A stretch of DNA of 62,489 nt, filler included, from Globobulimina sp. (Eukaryota), in the NCBI GenBank assembly GCA_003354225.1. It is 24 parts of 24 records of this genome, joined end to end, with 100 filler letters (N's around TTAATTAATTAA, not from the genome) between each part and the next. Parts side by side here need not be neighbours in the genome. Positions count along the whole stretch, not along the records: positions 49,557 to 52,063 come from PIVH01006277.1; 23 more parts are not named here. One strand, 5' to 3'. The notes beneath the pieces are model-generated. The model saw only the letters and a list, made by a program, of their open reading frames with translations. It ran no database searches and was not told the origin of the DNA. The stretch's first letter is position 1; the number at the start of each line of letters is the position of its first letter. A program made the position numbers and the translations under genes. Of the stretch, positions 1-62,489 are shown in pieces.

Positions 1-407
1 GCTGTTTTTTTGATTTAACTCAAAGCCAGTCATTTTTTGTATTACACCCACCAATGTTACTCACACAAAGCATGATGAATGAGATTAATAATATAGGATG
101 TTATTTTTTTTTAATTTCGTAATGTCAATATGTGTTTAAAATAAGCAAAATCCAACTCCTAAATATACACTAAAAATAACAAGTACATCACACTAAAAAC
201 GATATAATTCAACACTCATTCAACAATTTCAACACCAAATGCATTTATTTTTAGTTGAAATTGAAATGAATGTGAAATAATGAATTGCACAACACACAAA
301 AACACAACACACGAAACGAAAAACACAACACACTCCGTTATTAACACAAAAAAGAAAAGAGAGTGTGTTCATAACATATAAATTACAAAACAAAAAAAAA
401 ATCCATC

Positions 408-1926
408 TCATTTATTAATTATAGCTATTTTTTTGACAGAATTGTATTTGAATCGATAAACACTATCAAGCACATCATATATTTCTTCAATTGCACCATT
501 AAAGACTCTCAAATATTGCTCTGTATCACGCACTGCTTTTGATGTAAAAAAGTTAACCAATTTCTGTCTATTATAGCTGGATATATTCACTTCATTGATA
601 GCCGTGGCTGAAATGTATTGATCGTATATATTTTCAGCAATACAATGGATATCCACATTATCTGTCGGCGAACAACTATCATACAAACCATCCAAATAAC
701 TAAACGTAACTCCATACACAGTCTTTCTTAAATGTTCCGGACACCATTTATCAGCATACATTTTTTCATCACTTTTCGCCGTATCCTCTTCCATCACAAT
801 CTCAATTTCATTGTCAGATTTCGTTATTTTCTGAGTATTTATTGACAGCAACACCTGCCTAAATACTAACACTTTTGCATAAAATAAAAGATTCTCCAAA
901 GCAAAGCATTGTGTTAAGAATTCCGCCAATTCGTTGTAAGCAGAAACATCACCATTTAAATATTCATACAATGATAATCGTTTTTGTTTAATTACAGGCA
1001 CAGTGTCAGATATCGCACTGTTGTTACTACGAGGTTTAGGTTTCAATATCTTGGAAGGTGTTAAACTGCCGTCGTGTCTGTATATCATCCATAAAGGAAC
1101 CACAATAACCAAATACGCAGAAAATAACGCTGATTATAAGATTTTTATAGTATAAAACATGTACAACAACACACGACATACTTGACACAGTATCCACAAA
1201 ATAACCAACTACTAATTTAAAGATAGGTGGCATTGATACGAGTATGAGCTGTACAAAAATCATACCAATCACAAAATATGTCTCTCGAATACAAAGTACT
1301 GCGTCTTTGACCTTTCTTGCTTTAATAACAAGAAATATGCCGATACATATGGCGATGATCCAGGATAATAAGAATAAAAACGTTGGAATGACAGCTGTTG
1401 AGGCAGTTGAGTTATCTGCCAATGACAACGGAGTGCAAATAGACACGATAATGACTAAAAGAACAAGGATTGTAGCTATGGTTAGTACCAATCGTTTGTG
1501 ATAAATGATATAAAAAGAACCACAAAATTTGTACATTGTATGTGTTGTATCCTGCACAAAATCAGCTGACAAAATGATATTTGTTTTATTTTTGAGAGTG
1601 TATCTTGTCATCTCCCATGCATCGTAAATTAATAATGTTCTCCAAAGAATAGCTGAGCAGTATGCAAATGCGGTTATATTAGCGATGGTATTACAGATTG
1701 CGAATAATAATGTTTCTGCCTTGAGATTCAAAAGCAATACGTTCAATGCAGTACAAAGACCACAGAGAAGCATACAAATTGAAGCAAAAATTGAAACTGT
1801 TGGAAATCTCGCAGACATAAGAAAATGCTGTCGTAATGCATGATATCTGTGCCAGAGATAAGGCAATAAAATGATTGATGTGGTTGCTATTACTATTGTA
1901 ATAATGGTCCATCCTGAGATTGCCAT
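408..1926 (-). CDS. 7-transmembrane protein with C-terminal RGS domain; one 52-nt intron at 1130-1181
   Basis: About seven hydrophobic helices, then RGS motifs 'LAEFLTQCFALENLLFY' and 'IYDQYISATAINEVNIS'; GTATGT...ATCAG intron joins the two ORFs in frame (DTVS-T-LFSAYLVIVVPLW). Confidence 0.88.
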
Positions 1927-2610
1927 TGTACTCTGAAATTGAGAAAACTTCAAATAGATAACAGTCGAGCAGTTTATCGGTTATCTTAAAGTAGTTAATT
2001 ATATCGTAACGTTAATAAAAAGAACGTACCAATCATGTACAAAAAGCAGATAATTATAACCTTTACATAATAAAATAACAACCAAAAAAGAATATAAAAA
2101 AATATAATAATAAAGATATTTTTCTTTGCATGTTAACAACAACATCATTAATAGCAGCAGCAATATAATCAACATTGGATGAAGCATGAATTACATTTAG
2201 AACAATTATATGCGGCCACAACAACATTTAGTGTATGATTTGATAATTTTGTAATGTCAAAATGTGTTGCATATGCAGCAAATGTAGGATCTGGGACTGG
2301 GTTACTAGTACTTGCTGCAATGATTGGATTGATTGCTTCTTTTGCCTCCATGCTTTCTCTTGTACAGTTTGTATTCACTTTGCAAACCCAATTAATTTTT
2401 GCTTCCTGTGAAATGGTTTTTGATTTCTCAAAAGATGTTTTCAACTGTTTGGGAGTTGATAGACTAGCTCACTTCTTACCTTTATTGCATAGATTTGTCT
2501 CTTCTTTAATNNNNNNNNNNNNNNNNNNNNNNNNNNNNNNNNNNNNNNNNNNNNTTAATTAATTAANNNNNNNNNNNNNNNNNNNNNNNNNNNNNNNNNN
2601 NNNNNNNNNN

Positions 2611-3710
2611 AAATGCTGCCATTTTATCCTTTTCCGACATCAAAAACATTGTTAATTCAAACATCCATTCCTTGTAATTTTCAATATACTTTTTATACTG
2701 CACTTGTATAGAATACATTATTGCAATCATTAGCCATGCATTGACAATCAAAGCACCCACTTCAATTTGCCATTCTTTATCGCGCAAAGTTATAAATGTT
2801 TTTTCGCGCAAACCGTCAGATGGATCACCAACAAATATGCGAGTTAAGCCTGGAATACATCCGTAAAAAACCCCTAACATTACTATAATTAAAATATTTA
2901 AACATCCTAATTTTAGGTTTTTATTTTTGTCAATCGATGATAAATAGCCTCGTAAAAACTATTGATATTAAACCAAAGAATGTTGCCACAAAAACTTTAC
3001 TAACATTCAAAAATTTACTTTACTAAATTAAGGTAAGTTAATCATGGCAGCATTCTTTAGTTGCAACACACAATGAATACCTTATAAGCACTGGTCGTTC
3101 GATCAAAATTCTCCCCGAAGTATAGTTTGATGGATCTTAATCTTGTGAGTGGAGGTAAATGTGGTTTTATTTTAGATTCATATGCAATCCATAAAGATAA
3201 TAATATCCAAATCACACAATATAATAACAGCGGGCCAACAGTTTCCATTAAAGATACTCTCAAATCTTTACCATTTGCATTAAATCCAATGTATACATTA
3301 TAAATGCAAATAAAGTATAAAATACAAATCCAAATTGCTAATACTAATCGTTGTATTTTCTGCGAACATGTTTGCCTTAAAAACCATTTCCTATCCTTCT
3401 CAATTTCCGGGTCTTGATTTGGTTTCCTTCCAATTACAAGACCCATAAAATCGAGTAATATGCCATCATGAATGTCATTATATTTATATTTCTTTGGATA
3501 ATAAAAGCCGCCTTTATTGCCTTCAATGTACAACAAAAACGCAAGCGATTGCAATAAAATCACAATCGGCAAAAACATTCCACAGATTATGGAAATCATA
3601 AATCGTTTCCAATAAAACGTACGTCCGATACTAAAATGTTTCGATGATAAAATCGGTTCAAACCCTTTATCTTTTGGTAAATTATGAACTGGAAATAATT
3701 TAATTTGATC
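2611..3710 (-). CDS. Polytopic membrane protein exons (3081-3710 and 2611-2958, intron 2959-3080); 3' truncated; possibly the C-terminal part of the upstream Ras gene
   Basis: Several hydrophobic helices; phase-0 GT-AG intron gives SAYK|FLRGYLSS...MLGVFYGCIPG; exon starts after a T-rich tract and AAG. Confidence 0.7.
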
Positions 3711-4050
3711 CTTAACAAAAAACATAATATTGGTCAAAAATAGTTATTCCACTCAACAAAAAACATGAACTGCGATGTAAACGTTTTTACTCAGTCTGGA
3801 GAGCAATCAATTAATATTAAACAATAACACTCCAACTGATAATATATAGAATGTTGTTGCTGAAAGATACAACATATTGCGCTCAAACATAGTTTTTATA
3901 TATTGAGGAAATCAAAACGCTGAGAAAAAAATCTTTACAATGCAGATAATGTAAAAACGTTATTATTCCTAAACGTTTTTGCAATGGATTCCAATTGCAA
4001 TTAACTGAATATATTTCATTAAAATGCAATCTGAATCCATTCAAAGTGCA

Positions 4051-5059
4051 TTATATATCACAGAGTTTATCAACAAGTCGGACCTTATTAGCAATATCTG
4101 AGCCAACTGAAAGCTTAGGAATATACACTTCCTTATCTCCATCCAACCCATTCACTTTCTCCTCGGCCGCCTCTTCCTTGCTTTCATATATATCATTGAT
4201 TACAATCTCTGCAATTTGTTGCAACTGATCGTCATTTTCTTCTTCATTTCCCGCATCGTCCAAAGCATTCAAAATCTCTTTCTCATCGATATGGATGCCC
4301 GGAATGCTCTGCATCTCGCACTCCGTACTGAGTGTACTGACGCGTGTATGACTCGATTTAGTTTTAGTGCCAAGTCCAGCAAATGCAGAGGTGCTTATAA
4401 TCTCATCCATTCTATGATTTCTATCCAACGATTCTTTCATATCTTTGGACTCTAATTTGGATTTCACACTACTTAAACATGTACAGCAACAAACATCTGT
4501 GCCAGCGACTGGATTTGCAATGGCGCCACGTTCCGAATTTAACGAAAACGTATAATCTGTTCCTAAGCTTTTAATGTATTCACTGTATACTTTAACCACT
4601 TCATCCCACAACAAATCTAAATTGTTGTTGTTCTTTGCGGATACTTCGATATATTTGCAGTTGAACTCTTTGCTTAAAACGGCACCATCTTCGTGGGTGA
4701 AAGTTCTTTGATCCTCAGAAATATCACATTTTGTGCCTACTAAAATAATGGGAGTGTTATCGTCATCTTTTATTTGCAGTATTTTATCTCTTAAATAACG
4801 ACATTGGTCGTATGGTGTTAATAGATCAGGCGCAGAGGACTCTTTTTCTGAATTTACAGCATATATTAAAATGAAGATTTGGCCCTCTTCCATCCATTGT
4901 TCTGACATAGACGCATATTCCTTGAAGTGCACAGTGTGTAGGTTGCAAATTAATTTGTTGTATAAAATATATGTGTATGTACCTCATGGCCTGCGGTATC
5001 GAGTATGTCTAACAATACAGGCGCATCATCATCAACTACAATCAATTTACGGTAATTAT
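4051..5059 (-). CDS. Ras-family small GTPase with long C-terminal extension (5' truncated; intron 4921-4982)
   Basis: Spliced reading NYRKLIVVDDDAPVLLDILDTAGHE|EYASMSEQW; G4 'LVGTKCD'; G5 'IEVSAK'. Confidence 0.9.
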
Positions 5060-5312
5060 CTGGGATTATTTGTTTTATTTTATAATTAGTGTGTTGTTAT
5101 TTTTAACAAACGGTGATTGNNNNNNNNNNNNNNNNNNNNNNNNNNNNNNNNNNNNNNNNNNNNTTAATTAATTAANNNNNNNNNNNNNNNNNNNNNNNNN
5201 NNNNNNNNNNNNNNNNNNNATAAGAAAAAAAATAATAAAAAAAAAAAAAAAAAATTAAATAAATCAGTAAAATTAGAAATAAACTGTTTTCGTAGATAAA
5301 ACATAAATAATG

Positions 5313-6493
5313 TTATTTTTTTATAAAATTTCCTTTTCTACTTTGCCACCAACACAACGCGGCTGTAACAAATATGAATACAATCAAAACAGCCCACAAA
5401 TTACCAATTGTTGCATTACTTAAATTAATTACAACCGTTCCATGATAACTGCCTTCATTGTCATCATTAATATTGTTCTCCAAAATACTTCCTGCTGACA
5501 CTACATCATACATATGATACAATGGACATTCACCAAAACTCTCACATGCCACACATGGCACTGACAGGGGATACACAGCTCCACTCTCAACACCACTGCA
5601 TTTCCATGCGATATTATACGAACCCTTCAGCGTTATATTTGTATATATTACAAAATACAAACTGAATATATTATGTTTATTATATTAAATACCTCTGAAT
5701 TAAAAACAGCAAATTCTGAGCCTGCACCACATTCTTCGCCTGTTAATAACAAATCTGTCCAGTCATTAATACGTAATTCACCGTCCCATACAATGTCAAC
5801 AGTTACAGATAAATCACCTCCTCCAATAAATTGCTCATTTGCAGTATCATACCATCCAAAACATGCATATCCTCCGCCATCTTCTGCAGTATCAGTTATT
5901 CTATCCACCTCAATACAGGCATCAACCCCTAAATCTTGACAAATAGATCCTAAATCTTGACTTACTGCGTAAAAAGGCGTACTAATTTCATCCCAGTTTG
6001 GTGTTTGTGAAGCCATAAAACATTCACGTTGAGCTGAATCGGAAGTTTTTGTTAAAATATTTATTTCATCATTTATTACCAATGAATATTCGTTTGTTGT
6101 TGGATTATATCTTAATTTTGCGTCTGTTTGCGTAACACCAATTACTTCCTCATTGAACATATGTGCATCAAGTTCTGTTTCATAAACACCGTCTTCACTC
6201 TCAATACCCTCTGTACTCCGCCCAACAAGATATACATAATCAAATATTGCATCTCCACCGAATATACGGTGGGCTGCCATATATATATTGCCATCTGAAC
6301 GGGTGCAAATACTGAGACTTAGTTGTGAGGAAATACTAAATTCTCCATCAAAGCTAATACTTGCAACTTCTAAACTTGATGAATCATCGGAGGATATGGA
6401 TGAATCGTCGGATGATGATGATGATGATTGTGCAATGAATGTCATACACCATATTAATAACAACATTTTGATATTCATTAAAACAAATCCCAT
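5313..6493 (-). CDS. Type I membrane/surface protein (signal peptide, Ser/Asp tract, C-terminal TM); intron 5625-5692
   Basis: Hydrophobic N-terminus; phase-0 GT-AG intron (NSE|GSYNIAW); C-terminal helix followed by basic tail. Confidence 0.75.
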
Positions 6494-6697
6494 TGAGTTT
6501 GTTGGTCGCTTGTTGTTAGTTTGTATTTCAAACTGGAGGGTGCGAAAAAAGTTTAGTAAAAAGTTCAGTAAATTTTGCAGCGAAAAAATCCTTTAATTTT
6601 CATGTTTTCATCTAATATAAGATTACAGTACTGGAATTTCAGCAATTGTTGTCCTTCCATACTGGTGTACGGTTGGAAAAGGCCGCTGCAGTTATAA

Positions 6698-7228
6698 TTA
6701 TCTTGAATTTATGTTTTCAAAGTTGATTATTTTGCTTTTTGATTTCTTTGTTATTAAAGGTATCTTTTCCTGTTTTGATTTATTTCTATTCCAACAGAAC
6801 CAACACAATCGGCCCAAAACAAGGGCGAAATTCAACACAAAAATAACCAAAACCGAGATATTTGTCAGTGAGGACCATGCACAAACATCACAAGTATTTG
6901 GTGGAGAGTCTGCCATAAACAAACTGCAGCCGCCAAAAATTGATGCAATCAATCCGGACATTGTCAAATAACGGGAAAATATCAACATTCCTTTTTTTGT
7001 ATGCCATGCTCCGACATAAAAAAGAACAATTAACAATATTTGAACGTAATATCCAAATGTAAAATTTAATGATGCCAAAATGAATGCAGCCTTCCAATAA
7101 TCAACACATGCATCACAAACAATTGACTTCTCGTTTCTAAGAATGGCAGCCGGCACATACAAAAGACCCATGGCTACCAAAAAGACTATCAGCATGAAAA
7201 AAATACGAATTAGCACATAGGGTATCAT
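6698..7228 (-). CDS. Small four-TM Cys-containing membrane protein
   Basis: Four hydrophobic segments with CxxC motifs in the loops. Confidence 0.6.
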   Translation of the reverse strand: MIPYVLIRIFFMLIVFLVAMGLLYVPAAILRNEKSIVCDACVDYWKAAFILASLNFTFGYYVQILLIVLFYVGAWHTKKGMLIFSRYLTMSGLIASIFGGCSLFMADSPPNTCDVCAWSSLTNISVLVIFVLNFALVLGRLCWFCWNRNKSKQEKIPLITKKSKSKIINFENINSR

Positions 7229-7289
7229 GGTTGAAGTATATGTTTTACACACAAAAAACTTTTAGTTCTAATCAACTGCTTGGAAATTA

Positions 7290-7728
7290 ATGGGTTGCAT
7301 TCAGTATCAAAACAAGTTAAATAGTCGGGATTCCGATGACAGTGACACAGATTATGGGGATAGCACAATTGGATCGGATTTAACTATGAGAGACAAAATT
7401 AATATAATCATTAATTATTGGTTCATGACCGAAACAAAACGATTTAATAAATTTCCCGATGACATAATGACTCTGACCATCGAGAAATTTGTATATCAGA
7501 GATCCTTTGAATTTGAAATGAATAAATGTTCTGTTAAAAAACAGGAAAGTTTCGAATTTAAAATATGTGTAATTGGTGATAAAAATGTTGGAAAATCATG
7601 TATTATCTCACAATATCACCCCAAAAATTATATTGATTTAAAAAAAAATGTATATATAAATATGAAAAAGATTGAATTGCAAATAGCTGAGACATCCAAC
7701 AGGTTTACCTCACTTTACCCCACTTTAC
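7290..7728 (+). CDS. F-box-like N-terminus plus Ras/Rab-like P-loop GTPase (3' truncated)
   Basis: N-terminal MGC; 'IIINYWF...FPDDIMTL' motif; 'FKICVIGDKNVGKS' G1 box. Confidence 0.7.
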
Positions 7729-7828
7729 NNNNNNNNNNNNNNNNNNNNNNNNNNNNNNNNNNNNNNNNNNNNTTAATTAATTAANNNNNNNNNNNNNNNN
7801 NNNNNNNNNNNNNNNNNNNNNNNNNNNN

Positions 7829-8590
7829 AAAGATTTGATTGAATTCAAAGAAAATAAAATTATGATAGAACAGTAGTTGAGTTATTATAAAAACATGTTA
7901 TCGAAAGAAAAAAAAGAGCGTGAAAATCGCGAAGCGTTTCTGGAACGACGATTTTTATCCGAACGAGAACGACTAAAGAAAGAAATGTTAAATAAAATAC
8001 GCGAAACTAAGCTAAGATTGCTCTCAATGACAGAAGATCAGTTACATACAACCACAAAAAGAACAATCATGGAAAATGAACAGATGACAATTGAGCTGCA
8101 ATACCAATCGAAAGAAACTCAAAAATTGATCAAAAAAACAGATGCAAAAACTAAGAATTTAAAAACACTTAAACGACAAATTAATTTGCATAAAAGTACG
8201 GAAAATATGCTCGCGAAAAGGACTTATTTTCTGCAGAAATTAGTGGATCAGTTACATGCACAAATTAAGAGAATGAAACAAAATGAGAAAGAAAATAATC
8301 CAACAAATAACAGTGACGGTAATTGCGAAGGACATATAAATGCAAATGATGACAAAGTAGATGATGAGAATAATAATATTAACAATGAAATGAAGATATT
8401 ACTACAAGACGCTGAAAAAAAAGGTTTTAGGAAATCCGAATTGAAAATTAAGAAATTGAAAAATAAGAATAAATTATTGAATCAACGATTAATGGAAGCT
8501 CAAAAAACTTTGGCTCGATTAAACCTACAAAATACAAATGATATAACCTCAATTTATAAGACAAATTCAGAAAAACGTTTGATGAAATAA
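7829..8590 (+). CDS. CFAP157: Cilia/flagella-associated coiled-coil protein CFAP157-like, partial; TAG at 7874-7876
   Basis: 'ERERLKKEMLNKIRETK...TTKRTIMENEQMTIELQYQSKET' matches my recollection of CFAP157. Confidence 0.7.
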
Positions 8591-8857
8591 TGTTTGAATA
8601 TACGCATTTCCACCAACATCGAATAAAAAAAGGTGGGAGCTGAGTTTCCGACTTATTTCCCATTTGTAAAAAAACAACAATATTTGATCATTACCGATTT
8701 ACCGACCAGAAAACATTTAAAATTGTTATTGAGTGTGTTGTTTTTGAGCTGATATTTCACGCGTTTGAAATAACCATCCTATACTATCTTAAATTATATC
8801 AGCGAAAATCCGATAAATTATACAGTAACGTTTTTTTCGAAAAACACCAATGCCCAC

Positions 8858-10096
8858 ATGATTGTCGACAAGCCATCAGTGATAATGCAGCAAATGAAGG
8901 CATCAACGAGTATACAACGTCGTAATATATTATTCAACGCAGCTATCAACGACTTCAGACCTCCAACCAGTTCGAAAGATTCATATCGTTTCGTAGCAAT
9001 GTCGTTTTTGACAACAACAATGATGATCGCAGAAATGGCAACGGCCATAATCACCGGTTCATTAACATTATTATCTGATTCCTTACATATGTTATCTGAT
9101 TTGCTCGCATTATTCATTGGCTTTGTAGCGCACAGAAAAGGCCATTCTTCAAAAAAAAATAAAACAGATCACTTTATGGTGGATATAAAATATGAGACTT
9201 TAGGCGCATTAATTAACGGCACAGTGCTGTTAACCTCGTGTTTTATAATGGCACTGGAGGCAATTCAACGTATTGGCTTTGAGCACGACAAGATTGAAAA
9301 TGTCAACTTAGTGCTAATGGTTGGCGGCCTGGGACTTCTTATCAATATTATCGGTTTATGCATATTTGGCCATCATGGGCATGGAGGTCATGGCCATGAT
9401 CATGGAAACGATGGACATGCACATCATCACGAGAAAAATCTCAATATCCATGGCGTTTTCCTGCATATTTTATCAGATTTGTTCAGCTCGATAGCTGTGA
9501 TAACCTCGGCGTTGATTATCAAATATACGTCGGGTTGGTGGGATATCTATGTCGATCCGGGCTGTACCTTAATCATAGTAACGTTGATAAGTCGCGCAGC
9601 GTATCCCATGATGAAGCAAAGCATCACCATTTTATTAAGCAAGTCTCCGCTTCACGGCGATATTTTAAATCAGATTGAAAAACAGTTAAAAGGCATAAAT
9701 GGCATATTGAATGTTCACGAATTGCATTGTTTTGAGGCGAAGCCTGGTTATTATATGGCCACTGTTCATTTAATTATCGATGTGGATCATGAATTGATGT
9801 CGGTTAAAATGAGTATTGTTGATCAGTCGAAAGAGATATTACATAGAAACGGTATCCATTCGTCCATTGTACAAAGCGAGTTTTCAAAGAAGAGTAATAA
9901 ACAATGGTCAGAGTCAGTCAATCCATGTTTTGATTATGTCTGTAATCAAAATGAATGTATTCCAAAAGGAATTGTATTATCCAATTCTTTGGCTAATTTG
10001 AGAAAGGGAGATGGGGATGAAACGGATGTGCATATCGCACCAAATCAAGCATCGCATCTACTTGACGTCGATTTATCTCTTTATAACAAGATTTAA
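8858..10096 (+). CDS. Cation diffusion facilitator (SLC30/ZnT1-like) zinc transporter
   Basis: 'SLTLLSDSLHMLSD' TM2, His-rich loop, 'NIHGVFLHILSD' TM5, 'VHELH' and 'HSSIVQSE' C-terminal domain. Confidence 0.95.
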   Translation: MIVDKPSVIMQQMKASTSIQRRNILFNAAINDFRPPTSSKDSYRFVAMSFLTTTMMIAEMATAIITGSLTLLSDSLHMLSDLLALFIGFVAHRKGHSSKKNKTDHFMVDIKYETLGALINGTVLLTSCFIMALEAIQRIGFEHDKIENVNLVLMVGGLGLLINIIGLCIFGHHGHGGHGHDHGNDGHAHHHEKNLNIHGVFLHILSDLFSSIAVITSALIIKYTSGWWDIYVDPGCTLIIVTLISRAAYPMMKQSITILLSKSPLHGDILNQIEKQLKGINGILNVHELHCFEAKPGYYMATVHLIIDVDHELMSVKMSIVDQSKEILHRNGIHSSIVQSEFSKKSNKQWSESVNPCFDYVCNQNECIPKGIVLSNSLANLRKGDGDETDVHIAPNQASHLLDVDLSLYNKI

Positions 10097-10437
10097 TATC
10101 AGAAACATTTTAGACTGTACATGTGTTGTTTTGTATATATATACGCGTACATGTTAAAAGTTGCATTTTTTTGATGGTTAAAAACTTTAATGCAACTTTT
10201 CATGCACTAGTATCATAACAACAATACAATAATTATTAATTCAACAGTTTAGCTGCGTGATATTTAACTTTTTTGGCTTTTTTTGCTTGGTCTGCTTGTA
10301 TGAAATTATTTGCATTGATGTCCCACTCCCAGCCAATNNNNNNNNNNNNNNNNNNNNNNNNNNNNNNNNNNNNNNNNNNNNTTAATTAATTAANNNNNNN
10401 NNNNNNNNNNNNNNNNNNNNNNNNNNNNNNNNNNNNN

Positions 10438-10537
10438 GCTGTGGGTGATGGTGAATAATGATGATGGTGATGATCGTGCTGATTATGATGGTGATGATCG
10501 TGCTGATTATGATGGTGATGAATGTGTTGCTCTCTAA
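10438..10537 (+). CDS. 3' end of an unknown gene with a 24-nt tandem repeat (DGDDRADY x2), ending CVAL-stop
   Basis: Frame LWVMVNNDDGDDRADYDGDDRADYDGDECVAL* open from the contig edge; CaaX-like end. Confidence 0.4.
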
Positions 10538-11159
10538 TCTGAATGTTTGCAAATTAAACAACAATTGGCTCAAAAACATTTCATAAACTTAACATAATAT
10601 CGATCGTATGATCGCTTATCAATATCATGTGATCTATTATCAGTATGTGCATGTTCGTACGTATTGCCATGTCGTACATATGCATTTACTTGTCCAGATT
10701 TATCCATGTTATTATCACCATTAATTGTCATGTCAGCTACATTAAAATCACGTACATTCATGTTCTAGGGAATGGATGACTAGCTCACTTCGTGAAAATC
10801 TTAAAATCAGAGGCATTCAATTTAATAGAAAAAAAAGAAATTGACACATATATGCCTACACCAACGACATCTTCTTTCCGAGAATTCTGTACCCATCAGT
10901 TTTGCAAGAAAATGCGTTGCTGGAACGAAATGGATTGTGGAAAGGGATTTGTCCGTTGCTTATCAAATTCGATTCGATACTGATAAATTCCCATAAAACT
11001 GGGTAATGTATAAATGATTTGATTTTTTTTGAATTGTTCCTGTTTTCCTCTGAATTAACTGTACCCACTGGCAATAGCCAACAATTTGTTACTAATAAAT
11101 AAAACTTAAAAAAACAAAAAAATATTGTACTGTCAAGTATTAGTATGCTACAATGTACA

Positions 11160-12527
11160 TCAACGGAATGGTTGGGTCCAAACCCATTTATTCGCTCCCC
11201 ATTTAACATTATCTTTCCCCACAACGGGACACGCTCCGTGCAGTGATTCAGGGTCAATCTCGCCATTTGGCTTCGCACTATAAAAAATAATCGCCGTTCC
11301 TTTTTTTGGCTTCACCACCAAGCCACCGCCGGTATGACAGTCATCGATGGTCACTAACTTCAAAGATCGTGGCCTGGGAAGCTTCCCACTCATCGGGAAG
11401 AAGGTATATCCGCCGCCACCCTCTGGCACTTTGCTCAAATACCAATACAAGGTCACTGCTCTATTCTTGCCATATCTTATCTTGCTTTCTTGCGCAGTGC
11501 CTTTATATAATTGCGGGTCAAAATAATCCCAATGGCTGTCATATTGCTGCGTCTCTTTGTACCTTAACACCTGCATCAACTCCTGATGTTGCATGGGAAT
11601 ATGCAATATTTGTTCCGTATAATTATTGATGGCATTCACCACATTGTCATCAGTCGACGGGCGCAGCCAATGAGTGGTAGACGTCCTGTATAAGACAATC
11701 GATATCATATCATATATAATCATACAAATAGACAACAGAAAGTACCTCCATTTGCGTGCACTGCCTTGCGTGTTATGCATATGGGAGACACCGCTGTCTT
11801 TCATGAACGGCTCTGATAAAGTTTTGATATGATCGCAATAACTGTGCGGGATGAAGTTGTCGACCAATATAACGATGGGATGACAAGAAAGCGTTTCTAG
11901 TTTGTAAGTTATATACGGTTTGGCAGTGTTGTCGGAAGTGTCTGCATTTTTGATCTGAAGCTGTCGCGTAAAGCCAATATGGATGGGCGGCCATATAAAT
12001 ATCCCACCTTCGTAGATTAAGACGGTTCCACTGCGGATAAAGTCTGCCAAAGTTTCGATCTTTTGGCCATTCGAGTTATACATTGTCCATTCATTAAAAC
12101 CAGGCGGCCGCGGTATAATTGATAAGGCGGTTTGTAATCGGAGGCGAAGTGCAAAAATGTCGGTTATAGCATCCGTGGAAAGTGCAATATTGCCATTGGT
12201 GGCAGAATCGTTGATGCCGTTAATGAAATATTCGACGTTTAATTGATTTGGTTTAGGATCAACACATAGGACATGGTAGCCATCCAATGTTCCGTTTTGA
12301 TTTATCCATTGGTTTGAAACGCATTCAGAGACATCGATATTGTCAGCGAGTGGAGAAGACTGAGTTTGTGATTCGGCAGTGTGTGATAGGTCAATTGCGA
12401 TTGGTTCTGATGGTGCTACGTCAGAATCACATGATTTTTCACTTTCGTTGTCATTGGGATTGGAATACGATTCGAGTAATAATATGGAAATATATACGAT
12501 GCATAAGAACTTTGCTATTGGGAGCAT
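11160..12527 (-). CDS. Prolyl 4-hydroxylase (2OG-Fe(II) dioxygenase) with signal peptide; in-frame 60-nt intron 11686-11745
   Basis: 'QVLRYKETQQYDSHWDYF', 'SLHGACPV', 'KWGANKW' motifs; removing the GT-AG segment restores 'WRTSTTHW'. Confidence 0.93.
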   Translation of the reverse strand: MLPIAKFLCIVYISILLLESYSNPNDNESEKSCDSDVAPSEPIAIDLSHTAESQTQSSPLADNIDVSECVSNQWINQNGTLDGYHVLCVDPKPNQLNVEYFINGINDSATNGNIALSTDAITDIFALRLRLQTALSIIPRPPGFNEWTMYNSNGQKIETLADFIRSGTVLIYEGGIFIWPPIHIGFTRQLQIKNADTSDNTAKPYITYKLETLSCHPIVILVDNFIPHSYCDHIKTLSEPFMKDSGVSHMHNTQGSARKWRYFLLSICMIIYDMISIVLYRTSTTHWLRPSTDDNVVNAINNYTEQILHIPMQHQELMQVLRYKETQQYDSHWDYFDPQLYKGTAQESKIRYGKNRAVTLYWYLSKVPEGGGGYTFFPMSGKLPRPRSLKLVTIDDCHTGGGLVVKPKKGTAIIFYSAKPNGEIDPESLHGACPVVGKDNVKWGANKWVWTQPFR

Positions 12528-13046
12528 GGTAACCAAGTAACTAAGTTAACAAAAACAGTTATAATCTTCGATCAGGGCGGAACAGTCAACAGTATAATGA
12601 GCAAAAAACGGAAGTGCTAAATATTTCGCCAATTGGAACCAAGCGTATTCGATGCATAAACATTTGCTTGCATAAAGTATTTCAAAATCATTATATTACA
12701 GTTGTGTCTGCAGTGCGTGGGCCGTGTCTACAGTGATTTAGTTTGGAATCGGACAGACAAAATGATTCAATTCAAATTACAATGACAAATATTTAACTAA
12801 GAAAATACAATGAAAACTAGAATACCTCCAAGGATATAGAAAAAGCAAAAAACTAAATAATTGTGGGAAATTAGTAAAATGTTCATATTCACAACATTAC
12901 GGCCATTGTTGGTCTTTATATTTATTGATTTGTTGAAATTTTGTTTNNNNNNNNNNNNNNNNNNNNNNNNNNNNNNNNNNNNNNNNNNNNTTAATTAATT
13001 AANNNNNNNNNNNNNNNNNNNNNNNNNNNNNNNNNNNNNNNNNNNN

Positions 13047-15555
13047 TTTGTTGATTATCATTATTTTCAGTTTCGTTTTCCAATAAACTTAAACTTTTCT
13101 GCAATCCAAGAGCAGTTTTTTGATCATGAGGTAAATATTTATCAGCTGCGACAATTAAAAGATCATTTGATTGATTAACAACATGTACATCGCTTGCAAT
13201 TGTTTGCGATTCTATTATTTTAACCTCATTGTCATTGTTAATAAATTTAAATCTAAACACGGGTTTAGCAGAATCATCATTGGCTAAAATAATATCCATT
13301 GTAGAATATGACTCATTCATATTATTATCCATTGCTGGCTCAATAATTGTTGTTAAATTGGTTGCTGTATCGTTAAAATTGCATGAAATATCCGTAAATG
13401 GTGTAATATTTCCAGTATTGTTACAAATAGAAGTACTGCACGTGGTGTTACTGGGCGTTGCCGTGGATTTGGATGCTGGCGTATTTTGTTGTTTTTTTGC
13501 TTTTCTAAATTGTATTTGTTTTATTTCGTGTTGGTGCTGCTGTATTATTTTGCGCATTGAACCGCGATACATCCAATATAAACATATTAAACATATAACA
13601 TCAATAATTTCATAAATGACAGAAAATATAATTGATTGGTGCTTGGATGGATTAATAGAAAGATAAATCGTTGAGAATGATTGGAAAATAAAATAAAATG
13701 TAATAAGTACATTGATTGTTAGTAATTTGCGAACAAGTTTGCGATCTGAAGAACCGAATGGTTGTTTTGACGATATTTCTGCTCCGCGTTGCAATACTTT
13801 GCCCACCAAATATGAATAAATTGTCATTATTATTGATATTGTACTTATTATTATAGACCAAATAAGTGCACATATTGTAAGTACAATGTCTGCTGAAACG
13901 TGTGTAGCAATCATATAATATATAATTAATATGATACATAGAAATACATTCAATGAAATTAAAAATCTTTTTAATGCTTTCATTTTATAAAATATATCAA
14001 TGATAAAACAATGCGCGATACCAAACCATGAGTAAAAAATCATTGAATAGATGGCAAACCATGTGAGCTGCGGCAATAATAACAGCAACGAGTATATGTC
14101 AATGGATGCTGTGCTGCGAGTTGTTTTTGTAATATATGCTTGAATGCAACATAAAAAATGTAAAAACGCTGTAACACCAATCAAAATCATACAAATTAAA
14201 GCTTTATTATCTTTCCATTTAAACTGAGCTTTTTTAGTTTTTCTGTAATTGAGAAATGGATATATTTCATACATTGTAAGACAACAAAGACTAAAAAACA
14301 ATGTTGCAATAAAGAAATTGATGTAATCCCATTCCTTTGATGCTAACCAGTCCGATATATATTTATTATTTGCAGTTCCAACTAATTCTGTTGAATGTAT
14401 ATTGTGTATGGTGGCAAATCTGGTTAAATGAGAACATGAACAATGTATTCCATGGCCATTACTGCTAATTACAGTTGTATCACATCCATCAGTTTGCCAA
14501 ATATTACTCTGCTGATTGTACCAAACACATTGAAATGTATCATGTGTATCTATCTCTATCTCATTTAATGGAAATATAAATTCAATATTTGATGATAAAT
14601 GGCTTGTATTTGTGCTATTACCTAAAATGCTGACTGATATACATTCATTTGATATGGTTCCTGTTTGTAAATTATCGATGTCGTCGCTTGTTGTGGTGAC
14701 TAATACGGAAACGTTTTGAGCTGTCAGTGTTTCCATGATAACAATTAATACATCCACAAAATCAAATATTGCTTCATTGTTCGCATTAGCTGTCGTTACA
14801 TCATTTGGTATATGGATATCAATATTGTTTACATTTATATCAATTTTTTGATTGTTTATACGCACGGAGTATAGGCTAAAAACCTTGAATTTATCATAGA
14901 TTGTAATTTCACCGGGAATTGAAGATGAAATACCAATTAACTCCGATATATATAACGTTGATGATACCAAATTATATAAATCTGTGGAATTATCAGCAGA
15001 TAAATATTTAAATAAATCTATATCCATCATACAAGATATTAATGAGTATAATAAATGATGATAGTCTGTGTTAAATACTATTGGTGATAGATTATAGGTA
15101 ATGTCCTCATTACCTTGTTGATTTTTTGCATATATTTTTGGTATTTTTGTTAATATTGAATGAGACGAAATGGTTAAATCCTGAACTGATTCAATATAAC
15201 TTGTGATATATTCACATGGATCCAATATAACAAATAATACATTAACCAAACTACTCAAATCAAATAAATCCAACACATTGAATACATTCATCCTCTCCAT
15301 TAATAATATAACTGTTTGTGTCAACGAAATAGGCAACAATGTATTACATACACTTAAATCATTAATGTAATCTTGCAACACACTCAAAATGTCCTGCAAT
15401 GAATTCGGAATACATTGGATAGATTCTCCAGTATATTTGTTTAAATATTGCAAATAAATATCAATTTTCGATAGTAATGCTGATGGATGTGAATGTATAA
15501 ATGGTTCGACTATTTCTTGTCTGATATCTAAACATTGGGAATATGATTTTATCTA
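13047..15555 (-). CDS. GAIN/GPS-domain 7TM receptor (adhesion-GPCR/REJ-like), both ends truncated
   Basis: GPS motif 'CVWYNQQSNIWQTDGC...CSCSHLTRFA' followed by seven TM helices and a low-complexity tail. Confidence 0.9.
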
Positions 15556-15655
15556 NNNNNNNNNNNNNNNNNNNNNNNNNNNNNNNNNNNNNNNNNNNNT
15601 TAATTAATTAANNNNNNNNNNNNNNNNNNNNNNNNNNNNNNNNNNNNNNNNNNNN

Positions 15656-18077
15656 GGTTTCAAGTGGTGTGTACTGTACTGGAATGAGTGATCATTGTAT
15701 GACATATGCTGCTCTTGAAATCAAACATAATCATCCTAAATTTGTCAAGAAACTTGTCCGAAGTTACCGAAAAATAAATGAAGATAATTTCCGTGCTGAT
15801 ATTGTCAATGCAGACTGGTCAGATGTTACATCAGCCATCGATCAACAAAATCTACAGTATGCAGTTCAGAAATTTAGTGAAATATTTCAAAATATTTTTG
15901 ACACTCATGCCCCTGCCAGACTCACGAGAGTGAAGTATGGTTCACGTCCATGGGTAAATGCTGAATTACGTGGTTGGATGAAAATGAGAGATGAATATCT
16001 GGTAGCTTCAATCAAGTCTAGAGATGAAAACGACTGGAATGAATATAAACGCATACGAAACTTCACTGTCTCCTTAATGAGAGAGGCAAAATCTGATCAT
16101 TACAGAACAAAATTTGAAGAATGCAATGGAAATAGTCGCCAAACATGGAAAACTATTCGAGATCTTTTGCCCAAATCGACCAAACCCATTATTTCACTTG
16201 GAAAGAAAGAAGACCTGAAAAGAGCCACAATGTTTAATTCTTATTTTGCTCAAGTTGGGGAAAATACTTCCATTGAAGCCACAAATGGCCAGCCAGTGGA
16301 TGCCGAATTTGTAGCTAGTTCTATCCCAGCTACTGCCAAAACCTTCAATTTTCAACCTGTTACCAAGCTTCAATTAAGTCATATTATTCGACAACTTCCT
16401 AAATTTAAATCTCCAGGAAAGGACGGAATAAATGGCTTTATCATAAATATGGTTTTTCCCCAAATTGAAAATTTATTGCTTAAAATTATTAATCTGTCAT
16501 TGTCAAGTGGATCTTTTCCTGATTGCTGGAAAGAAGCTGTTATTGTTGCCATTCACAAATCTGGTTCTATGGAAAATCCCGGAAATTATCGACCTATTGC
16601 TCTTTTGCCCCTATTTTCAAAGATCTTGGAAAAAATAGTGTACAATCAACTGTACCAACATTTTGAACAGTTTGTCAATGAAAATCAGTTTGGTTTTCTT
16701 CGAGGTCGATCGACTGAAACTGCCCTTTTACTTGTAACTGATGGCATTCATTCCAATATTCAGAAAAAGCAAGTCACTTCATTGGCATTGTTGGATATGA
16801 GCAGGGCCTTTGACTGTATAAATCATTCGATTTTACTTGCAAAGCTGGTACAATATGGAATAAAAGGGACAGAGCTTAATTGGTTCAAATCATATTTATC
16901 AAATCGATCTCAGATGGTCAGAATCGGAAACGAAGTGTCCCCCTCACTCAACGTTTCTACTGGAGTTCCACAGGGCTCTAATATGGGCCCACTGTTATTT
17001 CTTATTGCCATAAATGACCTACCATCTGTTGTGAAACACTGTGAGATTACTATGTTCGCAGATGATGTTCAATTGCGTCTCAGCTTTCGCCCTAAGGATG
17101 CTGCTCTTGCATATACCAACATTCAATCTGATTTAACATCAATTGCTATGTGGTGCTCGAAAAATTGTCTGAAAATTAACCCAACCAAGTCACAAGTGGT
17201 TACTATTGGAACGCGTCAAAACCGGGATTTACTACAATTATCACCTAATCTGACATTGCTCAACAAATCACTTCAGGTGGTATCTGAAGCTAAAAATCTT
17301 GGCCTCATTTTCGATGAAAACTTGAACTATTTTTCTCACTTACAATCAGTCACCAAAAGATGCAAACGCGATCTCGGCGCCATATCAAGAGTAAAGAAAT
17401 GTTTGCCACGAAATCTTCTAATAAGATCTATTGAGTCTATTGTCTTGCCTAAACTCTATTATTGTTCCACTGTGCTTCAAGCAGCCCCTTTGTCATATAT
17501 TGAAAATTCAATGAATCGAGTCATAAATTTTGCTGCCAAGCTTGTATGTGGGCTCCGAAAGTATGACAGAGCAAGTGCCTCTAGAAAAGAACTCAAATGG
17601 TTGAAGCCTCATATTGAATTGAAATACCGGACTCAAATATTTACATACAAAATACTTTTGAATCAATCTCCTACGTCACTTATTCCTGTGCTGACATTGT
17701 CAAATTTAAGAAGATCTAGACGGCTCAACAAAATGCCGAAACTGAACTTACCATCATTCACTACTGATGCCGCAAAGAGAGCTTTTCAATATCGTGCTCC
17801 CAATTTATTAAATGAAGCATGTGAAATACTGCAAATTAATTTAAATTTTCCTATAACATATCAAAAGTTTAAGAAACTATTAGTACAATATTATCAATCT
17901 GGTCTATAGTAGAATAATTGTAGCTTATATATTATTCAGTTCACTTGTTTGTTGTTGTTTGCACTGCCGACTCTCCTTACTTGTTATGTTTTATATTGTA
18001 TTTATACTTTGTATCTCATATTACTAGCAGATGCTATATCAAGTGAGGAGTAAACGATTACGATTACGATTACGATT
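15656..18077 (+). mobile_element. Non-LTR retrotransposon (L2/Crack/CR1 group), 3' part: RT ORF to 17909, 3'UTR and (ACGATT)4 tail
   Basis: End of APE endonuclease 'SDH'; RT motifs 'NYRPIALL', 'LLDMSRAFD', 'GVPQGSNMGP', 'FADD', 'KNLG'; tandem-repeat tail 18054-18077. Confidence 0.93.
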
Positions 18078-18525
18078 AACTTATACTATCAGGACTTTGG
18101 CGATTTTGGTCAAAGCCAAAGTCATTGATTACAATGTCCTCCGGGGATCTATATTCCTCCCGTGNNNNNNNNNNNNNNNNNNNNNNNNNNNNNNNNNNNN
18201 NNNNNNNNTTAATTAATTAANNNNNNNNNNNNNNNNNNNNNNNNNNNNNNNNNNNNNNNNNNNNAGCAATGATATGATCACTACTTGTCAGCATGTTCCA
18301 AATCATAAATACTAAATCACATAAATCATCGTACTGTACAGCAAATTTAATTTAATTAATAACTTACCATGTACCAATATCACAGCACATGAGAAAATCG
18401 ACTACGTTTTGGACGTGTTGACCGACATCTTTAATTTGTTATATTTTAAATTTTGTGGTAAAATATATCTTAAAAAGATATGATTATCACTCAAAAAGTT
18501 TTGAGAGCTTTATACTTTTAACAAC

Positions 18526-20773
18526 ATGTCCTCACAATTGTTTGCTACCATAATAGTATGCATATCGGCACAACTAACCATCTCTCATACGCACAACGAT
18601 CACTCTCCACATCATGAATGTGTAAATAACCATCACCAGATACAGAAAGGGACAAATCTATGGCAAATGAATATGGAATATAAAAATCATCCATATGAAC
18701 AAACCAATCAAAATCCATCATTGGCAACAAACCAACATCGCTCACTACTCTCCGAAAACGAGATACAACCAATTAGAATTCGCGCATACTACGACACAAA
18801 CTCAATAACAAATAATAATTTACTAACATCCACACAAAAACAATACCTTAAATCTGTGATCAGTGCATCGATTAATTACTACCAATCTTTTGTGCGTATC
18901 ATTCCTGTGGACGGCACTTATTTCTTTCAACGAACCTGTCTTTCTTGGTATAGTCAACCATATGGAAACGGGAAAAGTTGCCTTTCTTACGCAGCTGATC
19001 AGTATTGTCAAAGTGCGCCAGTTCCAGATGAACATCTCGCTGAACAGTTATTATATTCAACCAATCCGGACACAGCCACAGCTATCTCGGGCGGTGTAGG
19101 CATATCTGACGCAGATTTGGTGCTTTATATCACAGCTTATGACACTAATTCTTGTGGTGGGTCCACTTTAGCTCATGCCGGGCCGTGCGCGTATGACCAA
19201 TATGGTAGACCTGTCGCAGGGAATATAAATGTTTGTGGTAATTTCTTTGCAAGTGTTGGCTGGAAAAAAGATGTACAAACTATGCTGCATGAAATGAGTC
19301 ATGTGACTATTATGTTACCTTCATTATGGGATGGATTTAAAGATCCAAACGGAAACACTTTGGCTTTGAGTGATGTGTATCAATATGACCCAAACTATAA
19401 AGTGCCGATTATCAAATCTACGAAGGTGCAAATGTTAGCAAAACAACATTTTGGTTGCAGTTCAGCTGATGTCAATGGTTTACCATTACAAAGCAATTCG
19501 AGCAGTCATTGGCATACTAAATGGTTATATGCGGAAAATATGAATCCTACAATTTGGGGCGGCTCGACTTATTATTCCAAATTTACATTGGCGTTAATGG
19601 TTTGTTACATTTTTACACTCTGTTTTCAGTTTGTATGGTTTGTTTGTTTTTGTTTCGGAAAGATAACTTGTCATATTTTCAGTTTTTATAGTTACAACCA
19701 AACAAATCTGAAAAAATAATATATTGTACACATAACATATTTTAGGAAGATAGTGGTTGGTATGTAGTAAATTATGAACATGCTGAACCATATTATTTTG
19801 GCATTAATGAAGGATGTGAATTCTGGGAGAAAGACTGTGTAGACAAAGCCAGTGGAACTTCGAATTTTCCACATTTTTTCTGTGACTCTTCAGCGGATGA
19901 TGGCTGCAACGCTGATTATAGTGCCCCTGCAAGTTGTATATTCCTGTCAAGTCTAGCTGATGTACCTGAAGAATTTCAATATTACTCTTCAAATCCGACA
20001 TATGGTGGTGTTGCGGATGCAGATTATTGCTCTATGCGAGATCCATCAGGTAAAGATTACGAATCTATTTGTTGGGATATCAGAGGCAATACACAAGACA
20101 CACCCTATCAATCTGAAATATGGGGATCAACTTCGCGATGTTCTGATATTCGTCGAACTGATGGTGGCTCAGATAAAGGATATTGTTTCGTGCATGAATG
20201 TTATGGCTTCGATTCCATTACGTCTCAGTATGCTGGAGTTAATATAAAATTCAGCGCGACTGAGACTGTTCAATGTGACCGCGATGATGCATTCAAAACA
20301 AAAACATTATTATCTGTCAGTGATCGAGAGTTAACCTGTCCTGATATTGATATTATATGCAGCAGGAATTCAAATTTTGGTGCTTGTTATTACGGACATT
20401 ACAGTGACATCGAAAGTAAATGTATGTGCACTCCGGGCTATACAGGCACGGATTGCAATACATTCGACGATGAAAGTGATACCGAAGTGATCTTAGCGGT
20501 AAGTAAAGCACCGACAACGGACCCCGGCACTGCTCCAAATAGTGTATGTTTCCAAAACTGGGATGATTATGCAAGCAGTTTTAATGGCGAATGGGTGTTT
20601 AAGTCCATATGGAATGAATATGGTGTTTATGGCAAACCTTCTATAACAAATAGGGTGTTATTTTGGGACATTTTGGATCATTCCTGGCAGATTAGTACCG
20701 ATATAGATGGATCAGGTGTTTATTGTGAATGTTCAGTGTCTGAATTTACGCCAGATATTGCTGATTGTAATGG
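18526..20773 (+). CDS. Leishmanolysin/GP63-like M8 metallopeptidase with EGF-like module; intron 19600-19745; 3' truncated
   Basis: Signal peptide, 'GRPVAGNINVC', HEMSH, 'SSHW', 'ENM'; splice gives 'TLALM|EDSGWY'; EGF 'CMCTPGYTGTDC'. Confidence 0.93.
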
Positions 20774-21806
20774 NNNNNNNNNNNNNNNNNNNNNNNNNNN
20801 NNNNNNNNNNNNNNNNNTTAATTAATTAANNNNNNNNNNNNNNNNNNNNNNNNNNNNNNNNNNNNNNNNNNNNGACAGTAACTAGAGTCGAAATGTGGGT
20901 CATGCATATTCGTCTCTTTATAACTCAGTGCCTGACCGGTTCCCTAATTCGGCTGAGGCTGTCTCGACAACGTTATTTATGGATATCATATTTTTTATTC
21001 TTTATTCAAAATTTATATCTGGATTATTATCGGTACGTACTCTGCAATTTAATTTATTTATTTATTTATATTTAAATAGAAAAAAAACAAAAATAGCAAG
21101 CAAGCTGCTGGCCTGCTGCTGCTAGCTACGTATAACAAGTTATTACAATATTGCATAATCATCAAATTACAATTATTTTTCCCTTTTATTTGTACATGCT
21201 ACAAAATGTTAAGCTGATTTTCAAAAACTGCAGTAAGCTGCATCTTAAATCATGTCACATGGAGAGATCTAGAATTAAATCAGATACGTTTTTATTATGT
21301 TTTGTTTTGTTTTGTTTTGTGTTGTGAATGTAAAAAATATAACATTCTCAGAACGATGGCGTATGGCGGAATTGGTTGAGAATAAATTGGTTTTAATTCC
21401 GATCATTATCCCAAATTCCCAGCAATTTATTATTCATAAACGAGAAGAATTTTCTATTATTTGCGCATCGCAATTCTCACCAAATCCCAATATTCATTGT
21501 AATCAAACACCGCGTAATTCTGCCTCCTTCCAAACACGTCGCCTTCACCGCCAATCAACGCAAACAAAACATGCCGCAAACTGCAAAAAATTAAGCCAAA
21601 ATATGGCGACAACAAATGAATATGTTTTTATCCCAACAAATTATCCAAAACGAGACGCACAATCCGCCCAATGGAACGAGATCGCGTTCCATGTCGTGAC
21701 CAACACCGAGATCGACAAGAAAATAATGCAAAATGAATTACGTGGCAAATTCTTACAGTAGTACTGTACTAGTACTGTGCTAACATAAATGAAATAGCAA
21801 TGGAAT

Positions 21807-22400
21807 TTGCAAGGGAATTTTGAATCAAATTTTGCATCATCTGACTATGTGACTGTTCATTTGGAACAAACCTCATTTTCCACAGATCTTTTTCTTGATG
21901 TGGCTTGCAGTGAATGCCAGAATGAATTAGTAATTAACGTTGTATCGCTGAAAAGGAATTATAATGAGAACTTTACAATGGAAATAACAGTGATCGATGA
22001 TATTTTATATTCAATCAATGCAGATTTATCATTGGATATTATTGGCAGTCCTATCGGATATGGTCCTGACAGCAACAATATTACGTGTAGTGAATGTGCA
22101 GAAGGGTATTTTAATCAAGTCCCAAATAATGTGAATTCATGTAAAAGTTGCAATTCCGGCATTCTGAAAGGGATTGAATGTATCGACGCAACGATTTATG
22201 TATCACAAAAATATTGGATGGATATCGTTGATGATGCAATCATTTCTGCTGATTGTCCATCTGGTTATTGCTGTCGAAATCAGGTTTGTAAAACTAACGC
22301 CGGAAATACATTGTATCTTATCTGTGTTGTTAAACACATTCATTTGATTAGGATGACTTTGGATGTGATTATATCAATGGTGATCCAAGTTTATTATGTG
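21807..22400 (+). CDS. Fragment of a Cys-rich (TNFR/furin-repeat-like) extracellular protein
   Basis: 'PIGYG...CSECAEGYF...CKSC...CPSGYCC'; probable short intron near 22285-22351; breaks off near 22400. Confidence 0.6.
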
Positions 22401-22450
22401 GGTTCAACAGAGAGCACACATCAAAGTTGGTCATTCTGAAAGTATGAACA

Positions 22451-22512
22451 GATGGACGCTGTGCTTGTCTGTTGCTGGGTTGATGGACGCTGTGCTTGTC
22501 TGTTGCTGGGTT
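22451..22512. repeat. 31-bp direct tandem repeat x2 (GATGGACGCTGTGCTTGTCTGTTGCTGGGTT)
   Basis: Two exact adjacent copies. Confidence 0.9.
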
Positions 22513-23003
22513 GGTGCAATATTGTTTGTGTTGGAATCCATGCTTGGATGGATTATTATCGTTTGGTATCTTGTCGGGGTTAATCTCTTTTCGTAAGGGT
22601 GGTAGTGAAAGGATGATGCGAGATTGCTGTAGATATCGATAGCTAGCGAAAAATTGGATAAAACAAAATTCAGGAAGCTCTTTATCTGTTTGTCATTGTG
22701 CTGTTGTGACTTGTGGATTGCTAATTTAATTATTGTGTACGTTTTGCAAGATTTCAAGCTGTTTCTTCAGTGGTGACAAAAATACAATGGTAAAAATGTC
22801 ACTAGAACTTTCAAATTATTTTAACGAACTATTGACCTGGTGGATGATATGTTGTACTGTACGTGGTGAGTCAGTGAGTCTCGCATTATCATCTCAATAG
22901 GCATTTGTTTTGAATTCAAGGAATATATAGGTTATTGTAGATAAATGAATTTTTATGAAGTAAAATATGTGTGGGGATGATGAGAGATAACACAGTTCGT
23001 TTG

Positions 23004-23381
23004 TTAATTTAGTGTTGATTCTGGTTCCTGAAATATAATGTAAGTATCATTTGCACCTAAACATATGTTTTTGACTAATTTCCCTTGTGATATTTTATCC
23101 ATAATTTCATTAATTTTGAGAGGTGACAATACCTTTTTTGCAATAATACTGCCGGACGGATCTCTTTCCACATCACTTTCGATCAATGTACATTGACTCC
23201 AATAATTGCATCCAAATAAATAATGTTCTCCTTGCTCTGTTTTAACATATGAGTGATGATAACCACATTTAATACTAACTATGCAATACTCTGATAAATT
23301 TCGTATCATATGAGGAAGAGTAATATCTTCAGTTGTACCATTTCCACATTGTCCATAATCATTCCTACCCCATGAGTATAC
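23004..23381 (-). CDS. RCC1-repeat protein, C-terminal part
   Basis: 'VYSWGRNDYGQCGNG...IVSIKCGYHHS...YLFGCNYWSQC'. Confidence 0.88.
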   Translation of the reverse strand, partial: VYSWGRNDYGQCGNGTTEDITLPHMIRNLSEYCIVSIKCGYHHSYVKTEQGEHYLFGCNYWSQCTLIESDVERDPSGSIIAKKVLSPLKINEIMDKISQGKLVKNICLGANDTYIIFQEPESTLN

Positions 23382-23481
23382 NNNNNNNNNNNNNNNNNNN
23401 NNNNNNNNNNNNNNNNNNNNNNNNNTTAATTAATTAANNNNNNNNNNNNNNNNNNNNNNNNNNNNNNNNNNNNNNNNNNNN

Positions 23482-24468
23482 TGCTCGATTTTGTGTCCAG
23501 AACAAGATGATGTTTTTTATTTTCCGCGATCAATTTTTCCTGCGTTGCACTGATAATCTCAACAACACCCAATGGCAATTTATATTGTTTCTGCGTCACT
23601 TTGAGAATAAATTCGTTCATTTTGCTATAATAATCATTGAACATTTGTTTTTTGATTTTAATTTCTTTTTGTTTTTGTAATTTGATATCTTGCCCTTCCT
23701 TCTCCTGCGAGTCCATATAATGTGATGGTATACGCGACATAGAGGACATACGTGATATCAAATCAGTTTCTGATTGTTGTTGTTGTATGAGATTCGATAT
23801 TCTATTGTTTGCGATATACAATTGTCTCTGTAAACTATCTATATCTTTCTCATATTTGATGTGGGCCATTTGCATCATTTTATTTGTCTGCTGCATTTGA
23901 ATCAATTTCTTGTCAATGTGCTCTTCTATATACACTTCGGCGTCTTCTATATTGTCCTGGATCTCTGTTAATTTATTTATTATAAATGTATCGGATTTCA
24001 TTCGCTGCGATTTATGATTCATAATGTATTGATTCATGCCATTTACTAAAAGGTCAACATTCTCTAATTTATCATACAACTCTTTGCTTTCTTTGCTTTG
24101 AATGGTTGGTGTATCCTGAGATTGTGATATGGAATCAGGCAGAAATTGCTTTATTGAGGCATCCAATTGCAAGGATTTGAGAGAAAACTCGGGCAAAGGA
24201 CGATAGCTCGATTTTTTATGGTGATCTATTTGTTTTTTCAATTCGTTGGCGATATTGAATTCATATTCGTCTAATTCCGTATTATTTATATCACTCACTT
24301 CGAGCTCGTCGTGAATTACGGATATTTGGGAATGCTGGGAAGGAATTGATTGCGATCTTACTCCTAAAAACAAATTGTTTTGATCAGCATCTTGTGAATC
24401 ACTATATGTACTATCCATGTCTGGCTTGATAATAATAGATGCTTGACTCGATTGGTAAGAGTGACTCA
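23482..24468 (-). CDS. Coiled-coil protein of unknown function, 3' truncated
   Basis: About 330 uninterrupted codons rich in Q/E/K heptads. Confidence 0.6.
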
Positions 24469-24909
24469 TTCTAAGTTGCAAGTAAGACGGATTAAAGTGG
24501 AAAAAGTGTCGGGGATATTGTTGGTTTTTGTTGTCAATGTTATATTAGTTTTTATGAATTTATGTCAGTTTTAATCAATTTACGTTAGTTTTAATTATAA
24601 ATTTATGTTAGTTTGTATTAATTTAGTGGAAAAATTGCAAGGAAATGGTGTTTGTTTTATCAATTATGTTTATGTGTGCATTTTAATTAATTAGTATGCA
24701 TTCTTCAAACAAAAAAAATGTATCTTTTATTTCAATTCACTAACCCATAATTATTGATACACATTTAACTATTTGTATATGATGGGTGTCTAGCTTAAGT
24801 GCCTGCGGTTGTTTCTGCCCAAACGAGTTCGCTCAATAATGTTTTTGCTTAAATATAACCCAACAATTTTCCACTTTCCGTGAATTTCCGTCTAAGAAGT
24901 GCAGAAAAT

Positions 24910-25258
24910 ATGAATAGATCTTATGAATCATTGGTTAAATATAACAGTGCAACGTTAATTAATACAATGGGCAGAGAGATATCATCAAAATCAAAAGGAG
25001 CTTCAACAACAACTGACGATATATTAAATAGTATATTACCACCACGTGAATGGACAGAGGATGGACTATTATGGGTACAATATGTATCGTCGGTCCCTGC
25101 GACGCGTCATGATGTAGCAAATTTGCAGGAAGAATTAGATAGAAAATTATTACAAAGAAAAGCAAGAGAAACTGGTATATGTCCAATAAGAGAAGAATTA
25201 TATTCCCAATGTTTTGATGAATTAATAAGGCAAATTACTATAAATTGTGCGGAAAGAA
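24910..25258 (+). CDS. DNALI1: Axonemal inner-arm dynein light chain p28, truncated after 'INCAER'
   Basis: 'DILNSILPPREWTEDG...ARETGICPIREELYSQCFDELIRQITINCAER' is near-canonical p28. Confidence 0.93.
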
Positions 25259-26089
25259 GATTACCATTCGCGATGGGATTGTTAGATTTGAAGATTACTA
25301 TTTGCAATAAAATAAATAATAAATTATCAAGAATCATATTAACAAACTAAGTTAAGCAACAATTATAAATATGAATAAATATCTTTGTTTAATTTTTAAT
25401 TTTTTAATTGTTTTATATTTGATTGTTTGTTCTATATTTTTATTTCTTTTATTTGGTTGACTTTATGTTTAAACAAATAATTGTTAATAATATCCATTGG
25501 GTCTTTTGTTTTTTTGTTATATTTTGTTGAGAAGTTTGATTATATTGTACTTACTCAACTTATTTAAGTGTTAATTAAAAAACTTCTTTCCTTGTGCTTA
25601 GAGTCTCAATTTTAGAGACTCGTTGTTGTACAATTCAATCAATCTAATATGAAATGGTAGTTTATGAAAATACTGAAATACTATGAAACAAAAAAATAAT
25701 ACTATAATCATCACAACAATTACTTAAAACTTCGAAAAACACTTAGTGAATTGCATGCAAGGAGCGTGAATAACCAATATTTTCTTCATATATTCCAGAG
25801 AATACATCCCGTTTTTCATTTTGATTATTTTTACAAAATTCCCAATAAAAATACCTTCGGCCTGAACTGTATAACGTCGCTCTAATTTGATCCTCAATAA
25901 TTAATCGATTTGAAATATCTAAAAATTTCGGACAAACATTTAAAAAATATATAAAATTTGACTGTTTTTGCGTTTTCTCATTTAAATCGNNNNNNNNNNN
26001 NNNNNNNNNNNNNNNNNNNNNNNNNNNNNNNNNTTAATTAATTAANNNNNNNNNNNNNNNNNNNNNNNNNNNNNNNNNNNNNNNNNNNN

Positions 26090-27975
26090 CAAGGAGAAGT
26101 GTGAAGACATTATAAACGAAAAAGGCCCGCAATTTGATGCAGCGCAGGTACCGGGACAGGGATGGTATAATATTTCGAGGTATTATAATGGCGCAGGGAG
26201 ACTAGACCCAAATTTCGCGGATCCCTTTCGAATATATCTAGCTACGGAAAATAATTTATTTCAGGACTTGGCTGACGTTGAATGGGTCAATAAGTTAACC
26301 AATACGTTGACTGCCAAAGCAAAGGAGATTTCTGATCAACATCAACATGTAAATATACTCAAATATGCGGTGCTTGACCCAGAACATCAGAGCATTGCAG
26401 CGGAATTTATCGGCGCCAAAGTGTTGGATGCTTTGATTAATGGCAAACCGTTCATAGTTGCTCTGACCGGCGATAGTGTCACATCTGGACATGACAACAT
26501 GTTCATGTCTACCTATCCAATGCAGTTACAATCCCGTTTGAGGTAAGACATGTTTTTAATGGATACATTTCCCTGTAATGTGTTATAAAATGTGTCGCAG
26601 GAAATTTTTTGTAGATACTGGGAACGTTGGCGCTACATTTTTGACTCGAAATTTTGCCGTTGGTGGCGGTCCAAGCAGTGACTCGTTGGGATTTATGCCG
26701 GTTTCTATGGTCACAGAAACATTTCCAGGCAGTTTTAATAAGTTAAGTGCGATATTGGATGACAACTATGATGTATGGTATAGAAATGGTGGGTATCCCA
26801 TCCGTAAATTGGATTTAGTGACTTCTGAGTTTTTTTATGTGGAGGGAAGGGGTTCATATTCCTCGCGGGAGTTACATTTGAGGGAAAGCGCGTATTTGGG
26901 TGCGGTTTGGGCAGTTATTAATCCTGTTCATGGTGTGAATAATGTGAAGGATGCGTGTAAAACATGGCAAGAATTGAATGAAACGATGATGACTGATTGG
27001 ATGGGATGGGATAAACAACGATGGCGGTTTATGAAACATGAATATTTGCACGCAATGGGTATAGTTGCGATGGACCCAAACCACGGTATGCCTGCTTCGT
27101 GTCCGTTATATAAAGCGGGTTCGGAGAAATTGGATGCAAACTCGCATCATGAGGATGATGGGTTGCGTCCGGATGGAGAAATGTTTGCGTATACACCGTG
27201 GTGGTTGAATGTTAACTGGCATCCAAATAGCAGAGGGCATCGAGGTTAGATATATGTGTTTATAACACTAACAAATGCAAATAATATATGCTTCTATTTA
27301 GTTATGAGTGATGTTATAAGTTTTTGGATAATTAATTCTGCCGCAGATTTCGCCAATAAATATAAGGATGAAATTGCAGGATTTAACAATATGGATGATT
27401 TGAATGTATTTTTGAAGGGAAAAGGTGGGAATTGGAAGGAAAATATCTTGAAATCTGTCATGGACAAAAAATATGATGAATGGGTGACCCCGGAATTTTG
27501 CGGAATGTCCAATGTTATTAAGGTATATATATACTGCAAAAACAAGGCTATTTAAAATTTTATCAAGTTTGAGCAAAATAAAATATATAATTGTGAACAT
27601 AGCTTTGTTTTTGTATGGTTTAAGGACAAAACTGATGCGAAACAGTATAATGAGTATTGTGCGTCGGTACCATTCGCATTAACGAATGCTAAGCCAATGG
27701 TGTATAACACACATAATTTATTGTATGAATATGTGTATGATGCGGAGGGGACTGGTACTGTTTGGACAGAGTATATAAAACATGCGGGATGGATGTGGCA
27801 ATCAAGCAGTTCGATTGTAAGTATTGTGAGAAAGAAAGGTGCCGAAGGAAATGGACACGTTATGGATGTTTACATCAAAAAGCATAAATGTGATGGATTG
27901 TATATTATATTATTATTATTTATAGCAGGATTTCATAGTCATACCAATTTGTGTCCATCGCTGCTTTGTGTCTAA
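26090..27975 (+). CDS. SGNH/GDSL-like hydrolase; introns 26543-26600, 27245-27301, 27523-27624; ends uncertain
   Basis: Block I 'ALTGDSVTSGHDN', block V 'WHPNSRGH'; all three GT-AG introns restore frame. Confidence 0.75.
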
Positions 27976-28259
27976 TTTTACATCGCTGCTTTGTGTTTAA
28001 TTTGGTATTAATGACAGCTTCATGAGTTGATACGATGTTACTTACATATTTTGTAGCACATTAAGTTGCTGAGACGAATGAAATGGCCGGCACTGAATTA
28101 GTGACTTTACCAATAATTTTTTGCCATATGCATTCATTTAAATTAACAAATGATAAAATTAATCTTTTGTTTTGAAAAGAGATAACTTTGCCATTGTGTT
28201 TTGTACATCGCTGCTTTGTGTAATTTGGTATTATACAGCTTCATGAGTTGATACGATGT
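27956..28259. repeat. ~57-bp imperfect direct repeat (about 27979-28038 and 28204-28259) plus a partial copy at 27956
   Basis: TACATCGCTGCTTTGTGT..AATTTGGTATTA..ACAGCTTCATGAGTTGATACGATGT occurs twice. Confidence 0.85.
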
Positions 28260-28312
28260 GATGTGCGTTTGACATTTAAAACCAGTCGTGTCTATTTTTT
28301 TAACTTTTAACC

Positions 28313-28597
28313 ATGGAACAACTAATTAGGTTTCGGTTTCTCGCAGATTCATTATTACAAAATGAGTTTGATTTATTTATTAAAACAGCACATATAAATA
28401 TACGAAGCGCACTTTTAAAAGGATTATTTAATTCATTTCAGGCACAAATGCGAAAGGATACAAATAATACAAAATTATCCGAAACTATACAAATTATCTC
28501 AAAAATAATTTTAGCCAGAAATTCAAAACAAATCAAAGAAATTGAATCAAAAAAAGAAGCAACAACATTATCATTAAATGATTTGCCATATGCACTC
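28313..28597 (+). CDS. N-terminus of a probable F-box-like protein, truncated
   Basis: ORF open to the contig edge, ending at 'LSLNDLPYAL' (F-box start-like). Confidence 0.5.
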
Positions 28598-28973
28598 NNN
28601 NNNNNNNNNNNNNNNNNNNNNNNNNNNNNNNNNNNNNNNNNTTAATTAATTAANNNNNNNNNNNNNNNNNNNNNNNNNNNNNNNNNNNNNNNNNNNNTCT
28701 CAATTAATTTTATTTTTTCTCAAACATTTTTTGTTGTTGGACTTAAATTTTTTAACTTTTTATAGCATTCAATATATCAATTAGTCTCAAGGGACTGCAC
28801 CTTGCACATCGAACGGATTTCAATTTGGTTAGTTGTGTCCTGCAGTGTAGAGCAAATATTTGCAGTGTCAGTGAATTTGCGGTACAATGTACTGGTTTAA
28901 TATTAGTAACATGTGAATCAACCCAAAAAGAAAAAAAACACAAATAGAAAGTAACAATTCTACAATAACATAA

Positions 28974-30041
28974 CTAATTAATACTAGCCTCTTGCGAAGC
29001 TATATCAGTTTGCTCAGTCTCTGTTGCATTCCCTGCAGCCTCCTCCGCTTCACTTCCATCTCCATTCATATTTGGATACTGATATGAGATTTGTATCATT
29101 AAATTAATGGCAACGCCCAAAGTTACCCCCAATCGGAACCTCCTCGAATACGTTCTCCTTTGCGCTAAAATTAAAAATATCAATATCCAAATACCAGCCA
29201 CTGAGCCTAAAAACATTCCGCATAAAAACTCTCTTCTTGCTCTATTAGCATCCATCGGTTCATTGGCTCTTCCATCACCAACCTCCGATCTCTCATTATT
29301 CCCTACATTCCCACCAAACATATTCATTTCCCGCTGCTGCAACATTCTCGCCATAGCTTCATCATCTATGCCATCATCGAAATTGTCATAATTAATCTCA
29401 CCATCCTCCAAATTATTATTGGCCATATCACTGCCATAGGTTTGTTTATATACATTCTTTGAAATTGAAACATGAATAAACCCATCGCTCGGGATATTAT
29501 ATTGTGTCATAGACAGTGCATCCTGCAACAATTTGCCACGGTAAATTAAGCGTACATTGCTCCCATTTTGTAGCTCTTGTTTGAAATATTTATCCTTTAC
29601 GTTCCATATTCTCCATGTTTTCATAATTCCAACACGCTTTTTAGTGCCATCTAAAAATAGTAAAAATACATAATCATCAAATGTGTCTAGATCAGTAACG
29701 GATTGTTCCCCTTCTGATTGTGAGTCCGCGTGCGCATCATTTAAGTCTACATCGTCTAAATCATTGCTGGTGGTTCTGTTGATCAAATGGGTGGACTCTG
29801 TGTGTGTATGTTCGTCGTCTGAGTGGTCGTCGTTGATATGTATGATGTTGTCGGTGGAGGTGTCCTCAGTGTGCTGTCTAATCCGTCTATGAGCTGTGAG
29901 TTTAAGTAAGTTAGTTATTTTGTTGTTTGACTGCGGTGAGACGTCGTTTAGTTCGATTTCGTCGCCACTGTCGCAATGTGGTACTGGCTGGTACGGTTTG
30001 TATTTGTTGTTGCTTGAAAAGGTATTGTTAGGTGTATTCAT
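28974..30041 (-). CDS. Ubiquitin-like domain membrane protein, Dsc3/DUF2407-like
   Basis: UBL 'VRLIYRGKLLQD...YNIPSDGFIHV'; UIM-like 'DDEAMARMLQ'; two C-terminal TMs 'EFLCGMFLG...SRRFRLGVTLGVAIN'. Confidence 0.8.
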   Translation of the reverse strand: MNTPNNTFSSNNKYKPYQPVPHCDSGDEIELNDVSPQSNNKITNLLKLTAHRRIRQHTEDTSTDNIIHINDDHSDDEHTHTESTHLINRTTSNDLDDVDLNDAHADSQSEGEQSVTDLDTFDDYVFLLFLDGTKKRVGIMKTWRIWNVKDKYFKQELQNGSNVRLIYRGKLLQDALSMTQYNIPSDGFIHVSISKNVYKQTYGSDMANNNLEDGEINYDNFDDGIDDEAMARMLQQREMNMFGGNVGNNERSEVGDGRANEPMDANRARREFLCGMFLGSVAGIWILIFLILAQRRTYSRRFRLGVTLGVAINLMIQISYQYPNMNGDGSEAEEAAGNATETEQTDIASQEASIN

Positions 30042-30423
30042 TTTAATAGAGGTATTGGTGAAAGAACAAGAGAATATTTAGAAAACATACAACATATTTA
30101 GCGATTATTGTTATAAATCACTTATAATTAGCTGCGATAGTGCGATAGCTGACAATTAGCGTCGTGGATTATGAGAGTATATGATTTCACGATTTCTTCT
30201 AATCTGAAGCTGCCATTGCAAGAATGTCCTTGAAAGTTGAAAACTTTTGCTAAAAAAATGTGAATCCTTCATTTATCTTTTGTCATAGTATACAAAGTGA
30301 TCTTTTGAAACATGTACAAAATTAAGTATAAAACAAAGTGATTAAATTGGATCAATTGGCTCACAAATTGGTGCGAGGATAAATAATAACAAATTAAAAA
30401 CAATTGACAAAGTATCCAGCATC

Positions 30424-31188
30424 TCACTGCTGGCTCAGTTTCTCATCATTCTCCATTTTATTCTGACTCTTAACATTAGCGTCTATATCGCTGTACGCTT
30501 TGTATTTCTTTTCAAACGTTGGCTCTGTTGTGTGCAAATCGAGCATACCTTTCATAATCTCATCATCCAAATACGGATTATTTTTATTATTTAAATCAAC
30601 CTCTTTAACAATGCTATCAATATCCCCTCCGGACAACGATGCAGTTGGTGGCTTGGAATCAAATATATTCTCTGCAAAATGGAATGGATCAAACGATGAC
30701 ATCTCAACCTTGCCATTGCTATTACTATTGCTGTTGCTGCTGTTTATTCCAATAACTATCTTTTCATTTCCTTCCATTCCCTTTCCCGCTTTTTCAACAT
30801 CATCAAATTGGCCATCTACGGCTGCTTCTAAATAGCCTCTGTTATTCACCACATTATCATTCGTATTTGATTGTAATTTGGATTCCCACTGTTTGAGTAA
30901 TTCCATTTTTTGTTGTTCTGTGATTGATTCATTGTTGTTTTGCACTTTCTCCTTTTCCTTTTCCTCGTTATCTCCTTCGCGATGGCCTGACATCATTGAC
31001 ATGAATGCATCGCCTCCATCAGAACTGTCCCCTTGGCACGGATTTAACCTTTGTCCTTCACACAATGCTTCATAGCATTCCTGTAATTTATCATAGGATT
31101 TATGCTGGATTTTGATGTCATTTTCTTGGTTTTCCACTTGTAAAAATAAAAATGGTTCATCCGTTTCTTTGCACAATGCATGGACCAT
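30424..31188 (-). CDS. Acidic low-complexity C-terminal exon of an unknown protein
   Basis: 254-codon ORF. Confidence 0.55.
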   Translation of the reverse strand: MVHALCKETDEPFLFLQVENQENDIKIQHKSYDKLQECYEALCEGQRLNPCQGDSSDGGDAFMSMMSGHREGDNEEKEKEKVQNNNESITEQQKMELLKQWESKLQSNTNDNVVNNRGYLEAAVDGQFDDVEKAGKGMEGNEKIVIGINSSNSNSNSNGKVEMSSFDPFHFAENIFDSKPPTASLSGGDIDSIVKEVDLNNKNNPYLDDEIMKGMLDLHTTEPTFEKKYKAYSDIDANVKSQNKMENDEKLSQQ

Positions 31189-31305
31189 TAAATAAATTAA
31201 TTGTGNNNNNNNNNNNNNNNNNNNNNNNNNNNNNNNNNNNNNNNNNNNNTTAATTAATTAANNNNNNNNNNNNNNNNNNNNNNNNNNNNNNNNNNNNNNN
31301 NNNNN

Positions 31306-31757
31306 TTAGGTTTGCTGAGCTTATTAACAGCGTTGGTTTGGTGGATCAATGTTTGTGGTCAGTTTTGTTAATGGATCCGGAGTATAATCCATTGCAATAT
31401 AACGAAACTATGAATAATTGGAATGTCGGCGCTGAGAGTTTACGAAAACGATTGTATTCGAATAGACGGAAAAGTAAACAAGAAATACCGAATAGTTTAA
31501 CTCGCAAAAAGCAAACAAACTATGCTCTTTATAGTATATTAATACATGACAGATATCTCGGAGTGGACATGAAACGGCATTCAGCCGTAATCCCTCAGAT
31601 TTATATTAATATGTTATATGGGCAATATGTGTGGACTGAAAAACATAAAATGGACATCATGCCTTTTATACTGCATTTTAACGGAGGGAGGAAAATGCAG
31701 AAAATGAAAAGATTCATGAGACAACACAGTGATTCATTGCTATGTGCTTCAAAATGA
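31306..31757 (+). CDS. C-terminus of a GT-A glycosyltransferase-like protein
   Basis: 'DQ' motif and 'PFILHFNGG' resemble PLOD/GT-A glycosyltransferase C-termini. Confidence 0.5.
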
Positions 31758-31823
31758 TACAATCCTCTATTTATTTTTTAACTTTACTTTTACTTTCATC
31801 TTACTCTAAGTGTAAAAGTACCA

Positions 31824-32630
31824 ATGTCACCGGCAATGTGCAGCAAATTACGCAAACGAACAGTTTCATTATCACTATTTTCATGCATCATATCAATGTA
31901 TTTCACCAATATATACTTCAATGGCAATCCCATTGATAGCCATCCAAACAATCTTCTATACAAAATTGATCACGAAATTAACGTTCTAAACCAAACCATG
32001 AACAATGAAAATCCGTGGCTCACAAACAGACATTTTTTGCTGCCAACAGCTCGTAGAAATCATGACTGTTTTATAAACAGCAGCCATTTGATCACGTTCG
32101 CCGGCCGTTACGCTCATAACATAGAATCATACACAATTGCCGCCCAACAGTGGTACTCGACGCCCTTCGATGATATTCTATTGGATATCAACCACGTCGT
32201 CGCAGTGACAGTGGACAAAGTACCCCCTCAAACTGGCAAAGAAACGTGGATTCCCTGCGGCTTTCGCAACGATAGAGTCGGTCGCGAGAAATCCGTCAAA
32301 AATGCACTTATCGTCGACTTGCAAACCTTGGCTGTTCGCAAAGGTCCGCCATTATTGTTTGCCGGCGGTGCCTGTGGGGCACTCCCGTTGTTTCTGGACG
32401 GACCAAATAAACCTGCTCATATCTGCAGTTTTGGCGGTACAGACGGCTCGCATAACAGAGGCACATTCTTGAACAGCGCAACCTGTTACAACCGAGTCAC
32501 TAAGCAATGGCATCAGCCCTTTGGAAGCGTGCCGGTGGCCTTTGACCATGGCAATGCTGTATATATTAAAAAAGGAATATGCGGTAAACAGGATCCGGCG
32601 CGTATATTAATTATGAATTTCCGCACTAAA
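31824..32630 (+). CDS. Type II membrane kelch/beta-propeller protein, truncated at a junction
   Basis: Signal-anchor; kelch-like 'ICSFGGTDG...CYNRVTKQWH'. Confidence 0.7.
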
Positions 32631-33690
32631 CATTTGGTGCCATTTTTGGCAACAATCACCGTATTGGCATCAATCTGATTGTTACCAATTTGCGACAATG
32701 GATCTTGTTTAAATGTATAGAGTCTATCGCCGGAGACGTAGAAATAATTATTTTTATCGCAAGCGAACAGTTTGCCAAAGCCAATGAAGGTTTTATTTGT
32801 ATTAAATTGGTTGTAATTGATGTCCAACGAAGGCGGATAAGTCTCAATCGATGTAATGTCCGTTAATTGGGAGTACATTGTAAAATAATTGATGGCTTTT
32901 CGAATTTCATGTACATAGCGAACAAATATCCGAAATTCTGCAATCCGCGCACGTAAAATCACATTTGTATCATCTTTGCGCTCCTCAACCAATTGGAATT
33001 CATAGTAATTGTCGTCATCGTCATATTCATCCACGTTGTTAATGCTAATTTGTACATTGTTTTCGAGCAAATTATATGTTTTTAGATGCGTACACTTTTT
33101 CTTTTTGATTTTTTGATTCGCGTAAATCGAGAAATAATATGAATGAATTAAACCAAATAAAGCTTTTTTATGCCATTTCTGTTTCCCGTCGAGGTTATAA
33201 AAATAAATTAAATGCGATTTGATCGCGGGAATCGGCACTTTGATCATCGAAACGTTTTTATTTGTAAAATATTCCGAGGAGGAAAGGGGAACAAATAGCT
33301 GTCTCTCATATTTATTGCGGATGAACAAATTTCTATATTTCGCAATTTTGTCTTTGTCCGATAATTGCCGCAAATCGTCGTGGACGCTGCGAAGGTTTAT
33401 GTAGAAATTTGGTAAATGGCATTCCCAGACATTGTTGTTGGCGGTCTTGTTGCCACCAATTTTGCTCAAAAAGTCGACGTTGGTGTCGTTTTTCCACGCT
33501 TTTGTGTCCAATAAAAATGAACGGATTTGGTTGCCTGCAATGCCGCGATGCACACCGGCACATTCCACACAGATTACAATCCCGTACGTCATCGACGCCC
33601 AACCGTTGTTACCGTCTACGTCCATTCCACAATCACCACATTTATTGTTGCCGTCTAAAGCAAGAATCTTGGCGATATTCCAATCGATAT
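32630..33690 (-). CDS. ArfGAP with PH domain(s) (ADAP/centaurin-like), truncated
   Basis: 'GNNKCGDCG...WASMTYGIVICVECAGVHR', 'GGNKTAN..WE', 'FIRNKY', then PH-like segments. Confidence 0.9.
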
Positions 33691-33693
33691 CGC

Positions 33694-33762
33694 TGTCGCC
33701 TCAGGATTTGAACCTGAATCTTCTGGATTAATTAATGCAGTGCTCTGCTTGAGCTAGGCGAC
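33694..33762 (-). tRNA. Degenerate tRNA-like element (pseudo-tRNA or SINE head); 8-nt anticodon loop, isotype undetermined
   Basis: GTCGCC-TA-GCTC-AAGCA-GAGC-A-CTGCA-TTAATTAA-TCCAG-AAGAT-TCAGG-TTCAAAT-CCTGA-GGCGAC-A folds as a cloverleaf with a good B box. Confidence 0.7.
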
Positions 33763-33913
33763 TGTTGAGGTTTATTTTTCAAATAAATTATAAACCATAT
33801 GACGAGACAGTAGNNNNNNNNNNNNNNNNNNNNNNNNNNNNNNNNNNNNNNNNNNNNTTAATTAATTAANNNNNNNNNNNNNNNNNNNNNNNNNNNNNNN
33901 NNNNNNNNNNNNN

Positions 33914-34083
33914 TTGCCATCACAAATCATATCGGTATTGATGCATTGCCTGGAACTCGCACATAGAAAGCCTTCTAAACAAAATGTGACTGGCTCCATA
34001 ACGAATGGCTTTGACTGCGCATATGGATGCCGCAATAGTAAGCACCCAAATGCCGCTAATAAGATGACAAAGTACGACCGCAT
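33914..34083 (-). CDS. Secreted protein with an LDL-receptor class A repeat, 3' truncated
   Basis: Signal peptide then 'CLEGFLCASSRQCINTDMICDG'. Confidence 0.75.
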
Positions 34084-34136
34084 TTTAACCAACTGTTTCT
34101 CTCGCGATAGAGTTTTGTATTCTACTTACTAAGAGC

Positions 34137-36421
34137 ATGGCATTTGATTATTCCACACTTGGCAATGAATATGGGGTATCATTACAATTTAATTTAGACG
34201 CAAAGGATTTTACCGACCAGAAAGTAGAAAATGATTTGATCACAGAACCACTCTCCGGAACAAAATGGAAATTCCATTTCCATGATTCATCTCAAATCTC
34301 AACGCCTATATTACATAACAAGCACTATTGTTGGGACTTTGAAGCTGCATTTTTAAGCCCGGTGACACATAGCAATGACTTACAACAAGTCACATTAGCG
34401 GATGACTACACTTATGCAATACTTATAAACTGGAGAGACATCGCCATTTCCGATGATCAAAAATCAAAGAAAAAAGCACCCAATGAACAATGGTTAAATG
34501 TCCAAAAGCACGGCATTCAACAATCGATAAGCAAATCACACAAAAAAATCCATCATTGGAGAATCCCATTACGCGCAAGAATAATAAACCAAACTGGAAC
34601 CACCACAGTCAACGCACCACAAACAAGCACACACTCTCAATTTGTAGATTGGATCACATTGAAATCATCCACCACATCACGCGCCTCCTCAATAGGACTA
34701 CGCACAAATTATTATAACGAATCATATCATTCCACCCCTTCGCGAAACAACAGCCCCTCCGCCTCGGCTCCAGATATTGTCAATAAAAAAGCCACATTTA
34801 TTGGCTGTGACTATAAATTGGATAACAACCAGTTGTATTCAGATTGGCAATTGCTTGTCATCACCGGTCGTAAGCATGCATTCGACGGACCAGACAGTTC
34901 ATTTTGGATTGGTACCATCAATAAAAGTATCCGCAAAATTGGCGGTATCCGCGCCTCGGTACCGCGCTCATGTTTGTATAGCATTGGCAGCGATGCAAAC
35001 AGCAAAGAAAGCAAATACTGCGCCGGCAAAATTGCCAAAGTATTGATTTTTGATGGTGTATTGTCCAAACCTGACATTCAAAAGTTATATGAGAAAATAT
35101 TTGATATCAATCAGGATGATATACGTGCTCTGATATCCAAATCACAGAAATGGTACTCATTGCATTCTGTGTCAAAGCGACGGAGCCGACATCACCATCA
35201 AACATCGCATTCCAAAGCAAATAAAAGCAAAAATAATAAAAATAAGTCAGATTCTTCATCAATATCAAAATCAAATATCGACGCTACCGTTTCTGCAGAA
35301 GCAGACACACCAAAATTAGATATAAATGCGACCAGCGAGTATAGAGAGAACTTACTGCCGACTGATAAACAACGAACGAGCAGCGTGGCATCGATTAATT
35401 TAGACTCAATGGATGAAAATATACGCAAAAAAATCGAGAAACAGGCTGTTATCCAAGAGAACAGTCAAGAAAATGACAATGAATCCTCCAGTTCTTCGAG
35501 CGAGGACGACAAAGCTCAGCGAAAAGTTAAAAAGGAAAATGAGATCGATTCCCCGTCGTCTATGGATACGCAGTCACCGTCGAGGTTAACCACGCCATCA
35601 TTGTCTATGGACACTCCCCCAACGCATGAAAAGTTATTACCGCAGTTAGAAGCTGACATATTGGAACAACAAAAGATTATGGAAGCGGAACAAAAGAAAA
35701 AGGAGAAAAATAACAATGACCCTGGCATTCTTGGCAGGTTTGTCAAGAATATAAGGAACTTGACCACCTCCACTGGCTCTACGCCATTGGAGGACGAAAA
35801 GGATCCAAATGTCATTCATGTGATACCCATACAACACAAAAAAACACACTTAAAATCTATCGATGAGCGAACAGAGAAAATACATGAGACAGAGACAGAC
35901 ACCGCACACATCAAAAAGCTCCGCAATGACCGAAAATCGTCGAAAGGCACTGTCAAAATGCCTCCGTTGCGGGATACGGTGCAACATGTTGTCCTCTATG
36001 AGACCGCGCATAGATTTTTCTTAGTTGGCAGCAATTTGGAATGTACTAAATATTGGATACTCAAAATTGATCGAAAGTTCACGTCCAATGCGTCGCCAAA
36101 TACTTCTCCTGCAAAGAAAGCATACATCAAAAAAGAGCCGCAAAGCAAAACTAAAAAAAGTAAACGAACGACCAGTCCTCCCATAGACCCCATAGATGCA
36201 AAGCATCCGCGTCATGATCGCAGGCGTCCCGCGAATGAAAATAACTTATCGGATCCATCATTTTCCATCCATCAGCACCAAGAAAATGCGCGCAGACGGC
36301 CCGGACTGCATATCGTGGAAGATCGGACAGTGTATAATCGCGACGAGATCACCACCATTTTGTCCATGATCAGAGCAGGCAACAAAAGCAATGGCGGCTT
36401 AACGCAATGCATTTCGGGTTA
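34137..36421 (+). CDS. FIG4: FIG4/SAC3-type phosphoinositide phosphatase with a long N-terminal extension; 3' truncated
   Basis: 'LYETAHRFFLVGSN...YWILKIDR' and 'LHIVEDRTVYNRDEI..ILSMI..GNKSNGGL' are the FIG4 SacN start. Confidence 0.8.
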
Positions 36422-36521
36422 NNNNNNNNNNNNNNNNNNNNNNNNNNNNNNNNNNNNNNNNNNNNTTAATTAATTAANNNNNNNNNNNNNNNNNNNNNNN
36501 NNNNNNNNNNNNNNNNNNNNN

Positions 36522-39028
36522 TTTTTTATAAAAAATGCATTAAGAATCGATGAGTGGGAATTAGATAAAAAAATGTATAAAATCAATAAAAATGCATCAA
36601 AATTATTATTATGTCAAATAATTGCAATTAAATCGCGAAGAGCAAATAAATGCATTAAGAATGTGAATGCAATTAAAGACAATGTATTGCGTGAAATAAT
36701 ACCATACAAACCAAAATATAACGAAAAACCGGTGATTTATAGTGATGAAATAATTAAAATGATAAACACCAAAAATATCTCATCAAGCAACGATGTAAAT
36801 GTATTAAGCGACCAATTTAAATTTACTTTCAACCAAAAAAATAATAATCGCAATAATTTAGATATACAATTAGATAATACCCAAGAATTAAGGGAAGAAT
36901 TAGATAAATGGTCGATGCGCCGAATTGTAATGACGTGGGCCTTTCCATTTGCAGGCAAAGTCGAACAAGTTAAATACCAAAGATGTTATAACAAAAATCA
37001 GGTTGAGACCATATTAAACAAATCGCCATCAATAAGAGTGCTAAGCCCTGTCATTAGAAAGCAATTAACAGATTACCACCATGGCTCGAACGAGATATTG
37101 CAGACCAATTGGATTTGCTTACACTACAATGTAAAATCAGGTAATTGCGGTATATTAATTAGATCGCAAGTAATTTGTGGTAACGTATCTTTCAGTCATG
37201 ATTGTAATGCATTTGCCGACAATAAAATGATTGTAAGAGAAACCAATAAAACTCAGAAAAAAAGCATGAGCGGAAGCTGCAACTGCGCCAAACATGACAT
37301 TCCGTGCATGGTTAAAGTACCTGAGATTATTATCCAAGCAATGAATCAAAAATCAATTAGTTTGAATGATGTGTTTATTGGACTCGCCGTAGTTATCGAT
37401 TGCAAAATATTACCATTATGTATAAGTATATTTGATCTAAACGAACATATTAAGAATGATTTCGAATCGTATAGATCAGTATTGCGACCAACACAGGAAA
37501 AATCTGATGAAATCGATAAAAAAATTCAAATATTGAATAAAATGAGAAGTGAAATTGGTCGAGGAATTGATCAGCAATTAATAATGCGAGAATTATTAAG
37601 TATTTTGAGAGAAGGAAAACCGATACAAAACTACGAAACAATTTGCAGTGAATATAATATTGAATATGATGCTGAAACACCAAAAATAAGACAAACCAAA
37701 CAGCAATTAACCGAAAATAATTTATATAAGTTTGGATTTACAAATAATGCGGACAATACGATATTTGATGACAGTAAACATCAAATAAACATTAATGAAA
37801 CAATAAATGAAACTATATTGGACAACCGCTCACAAAATGTATATGATATAAGTATATATTATAAAAAACAATGGCAACAAGAAAGAGCTGAAAAAACGCA
37901 ATTAAAGAATGAAAATATCAAATTATGTGACCAGCATAATATGCAGCGAATGAAACTGAATGAAAAAGAAAGTCAATATAATTGCCAACAAAAAGCATTA
38001 AGTCAACAAATTGAGCAATTAAAAAGATATAATCATGATTTACAGCAACAAGTTGAGCAATTTAAGCAGCAATTAATATCAAAAGAAGTCGCCATTGAAT
38101 TGAAATTAGCGGAACAGCAAAAATTATATGAATTACGATGTGAGCAAAATAAATTAGAAAACCAAAGAATCGAGCAACAACAATCCAAATTAAGTGTATC
38201 TGTTCCAAATCAACCATACACGCATGAAAGTGATGAAGAATACTATTATGACGGTAAAAAAACCCATTCCACGCCAAACAAAATGCCAATTTGTGAAGAA
38301 AAACAAAGAAAGCACGTAAAATTTGATCAAATGCAACACGAAAAAAATAAAATTGATGAATATAATGATCAAATAAATGAAGCAAGAGATAGAGCCAATG
38401 AATTAAAACGAAAAAGAGATAATTTTATGGCCCAAATTAACGATTCTCCAGAAAAGGAACAGCGACGAAATGAAGATTATGATGATCGCAATGATAAATT
38501 TGTTAATCAAATTTATAATGAAAACCAACAGCAAAATCAACAACAAAATGCGAATGAATTGGATCCAATTCAAATATTGTTCGAATTGAAGGAGAAATAT
38601 TTAAAATTAGAACAGAAAATTGAAGCGGATGATTTTGAGAATAAACAAAGATTTAAATCAAATTTGAGACAAAGAAAATGTTATAGCTGCGGTGCACCGG
38701 GACACGAAGCTAGAAATTGTATTAATCGACGGTATCAACAATATAATAATAACCAACAAAATCAACCGCAAAGACAACAATCCAGGTTCCAATCACAACA
38801 ATTTTTAAATAATCAAAGGAGAGACAATTATTATAAACAACAAAAACAACAACAACAACAAACGAACCAAGTACAGCAACAACAAGTGAACCAAGTACAG
38901 CAACAACAAGTGAACCAATTACAGCAACAACAACAACAACGACAAACGAACCAAGTACAGCAACAACAAGTGAACCAAGTACAGCAACAACAAGTGAACC
39001 AATTACAGCAACAACAACCACAAAGAAA
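36522..39028 (+). CDS. Gag-like protein: coiled coil, CCHC zinc knuckle, Q-rich repeats; spans the whole contig
   Basis: Intronless >830 codons; CYSCGAPGHEARNC (CX2CX4HX4C) at 38679-38720. Confidence 0.7.
38858..39025 (+). repeat. 84-bp tandem repeat x2 built from 21-bp subunits, encoding QTNQVQQQQVNQVQQQQVNQLQQQQ
   Basis: Visible in DNA and protein. Confidence 0.9.
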
Positions 39029-39262
39029 NNNNNNNNNNNNNNNNNNNNNNNNNNNNNNNNNNNNNNNNNNNNTTAATTAATTAANNNNNNNNNNNNNNNN
39101 NNNNNNNNNNNNNNNNNNNNNNNNNNNNTATTCAAAAAAATACAAGTCATACAACCAAACTATGCACCACAATTAACACAGATACTGTTCCATCAATTAA
39201 ATGATAATAACTGCACATTATTATGTAACAAACGACTGTTAACCGTCAAAGTAAAAGAATTA

Positions 39263-41635
39263 ATGAAGATATTCTTACAAAATGCGAAAGCAATCAAATC
39301 CTATAAAAGTGTGACGAATTCGAACCAATCAATGTCGAAAATAATCCGCACCCAAACTAAATCATTAATAAATAGTAAACCATGCAGTAACATTACAGTC
39401 AAAGTGTCGACAAATTCAAATACAAAGCATACAAATCATACAAACATAACTTCAAATTCAAATATCCCAAATGTGCAGCTTCAAAAACGAAAACGACCCG
39501 CATTGCCGCCTCGAAATGACGTGGACATTGGCGCTGAAAATGAGATAATTTCGTCAGAAAAGAAATATTTGTCCATTGGCCTTCCCTCCATATGTTCCAT
39601 CCAAATATTTCGCATCATCGTCAATACGATAATCCCCAAACAAATATTTGAATTATTACTGGAAAAGAAATGTATCCCGAAAGCAAACAGTGCCTGCAAA
39701 ATATTTGTGCGTTGCCATAAATCACATTTTCATGCAAACTCTACAGTTTTATACATTCATTTTATTAATTTCTCGCAAGAAGAGTATGAATTTTGCCGTG
39801 ATGAATATTTTGATTTTCGGGATGCAGAAAATAAACGAATTACGTGGTTTAACCGAAATATATATAATCGATATTACGCTGATAATTATAACATAAGCGA
39901 CGCAAACAAACCGCGGAAGAAAACTGTATTTGATATATTGGGCAATGAATTTGGTTTAATCAAAGTGCATAAAGCCAAGGAATATGAGCCATTTCAAGCG
40001 AATCTGACCTATTTATCGCGGATTGTCAGTATTTGTTTACGCTGCAAAATCAACAAAGCCGCCGCGAGAAAGAGAGTGTGCACATTCTGTATAAATGATG
40101 AACGAAATGATCGCATAAAGATCCAGGAATATTACGCCAATCCACAGAATAATGCCAGACATAAAATGAATGAGGACATCCAACGAGACTTAGTGTCGAA
40201 ATTAAAGGTTGAATTACATTTAATTCCATTGATATATAAATCAGAATGTAAGCATTACGATGCAGTGAATGACAGTCCTTGCAATAACAAGAAGTGCTCA
40301 TTTACGCATAACAGCGAGGAGAGGATATTTGGCGAGAAATTGCACATAATTCGCAGCAATGCCATCAAACGGCTATATCGCGCACATGGACAGTTTGAAT
40401 TGAATGATTATTATGCGGTGAAAATCCAATTAAAATATAGGAAAGTCATAGGTAAATATTATGATATTTGGTGGAAGCATAAGCATAAAATCGAAGTGAA
40501 TGAGAAAAACCTCGATTTAATCCGTAAATACCTGCGTGATAAACACATTCGACTGCATTTAATACCCACTGTATATAAAAACTGGTGTTATTATGCGAAA
40601 AATGACGAACGTGACAGGATTTGCAGCAAAAATAGTGACAATATTTGCACCTTTATTCATGATGCCAGACAGCAGATATTCGGGGATATGTTATGGCGCA
40701 TAAAATATGAGGCATTGCAGGGGGAGCAAGACCTAAAAGAGGAGGCTAACAATGGCAAAGATATCGATCTGATTGATGAGGATATGGATGCGAATAAACC
40801 GGACAATGAGCAAATTGATCTGGACGATAAATGGTGGAAAGATGCAATAAAACCATACAAAGCAGCCAACGAAGAGGCACATTCTGCCGATAAAGATCTA
40901 GCAAAGCAATGGCGGATTGAAGATGCAAATATCAGTGTAAAATCGCAGCAAATTAGCTATTATTCAAATGCATTTCTGCAGTGTGAAGATAGTGATGATG
41001 AGGATGCTGATATGGCGAATACGGACGGCACGTTATTCAAACATGTATTATATGTACAATATGACGATGATAAATCCGCAAAGGTAAATCCCATGCGGAC
41101 GTACGTAGATTTTACATTTAAATGTAAATACGAAATAAATTTCGTCACTATCAATCTGGTGGAAGATATCAAACACAACCTGCATAAATGTGGATTAGTT
41201 TTGAATTTTATGCGTGAATGCCAATCCATTGCGGACTGGCTGCGTATGAATGAAAATCATATCTATCGGCGTTATAAATCACGTGTTCACATATTAAATC
41301 TCATCGCATCGTTTGCGGTGATTCCAGATAAAAACTATCCGCGTTGCGTGTCGTGTTATTTTCATCTCTGTGACGGTATAAAACACAAACGATTGAAGCA
41401 TGACGAGATGGAATTGTATAGACGTTGTTGTGAGAATGATTTTGCAGCGGAGCGGAGCCATGAGTTTGATACACGAAAATGTGAGCTATTGCACGGTGTA
41501 ATTATTGAGAAATTGCACGGTGAGAATAGCAATCCACGCTATAAGGTATTGATAAATAAACGCAAAACAAATATTGATACGTATTTGAAGTTTAGTGTGA
41601 TTGGTAGCGACCACTTTAATAAGCATTTCCGGGCC
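39263..41635 (+). CDS. Large intronless protein with two CCCH-type zinc-finger repeats and a CxxC-CxxC motif; 3' truncated
   Basis: Duplicated module 'LHLIP.(I/V)YK..C...C...C.F.H.....IFG..L..I'; 'CLRC...CTFC'. Confidence 0.7.
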
Positions 41636-41735
41636 NNNNNNNNNNNNNNNNNNNNNNNNNNNNNNNNNNNNNNNNNNNNTTAATTAATTAANNNNNNNNN
41701 NNNNNNNNNNNNNNNNNNNNNNNNNNNNNNNNNNN

Positions 41736-42712
41736 TTGTGGGTAAGTGAACACAGCGAAGTGTCGGATAATTATGAAATTGAATGGTCCGCTTGTAAAAA
41801 TACGCATAAATATTCACTCAATTTACAAGAAACCTGCAATATCGAAGGAGTTGAATATTGTCATTCTAATATCTTCTCAGACATTATTAAACACAATGAA
41901 TTAAGCTATCGTTCAAATTTCTTTTTCTATATTTTCCCCAAATATTATCCGTATTATGGTATATATAATGTTGCTTTGGTGGCACTTTATATATTTTTAT
42001 TATTGGCCACCACATATTGTTTTAAAGCCTTAATATCCAAACAATTATTCATTGGCAACTTAGCACTGACAATAAGTGTTTATTACAGCTATATTAAAAT
42101 ATATCAGTATTCAAAGCATGAATACCACCCTTTCTGTCCAAATCCACCACCAACAGCAATGTCAGTGTGTTATAGAAGCGCCTTTTCAGAAGGATTGGAG
42201 ACAATGTTTTCTATGTTGGTCTATGTTGTTACAGTTTATTCAGTGTATTGTGTATATGTCGTGTATCCATGCATTTGTTTCATTGTTGTACGGCGTTTGA
42301 GTGAGTATGATATCTGTAAAAAAATCGGAGAAATTATGTCGTTTATTTTGTTATACGGAGTTACGTATAAATTGCATATTTGTATGTTGTGTATTGTTAT
42401 TTAAAAATATATATATAGGCAGTGATTGGAGGATCAGTATTTGTGATAATATCATATGTTGTATTGATGTGGATGGCAGCGGGCGATACTACGTTTGACC
42501 AGGATTTGATAAAAAATGTATCTGAAAATGTAGAAGAAGCATTTATTATAATTATTGCAAATATTTTATTGCTTTTGGCATTTGACATGTTTTTTTTGAA
42601 GAATTGTAAACAAGATTTAATTGAAATGTTTGCTAGATTCCGCAAAGGAGTCGATTCCGGCGATTCGGATCAAAATAACAATTTTAAATCCATGGTTGAA
42701 GCTAAGGCATGA
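41736..42712 (+). CDS. Multi-pass membrane protein, 5' truncated; intron about 42360-42418
   Basis: Several TM helices; phase-0 GT-AG intron joins the two ORFs. Confidence 0.6.
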
Positions 42713-42872
42713 CTTATTTAAATTGTTCCTTTTTAGCACGCGTTTTTCTCGAGTTACTTAAAAATACGGATTTCATCGGACAACGTAGAAAGTTCCTTAC
42801 GTTATAAATCTGCAACATAGCCATGTAAAGTGTATTAAAATCATTATGTTAAGTTCCCAATCAATCATTATG

Positions 42873-43991
42873 TTAAAAATCATCTTCATTGTAACTATGT
42901 TCATCACCGTAACAATTTAAAATCTCCTCATATTCGAAATTAATTTGCAATTCTTGATGTTGCTCCATATCCTCATTTTGTTCATGATCATCATATTGAG
43001 TGTATCCATTCTGTTCAATCTGTTCATCGTATTCTTCATGTTCATGTTGCTCAATCTCTTCATGTTCATATTGTTGACACTCTTCATGTTGTTCAGTATC
43101 CTCATTTTGATCAAATTGATCGTATTCATTCCGTTGATCACTATCAAATGGCTCCAGATCATCATCAAATAGCTCAATCTCTTGATATTGCTCTATATCC
43201 CCATCTTGTTCATGATCGTCACATTCATTATTTCCAATCTGTTCAATACAGTGTTCATTGTATTCTTGTTCATATTGCTCGATCTCATCACATTCTTCAC
43301 GTTGTTCGATATCCTCATTTGGATCGAATTGATCATGTTCATTCTGTTCATGTTGTTCGCGATCGGTAGCCTCATTTGGGTCGAATTGATCATATTCATT
43401 CTGCTCCGGATCATCATCAAATTCATAGTATTCTGGTTGATGATTGTCATCATATTGTTCGTCCATATCATTTTCATCAAATTCCGCTTCATTAATATCG
43501 ATATCCTCATAATCATTTTCATCAAATTGCTCCTCGTCATAATATTCGCAATCGATATCCACATAATTCATCATTTTTTGTTCATAGTCATATTCGTCAT
43601 TTTCATTTAGTAAAAAATCATTTTGATGGTGATCACAAAGACGACGATAAGGACGATATTCATCCTTTTCCTCGTTTGGCTCAACCACATCTGGAGCAAT
43701 CACATCATTTTTAACATTGTTTGCGGGTTTTATTGCTTTTATTTTGTTACCGTTTTTTGCAATGAATGATTGTATTTGTTTTCTTAACGCACGATTTGGA
43801 ATTAATATCTTGTTCGTTAAACGTTGATTTGTCATTGGATCTGTATCATGCGTAGATAGCCACTGCCGAATAGCATCTCTATCATAGGAATGACCGGAAA
43901 ATGTGATCACTGGATCCTTCATAATTTTATACGTGATGGGGCATACAAACTCGTCGGGGACTTCTACATCTTCCTTTTCTGACGACGACAT
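42873..43991 (-). CDS. U-box protein with a long acidic, internally duplicated tail
   Basis: 'VPDEFVCPITYKIMKDPV...GHSYDRDAIRQWL...DPMTN...LIPNRALR'. Confidence 0.95.
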   Translation of the reverse strand: MSSSEKEDVEVPDEFVCPITYKIMKDPVITFSGHSYDRDAIRQWLSTHDTDPMTNQRLTNKILIPNRALRKQIQSFIAKNGNKIKAIKPANNVKNDVIAPDVVEPNEEKDEYRPYRRLCDHHQNDFLLNENDEYDYEQKMMNYVDIDCEYYDEEQFDENDYEDIDINEAEFDENDMDEQYDDNHQPEYYEFDDDPEQNEYDQFDPNEATDREQHEQNEHDQFDPNEDIEQREECDEIEQYEQEYNEHCIEQIGNNECDDHEQDGDIEQYQEIELFDDDLEPFDSDQRNEYDQFDQNEDTEQHEECQQYEHEEIEQHEHEEYDEQIEQNGYTQYDDHEQNEDMEQHQELQINFEYEEILNCYGDEHSYNEDDF

Positions 43992-44342
43992 TATGTAAAT
44001 GTTTGTGGGAAAATTGGTTTTATGCAATGTTGTTTTTGTTGGAGCGAACCTGAAATGAATGATGTTGCTGTTTGCTTGAAAAATGGAATGAAACATCAAC
44101 GTATTTTTGGTGTATTAATTGAGTTTATCAAAAAAAACGCCTATAAAACTGTTTTATTTCTTAGCAACCTAAGCCTCCAAACTCTTAGTGTTTCAAAAAA
44201 TAGAAACGAAAAACACTTTTTTGTACGTGCTATAAAAGTCGANNNNNNNNNNNNNNNNNNNNNNNNNNNNNNNNNNNNNNNNNNNNTTAATTAATTAANN
44301 NNNNNNNNNNNNNNNNNNNNNNNNNNNNNNNNNNNNNNNNNN

Positions 44343-44689
44343 CATGTTTTTGTCCAGCTGAGAATCCACACAAAAGTATCGCACGTGACAAAAGTCCCGA
44401 TAGTAGAAACTATAACGATTTCGACGCTGACTCACATATTCGAACAGAAGACGAAGTCGCTGACGATCCCGTCGAGAATGCATTATTATCCCAAACAAAA
44501 TTAAATAAATCAACAGAAGCAAAACTACAAAATACTAGCAAAACAACATCACACTCATTAAAACCCAACGATAATAAATCTAACACACACAGTACGGACA
44601 CAAATCCATCCACTATAACATCTGAAACGTGTACTGTTCAAACCATTGAAACCAAAACAGATGAAATCACTGAAGACGAATCACGTTAA
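44343..44689 (+). CDS. C-terminal fragment of an unknown S/T/D-rich protein
   Basis: Frame CFCPAENPHKS...DEITEDESR* open from the contig edge. Confidence 0.45.
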
Positions 44690-44774
44690 TTATCATATAT
44701 ATTAATATTGACAATTGTCTGTCAAGTTATTTCCAGTTATTGTCAATATTAATTATATCAATATAAACTTTACC

Positions 44775-45893
44775 ATGTCAGATATGAAAAACACCACAAA
44801 CACACAAATACGCATAAAACCAGTCAGCGAGAACGATAACGATAACCAAGAAACAAAAGAAGAAGAAGAGGAATATCAAGATCACGAATTCGAATTACAA
44901 CCATTGCAATCAAACTCATTACCAGTCATCGCAGAAAACCAAAAGAAGCGAATCTCACCATTTCGCATTCAAATCGAACAATTACCAAAGTTTAAACACG
45001 CGCATCCTTGGATATTGGACAAAAATCGAGAGACCGAATCGCCGGCATCAACTACGCCAACACTCAAAGCCTTCAGTTATGACAAATCCATCATTAAAAG
45101 CAAGCGCGTCACCTTGACCAACACGCATAACTTCCTATGGATGACCAGCTTATTACAAGGCGCTGTGAGAGCGGCTAAGACGGAGTCTGAGATCACCAGA
45201 TCTGCGCTGGATAAAGTATTGAATTTGTTGCCTGTGCCATTCCGGGATAAAATATGGGAGATTTGCAACATTGATCATGATTCGTTCATTGTGCATGAAG
45301 AGTTTGAGGAGTTTGTAGATGCCATATTGGTCGCAAGTGGCCAGTATGACATTGATATGCTTTTGAATGACGACGATGAGATGTTTGAGATCCGGGATAT
45401 GAGCAATGTGTTTAAGGAGATTGTGACTATAAATGAGATCTTTATGCAGAAAAAATGTGTTTCTAATACAGTGTCGAGGACTACTCCGACTTTGTCTACT
45501 TTTGGCGCGACGCAAGTGATCATTTTGTTGCGTAATTTGGAGGACAAAGAGGAGATTCGTGCCAATGATATATCCATTCCGTTGTTGACAGGCTTTACGA
45601 AAAAGGCCATGCGGCACAGCGTGAAATATTGCTCGCGGATATTTTGGAAGATATTGACCAATATATGGTGGGATGAGGACGATGATGAAGATATGGCATT
45701 GCCTGCGGATTTGGATGAGTACAAAACGAAAAGTAAGCATACGAGGAAACGTAGTAAGGTGTCGGGTGATGTTAGGAAGCATTTATCCAATACATCGATG
45801 GATGATTTGTTCCCTGATTTGTATCGTTTTAAGTCGTTTTCAGAGACTGAGGAGGATGATATTGAAAATTCAAGTAATTATCTGCATGTATGA
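44775..45893 (+). CDS. Hypothetical protein with one EF-hand-like motif
   Basis: 'IWEICNIDHDSFIVHEEFEEFV'. Confidence 0.65.
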   Translation: MSDMKNTTNTQIRIKPVSENDNDNQETKEEEEEYQDHEFELQPLQSNSLPVIAENQKKRISPFRIQIEQLPKFKHAHPWILDKNRETESPASTTPTLKAFSYDKSIIKSKRVTLTNTHNFLWMTSLLQGAVRAAKTESEITRSALDKVLNLLPVPFRDKIWEICNIDHDSFIVHEEFEEFVDAILVASGQYDIDMLLNDDDEMFEIRDMSNVFKEIVTINEIFMQKKCVSNTVSRTTPTLSTFGATQVIILLRNLEDKEEIRANDISIPLLTGFTKKAMRHSVKYCSRIFWKILTNIWWDEDDDEDMALPADLDEYKTKSKHTRKRSKVSGDVRKHLSNTSMDDLFPDLYRFKSFSETEEDDIENSSNYLHV

Positions 45894-46073
45894 TCACTGT
45901 GATGTGTTGTTGTGAATTTATATATATATTTGTGCGTATATTTCGTTGTTACACACACAATGATTATTTTTTTTTGTTCTTTCTATTAAAATATATAAAA
46001 CGTAAAGTGTCAGCTGTATTTTCATTTAGTTTAATTTTAATACGCAAATAATCAAAAACTTTTCATTTTGATC

Positions 46074-46849
46074 ATGGGAATCAAAGGCCTTCTTCCCCAA
46101 CTTAGCGACATCACAACACACATTAACATCAGTAGTTACAAAGGATACAAAGTCGGGGTCGACGCCTACGTCTGGTTGCATCAGAAAGCCATTGGATGTG
46201 CAACGGAATTATGTTTGGAGCAACCAACCAATCGCTACGTCAACAGTTTCATGAAAGAAGTCAGAACATTGCTGCACAACGGCGTAATACCAGTCATCGT
46301 GTTTGATGGCACATTCCTTCCGCTAAAATCCAGAGTTGAAGAAGAAAGATCAAAATCGCGAAAAGCAAATCTAAAACAAGGCAAGAAATTGTATCGCCAA
46401 GGAAAGAAATCTGAAGCTTATCAGCGCTTTGTCAAAGCCATCGATATCACTCCGCAAATGGCCTACGAAGTAATGGTGCAATTAAAACAATTAAATATCG
46501 AATATTATGTGGCTCCCTATGAGGCAGACGCGCAGTTGGCGTATTTATATAAAATAGGCTCCATCTTTGCGGTCATTTCCATTGATTCTGATTTGTTGGT
46601 GTTTGGAGTGCACCGATTACTGACCAAATATCACCAGGGTTGGGTCAAAGAGGTGGATTTAACCAAATTGAATACAAACTTTTCGCCGTTGAATTTCAGT
46701 CAATTTTCGATTGAAATGTTTGTGCAGTTTTGTATATTTTGCGGCTGTGATTATTTGGATAAAATACCGGGTATTGGCCCTAAGAAGTTTCATGAATATA
46801 TGCTGCGACGCAAAAAATGGCAAAATGTGATAAAATGGATACTGTTCGA
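46074..46849 (+). CDS. EXO1: Exonuclease 1 (XPG/Rad2 family), 3' truncated
   Basis: 'MGIKGLLP', 'GVDAYVWLH', 'VFDG..LP.K', 'VAPYEADAQLAYL', 'DSDLLVFG', 'GCDYL..IPGIG'. Confidence 0.95.
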
Positions 46850-46949
46850 NNNNNNNNNNNNNNNNNNNNNNNNNNNNNNNNNNNNNNNNNNNNTTAATTA
46901 ATTAANNNNNNNNNNNNNNNNNNNNNNNNNNNNNNNNNNNNNNNNNNNN

Positions 46950-47312
46950 AAAATTTTCAGGCCCGGGCCCGGCCCGGCCCGTCAGCAATTTTTCCAGGCC
47001 CGGCCCGGCCCGCCAGGTCAATTTCCAAGGCCCGGCCCGTATAAAAAATCGCAAAATTTTCGAGTATATTTTCAAAAATCGCTAAAATGGTTAGTATTGT
47101 TTAGATAACACTCTAAATAACCGTTTAAAGCCAAAACGGAGCTTTTTAGATGAAATTGATCAATTTCCAAGCTTATTTTGAGGAAAAATGATTTTGAAAT
47201 TTTTGTCAGGCCCGGCCCGCCACCACCCCAAAAACCCAGGCCCGGCCCGCTGGAAAATGTTCCAACGGGCCGGGCTTTTTACGGGCCGGCCGCCTGCCCG
47301 TGCACACCTCTA
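46950..47312 (-). mobile_element. One end of a hAT-like non-autonomous DNA transposon with GGCCCG subterminal repeats
   Basis: Terminus TAGAGGTGTGCACGGGC on the minus strand at 47312; many GGCCCGGCCCG motifs; other end lost at the contig edge. Confidence 0.65.
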
Positions 47313-47328
47313 CTGGACATGTACATAC

Positions 47329-48030
47329 CTCTAATACAGTTTGTTTAGACCAGACGATGTGAGCAAACGTAAGCACTTTCAAGTTCGGAAATCGTTTCAA
47401 ATGCTCGACCCATGCATGTTGAGGTCCATCCTGAACGTTTAGAAATAAATGTTCAAGTGTTTCCAATGAAGGGCTGGGGAAGTTTCGGAGAACTTCGCCA
47501 ATATCCATATGTCTCCTTCCCTTATATTCAAAGGATAAGGAAACAAGATGTCCAGAAATTCCAGTCGTCCTGCACAAATTGACAACATTTGCCGTTAGGT
47601 CATCATGGCCAGATGATCCGAATCGTATAGCAACATGACGTGGTTGTTTCCTTTGCAAAACGACCAATAGTTGTTTAAATACGTGACGAGGGACATCCAA
47701 TGTCACTGATGTAATGTTTATACAATCTTTTAATGCAAGGATAAAGCTACCCCATAATCTGAATACAGGTTGATGATTGAGGGAAAATGGTTTCAAGTCG
47801 ATTTCCTCGATTGTGCATGATGCCAACTTGAGAACGAAGCAAATCGCTCGCTTTGTACTGAGTGATAATAGTCCTGTAACCTTCGTTATGTGACATAGAT
47901 GATCAGAATAATCACCTAACATTTTCAATCCACGTGATGCTATCCCATAATTGTCCTGATCTTCTATCCAACCTAATTCAAATTTTAACGACTTGATCTT
48001 TGGGCATCGATTTAGATATGCCAAAATCCT
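47329..48030 (-). CDS. Internal exon of an RNI/LRR-like protein
   Basis: 'CPKIKSLKF', 'LETLEHLFL', 'FPNLKVLTF'; bounded by CAG acceptor and GAG|GTATGT donor. Confidence 0.6.
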
Positions 48031-48090
48031 GTCTGAAAACTGTTAATAGTTATTTAGTTTAAAAGTTAAAAAACAACCTCCACTGCAGGG

Positions 48091-48237
48091 TAGAGCCCTG
48101 CATGAGCCGAGCTTTGGGCTCGGCTTGGCTCATGAGCCGAGCCGAACATAAAGAAGATTTGGTGAGCTCGAGCCGAGCCCAAATTTTTATTGGTGAACAG
48201 GGCCGAGCCCAGATTTTTGGGCTCGTGCAGGGCTATA
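48091..48237. mobile_element. 147-bp hAT-type MITE with TIRs and 8-bp target-site duplication
   Basis: TIRs TAGAGCCCTGCATGAGCC / GGCTCGTGCAGGGCTATA; CTGCAGGG at 48083-48090 and 48238-48245; internal GAGCC repeats. Confidence 0.88.
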
Positions 48238-49972
48238 CTGCAGGGTACAGTCACCATGCATACAGGTGCCGTGGTACTAGCTATAGCTATAATATAAATA
48301 GAAACGTTACCATACCATATATACGTACATACAGTAGTATATTGCATCGGTTCTCACATCATTTATTGCCGCACAATAGGATACTGGATGCAAAATTTCA
48401 GGGGGAGCAGGCGTTTTGACTTCTCGCCGGCTTGCATCTGACTTGGCTCCCCACCTAGAACCCTTTTTCAGATATGTATACGAAAGCGCTAGAGGCAATG
48501 TATGTGATGCAATGATAGCTCTAAGAGCCTTGCATTCCCCTATTCCAACAAACACGACGTTTCCATGATTCTAACACATGCTGCATGCCATCAGTGGCGG
48601 AAAACTCCAAAAGAAGATAAATTTCACGACATGGCATTCCAAGCACTTGTGGAGAGTAAAAACGGCATTATATATCACTTGGTAAGTAACACTCTAAAGC
48701 TGATTGTTTGTTTGATGTACTGTTTCGTTCCTTGTGCCAAAAAATACAATCATCATCTACCTTAGGACGCACTTCTTGACTTATCACCTGGTTTCTTCTT
48801 CTCGCGGCCCCATGGCACACCACACGGCCCGGCATTGGAGCCATTGCAGCGTGTCACCCAATGGGGTAATTTCTACAATCCAAACCTTCCTGCCGTGTTC
48901 CACTTAGTTAGGGGCCCCTACCTGCTGCATTTACATAACCTTAGGTACGTATGTGCTGATTGTATGCTGTTCTAGTTCAGAGGGAGAGGGTAACAATATT
49001 TCTGGTGCATAAAATTATCTATTCACACGTGAGGCATAGTACGCATTTTGTTTTTTTGGTTCTAACGGATGGCTCTGAAGCTGCTCCGATAGATACCACG
49101 CACGTCACCTTATACATCATTAATTGTTGTTTTTTCCGTCTCCAGCAATGTGTACACCTGTAATAGTGTAAGCACACCACCACCTCGCTTCTCAATTTCT
49201 ACCCTAGCTGTGGGCGTCTACCAGAACAATCGGTCACTCAGGTTCTTTCTCCTTTTTTTCTTGAACGTAATAACAATACAACACGTCAGGCATTTGATCT
49301 CATCACTTATCTGTAATTTTAGCACAGTTGATGAGGCAAGAATAAGGAATACGTGGGGAAAGAACTGGGATGAACCCGTAAGTAATCCAAATGAACTAGT
49401 ACTACTACCTGCAATAGTAAATGGCACTCTGTTATTACGATTAAATCCAACTCTACNNNNNNNNNNNNNNNNNNNNNNNNNNNNNNNNNNNNNNNNNNNN
49501 TTAATTAATTAANNNNNNNNNNNNNNNNNNNNNNNNNNNNNNNNNNNNNNNNNNNNTTAGATTTGATTAGATTTGATTAGACTTGATTCGAAAACCTTGA
49601 CTCAAAAAACAGTTTTTTAAGCTTAGTTCAACGTTTGAAAATCAAACAGCATCCTCCCTTGACGAACAAATTAAGTTTTCATTTGCGTGAAATGAGCCAT
49701 ACGAACAGTAATATTGAGAAATGCATTGATAAATGTATTGAATTTATAGAAGAAGAAGAAAAAAGAAATTCAAAACAAGAAAGGGAGGAAGTAAAAGAAG
49801 AGAATGTGTATCAACGAATGGAGCAACTCTTTGAAGTTTATAATTTGTGGAAGAATAATAAGAAATAAATCAAATATTTATGCTATAATTTGCAAACATT
49901 ATCAATTTAATTTGCAACAACATCAAATCCGCCATGATGACGAACGCCTGCAACATAAAATTAATAACTGAC

Positions 49973-51830
49973 TGACTGAACTGACTTACTGACTTAACTT
50001 TTTTAATTTTATTGCGTCATGCCCTTGGTTGTTTTCACTACGCAAATGAAAGATTTGATTGTAAAATTGTTCAATGAAACAGATTATATATATAACGGCG
50101 GACAAGATTCATCACAAAAATTCGATGCAAACAATTATTTATTCGAAAAATTCAATGCGATTTTCAGTGATATGGTGACATTTAAACAATTTCAAACTAA
50201 ATTAAATTGGTTGAGATGTTTCGAAAGTATAAAATTTACACGAACTTTGTTTCAATGTCCAAAACCTAATTGCAATTATGCACCGTTTACCGGGTGGAAG
50301 GGGTTTATATATCATTGTGCCCGTAATAAGTGTGGTGACGGTTTAAATGTAATTAAAAGATATCAACAAAACCGCGGTGTAAATGGTAAACGACCAACCA
50401 TAGATAAGACATATAATGCGAGGTCGACAGCCGTATACGGTTATGATGAATATACATTTATGGATCGCACAGCAAATGAAATAATATTTACTCAAAAAAA
50501 AGTACCAGTGCTGGAAAGGTATATGAAAAGGCAATTTACTTCAATGTTAAACAGGAATGGTTTGAGTTTGGTAGAATACACTGAAACTCGGCGACGAAGA
50601 AATGAAGCTTTGAAACAAGAAAGGATGAAGAACAAAAATTATGGGTCGAATATAGTTTTTGATTTTCTTTTCTCTCTGTGTGTTATTGATGAACATAAAT
50701 TAAGTGTGGTGCCCATCGATTTAGATAAGAAATTGGCAAGTTTTGAATGCAATGAAAATGGTCATAAGTCGTATCAGCAAAGGTCGGGCAATTGGGAGGC
50801 TTTGAGACCAGTCATTAGTTCTTTATTGGACATGGATCCCCATAATATTGAATGGTTTGAAGTTGCGATAAATGTAACGTACACAAGACGGTGGTTGATT
50901 TTGATGAGGTTGAGAATGCAATTATTTTTATGACATATCGCGTATTAAATTTTGTGTCAAAGCCGTATATGCCCTCTAAAGTATTCCCTCAAGTCATGTT
51001 TGTAGGGCAATATAGTGAGGAAGAATTAGAAAAAAACATAAAAAGAAATAAAGTTTTAATGGATGAATTGGAAAAATTGACCATTGAGGGCCGTGAAGTG
51101 CTGCGACAAACATTACAAAGTTATTCATATATGTATCAAGACCATGGCAGAAATCGCGGTATGCGTAAATATTCAAACCATGGTGGCCATTTCTATGATG
51201 TTATATTGCGTGATGCCAAGTTGATTCACAGTGTATTCACAAATCATGACTTATCGCGGGATAAAAAACGCCAGTTATTGCGTCAAATGGCAATATATCC
51301 AATACAATTAATGATTAAATTTTCCAATTCATCTAATTTTAATATCTTATGGTTACAGACGCCATTTAATCCGCAAATTTTTGTATATTTTCCTGAGGAG
51401 TATAAACAATTTTATTTATATGACATAAAACCCCGAAATATATTTATGTATGATATGGAAAATGAGAAATTAAGATATTATTTATTAAATGGTGAATACA
51501 GAGATGTTTATTTATCCGCATTTGATACAACGGGACAGATTAAAAATCGCATTGATAACTATCTTTTGTTCAATGTCGATTATCAGAAACATCTCAACGT
51601 ACAACAAAATAAATAGATTCAAATTAAATACCAATTAATACCAATATTAAAAGTGTATCATTTTCAATATTGACAATTATTTATAACATTTTATAAAACA
51701 TTTGGATGTGTTTGTATTTTTCCTTTTGTATTATTATTATTTGTTGCGTGTTTCAATGTCCATTATCAGCATTGATAATCTCAAAAATTGATAAAATTAA
51801 AAAAGTTCAGTCAGTCAGTCAGTTCAGTCA
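49973..51830. repeat. 40-bp inverted repeat pair (49973-50012 and 51791-51830; 38/40 identical)
   Basis: Left TGACTGAACTGACTTACTGACTTAACTTTTTTAATTTTAT; right reverse complement TGACTGAACTGACTGACTGACTGAACTTTTTTAATTTTAT. Confidence 0.9.
50019..51616 (+). CDS. Myb/SANT-like plus zinc-finger protein split by a -1 frameshift near 50860
   Basis: 'FTTQMKDLIVKLF...FNAIF...VTFKQFQTKLNWLR' (Myb/SANT-like); 'FQCPKPNC...FIYHCARNKC'; second frame opens at 'SCDKCNVH' straight after 'WFE'. Confidence 0.6.
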
Positions 51831-52163
51831 TCACGCGCATAATTGCAAGAATATCATTAGTAATAATCCGCCATAATCGGATTTACATTGCGCTAAAAAC
51901 TTAAAAAATTTATCCTTCATATACTTATTATATTCATTGGACTCATCTTTATCTTTATGAATATTATCCATTTTATATAATACTTGCTTGCATATTGCAA
52001 TGGCTCTTTGTAAATGGATCTCACCTTTGTTCTTATCATAATAATGTAGCCATTGTATATTACNNNNNNNNNNNNNNNNNNNNNNNNNNNNNNNNNNNNN
52101 NNNNNNNTTAATTAATTAANNNNNNNNNNNNNNNNNNNNNNNNNNNNNNNNNNNNNNNNNNNN

Positions 52164-53451
52164 CCAGAAATAAGTCGGTAAACAAAGCAAATGCTTCCAA
52201 TTCGCTTTCAGTGATTCCATTTTCAACAGAAACCAATAAATAAACATGATGAATGCGAGTGAAGTTGAGATGAATACATCGATTTATTAAATCCAAAATA
52301 ATAGCAGACGTATTTGCAGCTGCCACATCTTGCAACATTCTGTGAAAAAAAGGTGATGAATCCATAATGTTGACATTCAATTTGTTGTTAACTCCTTCTA
52401 ATTCCGTGTCAAATATATGAATTAGGTCATTCTCGTAGGCGTTGGAAATGATACTAAGTAATCCGGTGTCATTTAAACTTTCCTTATTTTGAAGCACTGC
52501 AATTGAACTTGTTATTGCTTCTTCCGATGAACCGATGAATATAATATTGCGAACATTGGAAACTGCTTTGTTTTGGTACGTATACTTTCTATTATTATTA
52601 TTGTGATCGATATCATTGAAGAAAGTTTTATCAAATGTTAAAATGTCATCATCACAAAGCATTGTTCCATAACAGCAATCATTCAATGTCTGCTTTGCGT
52701 GCCTTACCAATGCTAAATAATGTTGATAGACACCAACTTGTTTAATGTCGATAGATACATTTTGTTGAACAATATGTTGCAGCAATTTCATTCTTTGTAA
52801 CTGCACATTTTGTCGCAACTTTGTTTTGTTGAACATATTTGATGGCTGAGCTGCTCCCAAAAAAAATATTCTCCCATTTGTACGCTGATATAATGGCTGC
52901 AAATCTGGAATATATTTGAATTGATCAATGTAATGTTCATATTGTTTTTGTGTTGATATATTTTGAGCAAATGATATAATGATTGATATTTTATCTTCAA
53001 TGCCCAAAAACCTCTGAGCGTACAAAAGAAATGAATCTATTTCTTGTCTATTTATTCCTCTTTGAATGGATATAACCAAATAAAAGTGATTAATGTTTGT
53101 AATCTCCAGATCAATGCACTTCTTTATGATATGCAGAATGTGTTCACTTTGATTTTCTGCATTCAATGCGTACGTAAACGACTCTGGAATACTCAGAACA
53201 TTAAAATGCAAAATATTATGCTTCCTCCTCGATTTCATTGCAAATGATTCAACTGATACTTGTGCAGTGTCATCTATAATTGGAGCAAAACCAGGATGAT
53301 AATTATTATCTTTCAGAACTTCAATCAATTCATTTGCTCTGCCAATCAATACGATATTACGAACATATGCTTCAATCAATTGATAATCACATTTTGTAAA
53401 TAAGGCATTGATCAGTAACATGTACAACAATAAAGGAAACAAACATGCCAT
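52164..53451 (-). CDS. Signal-peptide protein with tandem degenerate AIG1/GIMAP-like G domains; 3' truncated
   Basis: Two repeats 'VRNI(V/I)(L/F)IG...I..CI.L..T.I.H.YL..S...GI...E...F.L....FL'. Confidence 0.6.
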
Positions 53452-53543
53452 CAAAAGTGAAGCTTACTGGAAAGAATACTAAAATAGCATAATCCAAAAA
53501 CTTTAAACTTTTCCCAGTTTCATTTAAAACTTATCAACGAAAC

Positions 53544-54446
53544 ATGGGCAATCAAATGGTCTCAGACGTCTCAGACAGAGAAACTAAACACTGCTCCAAT
53601 TTGTGGAGATCTGTAAAATCCAAAATTAACATAATCAGCAAAAGCAAGACCAACGTGCATTCATCCGATGATTTTATAATAAAATATAAACACACGAATC
53701 GACATAAAGAGAAAAATATTGATATCGATATCAATTCGTTTGATGAAAGACGTATAGTATTTGTCAGTTTAATTGGTTTTTATCAAACATGGCAAGAATG
53801 TCCATCCCATAAATTGTACACATGTCTGTTGCTGTTACCATTAAAAAAAAATGGATTTACAATCCCAAGAAATATATTGATGAATTAAAACATTGCTTTG
53901 CTTCTCAACTTTCATTTTTTTCAGGTTTCATTATATTTATAAACACCGAATATTTCTCTTACGTACGTTTCCAACAAACGTAAACCGAGATAATGGCATA
54001 CGTTCAAACTATATTTTCCGATACGTTTACTTATATATTTAGATGCGGTACAAATAAATTCTTTCATTGAATTATTAAAATGGAAAGATTCGCAATGTTC
54101 TATATTGTGGTTGTTGGCTGATGGCGATACAGAAATATCATTTTGGTATTCTGTCAGCAAACAATTGACAGATTTAAATTATAAACCACTTAATTTGAAT
54201 AAAGATCATCGGGAAAATAAAAAAGATTTTTTAAAAGAAGTATATTCAATGAAATTTAAAGCAATGCAAGAGATTATTTGTGAATCGAATCCAAATTCAT
54301 TGAATCCGATTAGGTTTTATGGTGAAACTCATCAGATACAGTCGCACGAAAAAACGTGTGATATATATGATGAGTTTGATGAGGTGGAGGTAGAAAATTG
54401 GTGGGTATCACAGGATTACGATCCAAATGATATCGATGGCCAATAA
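53544..54446 (+). CDS. Hypothetical multi-exon protein (MGN start)
   Basis: Two ORFs joinable through short GT-AG introns; exact exon structure uncertain. Confidence 0.45.
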
Positions 54447-54770
54447 ATGTCAAAATATATGTAAAATTTTTTTTTCCTTTCTAACATATCCTTTTTGTAC
54501 ATTCATTTTTGTAACTTTCCTTTTTGCCTTTTAAATACGTGTCAAATATATTTTTTGTTTCAATTTTGTGTCAGTTTTTTCAATTTATTATAATATTATA
54601 TTTAGAATTAGTGCATTTAACTGAATTGAAAGCAAAGTCGATAATTCAGTTGATTTTATCCGTCTACAGTNNNNNNNNNNNNNNNNNNNNNNNNNNNNNN
54701 NNNNNNNNNNNNNNTTAATTAATTAANNNNNNNNNNNNNNNNNNNNNNNNNNNNNNNNNNNNNNNNNNNN

Positions 54771-55141
54771 TTTTTGTTGGGGATGCATTGATAACCATTA
54801 TCAAACAGGTGTTGTGCAATTCCATTTGTGAAACATTTCCAAAATGAATGTAATTCATTAAAAGTATGATTATGTATGTTTTCAATGATAAAGTGATCTG
54901 CGCTCCAATCATATGAATAATTGACACAAAAATGAATCAAAATCAAAATTAATACAACAAGAAATATACTTGCGACAATTGTTAGTTTGAAACAATCTGA
55001 ATTCGAATTGGGCGCACATATGTATTGTGTCAATCTTTTTCGATGTTTGCGTTTTTTGTGCCTTTTAGTCACATATCTGTTGAACATTTCAGTTCTTAGT
55101 CGTGCTATTTGTTTGTTTGTTAATTTAAGACGCGTTGCCAT
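54771..55141 (-). CDS. Type II membrane protein N-terminus, truncated
   Basis: Basic N-terminus, single TM, open to the contig edge. Confidence 0.5.
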
Positions 55142-55196
55142 TATTAAAAAAAAAAACTTCCGTAAATTTAAGAGCTAGGCGTTGTCATTAGCACAT

Positions 55197-56317
55197 TTAA
55201 TGTTTTTTGGTAAACATCATGAGTTGTAATTCATATTGTTGGTTTTTATCAATATTCTCATATTTTACGATATCATTGCAAGTAATAACACCATTATTTT
55301 TATCTAATATTATTTCTAAATCATCCTCATCGCAACAATCATTATATCCATCATACAAAAGATAGCCATATTTATTCCATGTTTTATTCAATGTAAACTT
55401 TTTCTGTGTATTCAAGTTATTTTCATAATCAATTATTTGTTTTTGTTTTGTGTTTGTTTTTGTCATTTCCCGATTGATTCTGTCTAATTTCTTTTTAATT
55501 TTAAACATTGTCGGATCAGCTGCATTGACGTTTTTTATCATCTGCTTGATTTGTACACTGTATCTACCAAATAATGATTTAAATTTCTGATAATTATCAT
55601 CTTGATGACACGTGGATGTATATTGAAGCTGTGTGTTTTTTAATATTAATTGGTTTGCTGCGAATACTGCCCCGAATAACTCTGCTTTAATAACATTGAA
55701 TTCATCATTAAATAATTCCATTTGTTTATTTCTTCTATATTTTAATACCAGATTGCTATGATACAATGGACCATAATATAACACTAATAATAATATCAAG
55801 TCTGTGGGAATGATAACATTTGATTGGTGAATATAACCGCACATTATTACCGAAGCATATTTACTCTTGAAATTTGTTTTCATTTTATTGAATTTCAAAT
55901 TCTCGATTTTATTCATTTCAATCTGTTTTTGTAATGAATATGAATGTTTTCTTTGTAAAAACGATATTATTGTTTGTTTTGGAGAATGCATTTTATGACG
56001 TTTATTAAATAAAAAACATAAATAATTCCTTTCTTCTTGTTTTTTAAAGCAACATTCCATTTGTAAATATTATTAGTATTACTTTTGTTATCATCCACTG
56101 AAAGATTTGTAACAATACAATTTGATGCATGGTTTGGGAATAATTTATGTAAATAAATATCTGACCATTCGTAATCATGACCATTTATTTTCGTTGTCAA
56201 CATTTTGTTCGTTTTTACATTTATATATCGAACTACACGCTCTTCTACAGACCCATTGTCGTATAATACTTGCACAACATCACCAGCATCAAATGGAACA
56301 ACTGTTACATTCGCCAT
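55197..56317 (-). CDS. Protein with F-box-like motif, split into two overlapping frames near 56060
   Basis: 'IMCGYIHQSNVIIPTDLILLLVLYY'; same-strand overlapping ORFs. Confidence 0.5.
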
Positions 56318-56418
56318 GTTTCAGTATCTAATATTTATAGCTGTTGTAGAATTTTTGAGCACAACGACAACTTTACAGTCTTTTGGAGCATAGCGATCGC
56401 GTAGCTAGTAAATGAGTC

Positions 56419-56931
56419 ATGCCAGCAAATACCTTCACTTTTAGCTTTAGCACTGGATTCGGATCCTATCATTATATCAAAACAAAACATAAGAACACGA
56501 GTACTCGAGCAACAGCCACAGTTGGATCGATATCATCTTCTCCGATAACTGGCAAACCATTTGATAACACATTGGAGCAAATTTCCAAACCAAAAATTAC
56601 GACATGTACACATGGCGTACATGTTATTAATAGCTCTCTTAAATCGAATACAAATCAAATTACAATAACTCGTGGGGCGAAGTTGAAAGAAGGTGAAACA
56701 TTAAAGGTGCACTTTGATGAAAATGTTGCAGTTTATATCAGCGGAATTAACAGCAAAAGTTTCAAAGAGAAATTCTTTGAAAAAATAAAATTTAAAATCA
56801 ACTCAGCCAAATGCCCAAAACTCCCTAGCTTCCTTGCAAAAAAAAAACAAAATGAGGCTATGAAAAAGAAAAAAGGTGCAGCGGTGTTTACCTTCGCCCT
56901 TTGCATCATAGTGCTCATTATTATAATTTAA
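56419..56931 (+). CDS. Hypothetical protein, possibly tail-anchored
   Basis: 170 codons with hydrophobic C-terminus. Confidence 0.45.
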   Translation: MPANTFTFSFSTGFGSYHYIKTKHKNTSTRATATVGSISSSPITGKPFDNTLEQISKPKITTCTHGVHVINSSLKSNTNQITITRGAKLKEGETLKVHFDENVAVYISGINSKSFKEKFFEKIKFKINSAKCPKLPSFLAKKKQNEAMKKKKGAAVFTFALCIIVLIIII

Positions 56932-57240
56932 TTAAATTGGCGTTTGGGTGAATTGCAAACATGACTCATTTAATACATATTTTTGTATTTTTCCACCATA
57001 CAAACCATATTATCTCTATTTGTGACAGACACTGACAGAGCATCGCGTTCTTATCGTATCTGTACAAATGGATAATATATGCTGTGGTGAAGGGATATAT
57101 TTAGCAACCAACAATTACTTATTTTCTTTTTCCTACGTACAATTTTTTCCCGTTTAGTTTTTGTTTTCCTCTCTTTTTTTTTTTTTTTTTTTGTTTTTTT
57201 TTTTTTTTTGGTTTGGTTTTTTTTATTTTTTATTTTTTTT

Positions 57241-57277
<37 letters not shown>

Positions 57278-57377
57278 NNNNNNNNNNNNNNNNNNNNNNN
57301 NNNNNNNNNNNNNNNNNNNNNTTAATTAATTAANNNNNNNNNNNNNNNNNNNNNNNNNNNNNNNNNNNNNNNNNNNN

Positions 57378-58446
57378 GATGGCCATTGTCAAACAAATCT
57401 GGATAGAAATCGCCAAAAATGTATACACTAATTTCTCCGGTGTTGGATCGAATAAATATGATTTATAAATATTGAATTCTGCGTCTTGTTCTGCCAATAT
57501 CTCATCTTTAATGTACACATATCGCCATAATAGGTGCACCTCGCCAGTTACATTAAAGCCGCCCAAATGCATATTATAATTGTCGTTATTTGCGTTGGGT
57601 AAAACGTATAAAATATCAAGCTCTTCGTCGTAAAATATGCTCTTTTTCTGCTGATCATATAACGCGTACTCATTGACAAAGTTTTTAAAATGATATGCGA
57701 TTTTATATTTCATCGGAGGATAAGCAATGTTGCCAAACATATCTGTGCTGATTTGCATTCCTCGAATGTTCTGTTGACATATTTCAAAGTATAATGGAGT
57801 GTTTTTCTCAATCCATTGAGCTGTGTCGCGGTCTAAATCTTGATTTAAAAATGCTTTCTCTTCCACTCTCTGCTTTAATGTCGTTGCAGAGCAGGAATCG
57901 TAACATAGTTCAAAACGAAACTTGCAATTATCTGTGACAGTGCATTTACAGCAAATTACTGACATAAATTACATGTTTTTATGCGATGTACACTTAACCA
58001 GTTCCAAGCTGCACCATATTGCTCCAGACTTTGCCTTTTGTGTCAAATAATTTTTCAGCGTCACAATCTATTTTAAATGAACCGTAGAGTGCATCCGGCA
58101 TTTCTGGGTCATCTGATTTATCAAAAGCAGACACGTTTATTATGTGTGGCAATTCATTCGTATTTACATAATGTCGAGAAAATTGATCCCAGCGAGGATT
58201 GCCATTCTCGCAATCAAATATAACATGAGTTTTGAATGTCATATTTGGGTTATCGTCAATTGATATTTTAATGTATGGATCGCTATGCGGTCTTATTAAC
58301 TTTTTAATTGCTGTGGCTGAAATCTTTTGCATTTCTTGCTGAAAGCCATGAAAAGAATTTCCTAAAATTGATGTAAAACCAGAGCCACTCCCAACGTGAA
58401 TGACAATGAAATGTTTCTCTTCGGAATCCATCTCTTTAACTTCCAT
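57378..58446 (-). CDS. C2-domain membrane protein; intron 57932-57998; 3' truncated
   Basis: 'SDPYIKI', 'KTHVI...NPRWDQ', 'VSAFDKSD...DALYG'; intron restores frame. Confidence 0.8.
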
Positions 58447-58739
58447 TTTTTAGTATAAAATAATAATTGTTGAAAAACTCTGCTCAGTCTGCTGAAAATG
58501 GGAATTCGTTGGTCAACAATTTTACTACTTTCCATTTCATGGCTTATTTTGATACCGATTGGCATTACAACATTGGTAAAAATGATAAAATTTCATAAAA
58601 AATCATAACCATTTCCTCGTCCATTGTATATTGCTCAAATAATATTTATGATATCCTCAATTACATTTGGCCTATTTTACCCGCAAAATACTATCTTTTT
58701 TTTTTTGAAAACGTAGCACCATTTCTAATTAATAATGCA

Positions 58740-59450
58740 TTGGTGTTGTTGTCCTATGCTGCACAATTTTTATCATTGGTATTTATTTTATATTACAGAA
58801 TAATTCATATATTCAACGAAACAGTGTTTGAAATCAGCAAAAACACTAAAATATGTTCACTTGTTTTATTTTTTTTACCATTTATGTTTGGTGGCATTGC
58901 AGTTTTTGCATATTATACAACTGCGAACGGAGGGAAATCATACGGTGTGTTATCGTATATTTGTGGTGCAATGGGACTGCTTTGTTTCCTTATTTTTATG
59001 CAATATTTATCATTTTTATTCATTTATAAATTGTATAAACTTATTAATGCCGAAGAGAGCGCATGTCCTCAATTCAAAATTAAAATGCTTGACACTATGA
59101 TTCGATACAGCATATTATGTGTATGCAGTATGTCGGGAACAACTTTATTTGTATTATTATTGGTAGCATTGCAATCATTTAATCTCTCAAATGTTATATT
59201 TGTAATGTTAGGCCAATATTTTGATGTAAGCACCAATTTATTGTGCATAGCTTTATCATTTACTTTTAGTACCAAATATTATTATATTGTATGTAAATTA
59301 TGTCACATTGGATGTAAACAAATATGTAACAGTGATGACATTGGCACTCATCACTTGCAACCAGCACACGCTGTAAGTTCTGCATCACAAAGTCCAGCAT
59401 CATCAACAGATAAAAGATCAACCGAAATTACCACCATTTCGTTATCATAG
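58740..59450 (+). CDS. Multi-TM (GPCR-like) membrane protein; start uncertain
   Basis: At least five TM helices, then 'YYYIVCKLCHIGC' and an S/T tail. Confidence 0.65.
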   Translation: MVLLSYAAQFLSLVFILYYRIIHIFNETVFEISKNTKICSLVLFFLPFMFGGIAVFAYYTTANGGKSYGVLSYICGAMGLLCFLIFMQYLSFLFIYKLYKLINAEESACPQFKIKMLDTMIRYSILCVCSMSGTTLFVLLLVALQSFNLSNVIFVMLGQYFDVSTNLLCIALSFTFSTKYYYIVCKLCHIGCKQICNSDDIGTHHLQPAHAVSSASQSPASSTDKRSTEITTISLS

Positions 59451-59983
59451 ACAGTATTTAAAATAATGTTCAATAAAATAATGATCAAAAACTATAAATA
59501 TTATTTGTACAGTAATTTATAGAGTGCATATTGTGTTTGTATTGTTGTAGAATATTTTGTAAGGATATTTTTGTTTGGACGTGCTGTTTTTTTATGTAAG
59601 AAGATAAAAAAAATGGGAAACACTTTACAGAAAATCAGTTCACTTTGACTCGGCTTTGGGACATTTATAATTAATGGGTGCTATCTTAGCAGGTGAAATA
59701 GAAACAGAGGAACGAAATCCATTTGACTTTTTGCTTTCAGTGAAATGGTCGATGGTTAGAACCATTTTACAGTTTTCGGAGACTGACTTGCTTTTAACAG
59801 TTTAATTTAACAGAACCGGTACACAAATCAAGACACACAAACACACACACAAAAACCTACAAAATCAGCAACAAATCAGCAAANNNNNNNNNNNNNNNNN
59901 NNNNNNNNNNNNNNNNNNNNNNNNNNNTTAATTAATTAANNNNNNNNNNNNNNNNNNNNNNNNNNNNNNNNNNNNNNNNNNNN

Positions 59984-60477
59984 ATGAGAATAGAGGCCAA
60001 TGCCATGAATACAGACATAATAAAACATTCGATATGCCTTACTTTCACTGTCGTAATAGAAATGAACGTACAAAATCTGATAAGTATTGCAAAATATCAA
60101 ATAAAATAAACGAAAACGATCTGATGCGAACCACGATTTGATTTTGAACTCGCCATTGCATCTGTTGATAAATATCAGTGGAATTAAGTATAAAATCATG
60201 AAGAAATTGGGTCAGATTTAATATGAAATTGCTGTACCAACACTCGTGAAATAAACTTTTCGATTGCTCGTAATCTGAGCAATCTGTGTCAATATTGATC
60301 ACAAAATACGTCTCGTTCAATGAGGCTGTGAATAATGTCAAATGAATAATACAACCAATCACCAACACTGCTATTCGTCACTGCCACGGTGAACATTAAC
60401 GCTAACGCCAACATCAATGTCAGACTTATAAATACGTTCCTATCCTTGCCAAACATACATTCTATTAAAAACGACAT
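59984..60477 (-). pseudogene. Membrane-protein gene with two apparent frameshifts
   Basis: Hydrophobic protein-like sequence passes through three successive frames (near 60375 and 60205). Confidence 0.4.
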
Positions 60478-60935
60478 TGTTTCAGTGAAGTAAGTTTTTT
60501 TTTTCCACTTGCAAACATTAAAAGATGATATTTTTTAATGTACGACGGTGGAGTTGTGTATTTGACATTTCAGTTTGAATGCTCAAGTGTCATTATATTC
60601 ATTTTTCTATAGGCACTTCTAATCTAATCTGCAAATTACGGGCTAATAAATCGATAAATGCACAAAAGTCATTTTAGGATGACTTGTTGCTATCCCGATG
60701 CACTTTTATAGGAAAAGTGCAAATTACGGGTCAAAACTGCAATTTGCTGATTATAGATTAGAAATGGCATATATGTAACAATGTTTTGAAAAATTGAATT
60801 TTTCCAAACATTTTTTCCAATTCACACAAATGGTTCAATTCAATCAAGATAAAACAAAAATATACTATAATGTACACACGGTCAAAACTATAATTTACAC
60901 AACAACAATAAAAAATATACAACCCGATTTTATTT

Positions 60936-61928
60936 TCAAAATCCAAATAATTGGACAAATGTGCTCCAAGCATTATATTCCAGCGCATTCAACACAGTGG
61001 AAACCATAAAACAAACAGAAATAATCTTTAAATCTCTCGAGACCACTTCACCAGATTCTTTTCCCATAAAAAATAATGTGAATTGAAAAATGAGTAGATT
61101 CCCAACAGTAACCATCCAATAACAAGCAAACAATGAAAAATGAAAATACGAAACTTCATTTAATAACCCCAATTCATACGATGCATCTACCTTTCTTGTC
61201 AGTGCAATAAAAATGATCGCTGTCATCAACATGGAAACATCAACGATCAATTCTTGCCAGCTCTTTGTGCCAAAACTTCTTTGCCTTGGTCTTTGATATA
61301 AACTAACCAACACATTCTCTTTGATCATGCTCAGTGTGCTTTGAGCGTTTCTTTGAGATGATAATTCTTTCAATTCTTTCCGTATCTTTGTCTCTGGAAT
61401 GAATTCAGTTGATATAACACCAAATATCTCCAGGGATATCCAACATATTACCTTTGACTGCTTAATAGCCATGTACCCCCAGATAATCAAGCTCATCCAT
61501 TTCATGACATTCAATTCTTTGTCAGGAAACATTAACATCCTGGAAGAGATCAGTACTCCAAATTGGAGGAACAACACATCAATAAATCCTGATCTAAACC
61601 CTGCTAATTTTGGTACATTGGACAAAATTGGAACAGCAGACAACCAATTCATGATTGAAAAAAATGACCAGATGTTGAACATTGAGATTGCGTATTGACT
61701 TTCACTAAAATCATATTGACCACTGCCAAAGACTTTTTGAGCAAATGAGACACTAATCCAGCCAACTGTTCCAACAATTGTTGAAATGATGCCAGAAATG
61801 TTATGAATCAAGAACCAGTATCCTCTGTTTAAACTAAAGAACCGTCGATGGAATGAATACCGTGCAACTTTGATGGTGTATTGTAAGATTCCAAATTCCA
61901 TTATCAACGATAACAATTTGTACAGCAT
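60936..61928 (-). CDS. Multi-pass membrane protein of unknown function
   Basis: 330-codon intronless ORF with about eight hydrophobic segments. Confidence 0.7.
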   Translation of the reverse strand: MLYKLLSLIMEFGILQYTIKVARYSFHRRFFSLNRGYWFLIHNISGIISTIVGTVGWISVSFAQKVFGSGQYDFSESQYAISMFNIWSFFSIMNWLSAVPILSNVPKLAGFRSGFIDVLFLQFGVLISSRMLMFPDKELNVMKWMSLIIWGYMAIKQSKVICWISLEIFGVISTEFIPETKIRKELKELSSQRNAQSTLSMIKENVLVSLYQRPRQRSFGTKSWQELIVDVSMLMTAIIFIALTRKVDASYELGLLNEVSYFHFSLFACYWMVTVGNLLIFQFTLFFMGKESGEVVSRDLKIISVCFMVSTVLNALEYNAWSTFVQLFGF

Positions 61929-62489
61929 GGTTCGATTGTGTATTGATTGTATTTGTATGGTTGATGTAATCAGATGTGTATTTATAACGATTTTGGTGAC
62001 TTAGACACGACTGTTGTATTCAGGTAAGATATTTTATGTTTTTGTTTTTGATAATTATTTCGTTGATTCAAGATAAAAATAGGTAATGTCCGAATTATGT
62101 ATTCTCAGCTGTAATATAATAATACAGTCATGACAGTCAAGACAGTCAATACTTCATATGTGATGTTTCAGTTGAGAAGAGACTTCTTAGTTGACATTCT
62201 GAGTTGAAAAAAAAACTAGAGTTTGCTGGATACCCATGGACCTCTTAGATATCATATTCAATGGGATTGATTGCATTTTTTAGTAAGCAAGCCACAAAGC
62301 CAAATTACGAATTTTCATTCATAATAACTTAAATTTGGAGCCATCACATCCAGCATAGCTCAGTGCCAATCGATAACTTGTCTGTTTCACATTTGCAAAT
62401 GCAATTCCATAATCTTTTCCATTGACAATAAAGCCCAGTGTTCGCTCATTTAAATTCAAAACAATTTCCAAAATATCATTTTCTTTGTG

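Follow-up and report, generated by a model that had tools for sequence, protein, structure and literature searches.

An inverted-repeat-bounded orphan gene in Globobulimina sp., tentatively attributed to a transposon that lost its transposase

Results

Architecture of the C6277 locus

The window analyzed here is a stretch of 62,489 nucleotides from Globobulimina sp. in which 24 contigs of about 2.5 kb are joined by 100-nt N linkers. Its source is a strongly fragmented and perhaps incomplete assembly of 70 Mb in 48,370 contigs, from an AT-rich genome with spliceosomal introns, such as a 92-nt GT-AG intron in a gene on contig C48104. Most of one contig of the window, C6277, is occupied by a unit in which two mutually inverted arms enclose an intronless gene (Table 1). 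The start codon lies 6 nt past the left arm and the stop codon (51614-51616) 174 nt before the right arm. The arms are complementary at 38 of 40 positions (95%) and, with one gap allowed, reach 49969-50012 and 51791-51833 at a score of 71. An earlier sequence-only reading of this DNA had described a 40-bp repeat (38/40) located 6 nt before the ATG at 50019 and recurring inverted about 175 nt after the stop, and both arms were indeed found at these places.

Elsewhere in the window, a plus-strand frame cut by a contig end (46041-46901) reads like what we take to be the N-terminal nuclease domain of the Exo1/XPG family, and a long minus-strand frame (52164-53463) consists of two similar halves, presumably degenerate AIG1-type GTPase domains.

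Table 1 Features of contig C6277, in window coordinates.
Feature	Position	Strand	Remarks
Whole contig (G000:C6277)	49557-52063		2507 bp; bounded by N linkers
Left flank, truncated and internally deleted 5' piece of a multi-copy gene family	49602-49906	+	outside the unit
Left flank, 54 bp of the C48104 gene	49913-49966	-	100% over 54 nt; 3' end of an intron and start of the next exon
Left inverted-repeat arm	49973-50012	+	CTGA-word core, then T-rich tail
Intronless gene, probably 535 aa	50019-51616	+	frame split in the window
N-terminal three-helix region, Myb/SANT- or MADF-like by pattern	50019-50240	+	low-confidence model
Putative C2HC zinc finger, C80-x4-C85-x13-H99-x5-C105	50256-50333	+	from sequence; no Pfam match
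Segment common to the relative on C1177	50487-50618	+	residues 157-199; 49% aa identity over 43 aa
Second Cys/His cluster, C244-x4-H249 ... DPHNI ... CDKCNVHK	50748-50887	+	spans the frame break
Right inverted-repeat arm	51791-51830	-	40 nt; pairs with the left arm
Right flank, truncated part of a TPR-like gene	51853-52063	-	C27482, continuing into C27352; 94% over 226 nt; outside the unit

Four sequencing runs (X1, X2, X3 and X5) were compared with the locus as contigs only. X2 belongs to another study, and X3 stems from the sample of X1, which may itself be the source sample of the assembly. The run contigs leave the left arm uncovered in all four runs and 50734-50890 uncovered in X1, and among the listed pieces of the four runs none extends across the whole unit. 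The assembly lacks the loose-end words of X1 contigs at 50480 and 51675, and these ends possibly represent extra loci.

The inverted-repeat arms are confined to one locus

The inverted-repeat score of 71 at C6277 compares with scores of 23 to 40 in the other 23 of the 24 window contigs and of at most 40 in 200 third-order Markov simulations, and, among 140 random 2.5-kb pieces drawn from 60 further contigs (425 kb), one scored at least 71. When at most one mismatch is allowed, the two arms are the sole occurrences of the 22-nt arm core in the 70-Mb assembly. Four occurrences were counted for the 13-nt core, two of them in the arms, and five for the reversed control. The right 311 bp likewise matched no contig but C6277, and metagenome contigs contained no match to the arm pattern. 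CTGA-type words are not enriched in the 120 nt preceding 140 long-frame starts (ACTGA 18 times, shuffle mean 15.6), and the 425 kb contained one further cluster of them (two overlapping matches on C308). Since the repeat is confined to the C6277 locus and scores far above chance, the arms share descent and constitute neither a dispersed satellite nor a general promoter word, and the dispersed regulatory motifs that the sequence-only reading had offered as a fallback were not borne out.

Three explanations of the arms were considered and rejected: a general promoter word, by the absence of CTGA enrichment before frame starts; a telomere-like or satellite repeat, by the genome-wide core counts; and a hairpin at the left end, which 15 of 200 shuffles matched in stability (z -1.5). 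The two copies of the 13-nt core outside the arms lie on C6433 (about 990-1010), spanning the end of an ankyrin-like frame some 85 nt before the next ATG, and on C21864 (1129-1141), where the core precedes a T-rich run and an AG and resembles an intron branch region.

An assembly search returned no DNA match on other contigs for the stretch from 49967 to about 51850. Unit-specific sequence extends 2-6 nt beyond the left arm and up to about 20 nt beyond the right one, and the arm positions thus nearly coincide with the limits of unit-unique sequence (49967; about 51840-51852). The copy-number check recommended in the sequence-only reading accordingly yielded boundaries near 49967 and 51850 and a single copy; besides a decayed relative on C1177, no other copy of the interior was found in the assembly.

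Inverted repeats of other kinds were observed elsewhere in the genome. On C204, a 1.6-kb unit (107-1724) encloses a single intronless frame, which matches a sulfotransferase profile (PF17784, E 6e-6), between inverted repeats of 65 bp (94%). The first nine letters of this repeat are those of window positions 51840-51848 read on the minus strand, and a strong palindrome lies at 224-322. Because this sulfotransferase-like gene is bracketed in the same manner, bracketing alone is no proof of a transposon. On C101, a 131-bp inverted repeat of 99% identity (3220-3350 and 3651-3781, about 300 bp apart) is situated between two long frames.

The enclosed gene probably encodes one 535-residue protein

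In the window the coding region is divided into a frame of 304 aa (50019-50933) and another, in a different frame, of 251 aa (50861-51616). Contigs of two runs carry 10 extra letters at the frame break (X2, record 14, 162 letters over 152 places; X3, record 23, 496 letters over 486 places), and the corresponding loss in the window sits somewhere in 50768-50919. With the 10 bases included, the gene measures 1608 nt, or 535 codons plus a stop, so the likely product is 535 aa long and not about 525 aa, as proposed earlier; the coding region is intronless, as that proposal held, although split in the window. The second frame contains stops at 50816, 50843, 50849 and 50858, so the extra bases would restore the frame only if they are stop-free and lie after 50858. 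Judged from these contigs, the coding region probably is one continuous, intact gene of 535 codons, and the frameshift is unlikely to be fixed. A pair of translationally coupled genes meeting at the ATGA overlap (50930-50933) was ruled out by the extra bases of X2 and X3 and by the C1177 relic, whose match to the second frame lies upstream of that ATG.

In the second study the gene is near-identical, with two differences listed in the coding region. Moreover, the contigs of X2, X3 and X5 include the C48104 gene with its intron precisely removed (loose end at 49948) together with parts of the C6277 coding region. This combination fits transcription of the locus, with DNA carry-over as a further possible source, as the contigs show neither strand nor level.

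The protein combines DNA-binding-like motifs and has no detectable homologue elsewhere

The N-terminal region is predicted to form three helices (residues 8-25, 37-49 and 63-69) in a single-sequence AlphaFold model with a pLDDT of about 30-45, and an Atlas neighbour of this region (0.76) carries MADF and C2H2 domains. The Myb/SANT-like N-terminus of the sequence-only reading is retained as a helical pattern but finds no profile support. The region is absent from the three PF13837 matches of the genome, aligns to them by hhalign with a probability of 0.15%, and in pairwise comparison with two genuine domains is equalled by 82 and 458 of 2000 shuffles. The predicted CxxxxC..H...C finger and CDKC..H motif are present, in the first and second frame, respectively. 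The second cluster as a whole is likened here to the end of the HNH nuclease consensus. Both the Myb/SANT and the HNH-like readings are leads at the level of motifs only.

Neither half of the protein matched a family profile in Pfam, PHROGs or NCBIfam, including those for HNH nucleases, and the C-terminal 240 residues accordingly received no family assignment. No DDE signal was found in the protein, in agreement with the sequence-only reading; an HUH triplet or a usable HxxR context was not detected by pattern, and recombinase and HUH profiles gave no match. The suggested fold check for an RNase H, a tyrosine recombinase or an HUH fold likewise produced no signal: the single-sequence models were poor (mean pLDDT 41 and 35), and fold searches with them gave no hit at Z of at least 8 or E below 0.001 and are uninformative on the fold.

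Homologues were sought widely. The first half had no match at E 0.001 among 1.84 billion protein representatives and no homologue among candidates of near (383) or greater (1072) length; for the second half, 527 longer candidates contained none. No orthologue was found in a set of 5.8 billion proteins. Residues 1-112 gave two chance rows against PDB sequences, Rfam gave one (E 0.1), and neither the metagenome contigs searched with the second half nor viral contigs contained a homologue. Since these protein searches perform best at close relatives, the orphan status holds at that sensitivity. A virus- or plasmid-like cassette, as the sequence-only reading had also entertained, was left without a viral or plasmid relative. 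The picture of a common satellite unlinked to a single-copy frame with cellular orthologues is likewise not what was found, the repeat being unique to the locus and no cellular orthologue having appeared; repeat and gene thus belong together as a unit.

A decayed relative lies on another contig

An interrupted and decayed relative of the gene is located on the minus strand of C1177 (170-560). In addition to the segment listed in Table 1, it matches residues 13-58 of the second frame, in order (score 49; 0 of 300 shuffles as high), and this second-frame segment sits upstream of the ATG at 50930. The presence of both halves in order supports a single gene. Differences in the shared segment are distributed over the three codon positions as 12, 13 and 16, so little constraint is visible. 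In place of the middle part, the relic contains about 190 nt resembling what we take to be an RCC1 repeat, and it lies downstream of a 1041-codon frame rich in coiled coils.

The flanks are fragments of other genes

The gene-family piece on the left is matched by over 20 other contigs at 72-98%, and 14 copies were aligned. Fuller copies of this family start with MGNT, which we take to be a possible myristoylation signal, and many copies are truncated or rearranged. On the right, the TPR-like gene is intact on C27482, and the full gene gives weak TPR/FAT matches in Pfam. A second junction in this gene was not found (two matches only); the remaining part was found on C27482 alone, which leaves a simple insertion without a visible second end, and the idea that the unit had inserted into the TPR-like gene and had its other end elsewhere was rejected. 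One X1 contig (record 7) covers the gene's 3' half and the right arm and continues for 30 letters into the TPR-like piece with zero differences, one letter below the bridging threshold.

No target-site duplication was found flush with the arms, as already noted from the sequence, and the assembly contains neither an empty site nor a contig joining both flanks. Direct repeats of 3 bp were obtained for 11 of 578 candidate end pairs, compared with about 13 predicted from base composition; TWA pairs account for three, none of them flush with both arms. As a separate observation, the stretches 49898-49966 and 51834-51900, although derived from unrelated genes, are alike and share a 10-mer. Scores as high were obtained by 12 of 3000 random genomic 67-mers, a post hoc comparison for which the scoring was chosen after the likeness had been seen.

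Harbinger-type loci in the genome

Harbinger-type transposases (PF13359) were detected in 38 matches on 37 contigs of the genome, C6277 not being among them. Among the 23 of these 37 contigs that were examined, none shares the arm (best score 25) and none gives a clear protein match (one weak match of 34 aa, E 0.04). A canonical tail-to-tail Harbinger pair, in which the end of a transposase gene (PF13359) faces a Myb/SANT-like gene (PF13837), is found on C14377 (1-1272).

Discussion

The best explanation for the unit, to which we assign a probability of roughly 0.4, is a non-autonomous, inverted-repeat-bounded cassette that derives from a two-component cut-and-paste transposon and has lost the transposase. 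The ancestral element would have kept its ends and the gene for a DNA-binding helper. The three-helix domain and the zinc finger would bind the repeated CTGA words in each arm, the protein would hold the two ends together, and a transposase encoded elsewhere would have done the cutting in trans. The present copy would be old or stranded in a rearranged patch of gene fragments, and it may drift towards a role for the host. Two mismatches between the arms, unmatched outermost bases, the occurrence of one copy and the rearranged surroundings suggest that the C6277 copy is probably immobile.

In favour of such an origin, locus-unique arms tightly bracket one compact, intronless and probably intact gene. 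The C1177 relic is decayed and interrupted, as relics of mobile families are, both flanks consist of broken pieces of other loci, and Harbinger-type transposases are encoded in the genome. Against it, one copy was found, with no flush target-site duplication, no empty site and no link to the examined Harbinger contigs, and a near-identical gene in a second study fits a fixed host locus equally well. The poor scores of the Myb/SANT-like region, the similarly bracketed gene on C204 and the low constraint visible in the comparison with the relic also count against it. Of the mobile element envisaged in the sequence-only reading, the unit of repeat and gene has stood; the signs of mobility have not, and nothing at C6277 speaks positively for an active mobile element.

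Harbinger transposons are two-gene cut-and-paste elements that encode a DNA-binding protein and a transposase (PMC9179366, PMC9921582), with terminal inverted repeats of 25-50 bp bound by the Myb-like protein (PMC9179366). The C6277 unit resembles autonomous PIF/Harbinger elements in arm length and in its possible trihelix DNA-binding protein, but differs in having no DDE transposase gene between the arms and no flush 3-bp duplication. A closer counterpart is Harbinger-1M_cIno of Caenorhabditis inopinata, for which 1.63-kb MADF-only elements bounded by terminal inverted repeats and moved in trans are reported (bioRxiv 10.64898/2026.05.26.728016; also listed as PMC13668399). This form has more than 20 near-identical copies, 3-bp TWA duplications, a MADF domain detectable by Pfam, and a cognate DDE locus with the same terminal repeats (bioRxiv 10.64898/2026.05.26.728016). 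The C6277 unit is similar in size (1.86 kb), in its inverted ends, in its single gene with no transposase inside, in its putative N-terminal MADF/Myb-like region and in the presence of transposases of the superfamily elsewhere in the genome. In contrast, no TWA duplication, sister copies, Pfam-detectable MADF domain or DDE locus sharing the repeats was found for C6277, and its protein is longer and contains two extra Cys/His clusters. If it is an element at all, the unit would work like a MADF-only PIF/Harbinger derivative; since a transposase, a flush TWA duplication and sister copies were all not found, it is not filed as Harbinger. The sequence-only reading had thought the element possibly undescribed. 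Because the MADF-only arrangement is already known (bioRxiv 10.64898/2026.05.26.728016), the transposase-less architecture bounded by inverted repeats is not in itself new.

Two other kinds of element invite comparison. Pack-type elements with terminal inverted repeats and units formed by Helitron-like capture are transposase-less and carry fragments from several host genes. At C6277 the fragments lie outside the arms and not between them, and no Rep-helicase or cognate transposase was found. Shintrons are spliceosomal homing introns of mirusviruses that lack terminal complementarity (PMC12768974). C6277 shares with them a candidate HNH-type gene antisense to host exon pieces and a minus-strand splice acceptor just outside the left arm, but it possesses terminal complementarity and its nuclease is putative. 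A shintron was ruled out, as the exon pieces on either side come from different genes (C48104 and C27482).

A host origin of the whole unit is the main rival explanation and only a little less probable. Here the gene would be specific to the lineage and encode a nuclear DNA-binding protein, and the arms would stem from one local inverted duplication, made by repair or template switching in a region that also gained fragments of other genes; they would be without a role, or the left arm would be the promoter of the gene. The single copy and its near-identity in the second study are what a host gene would show, and the lack of a target-site duplication, an empty site and a link to the examined Harbinger loci is equally expected. 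An ordinary-looking gene bracketed by inverted repeats exists on C204 (the one case among 140 pieces), the related CTGA cluster on C6433 precedes an ATG by about 85 nt, and the coverage of coding parts in the three runs that hold the spliced C48104 gene would fit transcription. However, neither the 1.84 billion representatives nor the 5.8-billion set yielded an orthologue, the gene has a decayed fragment as its sole relative, and the arms lie nearly at the limits of unit-unique sequence, which a random duplication need not do. If this explanation is true, the locus adds another orphan to a lineage that has been sampled poorly.

It is unlikely that a real gene has come to lie on a chimeric contig and that its flanks, perhaps with the left arm, were fused to it during amplification or assembly. 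Three unrelated loci do meet within 2.5 kb of a very fragmented assembly, none of the listed run pieces extends from end to end, and past the right junction the X1 contig adds only 30 letters. That same contig, however, passes from the 3' half of the gene through the right arm into the TPR-like piece with no difference; moreover, a newly made fold-back copy would not show the mismatches at 2 of 40 positions and the unmatched outer bases that separate the arms, and the gene-family piece on the left has deletions and substitutions of its own.

About as unlikely, finally, is a self-mobilizing element in which an HNH-type nuclease replaces the transposase, the Myb-like domain and the finger binding the arms, the HNH-like module cutting a preferred target, and repair copying the unit in along with short pieces of earlier target loci. 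This idea draws on the CxxCNxxK motif, which has DPxN(I) and a C-x4-H pair ahead of it, on Atlas neighbours of the second half (a cluster named 'HNH endonuclease family protein' at 0.87 and HNH_5 at 0.76, at a recognition value of 1354 that lies below the trusted level), on the post hoc likeness of the flanks, and on the exact 54-bp copy of another gene at the left. Against it, no HNH profile matches, the position expected to hold the catalytic His reads Glu-Ala by eye against the HNH consensus, the CDKCN motif would be wholly untranslated if the extra bases lie after 50887, and one copy only was found, which is neither inside the intron of a single gene nor a shintron. Highly improbable in turn is that this amounts to a new kind of eukaryotic element, one whose single protein unites a Myb-like end-binding domain, a zinc finger and an HNH-type nuclease, with no DDE, recombinase or HUH enzyme, and which, bounded by its own 40-bp ends, inserts into similar targets by cut-and-repair and leaves gene fragments instead of a target-site duplication. 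The literature yielded no report that combines an HNH endonuclease, terminal inverted repeats, and Myb and zinc-finger domains in a eukaryotic transposon, and a nuclease-driven element would represent a new route of mobility with inverted ends.

Should the unit instead be the transposase-less derivative of a two-component transposon that we favour, elements reduced to a helper gene, to date described as unusual in one nematode, would extend to a distant protist, with a protein that is unrelated to the nematode one and larger. Such a finding would matter to specialists in transposons and would leave the general understanding of these elements unchanged.
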